Assembly: GCA_965208575.1 (NCBI GenBank)
Contig: CBDBOV010000006.1
Span: forward strand, 480,001 to 544,000
DNA from: Spirochaetia bacterium
GTDB taxonomy: Bacteria; Spirochaetota; Spirochaetia; SZUA-6; Bin103
Direction: 5' to 3'
Length of the DNA: 64,000 nucleotides
The first letter of the stretch is position 1. Each line of letters opens with the position of its first letter. The notes below the pieces were generated by a model, which was not told the DNA's origin, ran no database searches, and saw only the letters and a program-made list of their open reading frames with translations. Both the position numbers and the translations under genes were made by a program. Shown piece after piece: positions 1 to 64,000 of this stretch.

Positions 1-417
1 CGCCGAGTAGATGCCGACCGGCAGCGCGATCACCAGCCCGATGAGGATTGCCATGACACCCAGCTCAATGGTTACCGGCAGTCTAGCCAATATCTGTTCC
101 TCTACCGGCAAAGCGCCCAACAGTGACTCACCAAGGGCGCCCTGCAGGATACCTCTAAAGTGGGACTCACCGGTACTAGCGTCGGGGATCGGCAACACGC
201 CTAGCCAGCGTCCATACTGCACATGCACCGGCACGTCCAATCCCAGCATACGCTCAAGAGCTGCACGGTCTATCCTGTTAGACACGAACTCCTGCTTGCC
301 CATCATTGCGTCTATTATATCGCCCGGGATGAAGCGGACTGAGAGAAAGACCATGATCGTCAATAGAAACAGGGTGGGGATTATGAGCAGTAGCCTTCTG
401 ATGATATAGGCTCTCAT
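1..417 (-). CDS. ABC transporter permease, DppB/OppB-like (runs off window start)
   Basis: Minus-strand ATG at 417 reads MRAYIIRRLLLIIPTLFLL..., paralogous to the other DppB-like genes here. Confidence 0.9.
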   Translation of the reverse strand, partial: MRAYIIRRLLLIIPTLFLLTIMVFLSVRFIPGDIIDAMMGKQEFVSNRIDRAALERMLGLDVPVHVQYGRWLGVLPIPDASTGESHFRGILQGALGESLLGALPVEEQILARLPVTIELGVMAILIGLVIALPVGIYSA

Positions 418-617
418 CCGATACACCCCATTGCCAGTTACCCCGTCGCCGCGAGCCGCGATTTATCGGGACATGGGGCGCGCGGCGCGAGGCGTGGGGT
501 GTGACAAATCGAGGCCGCTCCTCGCAATGGGATGGTTATGGGAGCCGGGAGGCTGTCGCCTGCAGGCGCGCCTCCCAACTCCCGATTTCACAAAGTCAGT
601 CACAAGGGGTCAACCCC

Positions 618-2414
618 TTAGTTACCCATTGCCTCCTTCAGCTCGTGGTCAAGCCAGAAGCGGGCGTACTGGACATAGAACTCCCCGCCCCCAAAGGCGC
701 CTGAGTCCATTTCGCCGTTATAGCCTATGAGCCACGGCTGAGCAAAATAGAATTGTGGACCTCTAGGACCCCATATGCGGTAGTGCTTCTCTACCGCGTA
801 CATATCTGCTTCTGCAATCAGCCTCTTCTGCTCCTCGATGGTCTTAGCGGCCAGGGCGGCGTCGACCATGGCATCGAGCTCATGAAACTGGTGTCCGCTC
901 TTGTTAAGGGTCGGATGATCCGTGCGCAACCAGTCTACCATATCCTTGGGGTCGAACCTGGCGCCCGCAATGGCGGCGGTGATGCCTTCAAACTCACCCG
1001 AGGCTATCCTCTCGTTAAATGCGCTCCAAGCCAGATTATCAACCTCGACCTCGACGCCAATCTCAGCCCAGTAGGCGGCAGCTATTTGTGCATGGTCCAA
1101 ACTTGCCCCAAAAGGCCCGTAATTCAGGATGGTCTTGAATCTAATACCGTCTGCGTCGCGCGGATATCCCGCCTCATCAAGGAGCTTCTCGGCAGCTTCC
1201 GGGTCATACCGGTACCATTGCTTGACCTCGGCGGGCCACTCATCAAATGGGATGTAATACCCCTTATTCCCTATCAACCCGAACGGTGTCGGATCGGCTC
1301 GACCCGACCAGAGCGTAGCCGCCGAAGTCTCGTTGTCGAGTGCCAACTGCATTGCGTGGCGCACGTTGATGTCGTCAAAGGGCGGCTTACGAATGTCAAG
1401 TTCAAAAGAATCATTCGACCTGAAGTAGAAAAAGTACGTCTTGATTTCCGGGTTGGTCCGCTGTAGGCTCAGTACCGCGTCCAAGTCAGTTTCCTGCCGC
1501 TGGTAATCAAGCTTGCCGGCGCGTAGTGCTGCAAAAATTGATGCTAACTCTGGAATGACCAAAACCTTTAACTCGTCAACGTAGGGCAAGCGGTTTTTTG
1601 GGAATTTTTCGTCATGGCCCCAGTAGTCAGGGTTCTTGACCCAGGTGATAGAGGTGCCCGCGACCCGGTCAACCATCATAAAGGGCCCCGTGCCGACCAG
1701 GTTCCTCCAGTCCTTGACGTCGCCGTGTTGCTCGATTACCTCGGGGGGCAATATGAAAAAAGCGGGATCGACGAGCATACTCGTCAGCGCAGGGAGCCAC
1801 GGCTCCTTCAGCTTTATCACGACCGTCGCATCGTCGGTGGCCGTTATCGATTCCCATGGGACGTTTTTGGCTGGGAAAGGCATTTCGGTCGGTCCGGCCT
1901 CGCTGAACTCGCCCAGACCCAACACCCGGTTGTAGTTGTATGCGACATCAGCGGCAGTTAGCTCCCGACCGTTCATCGGTGCCTTATTATGCCAGTGAAC
2001 GCCCGGGCGGATGTGGAAGGTATAGGTGCGCCCGTCCGCGGAAATATCCCAGCTTTCCGCCAGCCTCCCGATTATGAATTCTTCAGGGAGGAATTGGCTT
2101 TTGAAGTCAAATACGTCCCTATCTATCCCCCAGTCCCCGATGCCGAGCTTCTCCACAACGCCTGAGATGACGTTGTTCCCCCAGTTGAAATAGGTGTCAG
2201 TAGACCATTCAGTACCAGACGTCCAGGGCTGGCTGGTGGTGATTGTCCCGCCGTACCGCGGTGCCAACACCACCTCGCCGGTGGTGGGGTCGGTCACATA
2301 CCGCTTCTCGGCGGCGGCTCCCGGCTCCTCCTCCGCGCCAGTGGCCCAGAGGCCGGATGCGGTCAAAACCAGGACCAGCGCAACCGAGAAGGTCTTTGCA
2401 ATGAACATCTTCAT
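618..2414 (-). CDS. ABC transporter substrate-binding protein, family 5 (SBP1)
   Basis: Signal peptide MKMFIAKTF...LWA-TGAEEE; LAESWD, GTGPF, NVRHAMQLALD, YDPEAAEKLLDEAG motifs; start trimmed to ATG 2414. Confidence 0.92.
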   Translation of the reverse strand: MKMFIAKTFSVALVLVLTASGLWATGAEEEPGAAAEKRYVTDPTTGEVVLAPRYGGTITTSQPWTSGTEWSTDTYFNWGNNVISGVVEKLGIGDWGIDRDVFDFKSQFLPEEFIIGRLAESWDISADGRTYTFHIRPGVHWHNKAPMNGRELTAADVAYNYNRVLGLGEFSEAGPTEMPFPAKNVPWESITATDDATVVIKLKEPWLPALTSMLVDPAFFILPPEVIEQHGDVKDWRNLVGTGPFMMVDRVAGTSITWVKNPDYWGHDEKFPKNRLPYVDELKVLVIPELASIFAALRAGKLDYQRQETDLDAVLSLQRTNPEIKTYFFYFRSNDSFELDIRKPPFDDINVRHAMQLALDNETSAATLWSGRADPTPFGLIGNKGYYIPFDEWPAEVKQWYRYDPEAAEKLLDEAGYPRDADGIRFKTILNYGPFGASLDHAQIAAAYWAEIGVEVEVDNLAWSAFNERIASGEFEGITAAIAGARFDPKDMVDWLRTDHPTLNKSGHQFHELDAMVDAALAAKTIEEQKRLIAEADMYAVEKHYRIWGPRGPQFYFAQPWLIGYNGEMDSGAFGGGEFYVQYARFWLDHELKEAMGN

Positions 2415-3000
2415 TGTTTCTCCATTCAAAGTGATTTTTGAGAGTATTGCGTAGCGGATTACCGCTCCCTGGCTACTCTCGGGCACGCAACGCGGACGGC
2501 CAGTCTGAGTCAGATTCACTAAGCGCGCGGCGTGTGACTCATCCGGGTGCACCCCGGCTCACGCCGCGCGCGCGTGCGGTTCTTTGAGTATCATTCGAAC
2601 CTTCTTCTTCTCTAGATCTGCGTCGGGATCTGCGTTACAACGCCACGCGTGGCGGTGGTCGGAGCAGCAGTGAGTCTGAGTGGCCGCCAACGCAGGCGGA
2701 GGGTTTTGCGCGCAGTTAGTCGCAGGCGGGGATCCGGCACCGCCTGAGTCGACGGGATGGGTGCGGGCGGTCTGGCGATCGACCGAGCCGGCGCCACCGA
2801 CAGCTACGGCGGCGGTGAAGGCGACGGCGTGCGCGGGGGCGCGTGCGCGGCGGTCAGCCGGAGCGGTCAGTTGTTTCTCGGTTCGAAAAAGTGGGGGCGC
2901 GGGCGTAGCAGGATGCACTGGCTGCGTCACAACTAAACCGGTCTCTGCGCTACCTGTCATCATGGCGCTTCATCGGCATCCGTCGAACCCCAGGCGAGAC

Positions 3001-3030
3001 ACGATAGAATAGGCGCGGCGCCCCTGTCAA
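3001..3030 (-). promoter_or_regulatory. Putative sigma70 promoter upstream of SBP1
   Basis: Minus strand TTGACA-18nt-TATCGT. Confidence 0.5.
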
Positions 3031-3082
3031 CGACTCGGCGGTCACCGAAAGGAAGGATGGTAGGACACGGTCTGATGATGGA

Positions 3083-4066
3083 CTACGGGCTATCCTTGCG
3101 TTCCAGCTTCTGCAGGGCACGGGTGGCGCGCTCGGCGGCGCGGGCGCCTACGCCGCCGGCCACCCCGCGGCCGCCGCGCAGGCGCGGGTCGAGCAGGTCG
3201 CGCAGCGCGTCGCCCACCATGTTCAGGCAGTACACCACCAGCGTCAGCGCCACCCCCGGCCACATCGCCAGCCGCGGCGCCATCTCCATGTACTGGCGCC
3301 CCTCACGGCTCAGCATCGTGCCCCAGCTCGGCACGTCCGGCGGCAGCCCGAAGCCCAGAAAGCTCAAGGACGCCTCCGCGATGATCGCCCAGCCGATGGT
3401 GATCGAGTAGATGATGATGATCGGCGCCGTGATGTTGGGCCACACGTGGCGCAGCAGCGTCCGCCACGACGGGCTGCCGATCGCATGCGCCGCCTCGAAG
3501 TAGGCGTTGCCCTTGATCCCGATCACCGCACCCCGCACCACCCGCGAGTTGGCCACCCCGGACGCCAGCGCCAGCATGCCGATGATCTGCGGGATGCCCT
3601 GGCCGACGATGGTCATGATGGTCAGCAGCAGCAGCAGGCCCGGAAACGACATCCAGGCGTCCACCAGCCGCTGCACCGCCAGGTCGACCTTGCCGCCCAC
3701 GAACCCCGCCACCCCGCCGATCAGCAGCGACACCACCACGCTCAGGGTGGTGGCGGCGAACCCCACCCCCAGCGACACCCGCGCCCCGTACAACAGGCGG
3801 CTGAACAGGTCGCGGCCGATGTGGTCGGTGCCCAGCGGGTAGGTGCCGGACGGCCCCTTGAGCCGGTCGATCATGGTCATTTCCATGAAGTGATACGGCG
3901 CCAGCAGGTCGGCGAAGATCGCCACCAGGCACAGCAGCAGCACGACCGCACCGCTGACCGCGCCCACCGGCCGCTCCCTGATCAGCCGGCGCAGCAGGTC
4001 GCGCAGGAACGACTGCCCCTTCACTCCTTTGGCCGGTAGCGCTTGCGGCACGGTCACCTCACCCAT
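3083..4066 (-). CDS. ABC transporter permease, DppC/OppC-like
   Basis: PLGTDHIGRDLFSRLLYGAR, EAA loop, EASLSFLGFG, PSWG, GDALRDLLDPR. Confidence 0.93.
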   Translation of the reverse strand: MGEVTVPQALPAKGVKGQSFLRDLLRRLIRERPVGAVSGAVVLLLCLVAIFADLLAPYHFMEMTMIDRLKGPSGTYPLGTDHIGRDLFSRLLYGARVSLGVGFAATTLSVVVSLLIGGVAGFVGGKVDLAVQRLVDAWMSFPGLLLLLTIMTIVGQGIPQIIGMLALASGVANSRVVRGAVIGIKGNAYFEAAHAIGSPSWRTLLRHVWPNITAPIIIIYSITIGWAIIAEASLSFLGFGLPPDVPSWGTMLSREGRQYMEMAPRLAMWPGVALTLVVYCLNMVGDALRDLLDPRLRGGRGVAGGVGARAAERATRALQKLERKDSP

Positions 4067-4078
4067 AGCGACACCCCG

Positions 4079-5044
4079 TCAGCCGTATTGGACGCGCGGG
4101 TCCAGGTAGGCGTACAGCACGTCGACCAGCAGGTTGATGACCATCACCGCGACGGCGAAGAACAGGTTGATCCCCGATATCAACGGGTAGTCGCGATCGG
4201 ACAGGGCATTGATCATCAGGCGTCCCAGGCCGGGGATGGCGAACATCTGCTCCATGATGACCGAGCCGCCGACGATGATCGGTATCTGCAGCCCTGCCAG
4301 CGTCACCACCGGAATGAGCGCGTTCTTGATGACGTGACGGAGGATGACCAGGCGCTCGCGCAGGCCCTTGGCCCAGGCGGTGCGAATGTAGTCCTGGCGG
4401 AGCACCTCGAGCATCATGGTACGGGTCATGCGCATGGTGCTGGCCGCCAGGTAGGTGCCGAGGATCAGACCCGGCACGATGAAGATGCCAAAGTGGCCGA
4501 CGAAGTCGTCGGTCAGGCGCACCAGGCGCAGCGGCGGCGACCACGCCCACCAGATCGCCGGGAAGATGAGGATGATGGTGGCCAGCCAGAAGTTGGGCGT
4601 CGCCAGACCGAAGATGGCGAAGGAGCGACCGACGTAGTCGCCCACCGTATCCTGCCGCACCGCCGAGTAGATGCCGATCGGCACCCCGATCAGCATCCCT
4701 ACGACCAGTGCCACCACGCCCAGCTCGATGGTGGTCGGCAGCCGCCCGGCGATCAGTTGACCGACCGGTTCCGCCTTCAACAGAGGCTTGCCCAGATCGC
4801 CGCGCAAGATTATGCCGCCCATCCAGCGGCCATACTGCACCGGCACCGGCACGTCGAGCCCCAGCCGCCGCTCAAGCTCCGCCCGGTCGATGTGGTCCCC
4901 GCCGCCGGCCCCAGCCTCCATCCGGTACAGAAGCGTGTCTATGGCATCCCCTGGTATGAACCGCACCGACAGGAACACCAGAATCGTCAGCAGGAAGAAG
5001 GTGGGGATCAGCAGCAGGACGCGGCGGATGACGTACGCCCTCAT
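4079..5044 (-). CDS. ABC transporter permease, DppB/OppB-like
   Basis: QDYIRTAWAKGL, HVIKNALIP, PGLGRL, DYP, YAYLDPR. Confidence 0.93.
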   Translation of the reverse strand: MRAYVIRRVLLLIPTFFLLTILVFLSVRFIPGDAIDTLLYRMEAGAGGGDHIDRAELERRLGLDVPVPVQYGRWMGGIILRGDLGKPLLKAEPVGQLIAGRLPTTIELGVVALVVGMLIGVPIGIYSAVRQDTVGDYVGRSFAIFGLATPNFWLATIILIFPAIWWAWSPPLRLVRLTDDFVGHFGIFIVPGLILGTYLAASTMRMTRTMMLEVLRQDYIRTAWAKGLRERLVILRHVIKNALIPVVTLAGLQIPIIVGGSVIMEQMFAIPGLGRLMINALSDRDYPLISGINLFFAVAVMVINLLVDVLYAYLDPRVQYG

Positions 5045-5206
5045 GTCGACGGAAGAACTGTCATTTCTTGCTGTTACTCCCCCTGGCGCAAATGAACTGG
5101 AGGGCGCGCGCCGGGAAGGCGCCCGACCCCCAGCTCGCGTCTACGGGTCAATTTCATTCAGGGAGCCGGCCCAAAGGCGGCCCTTGCTGGCTACGGCATT
5201 TCGCTC

Positions 5207-7012
5207 TCAGGATCCCATCTCGCGCTTCAGATCCTGATCGATCCAGAGGCGGGCGAAGATCGGCATTTTCTGAATATGGCCGAGATCACCTTCCCCGTTG
5301 TAGCCCTTGAGCCATGGCTGGCCGACATTGAACAGGGGAGCTCTCGGCCCCCGTATCACCCATATCCCCTCGGCGATGCGCAGGTCGGCCTTGCGCGCCC
5401 ACTCCTGCTGCTCCTCCAGCGTGGTGGCGGTCAGCATGTTCTGGAAGTACTCGTCAAACTCAGCGTCGATGACGTTCTGGTCCCGCCACCCGCTTGTCGA
5501 CGACGCATCGGAGATGTCAGAGATCACACCGGGATACTCGGCGCCATGCACATCCGTCCTCAACCCGAGATAGGGACAGTCAAACGGGTTCGAACTGCAC
5601 TCGATGCCCTTCTGCTGGTGTGTCGCGCGGGTAACCTCCTGGATCTCGACGTCGATGCCGATCTTCCTGAGGTAATCCATGGCGATCTGATAGTAGCCGA
5701 GGTCGAAGAACTCGTAGTGTTCGTAGACGGTCTTGAAACGCACGCCGTCCGCGCCGCGCGGAAGGCCGGCCTCGTCCAGCAGCTTCTCGGCCGCCTCGGG
5801 GTCGAACCGATACCACTGCGCGATCTCCTCGGGCCACTCTTCGAACGGCACCGCATACCCGAGCACAGCCCTGCCAAAACCGCCGACGGGCGTCGTATCG
5901 GACCACCCCTGATGGTAGGATTCCGAGATGGCGTCGAAGTCTATGGCCATGTTGAGGGCACGGCGCACGCGGATGTCGTTCCAAGGTGCGCTCTGGTTGT
6001 CAAACGTGAACGCCGTCTCCGCACGAAACGAAAACGTGGAAAACTGCAACTCGGGATTGGTCTCCTGCAGACTCAGGGCCTGGTCGACGCTGGAGAGGTG
6101 CGAGTTCGTTCCCCACCCCATCCAATCCGCCTGCCCAGAGCGCATCAGGGACAGCCTGGTAGCCGGGTCAGAGACGATCAGGAGCTCGATCTGATCGGCG
6201 TAGGGCAAACGGTTGTCGGGGAACTTCTCGTCGAAGCCCCAGTAGTCATCGATCCTGGTGTAGGTCCACGAACTTCCCTCCACCACGTCAGTAAGCTGGT
6301 AGGGCCCCGTTCCGGTCACGTTGCGCCAGTCTTGAATGTCCCCGAACTGCTCGACGACCTCGCGGGCGACGATGTAGGCATGATGAGAAACGGATAGTGT
6401 CTTCAAGGCCTCGAGAAAGGGCGCTTTCAACTTGACCACGACCGTGGAATCGTCGGGAGCGGTGATCGAATCCCAGTCCATCTTAGGCAGCTGTCCGATC
6501 CCTAAATCCTGCCCCGGCTCGCCGCCGTCAAAGCCCAGGAGCCGGTTGTAGCTGTATGCGACATCGTGGGCGGTCAGCTGCCGGCCGTTCACCGGCGCCT
6601 TGTCGTGCCAGAACACGTCGTCACGAATCTTGAACACGTAGGTGAGCGGATCCGGGTTCTCCCAGCTCTCAGCCAGCTGTCCGATGAGGACCTCGACGGG
6701 CAGGTAGAGCGTGTTATAACCGAACACACTCCGGTCGAATGACCAGTCGCCAATGCCCAGCTTCTCGTTGACCAGCCCGATCCAGCCCCCCGCGGAGTAA
6801 ACGAAGTAGGGGTCGATGCCCTCCGGCTTGCCGGCGACAAGCAATCTGATCGTGCCGCCATATTCGGGCGCGGTCACCATCTCGCCGGTGGCCGGGTCGA
6901 GCACCATCTCCTTCTCGGCCGCGGCCGCCGGCTGGTCGCTCTCGCCGCTGGCGAACGTAACGGTAGCCACCAGCGCGAACACCAGCGGCAGCAATAGGAG
7001 TCTTGGAGTCAT
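5207..7012 (-). CDS. ABC transporter substrate-binding protein, family 5 (SBP2)
   Basis: GAGGAGGAG RBS then MTPRLLLLPLVFALVATVTFA signal peptide; family-5 motifs. Confidence 0.93.
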   Translation of the reverse strand: MTPRLLLLPLVFALVATVTFASGESDQPAAAAEKEMVLDPATGEMVTAPEYGGTIRLLVAGKPEGIDPYFVYSAGGWIGLVNEKLGIGDWSFDRSVFGYNTLYLPVEVLIGQLAESWENPDPLTYVFKIRDDVFWHDKAPVNGRQLTAHDVAYSYNRLLGFDGGEPGQDLGIGQLPKMDWDSITAPDDSTVVVKLKAPFLEALKTLSVSHHAYIVAREVVEQFGDIQDWRNVTGTGPYQLTDVVEGSSWTYTRIDDYWGFDEKFPDNRLPYADQIELLIVSDPATRLSLMRSGQADWMGWGTNSHLSSVDQALSLQETNPELQFSTFSFRAETAFTFDNQSAPWNDIRVRRALNMAIDFDAISESYHQGWSDTTPVGGFGRAVLGYAVPFEEWPEEIAQWYRFDPEAAEKLLDEAGLPRGADGVRFKTVYEHYEFFDLGYYQIAMDYLRKIGIDVEIQEVTRATHQQKGIECSSNPFDCPYLGLRTDVHGAEYPGVISDISDASSTSGWRDQNVIDAEFDEYFQNMLTATTLEEQQEWARKADLRIAEGIWVIRGPRAPLFNVGQPWLKGYNGEGDLGHIQKMPIFARLWIDQDLKREMGS

Positions 7013-7219
7013 AACGTAACTCCTCCTCGTTTTCGGGAGACGGGACCGGGTTCCGTCGCCCGTGGTCTTGGACCGGAGACTCCGGCCTTCTCGAATGGTC
7101 CTTGTATTCACGGCGCGGGGTATTGGAGCGGTAGGTGTGGATATGGACGGGAGCCGCTAGCAGCCCGTGGTGGAACCCGGCGTAGCACCGAGAGCGGCGA
7201 GGCGCCCGGCTGGCAAGGC

Positions 7220-9219
7220 GTCCGGGTAGCCCAGGGCGGTTGCCCGCCCCAGGCCCCCACAGTCCCGTGCGAGCGCGATTGACGCACACGGTTCCTCAGG
7301 TCGTAGAGTTCGCTGCATAGATGGACTGGACGACACGAACGGCCGGCAGCGGATATCGGGCCAGCAACCGCGCAAAGCAGGCCCACGTGAGGCGTCGTCC
7401 ACCGCGCCGGTTCAGCCACTTCAACCAGAGGCGCTTGGCGGCGTCGTGGAAGTACCCCAACGAGCGCCCATTGCCGGTAATGCCGTAATACCCATAGTGG
7501 CCCAGCAGCTTGCGCCGGAGGGCCGCTTGCTGCGCCCGCAGAGGCTCGTGCCGATGGCGCTTACACCACACGGCGAGTGCTCGTAACGCACGGGTCAGCC
7601 GGTCGGAGGCGGTTTTCCGCTTCACGATCCACTTCCCGTTGCGCGAGCGCCCCCAATAGTGCGTGAATCCCAAGAATGGAAAACTCGCCCCGTGGTGGGC
7701 TGTCGCGTTCCCTCCCGGCGGTCGAAACTGAAGCATCCGTGTCTTTTCCTCGTGCACGGTCAACCCGTACTTCGCGAAGCGCTTTGGTAACACGCGCAGC
7801 ACGTTCTCGGCATCGCGCCGGTCGCTGAACGTCAGTACCGCATCGTCCGCAAAACGCACCAGGAACGCCCGCCCCCGCAGGCGCGGTCGGACCACCTCAT
7901 AGAACCATCGGTCGAGTACCTCGTGCAGATAAACATTGCTGAGCAACGGCGATAGTACGCCACCTTGCGGTGTCCCCTGCTCCGGGTAGGTCACTGAGCC
8001 ATCTTCCATGACCCCTGCCTTTAGCCATTTTCCGATCAATCGTGTGATCACTCCATCTCGCATCCGCTGTGCCAGAATCGTGCGCATGGTAGCGTGTGAC
8101 AGCGTGTCGAAATACTTTCGTATGTCCAGGTCTATCACCCAACCGCCCCCTTGACCCATCATCTGGTCCCAGAGTGCTTGCAGCGCCGTGTGCGGCGATC
8201 GCTTCGGGCGAAAGCCGTGTGCACAGCTTAGAAAGTCTCGCTCGTACAGGGGCTCAAGCAGCATCTGTACCGCCCGCTGAAGTACCTTGTCCTCGAAGGT
8301 CGGTATCCCGATCGGGCGGGTTTCTCCGCCCTTCCCTTTCGGAATGTGCGCCCGCCTTACCGGCGGCGCGCGGTACGTTCCCGCCTTCGCCCGCTCCAGC
8401 AGTGATTTCAAATTCTGCTCCAGGTTCTCCCCGTACTGCTCGGCAGTCTGTTCGTCAACTCCAACTGCACCATCCTTCCGGGTACGCCGGTAGGCTTCGT
8501 ACAGCCACTCCAGATCCATGTGATACGCCAGCGACGTGAATGCCACGCCGGCGTGGATTCTCGCGTTCTCTGCTATCTGCTGCTGTTTCGTTAACACGTT
8601 CCCGGATTCCATCGCATCCTCCATGTTTCCCCGCACCAGTTCTACGACTTGACGCCCTCCTTCCCTCCGCCGGGTCCGGTGCGGCGACCGTTCCCCCGCT
8701 TCCTCGGTACTATGGGGGCGCTAAGACTGCTCGTTGCCCTTCCCGCCGCGCTTCGTTGCCTTCGCTTGGCGGTACCACGACCGCACCCGCTGCTTCGCTC
8801 CTGCACGTTCACGGGCGCTCTCCCGTGCAGGCCCGGACGTTGGTGTGCCGGCGTCCCTCCGGCTCTCCCGTCATGGAGACATCGAGCTCTCCCAGGTTCC
8901 TGGGCCACCCGCTCCGCATCTGCCCTGCTCTCCGACCCCGACCGGGCCGCCGTGCCTCGCCATTTCGGCACGTACGGTGCTGCCCCCGCATTGTCGACTA
9001 CGAAGGCCCCAGCGAGCTTTCTCCTTTCGAGGCTCAATCACACGGCTTCTGCGGTCGCTGTCTACGCTTCGCCCTCAGGGTCGCCCCTGCCGACGCAAGA
9101 CTCGCTTCCGGCTGCTTGCTATGCTTTACCGGATGGGATTGGCTACCCACGGGGTGGCTAAGAAAGGTTTCTGATGTCTATTTCATCTTCCTCCTTCCCC
9201 AGGCTTGGCCTGGCGCGAC
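7220..9219 (-). mobile_element. Group II intron (~2.0 kb)
   Basis: RT/maturase ORF followed by domain V/VI-like GAACCGTGTGCG...CGCACGG...GGGCAACCGCCCTGGGCTACCCGGAC; 5' end GTCGCGCC; flanks rejoin to resemble the intron-less paralogous leader near 25441-25460. Confidence 0.88.
7296..8636 (-). CDS. ltrA: Group II intron reverse transcriptase/maturase, no obvious endonuclease domain
   Basis: RPIGIPTFEDKVLQ, HGFRP, IDLDIRKYFD, GTPQGGVLSPLLSN, RFADD, FLGF, maturase GHYGYY. Confidence 0.93.
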   Translation of the reverse strand: MRGNMEDAMESGNVLTKQQQIAENARIHAGVAFTSLAYHMDLEWLYEAYRRTRKDGAVGVDEQTAEQYGENLEQNLKSLLERAKAGTYRAPPVRRAHIPKGKGGETRPIGIPTFEDKVLQRAVQMLLEPLYERDFLSCAHGFRPKRSPHTALQALWDQMMGQGGGWVIDLDIRKYFDTLSHATMRTILAQRMRDGVITRLIGKWLKAGVMEDGSVTYPEQGTPQGGVLSPLLSNVYLHEVLDRWFYEVVRPRLRGRAFLVRFADDAVLTFSDRRDAENVLRVLPKRFAKYGLTVHEEKTRMLQFRPPGGNATAHHGASFPFLGFTHYWGRSRNGKWIVKRKTASDRLTRALRALAVWCKRHRHEPLRAQQAALRRKLLGHYGYYGITGNGRSLGYFHDAAKRLWLKWLNRRGGRRLTWACFARLLARYPLPAVRVVQSIYAANSTT

Positions 9220-9595
9220 GACGAACGAGCATATCCGGGCGCAGGAGTCTGTCGGGTGACGACAGGCTCCTGCGCGCAGGTTGGGATGGGCCGAAAGCGG
9301 CGTCCGTTGGACGGCGCTTTCGGGGCGATATGTGAGCGAGGAGCAAACGCAGCCAGCCGGGATGGATCGCCGCTCGAATGCAGCCGGAGCTCCACCACGG
9401 GCTGCTCGGTCGTCAGCGGCGCGGATGGTGGCAGAGCGGTGGACGTGGCTCGGTGGGCGTAGCGAACGGTCAGTTACCGGGTGCTTGGTTTGTTGGACGG
9501 AGCAGGACGGAGCGCTGGCGCTTGCAGCGAACCGGCGGCTGCGGCGGGCTGTGCAATCGCGCTTCATCCGCGCTTGTCCTCCTCCCGGAGCCATC

Positions 9596-9623
9596 ACTCT
9601 ACCACACGCCCGGCCACCGTCAA
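9596..9623 (-). promoter_or_regulatory. Conserved SBP promoter (SBP2 copy)
   Basis: TTGACG-16nt-TAGAGT with TGn extended -10; conserved upstream of six SBP genes. Confidence 0.65.
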
Positions 9624-9754
9624 GCCGCCGCATTGACTCATCGAAAATCTAACCGTAGCGAAAGCATGCCTCATCTAAAAATCTAACCGAACGGGCTGGA
9701 CCTTCCGGGTCCGGTTGGAGCCTCTCCGAGGGACGTGAGGAGGTTCCGGAGGAG

Positions 9755-11029
9755 ATGGGGTTGAAGATGAGTTCAAGGCGAGAGCTCACCGAGCAGCACG
9801 CGCAGCGGTATCGTCGGGCGGGCAAGAAGGAGAAGGGGCGCATACTCGACGAGTTCGTCGAGTCGACCGGGTACCAGCGCAAGTACGCGATCCATCTGTT
9901 GACCTGGTGGGGACGGACCCGCATGGTGCGAGTCGACGGCACACTGGTGAAGCTGGTGGTCGGGCGTCCGCGGCCTGCCCAGCGCCGCGTGCGACCGCGG
10001 CGCTACGACCAGGAGGTGCTGGTCGCTCTGAAGCTGATCTGGTACGTGTTCGACTGCATGTGCGGCAAGCGCCTGGTGGTCGTGCTGCGCACCATGCTGC
10101 CGACGCTGGAGTCGTTCGGCGAGATCGAGCTGACCGCAGCGGTGCGCGGCAAGCTGCAGACCATCAGCGCCGCGACCATCGACCGGCTGCTGCAGCAGGA
10201 GCGCGCACGGCTGCGCCTGAAGGGTCGCACGCACACCAAGCCGGGCACCCTCCTGAAGGATCAGATCGCGATCCGAACCTTCGCTGACTGGGACGAGCAG
10301 GAGCCGGGCTTCTTCGAGATCGACTTGGTGGGCCATGAAGGCGGCAACGCGTCAGGCGACTTCTGCCACACGCTCACCATCACCGACGTTGACACCGGCT
10401 GGGTCGACCTGTACGGCGTGCAGAACAAGGCGCAGCGCTGGACCCACGAGGCGATCGACGCTGCCCGGCAGAGCCTGCCGATCGTGATGCGGGGGATCGA
10501 CACCGACAACGGCAGCGAGTTCATCAATCATCATTTGCTGCGCTATTGCGAAGCGCACGGCATCACGTTCACTCGGGGTCGCCCGCATCGCAAGAACGAC
10601 ACCTGCTACGTCGAGCAGAAGAATGGCCACGTGGTGCGACGGGCGGTCGGCCACCTGCGTTACGACACCGACCGGGAACTGGCTGCCCTCAACGCGATAT
10701 ACCGCCCGCTGTGCCTGCTGGTGAACTTCTTCTATCCCTCGGTGAAGCTGGTGAAGAAAACCCGCACCGGCAGCAAGGTGCGCCGCATCTATGACGACCC
10801 GCAGACGCCGTATCACCGCATGCTGGCCTCCGAGTCGGTGAGCGAGAAGGTGAAGAACCGCCTCAAGCAGCAGTACGCGACGTTGAATCCGGTCGCCCTC
10901 AAGCGCGAGCTGACCAGGTTGACCGAGGATCTGCTGCAGCTGAACGTCAGCAAGACCGCCAAGGCCGCACCAAGCACGGTGCAAACACCGAGCGAGGAGC
11001 GTGGTGGCAGCGGTCGCACGGCAAAATGA
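9755..11029 (+). CDS. DDE-type integrase/transposase (rve core)
   Basis: EIDLVGH, IDTDNGSEF, YVEQKN catalytic motifs; N-terminal KGRILDEF. Confidence 0.9.
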   Translation: MGLKMSSRRELTEQHAQRYRRAGKKEKGRILDEFVESTGYQRKYAIHLLTWWGRTRMVRVDGTLVKLVVGRPRPAQRRVRPRRYDQEVLVALKLIWYVFDCMCGKRLVVVLRTMLPTLESFGEIELTAAVRGKLQTISAATIDRLLQQERARLRLKGRTHTKPGTLLKDQIAIRTFADWDEQEPGFFEIDLVGHEGGNASGDFCHTLTITDVDTGWVDLYGVQNKAQRWTHEAIDAARQSLPIVMRGIDTDNGSEFINHHLLRYCEAHGITFTRGRPHRKNDTCYVEQKNGHVVRRAVGHLRYDTDRELAALNAIYRPLCLLVNFFYPSVKLVKKTRTGSKVRRIYDDPQTPYHRMLASESVSEKVKNRLKQQYATLNPVALKRELTRLTEDLLQLNVSKTAKAAPSTVQTPSEERGGSGRTAK

Positions 11030-11089
11030 CCCTCTCAGGCGGGTCTGACGGTCGATAATCGGAGAATGGGCGGTCAGCGATGAGAAAAC

Positions 11090-11153
11090 GTCGCCTCAGC
11101 CGCGCTGTAAGGCCCCTCCACGACACGAGGTGGTGTCTGGATACCCCCGTGTC
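11090..11153 (+). repeat. 64-bp imperfect direct repeat, copy 1
   Basis: GTCGCCTCAGCCGCGCTGTAAGGCC...CGACACGAGGTGGTGTCTGGA...GTGTC repeated at 13062-13125. Confidence 0.85.
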
Positions 11154-11171
11154 TATGCATAACCATGCAAT

Positions 11172-12845
11172 TCAGTGCAACTTTATCCGCGACCGTAAGC
11201 CGGGTGGCGGAGTCCCGGTGCCGTCCCTGCAGTGCCTCGGCGAGGCGATTGCGGACCGCTGCCAGCCGGCTGCGTACCCGCCTGATGCTCTTTTCCAGGG
11301 CCCGGCGCACCGGTTCACGACCCGTGCGTCGGGCTCCGGCGGCGCAAGGTCATGGCTCGGCAGCGCGTCAAGGTTGAACTGCTCGCGCAGGTACTTGAAG
11401 AAGTTCTCCTGCGACCAGCGCGAGAACATGGCGCCGGCGACCTGCGCCAACGGCATCTGCGGGTGCGTGGTGATCACCGCCACCTGACGACCGTTGGCCA
11501 GACGCCGCCGGATCTGGCGCACCACCAGCCCGTTGCGCAGCATGATCGGCTGCTCGGCCAGATCAACCGCAGTCGTGCTGGTGCCGGCGGGACCATGGAT
11601 CGGTACCTCGAAGGTGTGGAAGTCTTCCGGCAGCCAGTCCGCGCCGTTGAAGTTCTTGTGCCAGGTGATGCAGGCGATGCCACGCCGGGCCAGGCGCTTG
11701 AACAGGTCCGGGCTCCAGCCCTCGCGGTCGAACACCAGGGTCAGCTGCGGGGTACCGGCCGGTGCTCCGGTCAGGTCGGGGGCCGCTTCGGTCACCACCC
11801 CCAGGTGCTGCAACTGCGGCACCACGTCGTGCTTGATCGCATTCACCGGCTTCGGGTCCAGCGCCTTGTGCAGGCACAGCAGCGGTGCGCCGCCGAGGGC
11901 GTTGATCCAGTAGCTCACCGACGCCGGCAGACACAGCTTCTGGCGTGCGACGAAGTGTTTCGGCAACCGCCCGTTGCGCCCGGTGTACACCTTCACGTGG
12001 CCATCCACGGCCAGCGTCGTCCAGTCGTCGTCGTGCTCGCTGGCCCAGGTACGCGCCAGTACCGATTGCCAATCGCGCACGGTGTGCTCGGCGCTGGCCA
12101 GCAGCCTGATCTTGCGGCGCAGCGTCTTGGTCTCCGGACAGCGGTCGAGGCCGAGGATGGCGCCCCACTCGCCGGGTGCCTGGTAGCGCAGGCTCTCGGG
12201 GTTGCGCACCCGGGCCAGGGTCATGCAGGCGACGAACAGGAGGATGGTGGTCAGGCCGTAGAATCCGGCCGGCAGGCGGAACAGGCGGTTGGCGGCGGTG
12301 AGCAGGCCCTCGCGCAGCAGCATCGCCAGTGCGGCCAGCACGCCGCCGCCAGCGACCGCGTGGGCGGGCTCGACGAACGCTGGTGTGGCCTCGGTCAGCA
12401 GGCCGGCTCTGGCGAGCGTGCGGCGTTCCACGTCGCGCGCCGCGCGGCCCATGGGCGCGTGCTTGTCGCGGGCGTCGCGGCTGGCGCGCTCAGTGGCGAC
12501 CGCCGGGTCGCTGACCGCGGCGGCGGTGCTGACCGGGTGATCAGTGGTGGTGGCCGCCGGCGCAACCTCGGCGCTGGCGGCGGGCTCCCGGGTGGGATCT
12601 GTGATGACGCCGGCGCGGCGGTTCTCGTTGAAGGTGCTCACCGGGATGCCGAGTTCGCGAGCGCAGGCTGAGCCGCTCATCCCGGAAGCGAGCAGCTTGG
12701 CTGCCTGGTCCGCCATCTCGGCGTCGTCCACGGTGGCCTCCACGGCACCGCGCCGGCTGACTCCGGTCGGGCTACGCCCTCCGTCCGTCAGCGGGGTACA
12801 GCATCTCCTCCGCCCCGTTCGATCCCGACGGCTCCGGTGTCGCAA
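11172..12845 (-). pseudogene. Putative DDE transposase, frameshifted/truncated at C terminus
   Basis: VDGHVKVY, VFDREGWS, MFSRWSQENFFKY motifs; coiled-coil continuation RRALEKSIRRVRSRL lies in another frame. Confidence 0.7.
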
Positions 12846-13061
12846 CCTCGTCGCCTACCCCGTCCCGGCGGTGGGGAATTGTCATGACCCTGCCCCGGGC
12901 AACGCACCTCGGTGCAGTTGTCCGGGGCGCCTCGCTCCGTGCGCTCCGCAGCAACCTGCGCGCCGATCGCGGCGTGGGCGGCATCACCCGGCTCGGCAAA
13001 TGACTTCTGAGCGTCTCTGACGCCCGTATATCCGTGAGCCAGACGGTCGGCGTCAAGAAAT

Positions 13062-13125
13062 GTCGCCTCAGCCGCGCTGTAAGGCCTCTCCGCGACACGA
13101 GGTGGTGTCTGGACATCCCCGTGTC
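13062..13125 (+). repeat. 64-bp imperfect direct repeat, copy 2
   Basis: Matches 11090-11153. Confidence 0.85.
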
Positions 13126-13489
13126 ACCAGCACCGAAGTCGCCTCCAGACCCGTCCGCCCCCTCTTCGGTCAGCGACACGACACGGCACCGACCACCTCC
13201 CTGCCGTTGACGCCTCCTCATCCGCGCCGACCAACCAGATACGCCCCCGGTCGCGTTGGTGTGCTTGAATCAACCCGGCCGGTCGCCCAGCAGCCTATCC
13301 ACTTATCCACAATTTATGAGTCTCCCCCCTCGCGCTCCCCCCTCGTTCTCCGCCTCCCTTTCGGTTAGATTCTTACGTGAGGCACGCTCACCGTAAGGTT
13401 AGATTTTTACGTGAGGCAATAGGGCCGCGGAAGTGGAGCGTGCGGTCGCGAGCGGATATGCGCTGGAGAACTGCTTTGGCGTGGCCGGG

Positions 13490-14352
13490 CTACGAGCCGG
13501 AGCGATCCATGCGCGCAAGGAACTCGGCAATCGTGGCGCAGTCCACGATCCACTCTCCGGTTTCGGCGAGACGATCCGCGTCCGTCACTTCAGCAAGCAC
13601 CGTCGCCAGCCGCTCCGCCGCCGCCGGGCCGAACCGCCGCTCCGCCAAGCGGCGCAACAACGCCTTCTCCCGCTCGATACCCTGCTCGATACCCTGCTCG
13701 ATACCCTGCTCGATACCCTGCTCGATACCCTGCTCGATACCCCGCTCGATGCCCCGCTCGATGCCCCGCTCGATGCCCTGCTCGATGCCCTGCTCGATGC
13801 CCTGCTCCAGGATTTCCGCTCCCCAGCGATCAATCTTTTCCGCCAACACTGCACTTGCCTCCTCGTACTCGCGGATCGATGGCAACTCCACGCCCCACTT
13901 CCGCCCCAGGGCGCCGAGCCACAGGTCAAAGGTCCTCGTCAGCCCCGGCTCGCCTGCCTCGGCGAGCCATTCACCCAACTCCCGCACCCGCTCCGGCAGA
14001 GCCCCGACCTGCACGCTCTGCTCCACTTCCGCCACCCACCGTAGCAGGTTCGTCCGTGGCAGATCATCCCCTCTCACCGCCGCCAGATCAAGCACCTCGT
14101 AGCTCAGCGCCAGATGCGCGGCACCGTCCTGCTCCGTCCGCTCCACCAGCCCGGCGAGCGTTACCGGCGCGTCCCACCGTCTATCACCATTGTACACGAC
14201 CACGTGCAACACCGGGTCCGCCGTGTCGCTCTTGCTCCACTTGGTGCGGTCATGGTACAGCCGCTGGTACAGCAGGCTCGTGTAGTTCAGGAACCGCAAC
14301 GGCATCGAGTAGTCCACGCTCGACTGATGCTCGATCACCACGTGCAGCGTGT
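13490..14352 (-). pseudogene. Rpn/YhgA-like PD-(D/E)XK nuclease, 3' part (split by transposon)
   Basis: VIEHQSSVDYSMPLRFLNY...EQGI repeats; near-identical to intact copy 27279-28301. Confidence 0.88.
13670..13809 (-). repeat. 12-bp coding tandem repeat (E[QR]GI, ~11 units)
   Basis: CCCTGCTCGATA-type units. Confidence 0.9.
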
Positions 14353-14508
14353 TGTCGGCTCTCAGATTGATCTGAGCGGAATGGGGGCGGACGTCTCACG
14401 ATCGACTGGAGTGGAGGACGGGAGAGTCGAGGTAAACTGACCAGAAAAACAGGGTAGCTGCCCCAGGTGATGAGAACCGGACAGCTACCCTGAACTAAGG
14501 ACAGCCGA

Positions 14509-15120
14509 TTGGTACTCCATCTGGCGGTTGATTTCAAGAGACTTCAGGAACAGGGCAAGGAGTATCGGTGGCCGCGGCCGGAGCGCTGCCTGGAGTGCGG
14601 TCGGAGGCGGCCGTGGGGCCATGGCTATGTCGGACGGTGCTTCGATGGCTGCGGCGAGCCGCTGTGGATGAAGCGCTACCGGTGTCCGGACTGCGGGACC
14701 GTGTACACGCTGCGACCGGACAGCCACTACCGCGGGTTCTGGGCGCCGTGGCGAGTGATTCTGGTAGCCCTGCTGGGCAAGCTGAAGGGTGGTCGCTGGA
14801 TCGCGCGGGTGAGCCGACAGCGGCAGCAGTACTGGCGCCAGGGGTTGCGCCGGCAGTTGTTGCTGGAGGGGGTGACCGCGGTGAGCCGGCCGGGCCAGGT
14901 TGCGGCCAGTGCGCTGAAGGCGCTGGTGGTGCGGTTGATCATCGTCAGTACGCATTCGGTGAGCTACCGCCAGATACGGCGAGTGGATGCCGCCCCCGAG
15001 TTGGTGCTGGCGGTGCCGGTGGTGGGCTTTGCGGGACACCTTGATGGCGTCGGGAGCACAGCAGACAGCGCCCTGAAGGAGCCAGGGAATGAGCCGACAC
15101 CCAGTCACGGGGCACGATGA
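14509..15120 (+). CDS. Transposon-associated CxxC protein (DUF6431-like)
   Basis: RCLECG...HGYVGR...RYRCPDCG...LRP; first gene of the element. Confidence 0.7.
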   Translation: MVLHLAVDFKRLQEQGKEYRWPRPERCLECGRRRPWGHGYVGRCFDGCGEPLWMKRYRCPDCGTVYTLRPDSHYRGFWAPWRVILVALLGKLKGGRWIARVSRQRQQYWRQGLRRQLLLEGVTAVSRPGQVAASALKALVVRLIIVSTHSVSYRQIRRVDAAPELVLAVPVVGFAGHLDGVGSTADSALKEPGNEPTPSHGAR

Positions 15121-15401
15121 GCACGGTGCTGGTCGCGGGGTGCCGGCTCAGACCGGGCAAGTGGCTGGTGAGCAGTGCAGGAGGACGCCGCCGCGGTGCT
15201 GGCGAGCGCCTTTGGCGCTTGGGTGGCTGTCCGGGCGACGCTGCGGGCAGGGCGCTGGTGGCGCGGCTGATCATGATCGGAGCGGAGAAAATAACGCGAA
15301 CTGGCGCCTGGGTGACCCCAAGCCTACCGGATCTTTGCGGTGATCGGCGAACCAATGGGGAGCAAATTGATGCCACCAACACCCCAGGAGGTTCCTCGAT
15401 C

Positions 15402-16718
15402 ATGGAGGAAGAGAAGAAAAAGCGGATCGCGTTGTTCCGGTTCGGTGTGATCGCCGGCCTGATCGGGTATGCGAAGCTCGACCAGGGCAAGCGCGAGGCG
15501 CGCATCAAGGACCTGGCGGAGCAGGAATGGAAGATCCCATTCTCGCTGCGCAGTTCGATCAGCCGGTCGACGATCCGCGACTGGCTGCGGCGTTACGAGC
15601 ACAGCGGCAAGAAACTGGAGAGCCTGTTCCCGAAGGACCGCGCGGACGCCGGCGTGGGGCGCAGCATCGATCCCGAGACCGAGTTGGCACTGGTCAATCT
15701 CCGGCGTGAACTGGCACAGGCGTCGTTGTCAGTGGTGCTGCAGGTGGCGCGCCGCCGCAATCTCCTGCCGCCCGACTTCGCAGCCTCACGGCAAAGCATC
15801 TACCGATTGTTCCGGCGCCATGGTCTGCACCGGCAGCGGCCCGCGACGCAGGACCGGCGGCGCTTCGAAGCGGAACTGCCGAACGACTTGTGGCAAGCGG
15901 ATTGCATGCACGGCCCGCGCGTGAAAAGCGACGGCAAGCTGCGCAAGACGTTTCTGTTCGCCTGCATCGATGATCACTCGCGGCTCATCACCGGCGCCCG
16001 CTTCTATCTGCGTGAAAACATCGACTGTTTCCAGGACTGCCTGCTGCGGGCGCTCGAAACGCGCGGTCTGCCACGCAAACTGTATGTCGATAACGGCCCC
16101 AGCTTTCGCTCCCAACGACTCAGTTACGCCTGTGCATCGCTGGGCATAGCGCTCCTCTTCGCGACCCCATACACGCCCCAGGGAAAGGGTAAAATCGAGC
16201 GCTATTTCCGCACCATACGCACCCAGATGCTGCCTCTGGTCAGCGATCACGATACCCTCGAGCAGCTCAACGCCCAGCTTGCCGAGTGGCTCGACCACAG
16301 CTACCATCAGCGGCTTCACTCCAGCACCGGGGAGCAGCCCCTGCAGCGCTATCTGCGCCACCTGGAACTGCTGCGGCCTGCGCCCCAGAATGTGCGTGAC
16401 CACTTCCGCACCATGGTGCGCCGCAAGGTCGACAAGGATCGTGCCGTCGCCCTCTACGGCAAGCTCTACGAAGCGCCGGTGGGGCTCATCGGGAACACCG
16501 TCAACCTGCTCTATCATGAGGCTGATCCGTCCCGCATCGAGGTGTTCTTCGAAGATCGCTCTTACGGCTTCCTCAGTGAGTTGAACCCCCACGTCAACAG
16601 CCGCGTGCGCCGCATCAGCGGCCATGAGACCGAGCTCGAGCCGGCGCCGGAGCCGCCCGCTGATGACCCCCAGCCCGGCCCCCGCGGCGGCCAGCTGTTC
16701 GAGGAGTCCGACCGATGA
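15402..16718 (+). CDS. DDE transposase/integrase (IS481/Mu/TnsB-like)
   Basis: AGGAGG RBS, MEEEKKKRIALFRF; WQADCMHG, IDDHSR, YVDNG, GKGKIERYF. Confidence 0.92.
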   Translation: MEEEKKKRIALFRFGVIAGLIGYAKLDQGKREARIKDLAEQEWKIPFSLRSSISRSTIRDWLRRYEHSGKKLESLFPKDRADAGVGRSIDPETELALVNLRRELAQASLSVVLQVARRRNLLPPDFAASRQSIYRLFRRHGLHRQRPATQDRRRFEAELPNDLWQADCMHGPRVKSDGKLRKTFLFACIDDHSRLITGARFYLRENIDCFQDCLLRALETRGLPRKLYVDNGPSFRSQRLSYACASLGIALLFATPYTPQGKGKIERYFRTIRTQMLPLVSDHDTLEQLNAQLAEWLDHSYHQRLHSSTGEQPLQRYLRHLELLRPAPQNVRDHFRTMVRRKVDKDRAVALYGKLYEAPVGLIGNTVNLLYHEADPSRIEVFFEDRSYGFLSELNPHVNSRVRRISGHETELEPAPEPPADDPQPGPRGGQLFEESDR

Positions 16719-17545
16719 TCGACCTCAGACATGCCTTCGGTTTCCAACGCGATCCGTTCCCCCAGGACGTCCCGATCAACGGTCTGTACCCGATCCCGGG
16801 CCTGAAAGCGCTCACCGAGCGCTTTCAGTATGCCCTCGGGCTCGGCCTCATCACCGTCATCACCGGCGAGGTGGGAGCGGGAAAATCCACTTCCCTGCGC
16901 CATGTCACGAGCACCCTGCACCCCGCCGAATACCGTCTCCTGGCGGTCATCGCCACCACCGGCACGCTGCTCGACCTGCTGCGCCAGATCTGCCTGGAGA
17001 TGGGCACCCCCCCGCGCTCCTCACTGGCCGTCCTCAGCCGCACCGTGCGCGACCTGCTGACCGACATCAGGCGCAAGAAGCAGACCCCGTTGCTGGTCGT
17101 CGACGAGGCACATCTGCTCCGCTTCGAGGTGTTCGCACAGCTCCACACTCTCACTCAGTTCGCCTTCGATTCGCAGACCTTGATGCCGATGGTGCTGGCC
17201 GGCCAGAGCAGCCTGCTTGACCGCCTGTTGTTCCATACCTCGCGCCCGCTCGCCTCACGGGTCGTGGGCCGCAGCCACCTCGATGCTCTCTCCCTTGATG
17301 ACATGCGCGGCTACCTCGACCACCATCTGCAGCTCGCCGCCGGGCGGGACACCCAGTCCGCCACAGCGCGGCGCAGCGCCGACCTGCTCAGCGACGAAGC
17401 CGCCGTCGCCATCCATCAGGGCTCCGGCGGGCTCCTGCGGCGCGCCAATCATCTCGCCCGCGGCGCCCTCATGGCGGCCGCTCGCGAGCATTGCTCGGTG
17501 GTCGCCGCCGAGCATGTCCGGCTCGCTGCCACCGAGATTCTGTAG
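16715..17545 (+). CDS. ExeA/TnsC-like AAA ATPase
   Basis: Walker A GEVGAGKS, Walker B LVVDEAH, LAGQ; ATGA overlap with transposase. Confidence 0.9.
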   Translation: MIDLRHAFGFQRDPFPQDVPINGLYPIPGLKALTERFQYALGLGLITVITGEVGAGKSTSLRHVTSTLHPAEYRLLAVIATTGTLLDLLRQICLEMGTPPRSSLAVLSRTVRDLLTDIRRKKQTPLLVVDEAHLLRFEVFAQLHTLTQFAFDSQTLMPMVLAGQSSLLDRLLFHTSRPLASRVVGRSHLDALSLDDMRGYLDHHLQLAAGRDTQSATARRSADLLSDEAAVAIHQGSGGLLRRANHLARGALMAAAREHCSVVAAEHVRLAATEIL

Positions 17546-17554
17546 GTCGGTTCC

Positions 17555-17869
17555 GTGATCAACGTCGCTATCAGAAAAATCGCCGGCAGCGACCGCGAAT
17601 ACTTCGCCTACGCCAGGACGTTCGCCGGTCGCGCCACCTACTTCGTGTATTTCCGTGATGACATCTGGGGCGCCATGGTGCTGCACAACTTCACCGACAT
17701 GCTGCGCGCCGTGTTCCAGAACTCACCCGTCAAGCTGACTCTCGTCGAACAGGAACTCTCTCTCAAACATCCTGCCGTTCTCGGCTTCCTGAGACAATCT
17801 CCTGAGGACCCCTCAGCACCACCGACAGGAGATCTCGCCCGCGGCCACCGGCAACCCGGTGCAGAATAA
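17555..17869 (+). CDS. Hypothetical protein, last ORF of transposon
   Basis: 104-aa ORF with protein-like composition directly after ATPase. Confidence 0.6.
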   Translation: MINVAIRKIAGSDREYFAYARTFAGRATYFVYFRDDIWGAMVLHNFTDMLRAVFQNSPVKLTLVEQELSLKHPAVLGFLRQSPEDPSAPPTGDLARGHRQPGAE

Positions 17870-17923
17870 TATGGTGTCCAGATTACCGTGCGAAAAAACA
17901 GCAGAATTACGTGAGACCCAACA

Positions 17924-18148
17924 CGTGTGCACGCCGCCGCGCCCGTCGCGCCGGTCGATCGACCACACCACGTCACCGAGCCGCCGCCGCAACTCGTCGG
18001 TGACGTTCTCGGTGGGGCCTTCGCGCAGGGTGTCGAAGTCGAACGCGCCGGCCCATCCCGACGGCCGCTGCGGGGCGATGAACCCGATGAGCAAGTCCTT
18101 GACGATGCGTTGGTGTGTGAGCAGGCGTTTGTACGCGGGGTCGTCCAT
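17924..18148 (-). pseudogene. Rpn nuclease 5' part (split by transposon)
   Basis: MDDPAYKRLLTHQRIVKDLL...RRRLGDVVWSI. Confidence 0.88.
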
Positions 18149-18363
18149 GATTCTCTGCCGGTGGCCGCACCATCGCAACGACGCCGCGCCATTCGGCGGG
18201 GGATTCTAACCTGACGACCTGCGGGGCGGTAGCGCGTCGCGTGAGGTGCGTGAGGTGATGGTTGTCGGGGCGTTGACGATGGCGAACGCGACCGTATCCG
18301 CGCAGACAGGGCAGCCGATTGTCGGAAAACACATTCGTGAGCCAAGTGTCCGGCGGGCCGGAT

Positions 18364-19136
18364 TCAGTGCGATCGTTCCAGCTTCTGCAGTCCTACCAGC
18401 GTCACCACTGGGATCAGCGCGTTCTTGATCACGTGGCGCAGGATCACCAGCCGCTCGCGCAGGCCCTTGGCCCAGGCGGTGCGAATGTAGTCCTGCCGCA
18501 GCACCTCCAGCATCATGGTGCGGGTCATGCGCATGGTGCTGGCTGCCAGGTAGGTGCCCAGGATCAGGCCCGGCACGATGAACATGCTCAAGTGGCGCAC
18601 CGGGTCGTCGCTCAGCCGCAACGGCGGCGACCACGCCCACCAGATGGCCGGAAACACCAGGATGATGGTGGCCAGCCAGAAGTTGGGCGTGGCCAGTCCA
18701 AAGATGGCGAAGGAGCGCCCCACGTAGTCTCCCACCGTGTCCTGCCGCACCGCCGAGTAGATGCCGATCGGCACCCCGATCAGGAGCCCCAAGATCACCG
18801 CCACCAAGCCCAATTCGATGGTGGCCGGAGCCGGCCGGCGATCAGCTCGCCGACCGGCTCCGGCCGCAGCATCGGCGTGCCCAGATCGCCGCGCAGCAGC
18901 AGGATGCCGCCCATCCAGCGGCCGTACTGCACGTGTACGGGCACATCCAGCCCCAGCCGCCGCTCCAGCTCCGGGCGGTCGATTCCGCTACCGCCACCTG
19001 ATGTCATCACCATCCTCGACAGGAGGATGTCGATAGCATCGCCGGGTATGAACCGCACGGACAGGAACACCAGAATCGTCAGCAAGAAGAAGGTGGGAAT
19101 CAGCAGCAGGACGCGGCGGACGACGTACGCTCTCAT
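18364..19136 (-). pseudogene. DppB-like permease, frameshifted and 3'-truncated
   Basis: Two ORF pieces (18795-19136, 18364-18813); ends VGLQ-KLERS by fusion to DppC tail at shared CTGCAG. Confidence 0.88.
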
Positions 19137-19270
19137 GTCGACTCAGATGCCATGTCTCGGTGTTGCTCTGTAGTTCTACTCAGAATGAGCGAGCTGAGGG
19201 GTCGCGCGCATGGAACGCGCACGACCCCCCAGCTCGCTTCTACGGGTCAATTGCCCGCGGGGCGATTGAA

Positions 19271-21055
19271 TCAGCCGCCAAGCTCCCGCTTCAGATCCTG
19301 GTCGATCCACAGATACTGGAAGACGTCAGTGCGGTTCATTGAGCCGAGATCGCCTTCTCCGTTGTAGCCCTTGATCCACGGCTGGGTCGCACCGAACAGG
19401 GGAGCAATCGGCCCCCTGATAGTCCACAGCTGCTCAATCACCCGCATGTCGGCCTTCCGCACCCACTCCTTCTGCTCCTCTATGGTGGTAGCGGCCAGCG
19501 CGTTCTCGTAGTACTCGTCGAATTCGGGGTCGCTGACGTTCGAGGGACGCCAGCCGTTCTTCGTCCAGTATGCCGCGATCGCGCCCGGGGCACTGGGATA
19601 CTCGGCTGCCCATACCTCATTTCGCAGGCCAAGGTAGGTATGATTCAGGGCCTTGTCGACAAATTCTGCGCGAGTAACCTGCTGGATCTCGACGTCGATG
19701 CCGATCTGCCTGAGGTAATCCATGGCGATCTGGTAGTAGCCTAAGTCGGTGAACTCGTAGTGCTCATAGATGGTCTTGAAGCGAACACCGTCCGCGCCGC
19801 GCGGATAGCCGGCCTCGTCGAGCAAATTCTCGGCCGCTTCGGGGTCATACCGATAGTACTGCTTGACGTCCTCGGGCCACTCCTCATACGGCATGAAATA
19901 CCCGAGCACCGCTTTGCCAACCCCGCCCACCGGGCTCGGGTCGCCCCAACCCTGCATGTAGTTCTCGGCGATGGACTCCTGGTCGATGGCCATGCTGAGG
20001 GCCTGGCGCACGCGGATGTCGCTCCAGGGCTCCTTCTGGTTGTCGAAATTGAACGCCGTTTCCGACCGATAGGCAAAGGGGTGGAGCACCAGGTTGGGGT
20101 TGGTCTCCTGCAGACTCACCGCCGCATCTACACTGCTCAGATGTGAGCCGAGCCCGAACCCAGTGAAATCCGCCTGTCCGGAGCGCATCAGTGAGGTGAT
20201 GGCCGCCGGGTCGTTGACGATGAGGAACTCGACCCTGTCCGCGTAGGGCAGGCGATTGGAGGGATACTTCGGGTCGAAACCCCAGTAATCGTCGACCTTG
20301 GTGTAGGTCCAGGAGCTGCCCTCCAGCACGTCGGTCAGCTGGTAGGGCCCCGTTCCGGTCACGTTGCGCCAGTCTTGGATGTCCCCGAATTGGTCGACCA
20401 CCTCGCGGGCGACGATGATCGTTGGCGCATCCCTGAGTATGCTGCCGAGGGCGAGGAGACTGGGCTCTTTCAGCTTGAACTCCACGGTGAAATCGTCGGT
20501 AGCGGTAACCGCATCAAAAGAGATCTTTAAAAGATCTGCGCCCCCCGCGACATCCGGGGTCGGCTCGTGGCCATCCAAGCCAAGGATCCGGTCGAAACTG
20601 TAGGCGACATCGTGCGCCGTAAGCTGCCGGCCGTTCACCGGCGCCTTGTCGTGCCAGAACACGCCGTCGCGGATCTTGAATACGTAGGTGAGAGGATCCG
20701 GATTCTCCCAGCTCTCGGCCAGTAGTCCGGTGAGGGCTTCGAGGGGCAGGAATGTCGTGGTATAGCCGACCACGCTCCGGTCGATTGCCCAGTCGCCGCG
20801 GCCCAATTTCTCGTTGACCAGCCCGATCCAGAATCCCGCCGTGTAGCGGTAATAGGGGTCGAGCCCCTCGTTCTTGAAGTTCGCGACCGCTCTGATCGTG
20901 CCGCCATACTCGGGCGCGGTGACCATCTCGCCGGTGCTCGGGTCAAGCACCATCTCCTTCTCCGCGGCGGATGCTTCCTCGCCCTCGGCGGCGGCGAACG
21001 TAACGGTAGCCACCAGCGCGAACACCAGCGGCAGCAATAGGAGTCGTGGAGTCAT
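19271..21055 (-). CDS. ABC transporter substrate-binding protein, family 5 (SBP3)
   Basis: RBS, MTPRLLLL signal peptide, family-5 motifs. Confidence 0.93.
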   Translation of the reverse strand: MTPRLLLLPLVFALVATVTFAAAEGEEASAAEKEMVLDPSTGEMVTAPEYGGTIRAVANFKNEGLDPYYRYTAGFWIGLVNEKLGRGDWAIDRSVVGYTTTFLPLEALTGLLAESWENPDPLTYVFKIRDGVFWHDKAPVNGRQLTAHDVAYSFDRILGLDGHEPTPDVAGGADLLKISFDAVTATDDFTVEFKLKEPSLLALGSILRDAPTIIVAREVVDQFGDIQDWRNVTGTGPYQLTDVLEGSSWTYTKVDDYWGFDPKYPSNRLPYADRVEFLIVNDPAAITSLMRSGQADFTGFGLGSHLSSVDAAVSLQETNPNLVLHPFAYRSETAFNFDNQKEPWSDIRVRQALSMAIDQESIAENYMQGWGDPSPVGGVGKAVLGYFMPYEEWPEDVKQYYRYDPEAAENLLDEAGYPRGADGVRFKTIYEHYEFTDLGYYQIAMDYLRQIGIDVEIQQVTRAEFVDKALNHTYLGLRNEVWAAEYPSAPGAIAAYWTKNGWRPSNVSDPEFDEYYENALAATTIEEQKEWVRKADMRVIEQLWTIRGPIAPLFGATQPWIKGYNGEGDLGSMNRTDVFQYLWIDQDLKRELGG

Positions 21056-21990
21056 AGCGTAACTCCTCCTCGTTTTCGGGAGCGGGACGGCGTCCCGTGC
21101 CCGTGTTCCTGGACCGGAAACTCCGGCCTCGTCGAATGGTCCTGGTAGTCGTTGTCGCACCCAAGGGCGCCGCGAGCGCCGCCTCGGATGGGAGTGGTGC
21201 GATGGGTGTGGATATGAGCGGGAGCCGCTACGTCGTTAGCGGCGCGGATGGCGACAGAGTGGTGGACGTGGCTCGGTGAGTGGAGAGAGCGGTCGCGAGC
21301 GGATACGCGCAGGAGAACTGCTTTGGCGTGGCCGGGCCAAGAGCCGGAGCGATCGATGCGCGCAAGGAACTCGGCAATCGTGGCGCAGTCCACGATCCAC
21401 TCTCCGGTTTCGGCGAGACGATCCGCGTCCGTCACTTCAGCAAGCACCGTCGCCAGCCGCTCCGCCGCCGCTGGGCCGAACCGCCGCTCCGCCAAGCGGC
21501 GCAACAACGCCCTCTGCCGCTCGATGCCCTGCTCCAGGATTTCCGCTCCCCAGCGATCAATCTTTTCCGCCAACACTGCGCTTGCCTCCTTGTACTCGCG
21601 GATCGATGGCAACTCCACGCCCCACTTCCGTCCCAGGGCGCCGAGCCACAGGTCAAACGTCCTCGTCAGCCCCGGCTCGCCAGCCTCGGCGAGCCACTCA
21701 CCCAACTCCCTCACGCGCTCTGGCAGAGCCCCGGCCTGCACGCTCTGCTCCACTTCCGCCACCCACCGTAGCAGGTTCGTCCGTGGCAGATCATCCCCTC
21801 TCACCGCCACAGATCAAGCACCTCGTATCTCAGCGCCAGATGCGCGGCGCCGTCCTCCTCCGCCCTCGCCAGCAGCCCGGCGAACGTCACCGGCGCGTCC
21901 CACCGTCTGTCACCATTGTACACGACCACGTGCAACACCGGGTCCGCCGTGTCGCTCTTGCTCCACTTGGTGCGGTCATGGTACAGCCGC
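21052..21990 (-). pseudogene. Rpn remnant lacking N-terminal nuclease region; C terminus reads through into SBP3 leader
   Basis: Homology to 27279-28301 with deletion and frameshift; stop TAG changed to TGG. Confidence 0.8.
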
Positions 21991-22153
21991 GACCGTATTC
22001 GCGCAGACAGGGTAGCCGATTGTCGGAAAACACATTCGGTGAGCCAAGTGTCCGGCGGGCCGGATTCAGTGCGATCGTTCCAGCTTCCGCAGGGCATGTG
22101 CCGGGATCGAGCCGGGAATCTGTATCTGGTAGTCGATTGATCCGGTCCAAAGG

Positions 22154-22471
22154 CTAGCGGACCGCATGGACTCTGAGGTGAAGCCCTTCGCGTTTCTGAA
22201 GGCAGCCGATGACCTCGAACAGGTTGCGGGCCTGCGGATTGCCGTTGGGTCCGAACATCCGCATCAGGCTCTTCGGCGATTTGTCGGTCAACCCGCCAAG
22301 TTCCTGAAAGCCGATCGTTGCATTGATGTAGTCGCGGAGCACGACCTTGCCCGTATCCACATCGCCGGAAAGCAGGCAATCGACCCCCTCTTTGAGCAGC
22401 TCCTCCCGGAAAGCCGGATCGCTCTCCATGCGTGCCTGAATTGTTTCCTTGAAGTCTCGTGTCAGGGACAT
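22154..22471 (-). CDS. HTH antitoxin, addiction-module antidote type
   Basis: MSLTRDFKETIQAR...KSLMRMFGPNGNPQARNLF; directly downstream of RelE-like remnant. Confidence 0.8.
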   Translation of the reverse strand: MSLTRDFKETIQARMESDPAFREELLKEGVDCLLSGDVDTGKVVLRDYINATIGFQELGGLTDKSPKSLMRMFGPNGNPQARNLFEVIGCLQKREGLHLRVHAVR

Positions 22472-22476
22472 GAGTC

Positions 22477-22651
22477 TCACCTCTCCCGCTGCTTGCGCCG
22501 CTTGTAGTCCCGCCAGATATCCTTGGCGGTTTCGATTGCCTGCTGCTGACGCTTCTTGGTTCCACCACCCAACAAGATGATCACGGCATTTCCATCCTTA
22601 CCAAAATAGACCCGGTAGCCGGGACCGAAGTCTATCCGGGATTCAAAGACT
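22477..22651 (-). pseudogene. RelE/ParE-family toxin, N terminus lost
   Basis: [20 protein letters not shown]...[11 protein letters not shown]; 5' part replaced by DppC fragment. Confidence 0.8.
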
Positions 22652-22814
22652 CTCCGCGATGATCGCCCAGCCGATGGTGATCGAGTAGACGATGATGATC
22701 GGCACCGTGATGTTGGGCCACACGTCGCGCAGCAGCGTCCGAGCGCTGGGGACCACGCGCCGTTACTTCGCCAAGCCATACGCCGCCATCTTTGTACCAG
22801 TGGTAGTTGCCGGC
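22652..22814 (-). pseudogene. Chimeric scrap: DppC fragment joined to SDR active-site fragment
   Basis: Matches DppC region 3375-3460 and SDR region 51845-51895. Confidence 0.7.
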
Positions 22815-22827
22815 AGCGCCTCCAAGG

Positions 22828-23050
22828 TCATGTCTCAAGAAACTCGTCCGGCCGGATGCCCGCTTGCCTGAGAATCGCTCTCAAAGTTCCTTCCGGTACA
22901 TCGCCGGGGTGATTGGGAATGGTTGTCCGGGCTCTCGACACGGGGTTCCACCAGATCTCATGGCTTCCTTTGCAGTGCGATCGAACACAAACCCGCGTTC
23001 CCCCAATCGCTTGGTGATGTCTCGGTACGAGTACCCGGCGAGCCTCCCAC
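22828..23050 (-). pseudogene. hicA: HicA toxin, frameshifted
   Basis: RLAGYSYRDITKRL and KGSHEIWWNP...IPNHPGDVPEGTLRAILRQAG in different frames. Confidence 0.8.
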
Positions 23051-23293
23051 TCAGGCAGACACGGCAACGTCGAGGTCGACCGAACTGCCCATCCTGCGCA
23101 ACCCATCGGGAATAGGATCATCGTGTTCTCGATACGACTCCAACAGCCTCCGCGCAACATCCTGGGCGATCTCGACTGTTTCTTGAACGGTCCTTCCCTG
23201 GGCGACCAGACCCGGAAGCTCCTGGGAGGTAGCCAGGTAGTTGCCGTTCTCGACCCGCTCAACGTGAAGCCGAACGGTGAACTGATCCGACAT
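23051..23293 (-). CDS. hicB: HicB-family antitoxin
   Basis: YLATSQELPGLVAQGRTVQETVEIAQD motif. Confidence 0.85.
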   Translation of the reverse strand: MSDQFTVRLHVERVENGNYLATSQELPGLVAQGRTVQETVEIAQDVARRLLESYREHDDPIPDGLRRMGSSVDLDVAVSA

Positions 23294-23457
23294 GGCAGAA
23301 CCCATCATACCGCCAGTGAGACATCTGAACCAATGGGTCTCGCAGGACTTCGAGGCCAGCGCCAGCATGTCGGTGGAGACGACTTCGGGTCTCGGCGCCA
23401 GAGCGAGGACCCCGCCCTTGAGCGGGGTCCTCAAAAGAGATCGCGACGCGGATATCG

Positions 23458-25242
23458 CTAGTAGCCCAGCTCCCGCTTCAGCTCCTGGTCCACCCACAGG
23501 TACATGAGGACAGTGGACCGTTGCATCGCGCCGAGTTCGCCTTCCCCGTTGTAGCCCTTGATCCACGGCTGGGTGGCGCCGAACAGGGGAGCGATCGGCC
23601 CCCTGATCATCCACAGCTGCTCGGCGACCCGCAGGTCGGCCTTCCGCACCCACTCCTTCTGCTCCTCTATCGTGGTGGCGGCCAGCGCGTTCTCGTAGTA
23701 CTCGTCGAACACGGGGTCGTTGTTGTTCGCGGGATTCCAAGCGCTTTGCGACCAGTAACCCCCGAGCGGGGCCGTGGCACTTTGATACTCGGCGGCCCAT
23801 ACGTCGGTGCGCAGACCGAGGTAGGTCTGCTCCAGGGACATCTCGATGTGTTCCGCGCGGGTAACGCCCTGGATCTCGACGTCGATGCCGATCTGCCTGA
23901 TGTAATCCATGGCGATCTGGTAGTAGCCGAGGTCGAAGAACTCGTAATGCTGATAGACGGTACTGAAGCGAACGCCGTCGTCACCGCGCGGATAGCCGGC
24001 CTCGTCGAGTAGCCTCTCCGCCTCCTCGGGGTCGTACCGATAGTACTGCTTGACCTCATCGGGCCATTCCTCGAACGGGACCGTATACCCGAGGACCGCT
24101 TTTCCAACAGGGCCGACCGGGCTTGCATCGCCCCAACCCTGCTGGTAGTTCTCGGCGATGGACTCTTGGTCGATGGCCAGGCTCAGGGCCTGGCGCACGC
24201 GGATGTCGCTCCAGGGCTCCTTCTGGACGTTGAAACCGATCGCCGTTTCCGAACGGTAGGCATACGGGTGCAGCACCAGGTCGGGATTGGTCTTCTGCAG
24301 ATTGACCGCCGAGTCGACACTGGTCAGATGGGAGTTGAGCCCGAACCCGATGAAGTCCGCCTGTCCGGAGCGCATCAGTGAGGTGATGGCGGTCGGGTCG
24401 TTGACGATGAGGTACTCGACCGTGTCCGCGTAGGGCAGGCGATAGTCGGGATACTTGGGGTCGAAGCCCCAGTAGTCATCGATCCTGGTGTAGGTCCAGG
24501 AGCTGCCCTCCACCACGTCGGTGAGCTGGTAGGGCCCCGTTCCGGTCACGTTGCGCCAGTCTTGCATGTCCCCGAATTGGTCGACCACCTCGCGGGCGAC
24601 CACGAACGTATGTAACCCGTAGAGCATGGTCCTCAGGGCAAGGAGACTGGGCTCGCTCAACTTGAATACCACGGTAAAATCGTCGGTGGCGGTTACCGAC
24701 TCGAACGGGATCGTGCCGACTTCAGACCCCCCGATATCCGGGCTCGGCTCGCCGCCGTCCACACCCCAGACGAGCCGCTGCCAGCTGTACTCGACGTCGT
24801 GCGCGGTGAGCTGCCGGCCGCTCACCGGTGCCTTGTCGTGCCAGAACACGCCGTCGCGGATCTTGAACACGTAGGTAAGCGGATCCGGATTCTCCCAGCT
24901 CTCGGCCAGTTGTCCGGTGATGGCCTCATCGGGCAGGAACAGCGTGGTGTAGCCGACCACGCTCCGGTCGATCGCCCAGTCGGCGATGCCGAGCTTCTCG
25001 TTGACCAGCCCGATCCAGGCCCCTGCGGTGTAGCGGTAGTAGGGGTCGATTCCCTCGTTCTTGAAGTTCACGACCGCTCTGATCGTGCCGCCATACTCGG
25101 GCGCGGTGACCATCTCGCCGGTCGTCGGGTCGAGCACCATCTCCTTCTCGGTGGCGGCCGCCTCCTCGCCCTCGCCGGCGGCGAACGTAACGGTAGCCAC
25201 CAACGCGAACACCAGCGCCGGCAGTATGAGTCTTGGAGTCAT
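23458..25242 (-). CDS. ABC transporter substrate-binding protein, family 5 (SBP4, no adjacent permeases)
   Basis: RBS, MTPRLILP signal peptide, family-5 motifs. Confidence 0.93.
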   Translation of the reverse strand: MTPRLILPALVFALVATVTFAAGEGEEAAATEKEMVLDPTTGEMVTAPEYGGTIRAVVNFKNEGIDPYYRYTAGAWIGLVNEKLGIADWAIDRSVVGYTTLFLPDEAITGQLAESWENPDPLTYVFKIRDGVFWHDKAPVSGRQLTAHDVEYSWQRLVWGVDGGEPSPDIGGSEVGTIPFESVTATDDFTVVFKLSEPSLLALRTMLYGLHTFVVAREVVDQFGDMQDWRNVTGTGPYQLTDVVEGSSWTYTRIDDYWGFDPKYPDYRLPYADTVEYLIVNDPTAITSLMRSGQADFIGFGLNSHLTSVDSAVNLQKTNPDLVLHPYAYRSETAIGFNVQKEPWSDIRVRQALSLAIDQESIAENYQQGWGDASPVGPVGKAVLGYTVPFEEWPDEVKQYYRYDPEEAERLLDEAGYPRGDDGVRFSTVYQHYEFFDLGYYQIAMDYIRQIGIDVEIQGVTRAEHIEMSLEQTYLGLRTDVWAAEYQSATAPLGGYWSQSAWNPANNNDPVFDEYYENALAATTIEEQKEWVRKADLRVAEQLWMIRGPIAPLFGATQPWIKGYNGEGELGAMQRSTVLMYLWVDQELKRELGY

Positions 25243-25387
25243 AACGTAACTCCTCCTCGTTGTCGGGCACGGGACCGCGTCCCGTGCCCGTGATCTTGGA
25301 CCGGAAACTCCGGCCATCTCGAGTGGTCCTGGTGGTCGCGCCGTGGAATGGTAGAGCGGCGGGTGTGGATATGGACGAGAGCCGCTA

Positions 25388-25634
25388 GCAGCCCGTGGTG
25401 GAACCCGGCGTAGCACCGAGAGCGGCGAGGCGCCCGGTTGGCAAGGCGCGAAGAACGAGCATATCCGGGCGCAGGAGTCTGTCGGGTGACGACAGGCTCC
25501 TGCGCGCAGGTGAGGATGGGCCGAAAACGGCGTCCATTGGACGACGGTTTCGGGGCGATACGTGAGCGAGGAGCAACGCAGCCAGCCGGGATGGATCGCC
25601 GCTCGAATGCAGCCGGAGTTCCGCCACGGGCTGC
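25388..25634. mobile_element. MITE-like element, 247 bp, in SBP4 leader
   Basis: GCAGCCCGTGGTGG ... CCGCCACGGGCTGC inverted ends; internal GC-rich hairpins. Confidence 0.6.
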
Positions 25635-25822
25635 TCGGTCGTCAGCGGCGCGGATGGCGACAGAGTGGTGGACGTGGCTCGGTGAGCGGAGAGAGCGGTC
25701 AGTTACCGAGTGCTTGGTTTGTTGCGGAGCAGGACGGAGCGTTAGCGTTTGCAGCGAACCGCGCCCGCGGCGGGCTGTGTAATCGCGTTTCATCCGCGCT
25801 TGTCCTCCTCCGGGAGGCCACC

Positions 25823-25851
25823 ACGCTAGCACACGCCCCGACCACCGTCAA
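25823..25851 (-). promoter_or_regulatory. Conserved SBP promoter (SBP4 copy)
   Basis: TTGACG-17nt-TAGCGT with TGn. Confidence 0.6.
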
Positions 25852-26147
25852 GCACGCGTTTGGAGGGTTGGCGGGTTGGTGGTTGCCACAGTTCCTCGGA
25901 GCATATTCTACGCCGCTTCCAGTCGTGACCTGGATCCGTTCAGTTGCAACGACGGGTCATACCCTACGGCTGCAAGACGCGTAACCGCTCGACACCGGGT
26001 TCACAAGACAACGGCCGTTCCGAAAGGGATCAGCAGGAGGACGCAGCGGATGGCGTACGCTCTCACGGCAATGGAGACGATTGTTACGACAAGCGGGACC
26101 GTGAGACGAACCCTCAGCGTGGTCGGTGCGTGGTGACGCGCTTGTCG

Positions 26148-26405
26148 CTACTTGTCCACCTTGGCAACCAGCGGGTACCTCTCCGGATGCTGGATGCGAT
26201 CAACGTCAAGGTCTACGTCCAGGTCAGGCCAGTGGAAGTGCCCGTCCCGCTCTTCGATGACATTGAACACCTGATCCACCGAAGCCCACCGAAACCACGG
26301 AAATCGATCGTGGTCCAGGTACAACTCGGTGTCGCACCATGCCAGCCATAGGCCGGCCGGAGTGAGCTGCACAACCTCAGGTCGCGAAGTGCTGGTTCCA
26401 GGCAT
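26148..26405 (-). CDS. DUF2442-like protein (putative antitoxin)
   Basis: FPWFRWAS...HFHWPDLDVDLDVDRIQHPERYPL. Confidence 0.8.
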   Translation of the reverse strand: MPGTSTSRPEVVQLTPAGLWLAWCDTELYLDHDRFPWFRWASVDQVFNVIEERDGHFHWPDLDVDLDVDRIQHPERYPLVAKVDK

Positions 26406-26615
26406 TTACAATCTCCTCCTTTCGTCGCTCGATGATTCGCTGGATCTCTCTCGATTCGTGGGCCCTGATGCCATTGACATTGCCAATTCGACGTCCGGGT
26501 CGAGCGAGAATTTCGCCTCGCCGCTTGCGCAGATCACGTGCACGTGGATTCGCGCTTCTTCCCGTGAGAAGAAGAACCGATACGGACCCTCCCTGAACAC
26601 AGTCGGGCTCCCGTG
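26377..26615 (-). pseudogene. DUF4160-like protein, frameshifted
   Basis: SPTVFREGPYRFFFSREEARIHVHV...EAKF and EIVNAWNQHF in different frames; no proper start. Confidence 0.75.
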
Positions 26616-26668
26616 AGTGAGTATAGCGTCCCTGGAAGCCTGACAGTAGGGCACGGTCTGATGACGGA

Positions 26669-27050
26669 CTACCGGCTATCCTTGCGTTCCAGCTTCTGCA
26701 GGGCACGGGTGGCGCGCTCGGCGGCGCGGGCGCCTACGCCGCCGGCCACCCCGCCGCCGCCGCGCAGGCGCGGGTCCAGCAGGTCGCGCAGCGCGTCGCC
26801 GACCATGTTCAGGCAGTACACCACCAGCGTCAGCGCCACCCCCGGCCACATCGCCATCCGCGGCGCCATCTCCATGTACTGCCGCCCCTCGCGGCTCAGC
26901 ATCGTGCCCCAGCTCGGCACGTCCGGCGGCAGCCCGAAGCCCAGGAAGCTCAAGGACGCCTCCGCGATGATCGCCCACCCGATCGTGATCGAGTAGATGA
27001 TGATGATGATCGGCGCCGTGATGTTGGGCCACACGTGGCGCACCAGCGTC
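26669..27050 (-). pseudogene. DppC-like permease, C-terminal fragment
   Basis: RHVWPNITAP...LDPRLRGG...LQKLERKDS; N-terminal half absent. Confidence 0.85.
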
Positions 27051-27278
27051 CGAGCGCTGGGGACCACGCGCAGTTACTTCGCCAAGCCATACGCCGCCAT
27101 CTTGTTCGAGTGGTAGTTGCCGGCAAGAGAGGAGCCTCCCGCCGCACCCCGCGCGGACGCGGAGCAAGTACTTAGGCCTCGCCGCTCCGCGCTTGCCCTG
27201 TGTGGATGTCGGGCGACCGATACGAACGCCGCTAAGGACGATGGATATGTGTCGGAGAAGTGGCCTGGCGTGGCCGGG

Positions 27279-28301
27279 CTACGAGCCGGAGCGATCGATG
27301 CGCGCAAGGAAGTCGGCAGTCGTGGCGCAGTCCACGATCCACTCCCCGGTCTCGGCGAGACGATCCGCGTCCGTCATCTCGGCAAGCACCGTCGCCAGCC
27401 GCTCCGCCGCCGCAGGGCCGAACCGCCGCTCCGCCAAGCGGCGCAACAACGCCTTCTGCCGCTCGATGCCCTGCTCGATGCCCTGCTCGATGCCCTGCTC
27501 GATCCCCTGCTCGATGCCCTGCTCGATCCCCTGCTCCAGGATTTCCGCTCCCCAGCGATCAATCTTTTCCGCCAACACTGCACTTGCCTCCTCGTACTCG
27601 CGGATCGATGGCAGCTCCACGCCCCACTTCCGCCCCAGGGCGCCGAGCCACATGTCAAAGGTCCTCGTCAGCCCCGGCTCGCCAGCCTCGGCGAGCCACT
27701 CACCCAACTCCCTCACCCGTTCCGGCAGAGTCCCGGCCTGCACACTCTGCTCCACTTCCGCCACCCACCGTAGCAGGTTCGACCGTGGCAGACCATCACC
27801 CCTCACCGCCACCAGATCAATCACCTCGTAGCTCAGCGCCAGATGCGCGGCACCGTCCTGCTCCGTCCGCTCCACCAGCCCGGCGAGCGTCATCGGCGCG
27901 TCCCACCGGTTGTCTCCATTGTACACGACCACGTGCAACACCGCGTCGGCCGTGTCGCTCTTCCTCCACTTGGTGCGGTCATGGTACAGCCGCTGGTACA
28001 GCAGGCTCGTGTAGTTCAGGAACCGTAGCGGCATCGAGTAGTCCACGCTCGACTGATGCTCGATCACCACGTGCAGCGTGTGCACGCCGCCGCGCCCGTC
28101 GCGCCGGTCGATCGACCACACCACGTCACCAAGCCGCCGCCGCAACTCGTCGGTGACGTTCTCGGTGGGGCCTTCGCGCAGGCTGTCGAAGTCGAGAGCG
28201 GCGGCCCATCCCGACGGCCGCCGCGGGGCGATGAACCCGAGGAGCAAGTCCTTGACGATGCGTTGGTGCGTGAGCAGGCGTTTGTACGCGGGGTCGTCCA
28301 T
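27279..28301 (-). CDS. Rpn family recombination-promoting nuclease/putative transposase (intact)
   Basis: D.AYKRL, GDVVW, IEHQS, MPLRFLNY, VVVYNG...W, EQGI repeats. Confidence 0.9.
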   Translation of the reverse strand: MDDPAYKRLLTHQRIVKDLLLGFIAPRRPSGWAAALDFDSLREGPTENVTDELRRRLGDVVWSIDRRDGRGGVHTLHVVIEHQSSVDYSMPLRFLNYTSLLYQRLYHDRTKWRKSDTADAVLHVVVYNGDNRWDAPMTLAGLVERTEQDGAAHLALSYEVIDLVAVRGDGLPRSNLLRWVAEVEQSVQAGTLPERVRELGEWLAEAGEPGLTRTFDMWLGALGRKWGVELPSIREYEEASAVLAEKIDRWGAEILEQGIEQGIEQGIEQGIEQGIEQGIERQKALLRRLAERRFGPAAAERLATVLAEMTDADRLAETGEWIVDCATTADFLARIDRSGS

Positions 28302-28530
28302 GGTTCTCTGCCGGTGGCCGCGCCATCGCAACGACGCCGCGCCATTCGGCGGGGGATTCTAACCTGACGACTTGCGGGGCGGTAGCGCCTCGCGTGAGGT
28401 GCGTGAGGTGCGTGAGGTGATGGTTGTCGGGGCGCTGACGATGGGGTACGCGACCGTATCCGCGCAGACAGGGCAGCCGATTGTCGGAAAGACGTTCGTG
28501 AGCCAAGTGTGCGGCGGGCCGGATTCAGTG

Positions 28531-28699
28531 CGATCGTTCCAGCTTCTGCAGGGCACTGGTGGCGCGGTCGGCGGCGCGGGCGCCTACCCCGCCGGCCAGC
28601 GAGCCGCCGCCGCGCACGCGCGGGTCCAGCAGTTCGCGTAGCGCGTCGCCGACCATGTTCAGGCAGTACACCACCAGGGTCAGCGCCACCCCCGGCCAC
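28531..28699 (-). pseudogene. DppC 3' tail fragment
   Basis: PGVALTLVVYCLNMVGDALRELLDPRVRGG...ALQKLERS. Confidence 0.8.
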
Positions 28700-28709
28700 C
28701 GACGAGCAC

Positions 28710-28892
28710 TCAGGCAGTCATCTCCCTGTCCCGGCCGGTGTGGTCGCTGTACGTGTCGGGGGCCACGTCGATCGTCCTCGTGCCCGCCACGAAGTCGCAG
28801 ATCTTGGTGCCCTCGAGTCCGCCGGGAATTACCAGCACGTGGTTGCGGATACCCACCGAGCCATCCGATCGTTCGTAGCCCAGGAAGTTCAT
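28710..28892 (-). pseudogene. UxaA-family hydrolase large subunit, N-terminal fragment
   Basis: FLGYERSDGSVGIRNHVLVIP; ends after ~60 aa. Confidence 0.8.
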
Positions 28893-29188
28893 CGCGAGCT
28901 CAGATCTCCTCTGCCCCTATTTCCCTCGAGATTGTGCACGTGGACAAGATCGCCGACCGCAATATCCCGGGACTCGAGGCCGATCGACTGCCCATACTTG
29001 GTGACGTGCGCGCCCTTGGGAATGGCGCGGATTGCAAGCTTGAAGCCGAAGGGTATCCGTTCACGCACTTCCACGCTGCTGGCGTGTCCCGCCAGGCGAA
29101 CCGCAACGCTCGCGTGCGGCTCCACGGTCTCGACCGCGGTGGCGACGTTATCGTTCTCCGCGAGCTGGATGGCGCCGCTGAATGACAT
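28889..29188 (-). CDS. UxaA-family SAF-domain small subunit
   Basis: DNVATA, IPFGFKLA, KYGQSIG, GDLVHVHNL. Confidence 0.88.
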   Translation of the reverse strand: MSFSGAIQLAENDNVATAVETVEPHASVAVRLAGHASSVEVRERIPFGFKLAIRAIPKGAHVTKYGQSIGLESRDIAVGDLVHVHNLEGNRGRGDLSSR

Positions 29189-29371
29189 TGCATCTCCTTT
29201 GAAATCTCGACCCGCCAGGGGGTCCGCCGGCCCCGCAACGTGGTGGCGAAGTGGTTTGCCGGAGTGTGTCGAAGAACCGGGAAAAACACAACGGGTTCTG
29301 GACCGAGAACGCGGTGCCGCGCACCTCGTACGTCCTCGCGGTACAGCGATAGTTGAAGGTCTCGATGCCGG

Positions 29372-30232
29372 TCACTTCTTGGGCGCTCCGTAGCGACCGC
29401 TACCGCCGCGCAGCCGGGGGTCGAGCAGGTCGCGGATCGCGTCGCCGAACATGTTGATGCCGTACACGACAACGGTCAGGCACAGGCCCGGCCAGATCGC
29501 CAGCCGCGGCGCGATGGTCATGTACTGGCGTCCCTCGCGGCTGAGCATGCCGCCCCAGCTCGGCACCGTGGTCGGCAGTCCGAAGCCGAGGAAGCTCAGC
29601 GACGCCTCGGCCACGATGATGGCGCCGATGGTGATCGAGAAGATGATGATGATGGGCGGCATGACATTCGGCAGCACGTGTCGCCACAGGATCTGTGCGG
29701 CGGGGCTGCCAACTGCTCGGGCGGCCTGGAAGTAGTCGTTCTCCTTGATGGCGATGACGGCACTGCGCATCACCCGGGAATTGCTGATGCCCGAGGAGAT
29801 GCCGAGCACGACAATGATCTGTAGCACACCACGGCCGGCCAGCGACATGATCGTCAGCAACAGCAGCAGCCCCGGCATCGACATCCACGCGTCGACGAAG
29901 CGTTGCACTATCAGATCGTATTTTCCGCCGAGAAACCCGGCGACGCCACCGACCAGCGCCGCGACCACCACGTGCAAGGTGGTCGCCGCCAGCCCGACAA
30001 ACAGCGACAGGCGCGCCCCGTGGATCAGCCGGCTCAGGAAGTCGCGTCCCAGCTGGTCGGTGCCGAGCGGATGCACGCTCGATGGCTCCGCCAGGCGATT
30101 ATCCAGGTTCATCTCGCCGAAACGAAATGGCGCCAGAACATCGGCAAAGACACTCACCAGGATCAACACCAGCAGGATGGCGGCCCCGACGGTACCCAAC
30201 GGATGCTCCCTGAGCAGTCTCTTCAGCAGCAT
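29372..30232 (-). CDS. ABC transporter permease, DppC-like
   Basis: LGTDQLGRD, EASLSFLG, PSWGGML. Confidence 0.93.
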   Translation of the reverse strand: MLLKRLLREHPLGTVGAAILLVLILVSVFADVLAPFRFGEMNLDNRLAEPSSVHPLGTDQLGRDFLSRLIHGARLSLFVGLAATTLHVVVAALVGGVAGFLGGKYDLIVQRFVDAWMSMPGLLLLLTIMSLAGRGVLQIIVVLGISSGISNSRVMRSAVIAIKENDYFQAARAVGSPAAQILWRHVLPNVMPPIIIIFSITIGAIIVAEASLSFLGFGLPTTVPSWGGMLSREGRQYMTIAPRLAIWPGLCLTVVVYGINMFGDAIRDLLDPRLRGGSGRYGAPKK

Positions 30233-30237
30233 ACCCG

Positions 30238-31200
30238 CTACCGGTAGCGCACGCGCGGGTCGAGCAACCCGTAGAGCAGATCGACCACCAGGTTGATGAC
30301 CACCACGCCGGCGGCAAAGACCAGGTTTACGCCGGAGACCATCGGGTAATCTCGGTCGACGAGGGCATTCACCAAGAGACGCCCGATCCCCGGCAGGTTG
30401 AAGATGTTCTCCATTATTACCGATCCGCCGATCAGGATGGGGAGCTGCAGACCGGTGAGGGTGATCACCGGAATGAGGGCATTCTTGATGGCGTGCCTGA
30501 CGACGACCACTCGTTCCCGCAGGCCCTTGGACCAGGCCGTTCGTACGTAGTCTTGCCTGAGCACCTCCAGCATCATGGTGCGGGTCATGCGCATGGTCGC
30601 GGCGGCGAAGTAGGTGCCCAGAATCAGACTGGGGACGATGAACACGCCGAGATTGCCGAGCAGGTCATCGGAGAGGGCAATCATCCGAATCGGCGGGGTC
30701 CAGTTCCACCAGATCGCCGGAAAGACAATGACCAGCAGACCCAGCCAGAAGTTGGGCGTCGCCAATCCGACTACCGCTAGGGAACGCCCAGCGTAGTCGG
30801 CGAGCGTGTTACGGCGGATCGCCGAGTAGATGCCCACCGGCAGCGCGATGATGAGCCCGATGGCGATTGACAGAAGGCCAAGCTCGAGGGTGACCGGCAA
30901 CCTGCGGAGAATCTGCTCCTCTATCGTAATGGCGCTGCCAAGCAGCGACTTCCCGAGCGTGCCGTCCAGCACGATGCCGCCGATCCAGCGCGCGTACTGC
31001 ACGTGCGCAGGCACATCAAGGCCGAGAAAGCGCTCGAGCTCTGCGCGAGTTTCAACAGTTCCTCCAGAAATACTGCTGGTCAAAAGCATCGCGTCGATAA
31101 CATCACCGGGGATGAAACGGATGAGCAGGAACACCAGGATGCTGACCAACAACAACGTCGGGATCATCAGCAGCAGCCGTCTAATGATGTAGGCTCTCAT
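30238..31200 (-). CDS. ABC transporter permease, DppB-like
   Basis: QDYVRTAWSKGL, KNALIP, RDYP. Confidence 0.93.
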   Translation of the reverse strand: MRAYIIRRLLLMIPTLLLVSILVFLLIRFIPGDVIDAMLLTSSISGGTVETRAELERFLGLDVPAHVQYARWIGGIVLDGTLGKSLLGSAITIEEQILRRLPVTLELGLLSIAIGLIIALPVGIYSAIRRNTLADYAGRSLAVVGLATPNFWLGLLVIVFPAIWWNWTPPIRMIALSDDLLGNLGVFIVPSLILGTYFAAATMRMTRTMMLEVLRQDYVRTAWSKGLRERVVVVRHAIKNALIPVITLTGLQLPILIGGSVIMENIFNLPGIGRLLVNALVDRDYPMVSGVNLVFAAGVVVINLVVDLLYGLLDPRVRYR

Positions 31201-31361
31201 GAAGCGTGGTGCTGTTGGGGTAGGCGTTGGAACGGCGGCTCTCTCACCGCCATCCCAACGCCGCGATCATGGAGTCGCGCAGCGACTCCTAAAGCCAACG
31301 GCGAAGCCGCTCGTGGACCCCGCCTCAGGCGGGTCCTCAATGAATCGGCGCAGCCGATTCA

Positions 31362-33140
31362 TCAGAACCCCATCGATTTCTTCAGATCGAGGTCGAGCCA
31401 GAGGCGCGCCAAGACAGGGGCGCGACTCCAATTTATGAACTCGCCGTCGTAGCCCTTGACCCAGGGCTGGTTCACATTGAGATTCGGTGCCTTGCCGCCC
31501 CACACGTAATAGTGGTTTCGCAACATGAGTAGGAGCGCTTCCTGCGAAGCCCTCTGCTGCTCCTCGAGAGTAGACGCGCTTTGCGCGGCCTGAAACAGGG
31601 CATCGAACTCCGGGTTCGACACACCGGCGGGGTTCCATCCCGCGGTTGAGAGGCTCTGCGCCAACGGAGACAGCTCACCCCACGTATTCCCCACCGGATA
31701 GGAGGTCATGCTTTGGTAATCATGATTATTGATCCCAGCCGCCCAATCAGCGGTGGACGTGACCTGTACCTCGACGTCGATACCAACCTCGAGAAGCTGC
31801 TCCGCCATGATCTCGAATATGTTCACATCGTAGACATCTCTTGCCTCGATGTTGGTTTTGAACCTGATACCATCGGCGCCGCGCGGGTAGCCGGCATCGT
31901 CGAGGAGCTTCTCTGCCTCGGCCGGGTTGTACCGGTAGAACTTCTTGATCTCCTCGGGCCACTCGTCGAATGGCGGTGAATACCCTACGATGTCGATCGC
32001 CGTGTGGGCCTCAGGCGTCGCTCTCCCCCTGCCCTTCCAGTAGGAGTCGTTGATCGCTTCCACATCGAGTGCCATCTGGACCGCGTGGCGAACTCTGAGG
32101 TCGTTGGTCGGCTCCACGGCGAGATTCATCGCAAGACCCATTCCGCTCTCATAATACTCCGTGACCTGGGTTTCGGGATTGGTCCGCGTGAGATCCTCAA
32201 CAACGTCGACACTGTATATATGCGAATAGGAGAGCCCACCCAAGTAGTCGATCTGGCCCGACCGGAATGCTGCCAAACGCGTCGACTCCTCGGGCATCAC
32301 CAACCACACGATCTCGTCGATATAGGGCAGGCGATTGTCCGGGTACTTCTCGTCGAACGCCCAGTAGTTGGGGTTCTTGGTGTAGCTCAGGGAGCTGCCC
32401 TCGACCCAGTCGACCAGCTCATAGGGGCCGGTGCCAACCAGGTTGCGCCAATCCAAGAGGTCGCCGTGCTCTTCGATGACCTCTGGCGGCATGATGTTAC
32501 TGGTGTAATGGTAGAGGATCGTCCGCTCCGCGGCGAAATTGGGCTCCTTTAGCCGAAAGACGACCGTATGGTCGTCGGTGGCCGTTACCGATTCGATGCC
32601 GATGTCGTCGAGCTGCGACTGCTGCGCCACGATGGGGCTGCCTTCGGTGTAGCCACTGCCCAGCCCCAAATAGCGGTGCCAGTTGTATTCCACATCCTTG
32701 GCAGTGAGCTCCCGACCATTCATCGGCGCCTTGTCGTGCCAGTGGACGCCGCTTCGGATCCGGACCGCAAGCGTCACCGGGTCGGTCCATTCCCAGCTCT
32801 CGGCCAACTCACCGGCTATCGCGAAGAGAGGCAGATACCCCGATTGAAAACCGAATCGCTGCCTGTCTATCGCCCAGTCCGCGATGCCCAGCTTCTCGTT
32901 CGTGAACATCCAGGCAACCTGACCCACGTGCCCTTGCCAGGGGTCGGAATTCGCAGGCTCGGCGACCGACCCGAAGGTGATGGTGCCGCCGTACTCGGGC
33001 GCGGTCACCATCTTGCCGGTGGCTGGGTCGCGCACCATTTCCTTCTCGGCCGCGGATGCTTCCTCGCCCTCGGCGGCGGCGAACGTAACGGTAGCCACCA
33101 GCGCGAACGCCAGCGGCAGCAATAGGAGTCTTGGAGTCAT
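31362..33140 (-). CDS. ABC transporter substrate-binding protein, family 5 (SBP5)
   Basis: RBS, signal peptide, family-5 motifs; closest to SBP8. Confidence 0.93.
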   Translation of the reverse strand: MTPRLLLLPLAFALVATVTFAAAEGEEASAAEKEMVRDPATGKMVTAPEYGGTITFGSVAEPANSDPWQGHVGQVAWMFTNEKLGIADWAIDRQRFGFQSGYLPLFAIAGELAESWEWTDPVTLAVRIRSGVHWHDKAPMNGRELTAKDVEYNWHRYLGLGSGYTEGSPIVAQQSQLDDIGIESVTATDDHTVVFRLKEPNFAAERTILYHYTSNIMPPEVIEEHGDLLDWRNLVGTGPYELVDWVEGSSLSYTKNPNYWAFDEKYPDNRLPYIDEIVWLVMPEESTRLAAFRSGQIDYLGGLSYSHIYSVDVVEDLTRTNPETQVTEYYESGMGLAMNLAVEPTNDLRVRHAVQMALDVEAINDSYWKGRGRATPEAHTAIDIVGYSPPFDEWPEEIKKFYRYNPAEAEKLLDDAGYPRGADGIRFKTNIEARDVYDVNIFEIMAEQLLEVGIDVEVQVTSTADWAAGINNHDYQSMTSYPVGNTWGELSPLAQSLSTAGWNPAGVSNPEFDALFQAAQSASTLEEQQRASQEALLLMLRNHYYVWGGKAPNLNVNQPWVKGYDGEFINWSRAPVLARLWLDLDLKKSMGF

Positions 33141-33400
33141 AGCGTACTCCTCCTCGTTTTCGGGAGCGGTACTGCGTCCCTGTACCCGTGGTCTTGGGCC
33201 GGAAACTCCGACCCTTCTGGAATGGTCCTCGTAGATGTCGCACCCAAGGGCGCCGCGAGCGCCGCCCGGGATGGGCGTGGTGCGATGGGTGTGGATATGA
33301 ACGGGAGCGGATAGTCGTCAGCGGCGCGGATGACGGCAGAGTGGTGGATGCGGCTCGGTAAGCGGAAAGAGCGGTCAGTTACCGGGTGCTTGGTTTGTTG

Positions 33401-33476
33401 CGGAGCAGGACGGAGCAGGACGGAGCAGGACGGAGCAGGACGGAGCAGGACGGAGCAGGACGGAGCAGGACGGAGC
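33401..33476. repeat. 10-bp tandem repeat (CGGAGCAGGA)x7 plus partial, in SBP5 leader
   Basis: Direct reading; same unit x1 at 9498 and 25725, x3 at 38451, x2 at 42816 and 56359. Confidence 0.95.
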
Positions 33477-33549
33477 GGTAGCGAACTGACGGATGCGGCG
33501 GGCTGTGTGATCGCGCTTCATCCGCGCTTGTCCTCCTCCCGGAGCCATC

Positions 33550-33577
33550 ACTCTACCACACGCCCGGCCACGGTCAA
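33550..33577 (-). promoter_or_regulatory. Conserved SBP promoter (SBP5 copy)
   Basis: TTGACC-16nt-TAGAGT with TGn. Confidence 0.65.
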
Positions 33578-33756
33578 GTACGCGTTTGGCGGGTTGGCGG
33601 ACTGGTGGTTGCCACAGTTGCCTCGGAGCATATTCCGCTTCCAGTCGTGACCTGGATCCGTTCAGTCTGCAACGACCGGGCAAACCCTGCGGCTGCAAGC
33701 GGTCCGACATTGATCATGGTTCCCGTAGCGCCAGTGTCCAGGGCGAGAACGCCGGC

Positions 33757-34021
33757 TCACGATGCTGGTCCGTCTCCGTGCGATGCTTGCAACGCTCTCA
33801 ATCGCGTGAGAATGTCCGGCGCTTCCTTCAACTCGCACAGCGGTTGCAACTCGGCTTCAACCAAGGCCCAGTCGAGCCGGCGGCCTATGCGCAGCACTAT
33901 GCCTTCAATATCCGCCCAGTCACGCGAGCGATCAGCAAGGGCCGCCGATGAAGCAGAATTTCCAGCCGCGCTCCCGGCAGAACGACTGGATGTCATTCGC
34001 CAGCCGAAAGAGGTCGCGCAT
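33757..34021 (-). pseudogene. Nucleotidyltransferase-like gene with large internal deletion
   Basis: MRDLFRLANDIQSFCRERGWKFCFIGG joined out of frame to ADRSRDWADIEGI...LCELKEAP. Confidence 0.7.
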
Positions 34022-34238
34022 CCCGGATTCTGGCAAACATCGCCTGCTGCTGCACCAGCCCGGAGGTGGTGCGCACCGGACCCGCGAGCGTCGCTTCGAA
34101 CGCACCATTTAGTGCATCGATGTGGTCGGCCACCTCGACGTCGCGGAGTTCGGAGCGTCGCAGCGCCGCCAGCCTGGCGCCGGCAATACGCCACCGTTCG
34201 ACGAACCCGCGCAATTCGCCGTCAAGATCGCCCGCCAT
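33993..34238 (-). CDS. Small protein paired with nucleotidyltransferase (putative antitoxin)
   Basis: FVERWRIAGARLAALRRSELR...SGLVQQQAMF; overlaps start of NTase remnant. Confidence 0.65.
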   Translation of the reverse strand: MAGDLDGELRGFVERWRIAGARLAALRRSELRDVEVADHIDALNGAFEATLAGPVRTTSGLVQQQAMFARIRDARPLSAGE

Positions 34239-34345
34239 GAGAGGCAGTGTACGCGTTTCCGATCAGGTCCGACAACAATCCGAATTGCCTCACGTCTTGA
34301 GCGATCAAGCACCCGATCAGGCAACCGATCAAGTGACGCGTCAGC

Positions 34346-35323
34346 TCAGCGGGATCGTTCGAGCTTCTGCAGGGCCCGGGTGGCGCGCTCGGCGGCGCGG
34401 GCGCCTACCCCGCCGGCCACCCCGCCGCCGCCGCGCAGGCGCGGGTCCAGCAGGTCGCGCAGCGCGTCGCCCACCATGTTCAGGCAGTACACCACCAGGG
34501 TCAGCGCCACCCCAGGCCACATCGCCAGCCGCGGCGCCATCTCCATGTACTGCCGCCCCTCACGGCTCAGCATCGTGCCCCAGCTCGGCACGTCCGGCGG
34601 CAGCCCGAAGCCCAGGAAGCTCAGGCTCGCCTCCGCGATGATCGCCCACCCGATCGTGATCGAGTAGATGATGATGATCGGCGCCGTGATGTTCGGCCAC
34701 ACGTGGCGCAGCAGCGTCCGCCACGACGGGCTGCCGATGGCGTGCGCCGCCTCGAAGTAGGCGTTGCCCTTGATGCCGATCACCGCCCCCCGCACCACCC
34801 GCGAGTTGGCCACCCCGGAGGCCAGCGCCAGCATGCCGATGATCTGCGGGATGCCCTGGCCGACGATGGTCATGATGGTCAGCAGCAGCAGCAGGCCGGG
34901 AAACGACATCCAGGCGTCCACCAGGCGCTGCACCGCCAGATCCACCTTGCCGCCCACAAACCCCGCCACCCCGCCGATCAGCAGCGACACCACCACGCTC
35001 AGGGTGGTGGCGGCGAACCCCACCCCCAGCGACACCCGCGCCCCGTACAGCAGGCGGCTGAACAGGTCGCGGCCGATGTGGTCGGTGCCCAGCGGGTAGG
35101 TGCCCGACGGCCCCTTGAGGCGGTCGATCATGGTCATTTCCATGAAGTGATACGGCGCCAGCAGGTCGGCGAAGATCGCCACCAGGCACAGCAGCAGCAC
35201 GACCGCACCGCTGACCGCTCCCACCGGCCGCTCCCTGATCAGCCGGCGCAGCAGGTCGCGCAGGAACGACTGCCCCTTCGCCCCCCGCTCCGGCAGCGCC
35301 TTCGGCGCGGTCACCTCACCCAT
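34346..35323 (-). CDS. ABC transporter permease, DppC-like
   Basis: Nearly identical protein to 3083-4066. Confidence 0.93.
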   Translation of the reverse strand: MGEVTAPKALPERGAKGQSFLRDLLRRLIRERPVGAVSGAVVLLLCLVAIFADLLAPYHFMEMTMIDRLKGPSGTYPLGTDHIGRDLFSRLLYGARVSLGVGFAATTLSVVVSLLIGGVAGFVGGKVDLAVQRLVDAWMSFPGLLLLLTIMTIVGQGIPQIIGMLALASGVANSRVVRGAVIGIKGNAYFEAAHAIGSPSWRTLLRHVWPNITAPIIIIYSITIGWAIIAEASLSFLGFGLPPDVPSWGTMLSREGRQYMEMAPRLAMWPGVALTLVVYCLNMVGDALRDLLDPRLRGGGGVAGGVGARAAERATRALQKLERSR

Positions 35324-35392
35324 GGTGTCGCCTCCGTCACCCCGCGATTTCGAGGACGACCGCTGGTCAGCATTTTCGGACCACGCACCCCG

Positions 35393-36358
35393 TCACCCGT
35401 AGTGGACGCGCGGGTCCAGGTACGCGTACAGCACGTCGACGAGCAGGTTGATCACCATCACCGCGACGGCGAAGAACAGGTTGATCCCCGAGATCAGCGG
35501 GTAGTCACGATCGAACAGGGCGTCGATCATCAGCCGCCCCAAGCCGGGGATGGCGAACATCTGCTCCATGATCACCGAGCCGCCGACGATGATCGGTACC
35601 TGCAGTCCTACCAGCGTCACCACCGGGATCAGCGCGTTCTTGATCACGTGGCGCAGGATCACCAGCCGCTCCCGCAGCCCCTTGGCCCAGGCGGTGCGAA
35701 TGTAGTCCTGGCGCAGCACCTCCAGCATCATGGTGCGGGTCATGCGCATGGTGCTGGCCGCCAGGTAGGTGCCCAGGATCAGGCCCGGCACGATGAACAT
35801 GCTCAAGTGGCGCACCGGGTCGTCGCTCAGCCGCATCAGGCGCAACGGCGGCGACCACCCCCACCAGATCGCCGGAAACACCAGGATGATGGTGGCCAGC
35901 CAGAAGTTGGGCGTGGCCAGTCCGAAGATGGCGAAGGAGCGCCCCACGTAGTCGCCGACGGTGTCCTGCCGCACCGCCGAGTAGATGCCGATCGGCACCC
36001 CGATCAGCACCCCCACGATCACCGCCACCAAGCCCAATTCGATGGTGGTCGGCAGCCGGCCGCCGATCAGCTCGCCGACCGGTTCCGGCCGCAGCAGCGG
36101 GGTGCCCAGGTCGCCGCGCAGCAGAATCGCCCCCATCCAGCGCGCGTACTGCACGTGCACCGGCACGTCCAGCCCCAGCCGCCGCTCCAGCGCCGCCCGG
36201 TCGATGGCGGTGCCGCCGCCGGCCGCCTCCGCCATTCTGAACATCAGGAGGTCGACGGCGTCCCCCGGTATGAACCGCACCGACAGGAACACCAGAATCG
36301 TCAGCAGGAAGAAGGTCGGGATCAGCAGCAGGACGCGGCGGATGACGTACGCTCTCAT
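35393..36358 (-). CDS. ABC transporter permease, DppB-like
   Basis: Close paralog of 4079-5044. Confidence 0.93.
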   Translation of the reverse strand: MRAYVIRRVLLLIPTFFLLTILVFLSVRFIPGDAVDLLMFRMAEAAGGGTAIDRAALERRLGLDVPVHVQYARWMGAILLRGDLGTPLLRPEPVGELIGGRLPTTIELGLVAVIVGVLIGVPIGIYSAVRQDTVGDYVGRSFAIFGLATPNFWLATIILVFPAIWWGWSPPLRLMRLSDDPVRHLSMFIVPGLILGTYLAASTMRMTRTMMLEVLRQDYIRTAWAKGLRERLVILRHVIKNALIPVVTLVGLQVPIIVGGSVIMEQMFAIPGLGRLMIDALFDRDYPLISGINLFFAVAVMVINLLVDVLYAYLDPRVHYG

Positions 36359-36447
36359 GTCGGTGCAGACGCGGTCGCGTCTCGGCGGTCAAGCGCGAGA
36401 ACCCCGCCCTCGAGCGGGGTCCTCGCTACCTCGCAGCCCGCGGATCG

Positions 36448-38235
36448 CTAAGAGCCCAGCTCCCGCTTCAGATCCTGGTCCACCCACAGGTACATGAGAA
36501 CGGTGGACCGTTGCATCCCGCCGACATCGCCTTCCCCGTTGTAGCCCTTGATCCACGGCTGGGTGGCGCCGAACAGGGGAGCAACCGGCCCCCTGATCAT
36601 CCACAGCTGCTCGGCGATGCGCAGGTTGGCCTGCCGCGCCCACTCCTGCTGCTCCTCTACCGTGGTAGCGGCCAGCGCTTTCTCGTAGATTTCGTCGAAT
36701 ACCGGGTCGTTGTTGTTGTTGGGGTTCCAGCCGGCTTTCGACCAGTAAGAGTTTATCGGGGCAAGGCCACTGGGATACTCGGCAGCCCATACGTCGGTGC
36801 GCAAGCCTGGATATCCGTGGCTCATGCCCCACTCGCTATTCTGCGCGCGAGTTATTTCCTCGATCTCGACGTCGATGCCGATCTGCCGGAGGTAATCCAT
36901 GGCGATCTGGTAATAGCCGAGGTCGAAGAACTCGTAGTGCGAATAGATGGTGCTGAACCGGATGCCGTCTTCACCGCGCGGATAGCCGGCATCGTCGAGC
37001 AGCCTCTCGGCTTCCTCGGGGTCGTACCGATAGTATTGCTGGGTCTCCTCGGGCCACTCCTCGAACGGGACGGCATACCCGAGCACCCTGGCGCCGGTGG
37101 CCCCTTGCGGGCTTGCATCGCCCCAACCCTGCTGGTAATTCTCGGCGATGGACTCGTGGTCGATGGCCAGGCTGAGGGCCTGGCGCACGCGGATGTCGCT
37201 CCAGGGCTCCTTCTGGAGGTTGAAACCGAACGCGGTCTCCGACCGGTAGGAATACGGGTGCAGCACCAGGTCGGGTTTGGTCTTCTGCAGATTGACCGCC
37301 GAGTCGACACTGGTGAGATGGGAGTTGAGTCCGAACCCAATCCAGTCCGCCTGTCCGGAGCGCATCAGTGAGGTGATGGCTGTCATGTCGTTGACGACCA
37401 GGAACTCGATGGTGTCCGCGTAGGGCAAACGATTGTCCGGGAATTTCGGGTCGAAACCCCAATAATCGTCGATCTTGGTGTAGGTCCAGGAGCTGCCCTC
37501 CACCACGTCGGTCAGTTGAAAGGGGCCCGTTCCGGTCACGTTGCGCCAGTCCTGAATGTCTCCGAACTCATCGACCACCTCGCGGGCGACGATGTAGCCA
37601 TGCTCTGCCACGAGCATGCGGCTGAACGCGGTGACACTGGGCTCCTGCAGCTTGAATACCACCGTCGAATCGTCGGTAGCGGCAACCGATTCCCACTTTA
37701 TGTTGCAGATATCGAAGCCCCCCGGGCAGTCCGGGCTCGGCTCGCCGCCGTCCACCCCGAACAGGAGCCGCTGCCAACTGTAGGCGACATCGTGCGCGGT
37801 GAGCTGCCGGCCGTTCACCGGCGCCTTGTCGTGCCAGAACACGCCGTCGCGGATCTTGAACACGGCGGTGAGCGGATCCGGCCTCTCCCAGCTCTCGGCC
37901 AGTTGTCCGACGAGGGCCTCGTCGGGCAGGAACAGCGTAGTGTAGCCGACCTTGCTCCGGTCGATCGCCCAGTCGCCCACGCCGAGCTTCTCGTTGACCA
38001 GCCCGATGAAGGCTCCCGCGGAGTAGCGGAAATAGGGGTCGATCCCCTCCGGCTTGAAGTTGATGACCGCCCTGATCGTGCCGCCATACTCGGGCGCGGT
38101 GACCATCTCGCCGGTGCTCGGGTCGAGCACCATCTCCTTCTCGGCCGCGGCCGCCTCCTCGCCTTCTCCGGCGGCAAACGTAACGGTAGCCACTAGCGCG
38201 AACACCAGCGGCAGAAATAGGAATCTTGGAGTCAT
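36448..38235 (-). CDS. ABC transporter substrate-binding protein, family 5 (SBP6)
   Basis: RBS, signal peptide, family-5 motifs; closest to SBP4. Confidence 0.93.
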   Translation of the reverse strand: MTPRFLFLPLVFALVATVTFAAGEGEEAAAAEKEMVLDPSTGEMVTAPEYGGTIRAVINFKPEGIDPYFRYSAGAFIGLVNEKLGVGDWAIDRSKVGYTTLFLPDEALVGQLAESWERPDPLTAVFKIRDGVFWHDKAPVNGRQLTAHDVAYSWQRLLFGVDGGEPSPDCPGGFDICNIKWESVAATDDSTVVFKLQEPSVTAFSRMLVAEHGYIVAREVVDEFGDIQDWRNVTGTGPFQLTDVVEGSSWTYTKIDDYWGFDPKFPDNRLPYADTIEFLVVNDMTAITSLMRSGQADWIGFGLNSHLTSVDSAVNLQKTKPDLVLHPYSYRSETAFGFNLQKEPWSDIRVRQALSLAIDHESIAENYQQGWGDASPQGATGARVLGYAVPFEEWPEETQQYYRYDPEEAERLLDDAGYPRGEDGIRFSTIYSHYEFFDLGYYQIAMDYLRQIGIDVEIEEITRAQNSEWGMSHGYPGLRTDVWAAEYPSGLAPINSYWSKAGWNPNNNNDPVFDEIYEKALAATTVEEQQEWARQANLRIAEQLWMIRGPVAPLFGATQPWIKGYNGEGDVGGMQRSTVLMYLWVDQDLKRELGS

Positions 38236-38568
38236 GATGTACTCCTCCTCTTATTCGGGAGCGGGACTGCGTCCCGGTACCCGTGGTCTTGGGCCGGCAA
38301 CTCCGGCCTTTTCGAATGGTCGTAGTATTCGCGGCGCGGGATAGTGGATCGATGGGTATGAATACGGACGGGAGCCGCTACTAGCCCGTCAGCGGCGCGG
38401 TGGTGCGGTGAGCGGAGAGAGCGGTCAGTTACCGGTTGCTTGGCGTGTTGCGGAGCAGGACGGAGCAGGACGGAGCAGGACGGAGCGCTAACGCTTGCAG
38501 CGAACGGGCGGCCGCGGCGGGCTGTGTGATCGCGCTTCATCCGCGCTTGTCCTCCTCCCGGAGCCATC

Positions 38569-38596
38569 ACCGTACCACACCGCCGGTATCCGTCAA
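38569..38596 (-). promoter_or_regulatory. Conserved SBP promoter (SBP6 copy)
   Basis: TTGACG-16nt-TACGGT with TGn. Confidence 0.6.
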
Positions 38597-38757
38597 GTAC
38601 GCGTTTTGCGCACGATACTCTCCCGCCGGCCGAACACCCCGGCTTGAACTACGACCAGCCCAGGAGCGGAACAAACGCGTAACCGCTCGACACCGGGTTC
38701 ACAAGACAACGGCGGTTCGGTCAGACGTGTAGCCGTCTCAGAACGGTCGGCGAACCG

Positions 38758-39543
38758 CTACTCGCTGAGCAGATCGACGAAGCGCCGGTTGATGTAGTAG
38801 TTCTCGCGGCCCCGCCGGATGCGCTCCAAGGACCCGAGTTGAGTCATTTTTTCAAGGTAGCGTCGGGCCGTGAGGCGGCCGCATCCGAGTTCCCGCTCCA
38901 CTATGCCAATCTTGCAGTACGGCCACTTGGCGGCGCGGGCGCCTACCCCGCCGGCCAGCGAGCCGCCGCCGCGCAGGCGCGGGTCGAGCAGGTCGCGCAG
39001 CGCGTCGCCGACCATGTTCAGGCAGTACACCACAGGGTCGGCGCCACCCCCGGCCACATCGCCAGCCGCGGCGCCATCTCCATGTACCGCCGCCCCTCGC
39101 GGCTCAGCATCGTGCCCCGACTCGGCACGTCCCAAGCGCTGCACCGCCAGGTCCACCTTGCCGCCCACGAACCCCGCCACCCCGCCGATCAGCAGCGACA
39201 CCACCACGCTCAGGGTGGTGGCGGCGAACCCCACCCCCAGCGACACCCGCGCCCCGTACAGCAGGCGGCTGAACAGGTCGCGGCCGATGTGGTCGGTGCC
39301 CAGCGGGTAGGTGCCCGACGGCCCCTTGAGGCGGTCGATCATGGTCATGTCCATGAAGTGATACGGCGCCAGCAGGTCGGCGAAGATCGCCACCAGGCAC
39401 AGCAGCAGCACGACCGCGCCGCTGACCGCTCCCACCGGCCGCTCCCTGATCAGCCGGCGCAGCAGGTCGCGCAGAAACGACTGCCCCTTCGCCCGCTTCG
39501 CTCCCGGCGCCGGTAGCGCCTGTGGCGCGGTCACCTCACCCAT
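38758..39543 (-). pseudogene. Internally deleted DppC fused to a Fic-like C-terminal HTH fragment
   Basis: DppC N terminus, deletion after VQRL, tail then PYCKIGIVERELGCGRLTARRYLEKM...GRENYYIN. Confidence 0.78.
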
Positions 39544-39555
39544 GGCGGCACCCCG

Positions 39556-40521
39556 TCAGCCGTACTGGACGCGCGGGTCCAGGTAGGCGTAGAGGATGTC
39601 GACTAGCAGGTTGATGACCATGACCGCGCCGGCAAAGAACAGATTGATGCCCGATATCAACGGGTAGTCGCGATCGAACAGGGCGTCGATCATCAGCCGT
39701 CCCAGGCCCGGTATGGCGAACATCTGCTCCATGATGACCGAGCCGCCGACGATGATCGGTATCTGCAGTCCCACCAGCGTCACCACCGGGATGAGGGCGT
39801 TCTTGATAACGTGGCGGAGGATGACCAGGCGCTCGCGCAGGCCCTTTGCCCACGCCGTGCGAATGTAGTCCTGTCTGAGCACCTCCAGCATCATGGTGCG
39901 GGTCATGCGCATGGTGCTGGCCGCCAGGTAGGTACCAAGGATCAGACCCGGCACGATGAACATGGCGAGGTGGCGCATGGGGTCGTCGGCCAGGCGCACC
40001 AGGCGTAGCGGCGGCGACCATCCCCACCAGATCGCGGGGAAAACGAGGATGATGGTGGCCAGCCAGAAGTTGGGCGTGGCCAGCCCGAATATGGCGAAGG
40101 AGCGACCCACGTAGTCGCCCACGGTGTTCTGCCGTACTGCCGAGTAGATGCCGATCGGCACCCCGATCAGCACGCCTACGATCAGCGCCACCAGGCCCAG
40201 CTCGACGGTCGTCGGCAGCCGGCCGGCGATCAGCTCGCCGACCGGCTCCGGCCGCAACAGCGGCTTGCCGAGATCGCCGCGCAGCAGTATCCCTCCCATC
40301 CAGCGGCCATACTGCACGTGCGCCGGCACGTCCAGCCCCAGCCGGCGCTCCAGCTCCGCGCGGTCGATGTCGATGCCGCCGCCCATCGTCGCCTCCATCC
40401 TCCACACGAGGACGTCGACCGCATCGCCCGGTATGAATCGCACCGAGAGGAACACCAGAATCGTCAGCAGGAAGAAGGTGGGGATCAGCAGCAGTACGCG
40501 ACGGATGACGTACGCTCTCAT
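39556..40521 (-). CDS. ABC transporter permease, DppB-like
   Basis: Close paralog of 4079-5044. Confidence 0.93.
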   Translation of the reverse strand: MRAYVIRRVLLLIPTFFLLTILVFLSVRFIPGDAVDVLVWRMEATMGGGIDIDRAELERRLGLDVPAHVQYGRWMGGILLRGDLGKPLLRPEPVGELIAGRLPTTVELGLVALIVGVLIGVPIGIYSAVRQNTVGDYVGRSFAIFGLATPNFWLATIILVFPAIWWGWSPPLRLVRLADDPMRHLAMFIVPGLILGTYLAASTMRMTRTMMLEVLRQDYIRTAWAKGLRERLVILRHVIKNALIPVVTLVGLQIPIIVGGSVIMEQMFAIPGLGRLMIDALFDRDYPLISGINLFFAGAVMVINLLVDILYAYLDPRVQYG

Positions 40522-40557
40522 GTCGACTCAGATGCCATGTCTCGAGGTTGCTCTCCG

Positions 40558-40653
40558 GCAGCCCGTGGCGAAACTCCGCCTGCATTCAAGCGGCGAATGC
40601 ATCCCGGCTGCCTCGCCGCTCTCGGTGCGACGCCGGGTCCCACCACCGGCTGC
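40558..40653. mobile_element. Short (96 bp) inverted copy of the MITE-like element
   Basis: Both ends match 25388-25634 in reverse orientation; paralogous intergenic region near 19160-19190 lacks it. Confidence 0.65.
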
Positions 40654-40774
40654 TAGTCAGAATGAGAGAGTTGGAAGGCGCGCGCATGGAACGCGCACAA
40701 CCCCCAGCTCTTGCTCACTCGGTTACCGGGCGCCCGGCGCGAGGCCTGGCGCGCCGGGCGCCGGAGGCGTTGCC

Positions 40775-42556
40775 TCAGAATCCGAGCTCCCGCTTCAGGT
40801 CTTGGTCAACCCACAGATAGGCAAAGGCGTTAGGCCGGTTCATCGAACCGAGATCGCCTTCCCCGTTGTAGCCCTTGATCCATGGCTGGGTGGCGCCGAA
40901 CAAGGGAGCAACTGGCCCCCTGATGGTCCACAGCTGCTCGGCGGCGCGCAGGTCGGCCTTCTGCGCCCACGCCTTCTGCTCCTCTATCGTGGTAGCGACC
41001 TGCGCGTTTTCGTAGTACTCGTCGAACTCGGGGTCGAGGTGGTTCGAACGAACCACCTTTTGCTTTGAGTAGTATTGCCCAAGCGGGGCCAAAGGAGAGT
41101 CATACTCTCTGGCCCATGTGTCTGACATCAACCCCTCATAGCTGTGCTTTGGGATCAGTGCGCCGCGTTCTGCGCGCGTGTGGACCTCGATCTCGACCTC
41201 GATGCCGATCTGCCTGAGGTAGTCCATGGCGATCTGGTAATAGCCGAGGTCGAAGAACTCGTAGTGACCGTACCGGGTCCTGAAGCGAACGCCGTCCGCG
41301 CCGCGCGGATAGCCAGCCTCATCCAGCAGCTTCTCGGCCGCCTCGGGATCATAGCGATAGTACCTCTTGACCTCATCGGGCCACTCTTCGAACGGGAGCG
41401 CATACCCCAGCACGGCTGGGCCGATCGGGCCGGAAGGGCTGGCATCACCCCACCCCTGCATGTAGTTCTCGGCGATGGCGTCGAAGTCTATGGCCATCGC
41501 GATGGCCCGGCGTACCCGAATATCATCGAAGGGCGGTTGCTGAACGTTCCAGAACATCGCCGTTTCCGACCGATAGGCAAACGGGTGCAACATCAGGTCG
41601 GGATTGGTCTTCTGCAGATTCACCGCCGAGTCGACACTGGTCAGATGTGAGTTGAGAGCGAACCCTATATAATCCGCCTGCCCCGAGCGCATCAGTGCGG
41701 TGATGGCCGCCGGGTCGTTGACGATCGCGTACTCGACGGTGTCCGCGTAGGGCAAACGGTTGTCGGGATATTTCGGGTCGAAGCCCCAGTAGTCATCGAC
41801 CTTCTCGAAGGTCCACGAGCTTCCCTCCACCACGTCGGTAAGTTGATAGGGCCCCGTTCCGGTCACGTTGCGCCAGTCTTGGATGTCCCCGAATTGCTCG
41901 ACCACCTCGCGGGCGATCACCAACATGTGTGCTCCGATGAGGGTGTTCTTCAGGGCTTGGAGCGAGGGCTCGTTCAGTTCGACTACCAGCGTAGAATCGT
42001 CGGTAGCGGTAACCGAATCGACCGGAATCTTGCCTCCCCACGACCGTACGACATCCAGGCCCGGCTCGTCGCCGCTCAAGCCAAGGAGCCGGTCGAAACT
42101 GTAGGCGACATCGTGCGCGGTCAGTTGCCTTCCGTTCACCGGCGCCTTGTCGTGCCAGAACACGCCGTCGCGGATCTTGAACACGTAGGTGAGCGGATCC
42201 GGGCTCTCCCAGCTCTCTGCCAGTTGTCCGGTGATCACCTCTTCGGGCATGTAGAGCGTGTCATAGGCGAACACGCTTCTGTCGATCGCCCAGTCGCCGA
42301 TGCCCAGGTTCTCGTTGACCAGCCCGACCCAGATCCCGGCGGTGTAGACAAAATAGGGATCGATCCCCTCGACCTTGAAGTTCACCACCGGTCTGATCGT
42401 GCCGCCATACTCTGGCGCGGTGACCATCTCGCCGGTGCTCGGGTCGAGCACCATCTCCTTCTCGGCCGCGGATGCTTCCTCGCCCTCGGCGGCGGCAAAC
42501 GTAACGGTAGCCACCAGCGCGAACGCCAGCGGCAGCAATAGGAGTCTTGGAGTCAT
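40775..42556 (-). CDS. ABC transporter substrate-binding protein, family 5 (SBP7)
   Basis: RBS, signal peptide, family-5 motifs. Confidence 0.93.
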   Translation of the reverse strand: MTPRLLLLPLAFALVATVTFAAAEGEEASAAEKEMVLDPSTGEMVTAPEYGGTIRPVVNFKVEGIDPYFVYTAGIWVGLVNENLGIGDWAIDRSVFAYDTLYMPEEVITGQLAESWESPDPLTYVFKIRDGVFWHDKAPVNGRQLTAHDVAYSFDRLLGLSGDEPGLDVVRSWGGKIPVDSVTATDDSTLVVELNEPSLQALKNTLIGAHMLVIAREVVEQFGDIQDWRNVTGTGPYQLTDVVEGSSWTFEKVDDYWGFDPKYPDNRLPYADTVEYAIVNDPAAITALMRSGQADYIGFALNSHLTSVDSAVNLQKTNPDLMLHPFAYRSETAMFWNVQQPPFDDIRVRRAIAMAIDFDAIAENYMQGWGDASPSGPIGPAVLGYALPFEEWPDEVKRYYRYDPEAAEKLLDEAGYPRGADGVRFRTRYGHYEFFDLGYYQIAMDYLRQIGIEVEIEVHTRAERGALIPKHSYEGLMSDTWAREYDSPLAPLGQYYSKQKVVRSNHLDPEFDEYYENAQVATTIEEQKAWAQKADLRAAEQLWTIRGPVAPLFGATQPWIKGYNGEGDLGSMNRPNAFAYLWVDQDLKRELGF

Positions 42557-42924
42557 AGCGTACTCCTCCTCGTATTCGGGAGCGGGACTGGGTCCGGTAC
42601 CCGTGGTCTTGGGCCGGACACTCCAGCCCTCTCGAATGGTCCTGGTAGTCATCGCACCCAAAGGCGCCCCGAGCGCCACCTCGGATAAGCGTGGTGCGAT
42701 CGCTGTGGATACGAACGGGTGCCGCTACGCCGTTAGCGGCGCAGATGGCGGCCGAGGGGTATATGAGGCTCGGAGAGCGGCGGGAGCGGTCAGTTACCGG
42801 GTGCTTGGTTTGTTGCGGAGCAGGACGGAGCAGGACGGAGCGCTGGCGCTTGCAGCGAACGGCGCGTCTACGGCGGGCTGTGTAATCGCGCTTCATCTGC
42901 GCTTGTCTTCCTCCCGAAGCGATC

Positions 42925-42952
42925 ACTCTACCACACGTCCGGCATCCGTCAA
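42925..42952 (-). promoter_or_regulatory. Conserved SBP promoter (SBP7 copy)
   Basis: TTGACG-16nt-TAGAGT with TGn. Confidence 0.65.
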
Positions 42953-43029
42953 GTACGCGTTTGCGGGTTGGTGGTTACCACCGTTGCAACCAGTGGGCGA
43001 TGGGATCGTTAGACACCCCGCCTCCCCTT

Positions 43030-43086
43030 GCGCGCGCCCAACCGCTTGGCGATGTCTCGGTACGAGTACCCGGCGAGCCTCCCCAC
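43030..43086 (-). pseudogene. hicA: HicA toxin, N-terminal stub
   Basis: GTG start, GRLAGYSYRDIAKRLGAR then homology to 22828-23050 ends. Confidence 0.7.
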
Positions 43087-43329
43087 TCAGGCCGACACGG
43101 CAACGTCGAGGTCGACCGAACTGCCCATCCTGCGCAACCCATCGGGAATAGGATCATCGTGTTCTCGATACGACTCCAACAGCCTCCACGCAACATCCTG
43201 GGCGATCTCGACGGTTTCTTGAACGGTCCTGCCCCGGGCGACCAGACCCGGAAGCTCCCGGGAGGTAGCCAGGTAGTTGCCGTTCTCGACCCGCTCAACG
43301 TGAAGCCGAACGGTGAACTGATCCGACAT
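43087..43329 (-). CDS. hicB: HicB-family antitoxin (second copy)
   Basis: Near-identical to 23051-23293. Confidence 0.85.
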   Translation of the reverse strand: MSDQFTVRLHVERVENGNYLATSRELPGLVARGRTVQETVEIAQDVAWRLLESYREHDDPIPDGLRRMGSSVDLDVAVSA

Positions 43330-43536
43330 GGCAGAACCCTTCATACCACCAGTGAGACAACTGAGAACCAATAGGATGGGTTTCGCCGCGTCCACCGCCG
43401 TCCACCCCGAACAGAAGCCGCCGCCAGCCATCGGCGACATCGTGCGCGGTCAAGGCCCGCCGGGAGCCGCACCCCGGTCAGCCCGTTCAGCCCGTTGCCG
43501 CCATTTGCTCTTCGATCAGCGGAGACGCTATAGTCA

Positions 43537-45390
43537 ATGCCTAAGGCTGCCTCGGGGTCGCCTCAGGCTACGGCAGTGAGCACGCCTCCCACGCACCCGC
43601 GCATTCCCTACGGCGAGGCCGACTTCCGGCGCATCCGCCGGAACCGGTGGCTGTACGTCGACAAGACCCGCTTCCTGCGCCGCCTGGAGCAGGAGCGCTA
43701 CGCCTTCCTCATCCGCCCGCGCCGGTTCGGCAAGTCGCTGTGGATCTCCCTGCTGGAGAACTACTACGACCGCTGGTGGGCGGACGACTTTGCCGGCACC
43801 TTCGCCGGCACCGACATCGGGCGGGAGCCGACCGGGGAACAGAGCCGCTACGTCACCCTGCGCTTCAACTTCTCGATGGTCAACGACAAGCTGGAAACGC
43901 TGGAGCGGGAATTCGAGACCTACTGCATGATCGAGCTCCGGGGCAGGCTGCGGCGCCATCCCGACCTGTTTCCCGAAGCGGCGGTGCGGGACATCCTGGC
44001 ACCGCCCTCCATCGCCAGCAAGCTGACCGAGCTGTTCCAGTACGCCGGCGACCATGACATCCCGCTGTACGTGCTGATCGACGAGTACGACAACTTCGCC
44101 AACACGGTGCTCGCGTACCACGGCGCGGAGGCGTACCACTCGTTCACCCACGGCGGCGGCTTCTACCGCAACTTCTTCGCCGCCTTGAAGGGCGGTGCGG
44201 ACCGTAGCGGCGGCGGCCTGGAGCGGCTGTTCATCACCGGGGTGTCACCGGTCACCATGGACGACGTGACCAGCGGCTTCAACATCGGCAAGAACCTCAG
44301 CCTGCACCCGGACTTCAACGAGATGGTCGGCTTCACCGAGCCGGAGGTGCGTCACCTGGTCGAGACCTACCGGGACCTGGGTGTGTTCAACCAGGATACG
44401 GAAACCGCCATGGGCATCATGGGCGAGTGGTACAACGGCTACCGGTTCGCCGAGGAAGCGGTGGCCGATCTGTACAACACCGACATGGTGCTCTACTACC
44501 TGGACCACTCGATTCCGAATCGGCGCGTGCCGACCCACCTGATCGATACCAACGTGCGCATCGACTACGGCAAGTTGCGCCACCTGCTGGTGGTTGGCCG
44601 CCGGTTGAACGGCAACTTCGACCTGCTGCGCAACGTCATCGGCGAGGGGCAGGTCGACACCCGCATCCAGCCCGGCTTCCCGCTGGAGCGCCTCACCGAT
44701 CCAGAGAATTTCTTCTCGCTGCTGCACTACTTCGGACTGCTGAGCATCCGCGCCGTGGTGCAGCGGGTGCCTCGGCTGGCGATCCCGAACCAGACCGTGA
44801 AGCGGTTGATGTACGGCTATCTGCGCGACGCCTACCGCGACGTGGGGGTGTTTTCGGTCAACCTGTTCCGGGTCGAGCAGTTGCTGATGGGCATGGCCAA
44901 CCGAAACGAGTGGCGGCCGGTGTTCGAGTTCCTGGGCGAGGCGATCACGCGGCAGACCGGGATTCGCGACTACATCAGCGGCGAGAAGGTGCTTGAGCCC
45001 CGTACCGGGGCTTTAGGCTTCCTGGCCGCCTACCTGAGCGTGACCGACTACTACGTGTTCCGGTCAGAGGCAGAGTTCGGAAAGGGGCACGCCGATATCG
45101 CCTTGGAGCCGCTGCTCGCCAGCTATCCCCACCTGCAATGCGGCTATCTGATCGAACTGAAGTACCTCAAGCGCCGTGGGCGCTTTCAGCGCTCTGAGCG
45201 CTCACCGCGCAGCGGGTCGGCGATCGAGGACGACGTGGCGGCGGCGGTCGGAGACGCAACGGCGCAGCTCGAGCGGTATCTGGCGGACGAACGGCTGGCG
45301 CGGCAGTTCCCGGGCGTGCGCTTCATCGGCCTGATCGTGGTTTTCCACGGCTGGGAGATGGTATTTTGCGACGCCGTGCGTCCGGAATAA
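43537..45390 (+). CDS. AAA-ATPase-like protein with C-terminal PD-(D/E)XK nuclease domain
   Basis: IPYGEADF, YVDKT, RPRRFGKSL, LIDEYD, FITGVSP, GHADI...IELKY. Confidence 0.9.
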   Translation: MPKAASGSPQATAVSTPPTHPRIPYGEADFRRIRRNRWLYVDKTRFLRRLEQERYAFLIRPRRFGKSLWISLLENYYDRWWADDFAGTFAGTDIGREPTGEQSRYVTLRFNFSMVNDKLETLEREFETYCMIELRGRLRRHPDLFPEAAVRDILAPPSIASKLTELFQYAGDHDIPLYVLIDEYDNFANTVLAYHGAEAYHSFTHGGGFYRNFFAALKGGADRSGGGLERLFITGVSPVTMDDVTSGFNIGKNLSLHPDFNEMVGFTEPEVRHLVETYRDLGVFNQDTETAMGIMGEWYNGYRFAEEAVADLYNTDMVLYYLDHSIPNRRVPTHLIDTNVRIDYGKLRHLLVVGRRLNGNFDLLRNVIGEGQVDTRIQPGFPLERLTDPENFFSLLHYFGLLSIRAVVQRVPRLAIPNQTVKRLMYGYLRDAYRDVGVFSVNLFRVEQLLMGMANRNEWRPVFEFLGEAITRQTGIRDYISGEKVLEPRTGALGFLAAYLSVTDYYVFRSEAEFGKGHADIALEPLLASYPHLQCGYLIELKYLKRRGRFQRSERSPRSGSAIEDDVAAAVGDATAQLERYLADERLARQFPGVRFIGLIVVFHGWEMVFCDAVRPE

Positions 45391-45432
45391 AGCGGTGGCG
45401 ACAGGCTGGGGCCACCTCGGCACGCACATGCT

Positions 45433-45942
45433 ATGGTAACGGCCATCATGATTCGAGGCATCCATCACACAGGTTTTTCCACCCCCGACCTCGAGCGCGC
45501 GATCGAGTTCTACTCGGGATTGCTTGGCTTCAAGGTGGTCAATCACTTTGAGTGGAATGCTGCCGATGGCTCGGCCAGGTGGGACGGCGGGGAGTGGAAG
45601 GTCGGCGCGAAACAGCTCGACGAGATCACCGGGCTCAAGGGTTCGGCAGCCCGGGCGGTGTTTCTGTTGCTTGGCAACGCCTTCATCGAGATATTCGAGT
45701 ATTCAGCGCCCACCCCGGCACCGGCGCAGCCGGACCGCCCCGTTTGTGACCATGGCGTTACCCACATCGCCCTGATAGTCGACGATGTCCAGGCCGAGTA
45801 CGACCGCCTGAAGGCGCTCGGGGTACCGTTTCACGCTCCGCCGCGCGAGGATTTTCGTGCCGTGTACGGGCGGGACCCGGATGGCAATGTGTTCGAGTTA
45901 ATGGAAGTCGAGCCTGGCAGCAAGATCGCGCTGGACGTCTAG
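45433..45942 (+). CDS. VOC/glyoxalase family protein (copy 1)
   Basis: IHHTGFSTPDLERAIEFY, THIAL.VDD, RDPDGNVFEL; start may be ATG 45448. Confidence 0.9.
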   Translation: MVTAIMIRGIHHTGFSTPDLERAIEFYSGLLGFKVVNHFEWNAADGSARWDGGEWKVGAKQLDEITGLKGSAARAVFLLLGNAFIEIFEYSAPTPAPAQPDRPVCDHGVTHIALIVDDVQAEYDRLKALGVPFHAPPREDFRAVYGRDPDGNVFELMEVEPGSKIALDV

Positions 45943-46024
45943 CGCCCACCGCTTCAGATGGTGGTCAATCGGACTATGGAGTCCAGCAGGTCGCGCAGGC
46001 GTGTGCAGGCAGCGCTGCCGCCCG

Positions 46025-46477
46025 TCAGGCGAGGATCTCTGCGGGAGTTGCGACCCGGCCCGCGAATCGGTCGGCGAAGTGGGCGCGGTCCCAGGTTACG
46101 AGCGTCTTCGCGAATGCCGCGTGGTTGCGGGCGGTCACCAGGAACTGGCCGTCACCGAGAGACATTCGCCGCTCAAGAAGCGCGAACAGCTCTCCGACGC
46201 CCATCTTCGGGACCGGCGCGTCGACCTCCGCGGTCGGCAGCACATCGACACCAAAGCGGTCGGCAAACTGCTCCCACAGCGTGCTCAGTTGTCGCTGATT
46301 GAGGTTGAACGAAAGAATGCCGCACAACTCAAGCAGGTTGATCGTGGTCGTGATCCCCGATCGTTCCCGCTTGATCGCGTCGAGGAAGCGGCGGTTGACG
46401 CCGAAGTGCCGATCCCGCGGGTAGCGCAGGTCGATCACGAACACGTTGGTGTCGATCAGGTACGGTCCCTGATCCAT
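46025..46477 (-). CDS. PIN-domain (VapC-like) toxin
   Basis: YLIDTNVF, NLLE, SLGD, LVTWD.AHF. Confidence 0.85.
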   Translation of the reverse strand: MDQGPYLIDTNVFVIDLRYPRDRHFGVNRRFLDAIKRERSGITTTINLLELCGILSFNLNQRQLSTLWEQFADRFGVDVLPTAEVDAPVPKMGVGELFALLERRMSLGDGQFLVTARNHAAFAKTLVTWDRAHFADRFAGRVATPAEILA

Positions 46478-46713
46478 GCCGTGGCCTGCGACCAGTCCGG
46501 AAACGCCGGCTCGGACTGTGCGAGCGCCGCTTCGACCTCCGCCCAGCGTTCGTCGGCCGACTCCGATGAACCCTCCCCCTGGTCGTCGGTGCACGGTGTC
46601 ACCACGCCGATTCTCTTGCCGCGGTAGGTAAGCACAAAGGGCTCCCCGGCGCGCAATCGCTTGATGAAGTCTCCGGTGTGCTGCTTCAACGCCCTTGCCG
46701 TGATCACTCCCAT
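46456..46713 (-). CDS. Phd/YefM-family antitoxin
   Basis: ITARALKQHTGDFIKRLRAGEPFVLTYRGKRIG; overlaps PIN gene start. Confidence 0.82.
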   Translation of the reverse strand: MGVITARALKQHTGDFIKRLRAGEPFVLTYRGKRIGVVTPCTDDQGEGSSESADERWAEVEAALAQSEPAFPDWSQATAWIRDRT

Positions 46714-46815
46714 CCGCAAAAGGTACACCTCCAAGAGTGAAGTGTCTACTCTGCGGCGGCAGCCCGCGCCTCGACGTCGATGCCGATCTGCCGGAGGTAG
46801 TCCATGGCGGCTGCC

Positions 46816-48018
46816 CTACGGACGCCCGGTGCCGTGGTTCTCGCCTTCGTCTCGGCCGTGCCGGAGCCCTGCGTGCGCCGGTGCGGCGTGGTCGAGCACG
46901 TGGGCCATCAGTGAGGGGATACCAGGCTCGTAGCGGACCGGCGGAAGCTGTCCGGGTGGGCGCCACACGAAACCCAGCCGCTGCAGGGCGTTCAGGGCCG
47001 CGTGCACCTGCCCCGGCTCCGCGTGCGCGGCGAGGCCGGCAGCGACCGCTGCCTTCAACTCCTCGTAGGTCAGCGTCGGGATCGATCGAAAACGCGCGGC
47101 CACGCGCTCGGCAACCGCCAGCCATCCCGATTGATCCAACTCCAGATACCGATCCTCGTAGTAGTCGGTGACCCTGGCAACCACGTCGGGCCGCGCCGCT
47201 GCGGCGTGGGCCGCGGTCAGCCGGGTCGCGCCGGTGGCCAGAAGCCGCTTCCACAAGGCCTCGCCCCAGAGTTGGATGAAGTACGGATAGCGCTGACTGT
47301 TTTCGACGACCGTGGCGAGGGCGTCGGCGTCGATGCCCTCGGCGTGGGCTGCCAGCGGTTCAACCAGGGCGGCACGGGCGGCCGCGTCGCTCAGCAGGCC
47401 GATTCCAAGACGCCCCTCTCCCAAGCGGCTCCAGAAGGAGACGTCCATGGCGCCGAGATGCGCCGCCAAGCCCGGCGTGCCGGCGAGCACCAGCAGGAAC
47501 GGCGCGTCGGCACGCACCTGTTGACTGGCGTTGAGCAGCGCTCTACCCACCTCCATGTCGAGCGTGTGCGCCTCGTCGAGTAGTGCCGCCAGCGGCTTTC
47601 TGCGGCATCGGGCAGTCAACTCCGCCCGCAGGTTCCGCACCCCTCCGGTCGGCGGCGCCCACTCGACCGAGCCGACTGCTGCAACGCCTATCTTCCGCGG
47701 CAGCAGCTTCGCTATCCCGGGCGGCGGCGCCAGAGCCTCGATCAGGGCGTCCCGCGTCGGGATGTCGGCTGGGGTCAGTTTAACCACGTCCACGTCCGCT
47801 TCATGGTCGCGGCAGGCGCGCTCGAACCAGTTGATGAGCACCGTCTTGCCCGTGCCGCGCGGACCGGTCAGCACGACGTCATGCGGCGGTGACGTGCCGC
47901 CGAGCAGGTCGGCCAAGCACTGCGTCAACACACCCTGCTCCCGCTCGCGCCCGGTCAGGGCCGGTGGCGTGGCTCCGGTGCCGGGAGTGAACAGGCGCTG
48001 CTGCGTTGTCGGGCCCAC
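46816..48018 (-). CDS. P-loop AAA ATPase
   Basis: FTPGTGATPPALTGRE, Walker A GPRGTGKT, Walker B LLDEAH, YPYFIQ. Confidence 0.88.
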   Translation of the reverse strand: MGPTTQQRLFTPGTGATPPALTGREREQGVLTQCLADLLGGTSPPHDVVLTGPRGTGKTVLINWFERACRDHEADVDVVKLTPADIPTRDALIEALAPPPGIAKLLPRKIGVAAVGSVEWAPPTGGVRNLRAELTARCRRKPLAALLDEAHTLDMEVGRALLNASQQVRADAPFLLVLAGTPGLAAHLGAMDVSFWSRLGEGRLGIGLLSDAAARAALVEPLAAHAEGIDADALATVVENSQRYPYFIQLWGEALWKRLLATGATRLTAAHAAAARPDVVARVTDYYEDRYLELDQSGWLAVAERVAARFRSIPTLTYEELKAAVAAGLAAHAEPGQVHAALNALQRLGFVWRPPGQLPPVRYEPGIPSLMAHVLDHAAPAHAGLRHGRDEGENHGTGRP

Positions 48019-48039
48019 GTTATGAGTATAGCACCTTGG

Positions 48040-48201
48040 AAGCCTAACAAGCCTAACAAGCCTAACAAGCCTAACAAGCCTAACAAGCCTAACAAGCCTA
48101 ACAAGCCTAACAAGCCTAACAAGCCTAACAAGCCTAACAAGCCTAACAAGCCTAACAAGCCTAACAAGCCTGACAAGCCTAACAAGCCTGACAAGCCTGA
48201 C
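48040..48201. repeat. 9-bp tandem repeat (AAGCCTAAC, variant AAGCCTGAC) x18
   Basis: Direct reading. Confidence 0.95.
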
Positions 48202-48202
48202 A

Positions 48203-48310
48203 GGAGGACACCGTCCGATGACGGACTACCGGCATTCCCTGCGTTCCACTTCTGCAGGGCCCTGGTTGCGCGCCCGGCGGCGTGCGTGTGCCTACGCCGT
48301 CGGCCAGTGA
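48203..48310 (-). pseudogene. Degenerate DppC 3' tail plus downstream flank
   Basis: Matches 3060-3160 and 26646-26745 (GATGACGGACTACCGG...GCGTTCCA.CTTCTGCAGGGC). Confidence 0.7.
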
Positions 48311-48399
48311 GCCGACGGCATGCGGCGGTGACGTGCGGTGCGACCCCGGCGCGTCGGCCGCGCGACGGGCGCGCGCAAACTCCGATAGACTGGCGGCTC

Positions 48400-49641
48400 A
48401 TGCAGAGTCGAGCCACACCGCCAGCCGACGTGTTCAACCTCGGCGTGCTCGGCGTCGCGCAGGCGCTGGGGCTGTCGGCCATGTCGATGATGATCTTCAT
48501 CGGCGGCATAGTCGGGCGCGGGCTGGCCCCGCGGCCGGCGCTGGCGACGCTGCCCCTGGCGCTTGCCATCATCGGTCTGGCCGCCAACACTGTCCCGGCG
48601 GCGCTGTTGGCGCGCCGGCTCGGTCGGCGGCGCGCGTTCGTTATCGGGGCGCTGCTGGCAACCGCGGCGGCACTGGTGCTCGCGCTCGCGGTCAGCCGCG
48701 GCAGCTTCGCGCTGTTCTGCGGAGCGGCCGTGGTGCTCGGGATGAACGGCGCGTTCGTGCAGCAGTACCGCTTCGCCGCCGCCGAGAGCGCAACGCCCGA
48801 ATATGCCGGGCGCGCCGTTGCCTATGTGCTGGTCGGCGGCATGGTGGGCGGCGTACTCGGGCCCGAGGTGGCCAGGCGGAGCCGCCATCTGCTGGAGACC
48901 GAATATGCCGGCGGCTTTCTGGTGCTTGCCGCACTGCTGACGCTGTTGGCGCTGGTGGTCAGCCGCCTGCGGGACAACGGCGCTCGCTCCGCCGCGCCAC
49001 CGCCCCATCGCACGCCGGTCGCAGGCGCGCCACCCGAGGTGCGGTCCGCAGCCGCCTCCCGCCTGTCCGCGCCCGGCTTCGGCGTGGCGGTGCTGGCGGC
49101 GGCGGCCGCCTACGCGGTCATGTCGTCGATCATGACCGCCACGCCGCTGCACCTGAACGCTACCGGCTTGTCCCTCGATCGAACCGCCATCATCATCCAG
49201 AGCCACGTCATTGCGATGTACCTGCCGTCGCTCGCCAGCGGCTACATCATGGACCGCCTGGGCGTCGCTCGCGTGCTCCTGGTGGGGGTGGCCGGTATGA
49301 CCGCATCGGTCGTGGTGGGGGTGTATGCGGCGAGCCTCCCGGCGTTCTGGGCCGCACTGGTCCTGCTCGGTCTCGGGTGGAACATGCTGTTTCTCGGCGG
49401 CACCGTGCTCCTGGCGCGGAGGGCCGCCGGGGCCGAACGCTTTCGCCTGCAGGCCATAAACGACTTCGGCGTGTTCGGCGCGCAGGCGCTGGCCTCCCTG
49501 TCGGCCGGGACCGCGCTGGTCCTGGTGGGGTGGGACGCCCTCAACCTCGCTGCGCTGCCGCTGCTGGCCGCGGTAGCGATCACCGTCCTGGTACGGCGCG
49601 CCGCCCTCTCAGGCACCGCCCGGCGACCCGCCGTTGCCTGA
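48400..49641 (+). CDS. MFS transporter
   Basis: About 12 hydrophobic segments, RRLGRR motif, QQYRFAAAE, MDRLG; start set at ATG 48400. Confidence 0.88.
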   Translation: MQSRATPPADVFNLGVLGVAQALGLSAMSMMIFIGGIVGRGLAPRPALATLPLALAIIGLAANTVPAALLARRLGRRRAFVIGALLATAAALVLALAVSRGSFALFCGAAVVLGMNGAFVQQYRFAAAESATPEYAGRAVAYVLVGGMVGGVLGPEVARRSRHLLETEYAGGFLVLAALLTLLALVVSRLRDNGARSAAPPPHRTPVAGAPPEVRSAAASRLSAPGFGVAVLAAAAAYAVMSSIMTATPLHLNATGLSLDRTAIIIQSHVIAMYLPSLASGYIMDRLGVARVLLVGVAGMTASVVVGVYAASLPAFWAALVLLGLGWNMLFLGGTVLLARRAAGAERFRLQAINDFGVFGAQALASLSAGTALVLVGWDALNLAALPLLAAVAITVLVRRAALSGTARRPAVA

Positions 49642-49812
49642 CCCCCACCCAACGAGCGTGGCGGGGAGCATGCTCGGTCAACGGCGTTCGACCCGACGGC
49701 GGTCAAGTCTTGACAAATTCTCCTCGCCGGCGAGAAGACGGCCGTATCGCGGCCGGAAGATCTGTGCAGAAAGGCAGCCGACGTAGCCGGTGAACGGCGC
49801 TGCAGGTCGGGG

Positions 49813-51525
49813 CTACGCGCGCATGCCGCGCACCAGCTTGCCGGGCAGGGCGCCGGTGGGGTGGCCGTCGCGCCAGGTCACCCGGCCTGCCACCACCGTG
49901 CAGCGGTAGCCGCGCGCGCCCTGCATCAGGCGCGCGCCGCCGGCCGGCAGGTCGTGCTCGACACGGGGCGGCTCGAAATCGAGCTGCCGCCAGTCGATCA
50001 CGTTCAGGTCGCCCTTCAGCCCGACCCCGATGCGGCCGCGGTCGTGCAACCCGGCGGCATCGGCGGGGTCCGACGTCAGGCGGCGGATCAGCTCCGCCGG
50101 CGGCCAGCGCCCGCGCTGCCGGCCCCAGTAGGTGAGCAGCCAGGTCGGGTAGCCGGCGTCCAGGATGAAGCCGACGTGCGCGCCGCCGTCGCCCAGCCCC
50201 ATGATGCTGAGCCGATCGGCCAGCAACTCTTCGCACGCGGCCAGCCCGGGCGCCGCGTAGTTCCTGATCGGCGTGTACAGGAAGTCCCTGCCCTCGTTCG
50301 CCAGCAACAGGTCGTAGGCCACCTCCGGCGCCGGCCGGGACGTGCGCGCGGCAATGGCCGCCACCGAATCGTGCGCCTCGGGGGTGTAGTTGGGCGGCGT
50401 GCCGAACCGGTACATGCGGTCGTAGGAGAGCAGCCGCAGCAGCGGGAAGGTGCTGTCCCTGGCCGGGTCCTCCGCCAGGATCGCGGCGCGCACCGCGGGG
50501 TCGCGCAGTCTGGCCACCCGGGCGGGCAGCGGCAGGCCGGCCAGCGCCCGGACCGTGGGGCAACCGGAAAACGGCGTCTGGCTGGCCTGCAGGCCGAGCA
50601 GCACGCCGATCGCGCGCGGCGCCACCACCGGGCGAATCGGCACTCCACGCGCCGCCGCCTGCCGGTTGAGGGCGAGGATTGTGCGGTAGTCGTCCGGCTG
50701 TTCATGGTACTGGGTGAGCGAGTAGAGCACCGGCCGGCTGCTGCGTTCGGCGATCCGGCTCAGCATCGCGAACTCCTCGGCCGGGTTGGGCTGGATCCAC
50801 TCGGTGACCACTTCCAGCAGCCCGCGGCCGCCGTCCCGCACCCCCTCGGCCAACCCCTGAAGCTCATCCTCGTAGGCGCGCAGGGTGGGTATGAACTCGC
50901 CGTTCAGGCTGCGGTGGCTGGTGGTGCGGCTGGTCGACACTCCGAACGCGCCGGCGCGCACGGCGGCGGCGGTGATCTCCCGCATCCGGGCGATGTCGTC
51001 GTCGGTGGCCGGTTCCAGCGCCAGGGCGCGCGCGCCCATCACGTACACGCGCACCGCCGCGTGCGGCAGCAGCGCGCACACGTCGACGTCGCGCGCCTTG
51101 CGCTCGAGCGCGTCCAGGTAGCCGGGGAAGCTCTCCCATTGCCACTCCAGCCCTTCGTGCATCACCGCGCCGGGAATGTCCTCGACGCCCTCCATCAGCT
51201 CCACCAGCTTGTCCCGGTCGGCGGGCCGGCACGGCGCGAAGCCCACGCCGCAGTTGCCCATGACCACGGTGGTGACGCCGTGCAGGGCAGAGGGCGCCAG
51301 GTGGCTGTCCCAGCACGCCTGGGCGTCGTAGTGGGTGTGGATGTCGACGAACCCGGGCGTCACCAGCATGCCGCCGGCGTCGACCTCCTCCGCGGCCGCG
51401 CCCAGGCCGCTGCCCACCGCCGCAATCCTCCCGTCATGCACCGCGACGTCGGCGGCGAACGGCTCGGCCCCGGTGCCGTCCACCACGGTCCCGCCGCGCA
51501 CGACCAGGTCATAGTGCGCGGACAT
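49813..51525 (-). CDS. Amidohydrolase, N-acyl-D-amino-acid deacylase family
   Basis: [41 protein letters not shown]. Confidence 0.9.
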
Positions 51526-51536
51526 CGCAGCGTCCC

Positions 51537-52319
51537 CTACGTTCGGTAGACTTTGCGCTTGTGTTCCTTGCCGCCGCCGTTCCACCTTGCTTCCCAGGAG
51601 TCCGGCTTGTGCACGTCCTCGAACGGATACACGTCGACGACCGGTGTGTAGGCGCGCGGGTTCTGGGTGACCGCATGCACAATCGCTTCCGCGATATCTT
51701 CCGGCTGCATCAGTTTCTCGGGATAGACATCGTGATTGTCATGCTGCATCTGCGTGTCGACGTTGCCCGGACGAATCAGCACCGCGCGCACGCCGTGCGG
51801 ACGCCCCTCCTCCTGCGTGATCCCGGTGAGACCCGCCACGCCCCACTTCGCCGAGCCGTACGCCGCCATCTTGTACGGATGGTACTTGCCGGCAAGGGAG
51901 GAGACGTTGACGATGTGGCCGCTGCCCTGCGCGCACAGGTGCATGAACACCGCCTGCGTGCACAGGAACACCGCCTTGAGGTTGACGTTGATATGGACGT
52001 CCCAGTCCGCCTCGCTGATGTCGGGAATCGCCTTGTGATCGGCGAATCCGGCGTTGTTGACGAGAATGTCCACGCGGCCAAACCGCTCCAGGGCCTGCCG
52101 AACCATGGCGTCCACGTCGGACTTGCTGGTCACGTCGGTCCGTACCGGGAGCGCTTCCCGGCCGGCACTGCCAATCTCCCCGGCCAGCGCATCGATCTCC
52201 GCGCCGGTGCGCGCCGCGAGCACCACATCCGCCCCCTCGCGAGCAAGGGCAAGGGCGGTGGCTCTCCCGATGCCCCGTCCCGCGCCGGTAACGATCGCAA
52301 CTTTCCCTTCCAGTCTCAC
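51537..52319 (-). CDS. SDR family oxidoreductase
   Basis: TGAGRGIG, NNAG, SS, YGSAK, PGNVDT. Confidence 0.92.
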   Translation of the reverse strand: MRLEGKVAIVTGAGRGIGRATALALAREGADVVLAARTGAEIDALAGEIGSAGREALPVRTDVTSKSDVDAMVRQALERFGRVDILVNNAGFADHKAIPDISEADWDVHINVNLKAVFLCTQAVFMHLCAQGSGHIVNVSSLAGKYHPYKMAAYGSAKWGVAGLTGITQEEGRPHGVRAVLIRPGNVDTQMQHDNHDVYPEKLMQPEDIAEAIVHAVTQNPRAYTPVVDVYPFEDVHKPDSWEARWNGGGKEHKRKVYRT

Positions 52320-52405
52320 GGTAACCTCCTCCGCTCCGGCAGGCTCACGCCGGCCACGTCAGCCTGTTCGGCGACGGTAGATCATCCCTGCCGGCGGCCA
52401 TCGGA

Positions 52406-53290
52406 TCAAGCACCTCGTTGGCTGCGCGCTCCCCGCTTGGAGGTTCCGTAGCGGCCGCCGCCGCCGCGCAGGCGGGGGTCGAGCAGGTCGCGCACGGCGT
52501 CGCCGAACATGTTGATGCCGTACACGACGATGGTCAGGCACAGGCCCGGCCAGATCGCCAGCCGCGGCGCGATCGTCATGTACTGGCGTCCCTCCCGGCT
52601 CAGCATGCCGCCCCAGCTCGGCACTTCCGGCGGCAGCCCGAACCCCAGGAAGCTCAAGCTCGCCTCGGCCACGATGATGGCGCCGATGGTGATAGAGAAG
52701 ATGATGATGATCGGCGGCATGACGTTGGGCAGCACGTGCCGGATCATGGTGTGCGCGAGCGGGCTGCCCACCGCCTGCGCCGCCCGGAAGTAGTCGTTCT
52801 CCTTGATGGCGATCACCGCACCGCGCACCACCCGGGAGTTGGTGACGCCGGAGGAGATGCCGAGCACGAGAATGACCTGCAGCAGACCGCGGCCGGCCAA
52901 CGACATGATGGTCAGCAGCAGCAGGAGCCCGGGAATCGACATCCACGCGTCGACGAAGCGCTGCACCACGAGGTCGAACTTGCCGCCGACGAACCCGGCG
53001 GTGCCGCCGATCACCGCCGCCACCACCACGTGAAAGGTAGTCGCCGTCAGCCCGACGAACAGCGAGATGCGCGCCCCGTGGATCAGGCGGCTCAGGAAGT
53101 CGCGGCCGAGCTGGTCGGTGCCGAGCGGATGCTGGCCCGACGGCTCGGCGAGGCGGTTGTCCAGGTTGATCTCGGCGAAGCGAAACGGCGCCAGCGAGTC
53201 GGCAAAGATGCTCACCAGGATCAACACCAGCAGGATGAGGGCGCCGAAGGTACCCAGCGGGTGCTCTCTGACCAGTCTCATGGGCCGCAT
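52406..53290 (-). CDS. ABC transporter permease, DppC-like
   Basis: Close paralog of 29372-30232. Confidence 0.93.
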   Translation of the reverse strand: MRPMRLVREHPLGTFGALILLVLILVSIFADSLAPFRFAEINLDNRLAEPSGQHPLGTDQLGRDFLSRLIHGARISLFVGLTATTFHVVVAAVIGGTAGFVGGKFDLVVQRFVDAWMSIPGLLLLLTIMSLAGRGLLQVILVLGISSGVTNSRVVRGAVIAIKENDYFRAAQAVGSPLAHTMIRHVLPNVMPPIIIIFSITIGAIIVAEASLSFLGFGLPPEVPSWGGMLSREGRQYMTIAPRLAIWPGLCLTIVVYGINMFGDAVRDLLDPRLRGGGGRYGTSKRGARSQRGA

Positions 53291-53305
53291 GGCTCACCCA
53301 TCACG

Positions 53306-54271
53306 CTAGGCGTAGCGCACCCGCGGGTCGAGGAACCCGTAGAGCAGATCCACCACCAAGTTGATCACCAGCACGCCGGTGGCGAACACCAGGTTGATGC
53401 CGGACACCATGGGATAGTCCCGCTCCAGGAGGGCGTCCAGCAGCAGCCGGCCGATGCCCGGCAGGTTGAAGATATTCTCCATGATTACCGAGCCGCCGAC
53501 CAGGATCGGGAGCTGCAGACCGGTCAGGGTGATTACCGGAATCAGGGCATTCTTGATGGCGTGCCTGAGCACCACGACGCGTTCCCTCAGCCCCTTGGAC
53601 CAGGCGGTGCGCACGTAGTCCTGCCGGAGCACCTCCAGCATCATGGTACGGGTCATGCGCATGGTGGCGGCGGCGAAGTAGGTGCCCAGAATCAGAGACG
53701 GGATGATGAACACGCCGAGATTGCCCAGCAGGTCATCGGACAGGGCGATCATCCGCACCGGCGGAGTCCAGTTCCACCAGATCGCCGGAAACACGGTAAC
53801 CATCACGCCCAGCCAGAAGTTGGGAGTGGCCAATCCGACGATCGCCACGGTGCGCCCGGCGTAGTCGGCGGCGGTGTTCCGGCGGATCGCGGAGTAGATG
53901 CCCACCGGCAGCGCGATCACCAGCCCGATGGCGATTGCCAGCAGGCCCAGCTCGAGCGTGACCGGCAGCCTGCGCAGAATCTGCTCCTCGATGGTCAGTG
54001 CGTCGCCGTACAGCGACGAGCCGAGCGTGCCGTGCAGCACCATGCCGCCCACCCAGCGCACGTACTGCACGTGCAGGGGAACGTCCAATCCGAGCGCGCG
54101 CATGAGGGCCTCACGCGTGTCGTGGTCGCCCCCGAAGTAGCCGCCGCCGATCCCGATCATGGCATCTATGACGTCGCCGGGTATGAACCGGAGGGCCAGG
54201 AACACCAGGATGGTGAGAAAGAACAGCGTCGGGATCAGCAGCAGCAGGCGCCGAATGATGTAGGCTCTCAT
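53306..54271 (-). CDS. ABC transporter permease, DppB-like
   Basis: Close paralog of 30238-31200. Confidence 0.93.
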   Translation of the reverse strand: MRAYIIRRLLLLIPTLFFLTILVFLALRFIPGDVIDAMIGIGGGYFGGDHDTREALMRALGLDVPLHVQYVRWVGGMVLHGTLGSSLYGDALTIEEQILRRLPVTLELGLLAIAIGLVIALPVGIYSAIRRNTAADYAGRTVAIVGLATPNFWLGVMVTVFPAIWWNWTPPVRMIALSDDLLGNLGVFIIPSLILGTYFAAATMRMTRTMMLEVLRQDYVRTAWSKGLRERVVVLRHAIKNALIPVITLTGLQLPILVGGSVIMENIFNLPGIGRLLLDALLERDYPMVSGINLVFATGVLVINLVVDLLYGFLDPRVRYA

Positions 54272-54365
54272 GAAGTGCGGTACCGGCGGGGCGGCCGTTG
54301 GGACGGCGGATGTTGCACCGCCATCCCAACGCGACGATCATCGCAGGTCGCGGTCCACGACGTGC

Positions 54366-56150
54366 TCAGAATCCCATCGACTTCTTCAGGTCGAGGTCGA
54401 GCCACAGACGCGCCACGACCGTGCCGCGGTGCGTGTGTGCCAGCGTAAACTCGCCGTTGTAGCCCTTGACCCACGGCTGGCTGACGTTGAAGTTCGGTGC
54501 CTTGCCGGCCCAGATGTAATAGTGGTTGCGCAAAATGACCATGAGTGCTTCCTGCGAAGCCGCCTGCTGCTCCTCTACGGTAGACGCACTCTGCGCGGCC
54601 GCCACCAGGGCATCGTACTCCGGGTTGGACACGCCGGCGGGGTTCCATCCCGAGGTCGAGACGTTGTGCGCCAGCGGAGTCAGGATGCCCCACGGATTTC
54701 CCAGCGGAGCGGCGGTCATGGTTTCGTGATCATTATTGCGGATCCCATCCGCCCAATCTGCGGTCGGCATCACCTGCAGATCGATGTCGACGCCAATCTC
54801 CAGGAGCTGTTCCGCCAGGATCTCGAACTTGCTCACGTCGTACAGATCCCGGACCTCGACGTTGGTCTTGAACCTGATGCCGTCGGCGCCGCGCGGGTAG
54901 CCGGCCTCGTCGAGCAAGCGCTCCGCCTCTGCCGGGTCGTGCCGGAAGAATCGCTTGACCTCCTCGGGCCACTCGTCGAACGGGGGCGAATAGCCGACGA
55001 TGTCGATGGAGGTGTAGGCCTCCGGCGTCGCCCTTCCCCTGCCCTGCCAGTAGCTGTCGTTGATCGCTTCCACGTCAAGCGCCATCTGGATCGCCTGGCG
55101 CACTCTAAGGTCGCTGGTCGGCTCCATGGCGAGGTTCATGGCAAGACCTATCCCGCTCTCGTAATACTGGGAGACTTGGGTATCGGGATTGGTCCGCAGC
55201 AGATCGTCGAGTACGTCGAGGCTGGCTATCTTCGAGCCGCTAAGCGAACCCAGGTAGTCGATCTGGCCCGACCGGAATGCTGCCACCCGCGTCGACTCCT
55301 CCGGCATCACCAGCCAGACGATCTCGTCGATATAGGGCAGGCGGTTGTCCGGGAACTTCTCGTCGAACGCCCAGTAGTTGGGGTTCTTGGTGAACGTCAG
55401 GGAGCTGCCCTCGACCCAGTCGACCAGCTCGTAGGGGCCGGTGCCGACCGAGTTGCGCCAATCCAGCAGGTCGCCGTGCTCTTCGATCACCTCCGGCGGC
55501 ATGATGTGACTGGTGTATTGATAGACGATCGTCCGCTCCGCGGCGAGATTGGGCTCCTTCAACTTGAACACCACCGTGCGGTCGTCGGTGGCCGTTACCG
55601 ACTCGATGCCGACGTCGTCGAGCTGCGACCACTGCGCCACGAACGGGTTGACTTCGGTGTAGCCGCTGCCCAGGCCCAGGTAGCGGTGCCAGTTGTATTC
55701 CACGTCCTTGGCGGTGAGCTCCCGACCGTTCATCGGTGCCTTGTCGTGCCAGTGCACGCCGGAGCGGATGCGCACCGTGTAGGTCACCGGGTCGGTCTGT
55801 TCCCAACTCTCGGCCAACTGACCGACGATGGCGAAGTCGGGGACCCACATGCTGTCGAAACTGAGTTTCTGCCGGTCTATCGCCCAGTCCCCGATTGCCA
55901 GTTTCTCGTTCGTGAACCACCAGGACGCCTGACCCGGGTGTCCCTGCCCGGGATCGGAGTTGGGCGGCTCGGAGCGCGTGCCGAAGGTGATGGTGCCGCC
56001 ATACTCGGGCGCGGTCACCATCTCGCCGGTGCTCGGGTCGAGCACCATCTCCTTCTCGGCCGCGGCCGCCTCCTCGCCTTCTCCGGCGGCGAACGTAACG
56101 GCAGCCACCAGCGCGAACGCCAGCGGCAGCAACATGAGTCTTGGAGTCAT
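54366..56150 (-). CDS. ABC transporter substrate-binding protein, family 5 (SBP8)
   Basis: RBS, signal peptide, family-5 motifs. Confidence 0.93.
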   Translation of the reverse strand: MTPRLMLLPLAFALVAAVTFAAGEGEEAAAAEKEMVLDPSTGEMVTAPEYGGTITFGTRSEPPNSDPGQGHPGQASWWFTNEKLAIGDWAIDRQKLSFDSMWVPDFAIVGQLAESWEQTDPVTYTVRIRSGVHWHDKAPMNGRELTAKDVEYNWHRYLGLGSGYTEVNPFVAQWSQLDDVGIESVTATDDRTVVFKLKEPNLAAERTIVYQYTSHIMPPEVIEEHGDLLDWRNSVGTGPYELVDWVEGSSLTFTKNPNYWAFDEKFPDNRLPYIDEIVWLVMPEESTRVAAFRSGQIDYLGSLSGSKIASLDVLDDLLRTNPDTQVSQYYESGIGLAMNLAMEPTSDLRVRQAIQMALDVEAINDSYWQGRGRATPEAYTSIDIVGYSPPFDEWPEEVKRFFRHDPAEAERLLDEAGYPRGADGIRFKTNVEVRDLYDVSKFEILAEQLLEIGVDIDLQVMPTADWADGIRNNDHETMTAAPLGNPWGILTPLAHNVSTSGWNPAGVSNPEYDALVAAAQSASTVEEQQAASQEALMVILRNHYYIWAGKAPNFNVSQPWVKGYNGEFTLAHTHRGTVVARLWLDLDLKKSMGF

Positions 56151-56467
56151 AACGGAACTCCTCCTCGTTTCGGGACGGGAGTGCTTCCCGGAACCCGTGG
56201 TTTCGGGCCGGGAACGCCGGCCTTTTCAAGTGGTTCTTGTAGTCGCGCCGCGGGATAGTGCGAGCCGCTACCTCACCAGCGGCGCAGATGGCGGCAGAGC
56301 GGTGGATGCGGCTTGGTGAGCGGAAAGAGCGGTCAGTTACCGGGTGCTTGGTTTGTTGCGGAGCAGGACGGAGCAGGACGGAGCGCTGGCGTCTGCAGCG
56401 AACGGAACGGCTGCGGCGGGCCGTGCGATCGCGCATCATCCTCGCTTGTCCTCCTCCCAGAGCCATC

Positions 56468-56495
56468 ACTCTACCACACCGCCGGCATCCGTCAA
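56468..56495 (-). promoter_or_regulatory. Conserved SBP promoter (SBP8 copy)
   Basis: TTGACG-16nt-TAGAGT with TGn. Confidence 0.65.
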
Positions 56496-56569
56496 GTACG
56501 CGTTTTGCGCACGATACTCTCCCGCCGGCCGAACACCTCGGCTTGAACTACGACAAGCCCCCGGAGCGG

Positions 56570-57799
56570 TCATCTCTTGTCGGCAGCGCGCGCCTGCACG
56601 GTGCAGAAGACGCGTTGCGGCGTAACGTTGAACAGCGGGTCCGGCTGCTCGTTGGCGCGCAACTCGCGGCGGGCGATGGGCAGTCCCGCTCCCCACCTCT
56701 GCACGAGGTTGAGGACTCTCATCGCCTCCGCCAGCAGCGGGTTGCGGTAGGCAACGAAGCCCGGCTGTCCGAAGTTCTCCGCCGACACCTCTCCATAGGG
56801 ACCGCCCGGACTGTTGATTTCTATCCGGTCGTCGTACCAGTACACGTGAATCGGACTGGCCGCACCCTCGTAGCTGCGGTGCATCACCGCGTTGCGAACG
56901 AGCTGCCGCAGTGCCCCGATGGCATGGGTGGATGACCGGGTCTCCAGGGCGCCGGAGGTGACGTCGACCGCCGTACGGTTGTGCGAATCGAGCTTGTCTT
57001 CGAGGCCTCCGATCAGGGATCCGATTGGGCCGTCGAACAGGCGTTCATCCACGATCGGGCAGTCGAGCGCGGTACCGGAAATGCGCAGGAACTGAACGTA
57101 GGCACCCGGCAGGTAGTCGCGCGGGTGCTTGCCCAGGATCAGTATTCCGCAGATCGTGGGCCGTGGATCGTCGGCCGAGGCCAGCATCTTCATGGCCGCA
57201 AGCCGCTCGATAGTGCTGCGGTCGTTCTGCTCCAACGTGGCCGCGTCGATCGCCCGCGGCAGGTATTGCTCCTCGAAGTAGCGCAGGTCCAGGTCAGCGA
57301 GCCGCGCTCCGGGGGCCGGATGAGCGTCGAATGAGCTCTCGCGGTGGCGGCGCTTCTCATTCAGGATGCGCTCGTCCTGCAAGCTCGCCACCGCTCGCCG
57401 CGGCCCCACGCGAATCCAGGTGCGCCCCCGATAGCGAACGGGCGGCGAGTCGGCGGGTCGCACCGTAACGACTGCGACCTCGCGACCTGCCAGAAGGTGT
57501 TTGCCGACCGTCAGCGTGGGCGGTGGCACGATGTTGCCGTCGGCCTTGATGTCGGCAAGCTGGCGCAGGAGTGCGTCGGTGATCGGCAGCCCGGTGGGCC
57601 GGCCGGCGTCATCCGCCCCCACCAACACGACGCCGGACCGCTGGTGGTCGGGGAGGTCGTTGGCAAACGCGCAGACCGCCTCCCTGATGCCGGTCGGGGC
57701 GTCTCCGCGCAGCGACTCCTTGCGCTCTACCAAGTCGGACTCGACATCCTGCAACATGGACTCGAGTTCGGAATCGGAATAGCGGTGCGCCGCGCCCAT
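56570..57799 (-). CDS. AlbA_2/Schlafen-like domain plus RecG-C/HATPase-like domain protein
   Basis: ESDLVERKES, VCAFAND, GVVLVGADDAG, LVRNAVMHRSY, IEINSPGG, RNP. Confidence 0.82.
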   Translation of the reverse strand: MGAAHRYSDSELESMLQDVESDLVERKESLRGDAPTGIREAVCAFANDLPDHQRSGVVLVGADDAGRPTGLPITDALLRQLADIKADGNIVPPPTLTVGKHLLAGREVAVVTVRPADSPPVRYRGRTWIRVGPRRAVASLQDERILNEKRRHRESSFDAHPAPGARLADLDLRYFEEQYLPRAIDAATLEQNDRSTIERLAAMKMLASADDPRPTICGILILGKHPRDYLPGAYVQFLRISGTALDCPIVDERLFDGPIGSLIGGLEDKLDSHNRTAVDVTSGALETRSSTHAIGALRQLVRNAVMHRSYEGAASPIHVYWYDDRIEINSPGGPYGEVSAENFGQPGFVAYRNPLLAEAMRVLNLVQRWGAGLPIARRELRANEQPDPLFNVTPQRVFCTVQARAADKR

Positions 57800-57862
57800 G
57801 ATGTGATTGAACGGCTTGCGCCCGCCGTGGTCAACCCAGGCTGACCGCGGCACGCACATGCT

Positions 57863-58372
57863 ATGGTAACGGCCATCATGATTCGAGGCATCCATCACAC
57901 AGGTTTTTCCACCCCCGACCTCGAGCGCGCGATCGAGTTCTACTCGGGATTGCTTGGCTTCAAGGTGGTCAATCACTTTGAGTGGAATGCTGCCGATGGC
58001 TCGGCCAGGTGGGACGGCGGGGAGTGGAAGGTCGGCGCGAAACAGCTCGACGAGATCACCGGGCTCAAGGGTTCGGCAGCCCGGGCGGTGTTTCTGTTGC
58101 TTGGCAACGCCTTCATCGAGATATTCGAGTATTCAGCGCCCACCCCGGCACCGGCGCAGCCGGACCGCCCCGTTTGTGACCATGGCGTTACCCACATCGC
58201 CCTGATAGTCGACGATGTCCAAGCCGAGTACGACCGCCTGAAGGCGCTCGGGGTACCGTTTCACGCTCCGCCGCGGGAGGATTTTCGGGCCGTGTACGGG
58301 CGGGACCCGGATGGCAATGTGTTCGAGTTGATGGAAGTCGAGCCTGGCAGCAAGATCGCGCTGGACGTATAG
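57863..58372 (+). CDS. VOC/glyoxalase family protein (copy 2)
   Basis: Identical protein to 45433-45942. Confidence 0.9.
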   Translation: MVTAIMIRGIHHTGFSTPDLERAIEFYSGLLGFKVVNHFEWNAADGSARWDGGEWKVGAKQLDEITGLKGSAARAVFLLLGNAFIEIFEYSAPTPAPAQPDRPVCDHGVTHIALIVDDVQAEYDRLKALGVPFHAPPREDFRAVYGRDPDGNVFELMEVEPGSKIALDV

Positions 58373-58467
58373 CGCCCGTAGCTCGCAGTTGCTTGGTCAT
58401 CGCGACGGACTTGGCGCGGCGCATGCGGGGCGCCTGGGGCTATTCGCCATTGGCATAAGCGATTATC

Positions 58468-59685
58468 ATGATAATTGCCATGTCTGATGGCAATACGATC
58501 AGCTCGGATCACTGGATCGGGCGCCGGCTTGAGCTGGAGCGACTGCTCACGCGCCGGTCGGTGTTCCTGTTCGGGCCGCGCCAGACCGGCAAGACCACCT
58601 ACGTGCGCCGGCAGCTCGGGGACACGGTGGGGTTGACCTTCACGCTGCTCGACCAGGGGCTGTTCACCTCGGTGCTGGCCGACCCGACGCGCATCCGGCG
58701 CGAGGTGGAGGCGCGCGGACTGCGCGACACCGTGGTGTGCATCGACGAAATCCAGAAATGCCCGGCGCTGATCGACGAGGTGCAACTGATGATCGAGACG
58801 CGCGGCATACGGTTTCTGCTTACCGGATCGAGCGCGCGCGCCCTGCGCCGCAAGGGGGTCAACCTGCTCGGAGGGCGCGGCAGTGACCGCGTCATGCACC
58901 CGTTCTCGTGGTGCGAGTTGCGCGAGGCAGGACGATTCTCGCTGGACCGCGCCATCAACCACGGCCTGTTGCCTCCGCACTACCTGTCTGACGACCCGGA
59001 CGAGGAGCTGGCCTCCTACGTGGACCGATACCTTACCGAGGAAGTCGCGGCGGAGGGCCTGACGCGCAACCTGCCCGGCTTCGCCCGCTTTCTGCAGACC
59101 GCTGCCGCCACCAATGCGCAGCTTCTCAACTACTCCAACGTCGCCCGCGACGCGCAGCTCCCGCGGCAGACCGTGGTGCAGTGGTACCGGATCCTGGCCG
59201 ACACCCTGATCGCGGTCGAACTGCCGCCGTTCACGCGCACCGTCAAGCGCAAGGCGATCGAGACCGCGAAGCTCTACTTCTTCGACACCGGCGTGGTGCG
59301 CGCGCTGCGCCGACTGCCGCCGGTCCACGAGGCGTCCGCCGACTTCGGCGAGTTCTTCGAGCACTACGTCCTGCACGAGCTGCGCACCTGGATCGACTAC
59401 CGCCGCCCGCGCACGCCGCTCGCCTTCTGGCGCTCCCGATCCGGTTACGAGGTGGATTTCATCCTCGACGGGCGGGTCGCCATCGAGGCCAACGCCGCCC
59501 GCAGGATCCACGCCAAACACCTGCGCGGCCTGCGCGCACTGGCGGAGGAGGGGCTGGTCGAGCGCTGCATCGTGGTGTGCCGCGAGGAGCGTCCGCGCAT
59601 CGAGCCCGGTACCACGCGCGACATCGAGATCTGGCCGCTCGAATACTTCCTGGCGGCACTGTGGCGGGACGAGCTCGCATCGTGA
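58468..59685 (+). CDS. AAA+ ATPase with DUF4143-like C-terminal domain
   Basis: GPRQTGKTT, IDEIQK, LTGSSAR, KLYFFDTG, GYEVDF. Confidence 0.88.
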   Translation: MIIAMSDGNTISSDHWIGRRLELERLLTRRSVFLFGPRQTGKTTYVRRQLGDTVGLTFTLLDQGLFTSVLADPTRIRREVEARGLRDTVVCIDEIQKCPALIDEVQLMIETRGIRFLLTGSSARALRRKGVNLLGGRGSDRVMHPFSWCELREAGRFSLDRAINHGLLPPHYLSDDPDEELASYVDRYLTEEVAAEGLTRNLPGFARFLQTAAATNAQLLNYSNVARDAQLPRQTVVQWYRILADTLIAVELPPFTRTVKRKAIETAKLYFFDTGVVRALRRLPPVHEASADFGEFFEHYVLHELRTWIDYRRPRTPLAFWRSRSGYEVDFILDGRVAIEANAARRIHAKHLRGLRALAEEGLVERCIVVCREERPRIEPGTTRDIEIWPLEYFLAALWRDELAS

Positions 59686-59818
59686 GGATACGCCGTTGAG
59701 CCACTGCCTGGTCCGATACCCTGCTCCAGGATTTCCGCTCCCCAGCGATCAATCTTTGCTCCGCTCCCGGCGCAGCAAGGCCTCCACCTCCGGAGTCTGG
59801 CGCTACCTACCGCCGACG

Positions 59819-60022
59819 CTATTCGTCGCGAGACTCGGTCGATGCGGACCGGGCAGCGTCCATGACATGTTGACCCGCCACCGGCTCCGGGGTGGAACCG
59901 GCGGGATGCGGCGCAAGCCCGGCGCGTCGCCCGGCGGCGGCCAGCGACAGGCAGAGCGCGCGCAGTTGGCTCACGCGGTGCAAGCGAACCGTCACCGCGT
60001 GGGCGGACATGTCGACCTTCAC
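59819..60022 (-). CDS. Small protein coupled to nucleotidyltransferase
   Basis: GTGA overlap with upstream stop; KVDMSAHAVTVRLHRVSQLRALCLSL. Confidence 0.55.
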   Translation of the reverse strand: MKVDMSAHAVTVRLHRVSQLRALCLSLAAAGRRAGLAPHPAGSTPEPVAGQHVMDAARSASTESRDE

Positions 60023-60480
60023 TCCGTATCTCCCGTCAGCCGCTCGATGTCGTCCTGGTCCTGCCCGCTGCCGCGCAACCGCTTCAGCGCGACGAGCCCG
60101 TCCCGCGACACCGTTGCGATGGCGCCGTGGTCCCATGCGACGCGCCGGCGGGACCGCCACACGCGTTCCAGGGCCGGCGTAACGTGCAGCAGGTCGACCA
60201 TCAAGACATCCTCCGAATCCGGCTCCGGCTTCACCAACCGGGAGATGGTCACCGTCCCCCCGGAGAGCCTCATGGGCGCCGCCGCAAGGCGATAGCCAAG
60301 CTGCCCGAGCACGCCCTCCGCGGTCGGCACCTGATCGGGCGCGATCAGCATGTCGATGTCGATAGTCGCACGTGGGATGCCGTAAATCGCCAATGCCACC
60401 CCGCCGCACAGCGCATAGTCCACGCGCGCAAGATCGAGGGCATCGGTAATGGAGCGTAGTTCCGTGAGCAGGTCGGTCAC
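60019..60480 (-). CDS. Nucleotidyltransferase family protein
   Basis: YALCGGVALAIYGIPRATIDIDMLI, VDLL, LVALK...QDQDDI. Confidence 0.82.
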   Translation of the reverse strand: MTDLLTELRSITDALDLARVDYALCGGVALAIYGIPRATIDIDMLIAPDQVPTAEGVLGQLGYRLAAAPMRLSGGTVTISRLVKPEPDSEDVLMVDLLHVTPALERVWRSRRRVAWDHGAIATVSRDGLVALKRLRGSGQDQDDIERLTGDTE

Positions 60481-60611
60481 TGTGCGGAATCCTCACCGGC
60501 GCGCCGGAATCATGCCACTTTCACTCGACCCGCTCAACGCGGTCGGATTCGGGGCGCCCCACCCGAATACGGTACTTGGCGAACGGTCGACCGCGACCCC
60601 GGCATGGCTCT

Positions 60612-60647
60612 TGTACCTTGACAAGGTATACCTGGGTTCGGTATACA
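60612..60647 (+). promoter_or_regulatory. higBA promoter with palindromic operator-like site
   Basis: TACCTTG-A-CAAGGTA inverted repeat over TTGACA; second GTATAC...GTATAC pair. Confidence 0.6.
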
Positions 60648-60654
60648 ACGCTCG

Positions 60655-60945
60655 TTGGCGATCCAGAGCTTCTCTGATTCAGCGACAGAACAGTTCTTCA
60701 TCGGCGGGCAGTTAGGCAAGGCCGTCGGATGGAGAGTCGTTGCCGGTGTGGCTCGGCGAAAGTTGGACATGCTCCACTATGCAGCCGCCATAGGTGACTT
60801 GCGATCGCCGCCGGGTAACCGGCTTGAGGCCCTGAAGGGCGACTACGCCGGCTATCACAGCTTGCGCATCAATGATCGCTGGCGAGTTGTCTTTCAGTGG
60901 GGTAAGGCGGGTCCGACAGATGTCCGCATTGTCGATTACCACTAG
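60655..60945 (+). CDS. higB: HigB-family (RelE-like) toxin
   Basis: IQSF, ARRKLDML, LRSPPGNRLEALKGD, SLRINDRWR, IVDYH. Confidence 0.9.
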   Translation: MAIQSFSDSATEQFFIGGQLGKAVGWRVVAGVARRKLDMLHYAAAIGDLRSPPGNRLEALKGDYAGYHSLRINDRWRVVFQWGKAGPTDVRIVDYH

Positions 60946-60961
60946 CGGTGACGGAGGGAAC

Positions 60962-61252
60962 ATGTTCACACTCGATCGAGAACCGACGGGTCCGGGAGAG
61001 ATCCTCTCGGAGGAGTTTCTCAAACCGATGAACATTACGCAGAGGCAACTCGCCGAACACATGGGTTGCGACGTGAAGGTGATCAATCGGATCGTCAATG
61101 GACGTACGGCAATCAGGGCGGAACTGGCCATCAGATTGGCGAGCGCACTCAATACGTCGCCGGAGTTCTGGCTGAACGCTCAGCAAGCGGTCGACGTCCA
61201 TAGCGCACGACGCAAGATCCGGGATCTGCCGGAAGCGATACTCATGAGTTGA
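60962..61252 (+). CDS. higA: HigA-family antitoxin
   Basis: PGEILSEEFLKPMNITQRQLA...SPEFWLNAQ; GGAGG RBS. Confidence 0.9.
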   Translation: MFTLDREPTGPGEILSEEFLKPMNITQRQLAEHMGCDVKVINRIVNGRTAIRAELAIRLASALNTSPEFWLNAQQAVDVHSARRKIRDLPEAILMS

Positions 61253-61366
61253 CCGGTTCAGTCAACTCCCAAGCAGTGGCGGCGACCGTGATTGTCGGGT
61301 ACAGTCTGCGCATGGTCGCTAACGTCGCCAGAGACGCACTCTTTCCGTGGCCGTGGGGCAGAAGCC

Positions 61367-64000
61367 ATGCCGGCTGACGGCGCACCGCCGCTGGCGGGGG
61401 TGCGGGTGGTCGATTTCGGCCACTACATCGCGGGGCCGCTGGCCGGCATGCTGCTCGCCGACCAGGGCGCCGAGGTCATCAAGGTCGACCGCCCCGGCAC
61501 CCGGAGCGCCGGCACCGGCGACCCCGCGGATGCGATGTACAACCGCGGCAAGACGCGGCTGGAGCTGGACCTGAAGAGCGAGGCCGGCCTGGACGCCGCC
61601 CGGCGCCTGGTCGCCGCCGCCGACGTGGTGATCGAGAACTTCCGTCCCGGGGTGATGGACCGGCTCGGGCTCGGCGCGCACGTGGTTACCGAGCGGCACC
61701 CGCGGCTGATCTACCTGTCGCTGCCGGGATTCGCGTCGACCGACCAGGGCAAGGCCAACATCCGCGCATTCGAAGGGGTCTTGAACGCGGCCTGCGGGCT
61801 GTTCACCGACCTCGACTCGACCGGCCGTCTGGTTGGCGCGCCACCGGTGTACACGCCGATCCCGCTGGCCTCCACCTACGGGGCCATTCACGGCGCGCTG
61901 GCGGTCACCCTCGCCCTGTTCGCACGCGCGGAGAGCGGACGCGGAGAAGTGATCGAGGTGCCGCTCTTGAGCGCGGCGCTGGCCGCCACCGGCATCCTGC
62001 TGTACCGGGTGGCGAAGCAGCCGGTCCGCTACGGCATGCCGATCATGCCGCGCTTCACGGAGCGCTTCCTGGTGCCGCTGCTGCGCGCCTACGTGCGCCT
62101 GACCGGCGGCCCCGGCTGGCGCGCCATCCTGCGCCGGCTGGGGCGCATGCACCCCGGCCCGAACGACAGCTACCGCACCAGCGACGGCGGCTGGGTGTAC
62201 CTGCTCGCCGGCGGCAACTCCAACCACAGCCAGTTCTTCCTGAAGGCAGTGGGCCTCTATGACGAGCTGATCGAGGCCGGCATGGTGGATCGCTACCCGT
62301 ACGACAACCTGGAACTGACCAACAACGTCCAGGAGTGGACGATGCTGAGCAAGTCGTGGAAGCGGCGCATCCGCAAGCGGCTGGCCAGGCTGTTCGCCGA
62401 GCAGCCGGTCGCGCACTGGGCGGAGCTGCTGGACGGCAAGGTACCGTTTTCGCCGCAGCTCACCGCCGACGAGTGGCTGCACGCCCCGGAGACGTTGGCC
62501 GGCGGCCTCACGGTCGACGTCGACGATCCGCGCCACGGCACGATGCGGCAGTTGGGGGTGCAGGTTTCGCTGGCCGGGACGGCGGACCGGTGGTTCGACC
62601 CTCGCGCCGCCGCCGACGGCGACCCGGAGGCGGTGCTGGGCGAGTGGGCGCAGCCGCCGCCTGACGCCGCCGCGGGGGCCGGGGAGCCGTCCGTGGAGGT
62701 GCCGGGCGCGGTTGTTGCCGCGGACGCGGAAGGCGCCGGGGACGCGGGGCGCGCGGCGGCGGCGGCCGGCGAGCCGTCCGTCGTGGCGGCGGACACGGAA
62801 AGCGGCGGGCACGCGGAGCGCGCGGCGGCTACCGCGAATCCGGTCGCCGGGGCCGGCGCACCGCACGGTCCCCTGCCGCCGGGCTCGGCGCCGCAAATCC
62901 TGCAAGGCGTGCGGGTGCTGGACCTGTCCAACGTGCTGGCCGGCCCGTGCAGCGCGCGCACGCTGGCCGAGTACGGCGCCGACGTGATCAAGATCGACCC
63001 GCCCACCACCTACCTCGGCCCGCTACGCTTCTCCTGGTTCCCGATCGAAGTGAGCCAGGGCAAGCGTTCGATGGTGCTGGACCTCAAGACCGAGGAGGGG
63101 CGGTCGGTGTTCTGGGATCTGCTGAAGACCGCCGACGTGGTGGTGCACAACTTCCGGCTCGGGGTGGCGGAGCGGCTCGGCATCGACTACGAGAGCGTCA
63201 AGCGGCGCAAGCCGGACATTGTCTACCTGAGTTTCACCGCCTACAACGGACCGCGCCCGGGCCCGTGGTCGGCGTGGACCTCGTTCGATCCGGCGGTGCA
63301 GGGGGCGACCGGGATCATGCGCCGCTACGGCGGCGACGGCAAGCCGGTGCTGCACGGCTGGGGCTCGTGCATCGACTACATGGCCGGCTATTCCGCCGCC
63401 TACGGGCTGGCGCTGGCCCTGTACAAGCGCAGGACCGGTCGCGGCGGCGAGCGGGTGTCAGCCTCCCTGGCGCAGGCGGCGCAACTGGTGCAGGCGCCGT
63501 TCATGGTGGCCAGCGAGTCGCACCGCCCGGGCGGCGAGCCGCACGGCCAGCGCGCCCGCGGCGAGCACGCGCTGGCGCGCCTGTACCGGGCGCGCGACGG
63601 CTGGCTGTTCGTGCAGGGGCTGCCGTCGGACCTGGCTCGGGTGGCCGCCATCGACGAGCTGGCCGGTTTCCCGCACGGCGAAGCGGGCGACGCTGTGCGC
63701 GTCCGGTTCCTGGAACGGGCGATCCGGCGGCGGAAGGTGGCGTTCTGGACCGTGGCGTTCAACCAGGCCGGCCTCGGCTGCCACCGCGTCGACGCGATCG
63801 AGGACATCCGCCGCGAGTACGTGCACGAGATGACCGCCGGCAACCTGACGCGCCACTGGGACGACGGGCGCTCCATCTCGGCGGTCAGGATCGCCGACCA
63901 CCCCGCCGGCAGCCCGGTGGACGTGGTGGCGCCCGCCTACGCCCGCTTTCGCAACACGTCGCTGCGGCTGGGCCGCCCGATGCCGTACATGGGCAGCGAC
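61367..64000 (+). CDS. Two-domain CaiB/BaiF (family III) CoA transferase (runs off window end)
   Basis: PLAGVRVVDFGHYIAGP...GAEVIKVD and in-frame second LQGVRVLDLSNVLAGP...GADVIKID; missing from ORF track because no stop in window. Confidence 0.88.
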   Translation, partial: MPADGAPPLAGVRVVDFGHYIAGPLAGMLLADQGAEVIKVDRPGTRSAGTGDPADAMYNRGKTRLELDLKSEAGLDAARRLVAAADVVIENFRPGVMDRLGLGAHVVTERHPRLIYLSLPGFASTDQGKANIRAFEGVLNAACGLFTDLDSTGRLVGAPPVYTPIPLASTYGAIHGALAVTLALFARAESGRGEVIEVPLLSAALAATGILLYRVAKQPVRYGMPIMPRFTERFLVPLLRAYVRLTGGPGWRAILRRLGRMHPGPNDSYRTSDGGWVYLLAGGNSNHSQFFLKAVGLYDELIEAGMVDRYPYDNLELTNNVQEWTMLSKSWKRRIRKRLARLFAEQPVAHWAELLDGKVPFSPQLTADEWLHAPETLAGGLTVDVDDPRHGTMRQLGVQVSLAGTADRWFDPRAAADGDPEAVLGEWAQPPPDAAAGAGEPSVEVPGAVVAADAEGAGDAGRAAAAAGEPSVVAADTESGGHAERAAATANPVAGAGAPHGPLPPGSAPQILQGVRVLDLSNVLAGPCSARTLAEYGADVIKIDPPTTYLGPLRFSWFPIEVSQGKRSMVLDLKTEEGRSVFWDLLKTADVVVHNFRLGVAERLGIDYESVKRRKPDIVYLSFTAYNGPRPGPWSAWTSFDPAVQGATGIMRRYGGDGKPVLHGWGSCIDYMAGYSAAYGLALALYKRRTGRGGERVSASLAQAAQLVQAPFMVASESHRPGGEPHGQRARGEHALARLYRARDGWLFVQGLPSDLARVAAIDELAGFPHGEAGDAVRVRFLERAIRRRKVAFWTVAFNQAGLGCHRVDAIEDIRREYVHEMTAGNLTRHWDDGRSISAVRIADHPAGSPVDVVAPAYARFRNTSLRLGRPMPYMGSD

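Follow-up and report, generated by a model that had tools for sequence, protein, structure and literature searches.

Why does the leader of a solute-binding protein (SBP) gene hold a short upstream open reading frame (uORF) with a 10-bp tandem array inside it, and could the number of repeat units decide whether the operon downstream is expressed? The leader in question (33141–33577) lies in the window, by which we mean the whole stretch of 64,000 nt that was analysed, and belongs to a genome of 6.5 Mb (67% G+C, six contigs). An earlier note, made from the letters of the window, had proposed that slippage of the repeat toggles each binding protein on or off. The architecture behind that proposal has stood up: the repeat lies in an upstream ORF, a motif behind it closes two frames, and the third frame is mostly locked in register to the SBP start. 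For the toggling itself, the comparisons below make phase variation that is driven by the repeat and acts through the upstream ORF a probable reading.

All features of the focal leader lie on the minus strand (Table 1). The focal region contains two promoter-like sites, against 0.0 expected from shuffled sequences, and the predicted promoter is common to all leader copies in the alignments. Translation of the assembled uORF begins MKRDHTARRIRQF and ends at the TGA inside GGTAACTGA; the array between them has the unit CGGAGCAGGA on the plus strand, which reads GCTCCGTCCT on the transcribed strand. This assembled ORF is in a trapped frame, presumably the OFF state of the locus. The TGA at which the third frame closes (33139–33137) overlaps the ATG of the focal SBP. 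The 3′ half of the SBP Shine-Dalgarno sequence (SD) is predicted to be able to pair with SBP codons 2–3 (ACUCC). A search of the transcribed strand of the focal leader for an intrinsic terminator found none.

Table 1. Coordinates of the focal leader, its operon and the sister leaders (positions of the window)
Feature	Position	Strand	Details and basis
Predicted sigma-70-type promoter, TTGACC-16-TAGAGT with TG extension	33577–33550	−	Promoter scan and alignments
Leader-ORF SD, GGGAGGAGGA	33540–33531	−	Strong SD
Leader ORF as assembled	33375..33521	−	ATG 33521; 48 codons; stop TGA 33377–33375
10-bp tandem array	33401–33476	−	7.6 copies, 100% match; Tandem Repeats Finder
Two-frame stop trap, GGTAACTGA	33383–33375	−	TAA 33381–33379, TGA 33377–33375
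C-rich spacer	33137..33374	−	C 0.39, G 0.25; third frame open from array to TGA 33139–33137
Latent long leader ORF of the focal copy	33517–33137	−	Stop to stop
Conserved GC hairpin of the GGNCGGAGUUUCCGGCC type, within the spacer	33196..33214	−	Predicted; alignment and alifold
SBP SD, GAGGAGGAG	33147..33155	−	Predicted
Family-5 SBP gene	31362..33140	−	592 aa; ATG 33140–33138; PF00496, E 1.5e-73
Two ABC permease genes, operon shared with the focal SBP	30238–31200 and 29372–30232	−	PF00528 in both
Sister leader, ATG 9567	9470..9567	−	Open frame; array 9495–9513, 1.9 units; motif 9478–9470
Sister leader, ATG 25793	25699..25793	−	Open frame; 1 unit; uORF 552 nt, ends on the ATGA of the SBP start
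Sister leader, ATG 38540	38425..38540	−	Open frame; array 38451–38486 (3.6 copies; 3 units); uORF 306 nt, ends on ATGA
Sister leader, ATG 42896	42790..42896	−	Open frame past the SBP start, out of frame; array 42816–42841 (2.6 copies; 2 units)
Sister leader, ATG 56439	56333..56439	−	Open frame past the SBP start, out of frame; array 56359–56384 (2.6 copies; 2 units)

The focal leader is one of six in the window, and what the earlier note had described for them largely holds. The order of promoter, strong SD, MKRD/MMRD start, 10-bp array and GGTAACTGA was recovered in all six, with every checked coordinate correct, and the gene downstream of each is an SBP of family PF00496 (SBP_bac_5); the leader at 9567 is separated from its SBP (5207–7111) by a group II intron. 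The uORF endings had also been read correctly, with an ATGA overlap in the copies at 25793 and 38540 and passage beyond the SBP start, out of frame, in those at 42896 and 56439. Unit counts of 1, 1, 7, 3, 2 and 2 agree approximately with Tandem Repeats Finder and alignment, all being read from a metagenome assembly (95% complete, 5.75% contamination); for the copy at 9567 the array is short as claimed, its length being 19 nt (1.9 units) with a 2-nt difference at the end, not a single unit. Four further leaders with the motif lie on another contig (C5), giving ten in the genome. All six window copies have a strong leader SD, which the four on C5 lack. A seventh window leader, of a sister type (2552–3031), has decayed, carrying an in-frame TAG and an interrupted C tract.

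Because 10 is not a multiple of three, unit number sets the frame in which ribosomes would exit the array, and the distances from the ATG to the motif can be read as frame states. They are 89, 86, 138, 107, 98 and 98 nt in the window and 107, 98, 147 and 97 nt on C5. The only frame that passes the motif is 2 mod 3, and 7 of the 10 genome copies are in it; both 7-unit copies stand at 0 mod 3 and one 2-unit copy at 1 mod 3. As had been claimed, five of the six window leaders are in the open frame and the focal copy (0 mod 3) stops at the motif. The focal uORF ATG lies 381 nt upstream of the SBP ATG and the frame ending on ATGA is open over 380 nt, so that the loss of one unit, as foreseen, or the gain of two would reopen the uORF, to a computed 124 codons ending on ATGA. 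Unit number is not the only contributor to the frame. With a base length of 77 + 10n, the copies with n = 1 carry −1 or +2 nt, three copies with n = 2 carry +1 nt at two sites and those with n = 3 carry no change, a pattern in which small indels offset the unit number.

The expectation that the open frame is kept in more than one copy in three fared unevenly. It is borne out in the window (5/6) and in the genome (7/10), but over five genomes the enrichment is only marginal, with 14 open and 14 trapped copies (p = 0.05, the copies being kin; 28 classified, and two left out for want of a usable start or because of a truncated leader). In the wider leader superfamily described below, the leader ORF occupies the open frame in 15 of 38 cases, a share that does not exceed chance (p = 0.26). 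State is related to array length: among the 28 copies, arrays of ≤40 nt are open in 12 of 16 cases and arrays of ≥48 nt in 2 of 12 (Mann–Whitney p = 0.011; Fisher p = 0.006 with a cut chosen post hoc).

A pattern of this kind would also arise if the leader ORF were translated and its frame kept, with the repeat a mutational hotspot whose changes are compensated or tolerated, no switch involved, and SBP synthesis relying on the gene's own ribosome-binding site. Where arrays are long and out of frame, the leaders would in that case be drifting, having lost control. We consider this unlikely, while recognising what speaks for it: 10 of the 12 long arrays are trapped, as expected if expansion follows lost constraint, the open frame is not enriched in the superfamily, and decayed leaders such as that at 2552–3031 do occur. 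In addition, the SBP gene has a strong SD of its own and may for that reason be expressed regardless of the leader. Trapped copies nevertheless retain a latent frame that is open and in register, over 380 nt in the focal copy, and conservation extends to the two-frame trap that immediately follows the repeat.

That trap is invariant in effect and variable in sequence. The earlier note had held that the motif closes two of three frames, and in all 28 copies the two stops indeed fall in different frames. They occur as TAA and TGA 19–24 nt past the array, the first varying among copies (TAA, TGA or TAG) and the second always offset from it by 1 mod 3 (28/28), despite a spacing of either 4 nt (GGTAACTGA) or 7 nt (GGTAAGTCCTGA and variants). 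The trap is also tied to the gene downstream. Measured from the first stop of the trap, the SBP ATG lies at a distance of 1 mod 3 in 18 of 21 copies, across 11 distinct lengths of 190–463 nt (binomial p = 1.1e-6 against one third, for copies that are kin). This count covers the copies with a recognisable SBP start among the 28; the seven without one, including one interrupted by an intron, were left out. The lock holds in 13 of 13 copies from four other genomes and in 5 of 8 from the source genome, to which all three out-of-register copies belong (distances of 240, 189 and 167 nt; the frames of two pass the SBP start and that of one fuses with it in frame).

In the locked register the trap shuts the SBP frame and one other, and a stop-to-start distance of 1 mod 3 means that the third frame ends on an AUGA overlapping the SBP start. 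Eleven open-frame copies have a recognised SBP start: in 7 of them the frame ends precisely at ATGA, in two it passes the start, in one it forms an in-frame fusion and in one it stops earlier. The register lock is the strongest result of this study. Together with the two-frame trap and the unconstrained peptide described below, it makes a set of comparative signals that is unusually clean for a purely computational case.

On balance, these comparisons tip slightly in favour of a switch in which the 10-bp array in a translated leader ORF sets the frame, and through it the expression of the SBP operon, with slippage moving the locus between states. Ribosomes leaving the array in two of the frames would meet UAA or UGA 19–24 nt on, at the two-frame stop trap; those leaving in the third would find the C-rich leader open for ~190–460 nt, up to the UGA that overlaps the SBP AUG (AUGA). 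In the open frame, ribosomes would cover the leader, unfold the region around the SBP SD and AUG and reach the SBP start, giving the ON state by translational coupling, with reinitiation expected at that start. The small hairpin predicted to enclose the AUG and part of the SBP SD is expected to open at the same time, and the leader would probably also be shielded from Rho-dependent polarity. In the trapped frames the leader would lie bare and expression would be reduced or OFF. Gain or loss of units by slipped-strand mispairing would shift a locus from one state to the other; the focal copy, with 7 units, is in a trapped frame, with the open one a single unit away. The anatomy, the frame counts, the register lock and the differences in unit number among close relatives are observed; from them we infer that the leader ORF is translated, in which direction expression changes, how Rho contributes and that switching occurs within a population.

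If ribosomes do traverse the leader, the frame that they use should bear traces of it. We aligned the open frame by codons in 17 of the 18 in-register copies (the copy with a 463-nt distance was left out). It contains 2 stops, both at its extreme end, whereas each of the other five frames contains 16–35; both other sense frames reach 35 stops, a figure that counts the trap stop present in every copy. Indels in the open frame are whole codons or compensating pairs of frameshifts, and the focal copy has such a pair. The peptide itself shows no comparable restraint. Synonymous changes make up 0.254 of the single-base codon differences among the 17 copies, against 0.256 expected, so the frame is kept and the peptide is not: translation seems to matter and its product does not. 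A third-position excess is likewise absent, with codon-position entropies of 1.06/1.03/1.06 in the 5′ part of the superfamily and 0.80/0.65/0.66 in the long frame. Given this lack of codon periodicity, the argument for translation comes from frame conservation and not from substitution patterns. The leader SD speaks both ways, for translation in the six copies where it is strong and against it in the four C5 copies that lack it. When the alignment is read in the frame shifted by +1, synonymous-looking changes amount to 0.41 against 0.30 expected, yet that frame carries stops.

These data also bear on the idea that the long frame is a real small protein of about 100–180 aa, or that an antisense gene overlaps the leader, so that coding constraint keeps the frame. 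The frame is open for 97–184 codons in several copies, and the antisense strand of the focal copy contains a codon-aligned stop-to-stop frame of 72 aa. We judge the idea highly improbable: the synonymous fraction is neutral, the compensated frameshifts alter long stretches of the peptide, and three leader-ORF translations (48, 102 and 184 aa) matched no Pfam family at E up to 1. An antisense gene as the cause of the kept frame was ruled out, each antisense frame holding 16–35 stops over the 17 copies.

Unit number, the variable on which the proposed switch would depend, varies among paralogues that are otherwise almost the same, and from congener to congener. On C5, a paralogue with 2 units and another with 7 share 99.0% identity, free of gaps, over 682 nt of upstream flank and 5′ leader. 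A congener locus with 6 units is 99.5% identical on its SBP side to a source-genome copy with 2, and a 1-unit locus of that same congener is 96.8% identical to a source-genome copy with 3. Across genomes the arrays range from 15 to 226 nt, those of 204–226 nt (up to about 22 units) occurring in two congeners. Units are uniform within each array even where they differ between loci (GCTCCGTCCT vs GCTCCGGCCT). Three sequence features of SSR phase variation are found here: a unit number that varies among close relatives, a unit that is not a multiple of three within an ATG-initiated frame, and early stops in the shifted frames.

Errors of metagenome assembly, as the origin of both the unit counts and the single-base indels, are scarcely credible. 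The source is a metagenome assembly in six contigs with 5.75% contamination, and all three out-of-register copies come from it, which would fit such errors; the same architecture recurs with other unit counts in five other assemblies, however, and errors would not restore one particular frame. Beside the array at 42816, one contig of one run shows a 1-base insertion that equals the sequence of a congener copy, and it was not counted.

The composition of the leader suggests how a bare transcript might be silenced. The leaders have C contents of 0.37–0.42 and G contents of 0.25–0.31 (C/G 1.2–1.6), compared with C 0.29 and G 0.32 in the SBP gene, and the genome encodes Rho (Rho_RNA_bind match of 115.6 bits in a 680-aa frame). 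Both sequence features expected of Rho attenuation, a Rho encoded by the organism and a C-rich, G-poor stretch in the leader, are therefore present. Around the SBP start, folds of single sequences predict a 5-bp GGAGU/ACUCC hairpin enclosing the AUG, and the fold of the alignment gives weak pairing across the SD/AUG region, where covariation is absent because the sequence is nearly invariant.

The same properties could belong to a non-coding cis-regulatory RNA in which the array acts by its length and grades output, like the Haemophilus hmw heptamers. More units would then mean more anti-SD pairing (with GGGAGGAGGAC or the SBP SD) or better C-rich loading of Rho. Minimum-free-energy folds of three window copies do pair the repeat units GUCCUGCUCC with the leader SD, the unit is C-rich with regularly spaced YC dinucleotides, a codon-type substitution pattern is absent, and long arrays might silence in any frame. 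We hold this account to be distinctly unlikely, since it leaves unexplained the trap-to-start distance of 1 mod 3 that 18 of 21 copies share, the presence of a sole stop-free frame among six and the offsetting of unit number by single-base indels. The C5 copies, moreover, have the array and no leader SD for it to pair with, and on this ground pairing of the repeat with the leader SD was ruled out as a general mechanism. Rfam 15 gave no match in 33100–33650 at E up to 5; at the gathering score, the sole match in the window was the group II intron (8926–9142).

The leader extends well beyond the ten copies of the source genome. A DNA search of 40 relatives found it in 5 of 10 congeners, and with a sequence model of its 5′ 140 nt members of the family turned up in 7 of the 10 genomes from the genus and in none of the 13 from the sister genus. 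Iterated profile searches of the source genome gave 99 matches to the 5′ module. A family-5 SBP lies within 2.5 kb downstream of 79 of the 98 modules that cover the aligned start column, and the module stands upstream of 69 of 122 family-5 SBP homologues. Most members of this superfamily carry a simple repeat at one common site, usually poly-C of 7 to 55 nt; the other repeats are 7-mers, an 8-mer with 6 units and the 10-mer, to which congeners add 7- and 8-mers. That repeats of such varied types occupy one site in most of the ~100 modules argues that the repeat is kept and not accidental, and so weighs against its being a mere hotspot for mutation.

The frame logic recurs with these other repeats. 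Exactly two frames close ≤70 nt after the repeat and the third runs for ≥150 nt in 39 of 44 leaders that have an ATG and a repeat, and two-frame closure is seen in 13 of 17 loci of two congeners. Some leaders contain a second small ORF with its own SD (M-I/V-L-K-E-P-H-A-R-A-A), whose register the open frame matches in all 16 cases, sharing its stop in 12 and stopping on its start in 4. We hypothesize, tentatively and with rather less confidence than for the switch at the 10-bp arrays, that bacteria of this genus could each have a genome-wide set of about 70 nutrient-uptake operons under modular frame-sensing leaders, which would form a new class of phase-variation switch, acting in cis and leaving the regulated protein untouched. 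Such a leader would consist of a translated uORF, a hypermutable repeat, a two-frame stop trap and a third frame locked to the downstream start, and its repeat could have a unit of any length other than a multiple of three (poly-C of up to 55 nt, 7-, 8- and 10-mers).

Repeat phase variation is known mainly from pathogens with small genomes, where the repeat lies in the promoter or in the regulated gene itself. Its translational form, governed by repeats in 5′ coding sequence, operates in Neisseria opa (CTCTT), Haemophilus lic1 (CAAT) and the poly-G tracts of Campylobacter. As in these systems, the leaders described here carry a slippage-prone repeat within a reading frame, with a unit length indivisible by three and a number of units that would decide between full reading and an early stop. 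They differ in the position of the repeat, which lies outside the regulated gene, in an upstream leader ORF with an unconstrained peptide; the SBP protein itself stays unchanged throughout, and the state must pass to it in cis, by coupling or polarity. The unit has 10 nt, the carrier is a sponge associate with a large genome in place of a small-genome pathogen, and the targets are dozens of nutrient-binding proteins.

Coupling through an overlapping stop and start (AUGA) is known between adjacent genes of biosynthetic operons. Its mark, an upstream frame whose UGA overlaps the main AUG, is found here in 7 of the 11 open copies, with 18 of 21 copies in the matching register. The upstream frame of the present leaders, unlike those of such operons, would be regulatory, lacks a conserved product and is gated by a repeat. 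Repeats can also grade expression from intergenic or 5′-UTR sites, as in the hmw heptamers and Moraxella uspA2. Those systems and ours both have a heteropolymeric repeat within the leader transcript of a gene for a surface or uptake protein. The former act, however, through transcription, mRNA structure or processing, independently of frame, and the frame signals seen here are not expected there. SSR-dependent phase variation in Haemophilus influenzae is reported to require a 5′-UTR RNA element and RNase III (PMC12721329).

Leader peptides that act through Rho offer the closest parallel for the proposed silencing. Passages of a review on this subject describe tnaC, speFL and cruR, in which a ligand or metabolite stalls the ribosome on the uORF (PMC12360218). 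In them ribosome occupancy of a C-rich leader by uORF translation decides downstream expression, as it would in our proposal. The input would differ, being here a heritable frame set by the repeat, and the Rho dependence is one that we infer. These passages also link Rho to phase variation by invertible DNA, in E. coli fim and Clostridioides difficile flgB, and cover such phase variation for invertible DNA only (PMC12360218). With the leaders proposed here, fim and flgB have in common a DNA change that is heritable and stochastic and that uncovers or conceals an entry site for Rho in the leader; there the change is a site-specific inversion and not repeat slippage, and a uORF frame has no part in it.

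Full-text literature searches turned up no example in which a downstream gene is gated by a repeat within an upstream ORF, a result that is not proof of absence in print. If real, what would be new is a switch that works via an upstream ORF, stands before 69 of 122 paralogous SBP genes and occurs in an animal symbiont that is uncultured and whose genome measures about 6.5 Mb. Stochastic, heritable diversification would then reach the nutrient uptake of a symbiont, whose population would gain combinatorial diversity in uptake or in exposed periplasmic or surface proteins. Any assembled genome from such organisms would capture a single expression state out of many, and the leader would offer frame-gated expression in a compact, portable form.

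Of the four public runs compared with the stretch, the only one of raw reads (Hi-C) contributed 5 reads, none of them on a leader, and the other three consist of assembled contigs, many pieces of which derive from paralogues and related strains. The SBP genes are covered by RNA contigs; being assembled, these have a resolution that falls short of arrays longer than the word size, of expression levels and of transcript ends. The public runs that contain the stretch are mostly labelled as sponge metagenomes or as coded host organisms.

In a pair of paralogous operons on contig C5 of the genome under study (G000), identity falls from 99.0% ahead of the array to only 85.4% behind it. This drop suggests that recombination or gene conversion has broken off within the repeat or close to it. 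Similarity is also mosaic when the G000 copies are compared with those of a congener. Among 17 aligned leader copies, the +1 frame relative to the open leader frame (the frame that passes both stops of the trap) has a synonymous-looking excess (0.41 vs 0.30 expected) despite containing stops, and the most variable codon position in the open frame is the first.

The superfamily comprises about 100 leader modules with poly-C, 7-, 8- or 10-nt repeats at the same site (coordinates of the members described here are in the table). In one of these leaders the repeat site is occupied by 55 consecutive C; as assembled, the leader ORF lies in the open frame, and its predicted product includes a long proline run. 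Elsewhere, the 5' module (promoter and start of the leader ORF) is present in up to five head-to-tail copies, spaced about 127 nt apart, ahead of single SBP genes. A lone 47-nt fragment in the window is 85% identical to the post-motif part of the leader and lacks promoter, array and SBP start.

Many superfamily leaders, 16 of them in G000, contain a second small ORF, which has a strong SD of its own and encodes M-I/V-L-K-E-P-H-A-R-A-A. Its stop is spanned by a GC-rich inverted repeat, and the ORF could act as an arrest peptide or attenuator. A poly-C leader, the seventh in the window, looks decayed or locked: its reading frame meets an in-frame TAG at codon 8 and its C tract is broken up, and the second small ORF (MILKEPHARAA) is still intact. 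At the sister leader with its ATG at 9567, a group II intron bearing a reverse-transcriptase ORF (RVT_1) lies between leader and SBP gene, and its insertion has severed the leader ORF from its SBP start.

Other tandem repeats occur in the window. The 9-bp repeat AAGCCTAAC (18 copies) lies in frame at the start of an ORF and encodes (KPN)n straight behind seven N-terminal residues, MSIAPWK. A 12-bp repeat (GCTCGATACCCT / GCTCGATGCCCT) is found in a pair of duplicated regions; this repeat and the 9-bp repeat GCGTGAGGT each differ in copy number between duplicates.

Coordinates of the features described
Feature	Sequence	Position	Strand
Paralogous operon pair	G000 C5	around 186892 and 202058	
55-C leader	G000 C4	about 509490-509662	-
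Head-to-tail 5' modules	L106	173-670	
Head-to-tail 5' modules	L084	250-688	
Head-to-tail 5' modules	G000 C6	950790-951177	
Lone leader fragment	window	21248-21294	-
Second small ORF, example	window	2563-2598	-
Seventh leader	window	2552-3031	-
SBP downstream of seventh leader	window	618-2552	
Group II intron	window	7296-9142	-
Intron RNA (Rfam RF02005, 152.5 bits)	window	8926-9142	
Reverse-transcriptase ORF	window	7296-8636	
SBP gene beyond intron	window	5207-7111	
AAGCCTAAC repeat	window	48040-48202	+
ORF with AAGCCTAAC repeat	window	48022-49641	
12-bp repeat, 11.3 copies	window	13672-13807	
12-bp repeat, 6.3 copies	window	27461-27536	
GCGTGAGGT repeat, 2.1 copies	window	18239-18257	
GCGTGAGGT repeat, 3.1 copies	window	28392-28419
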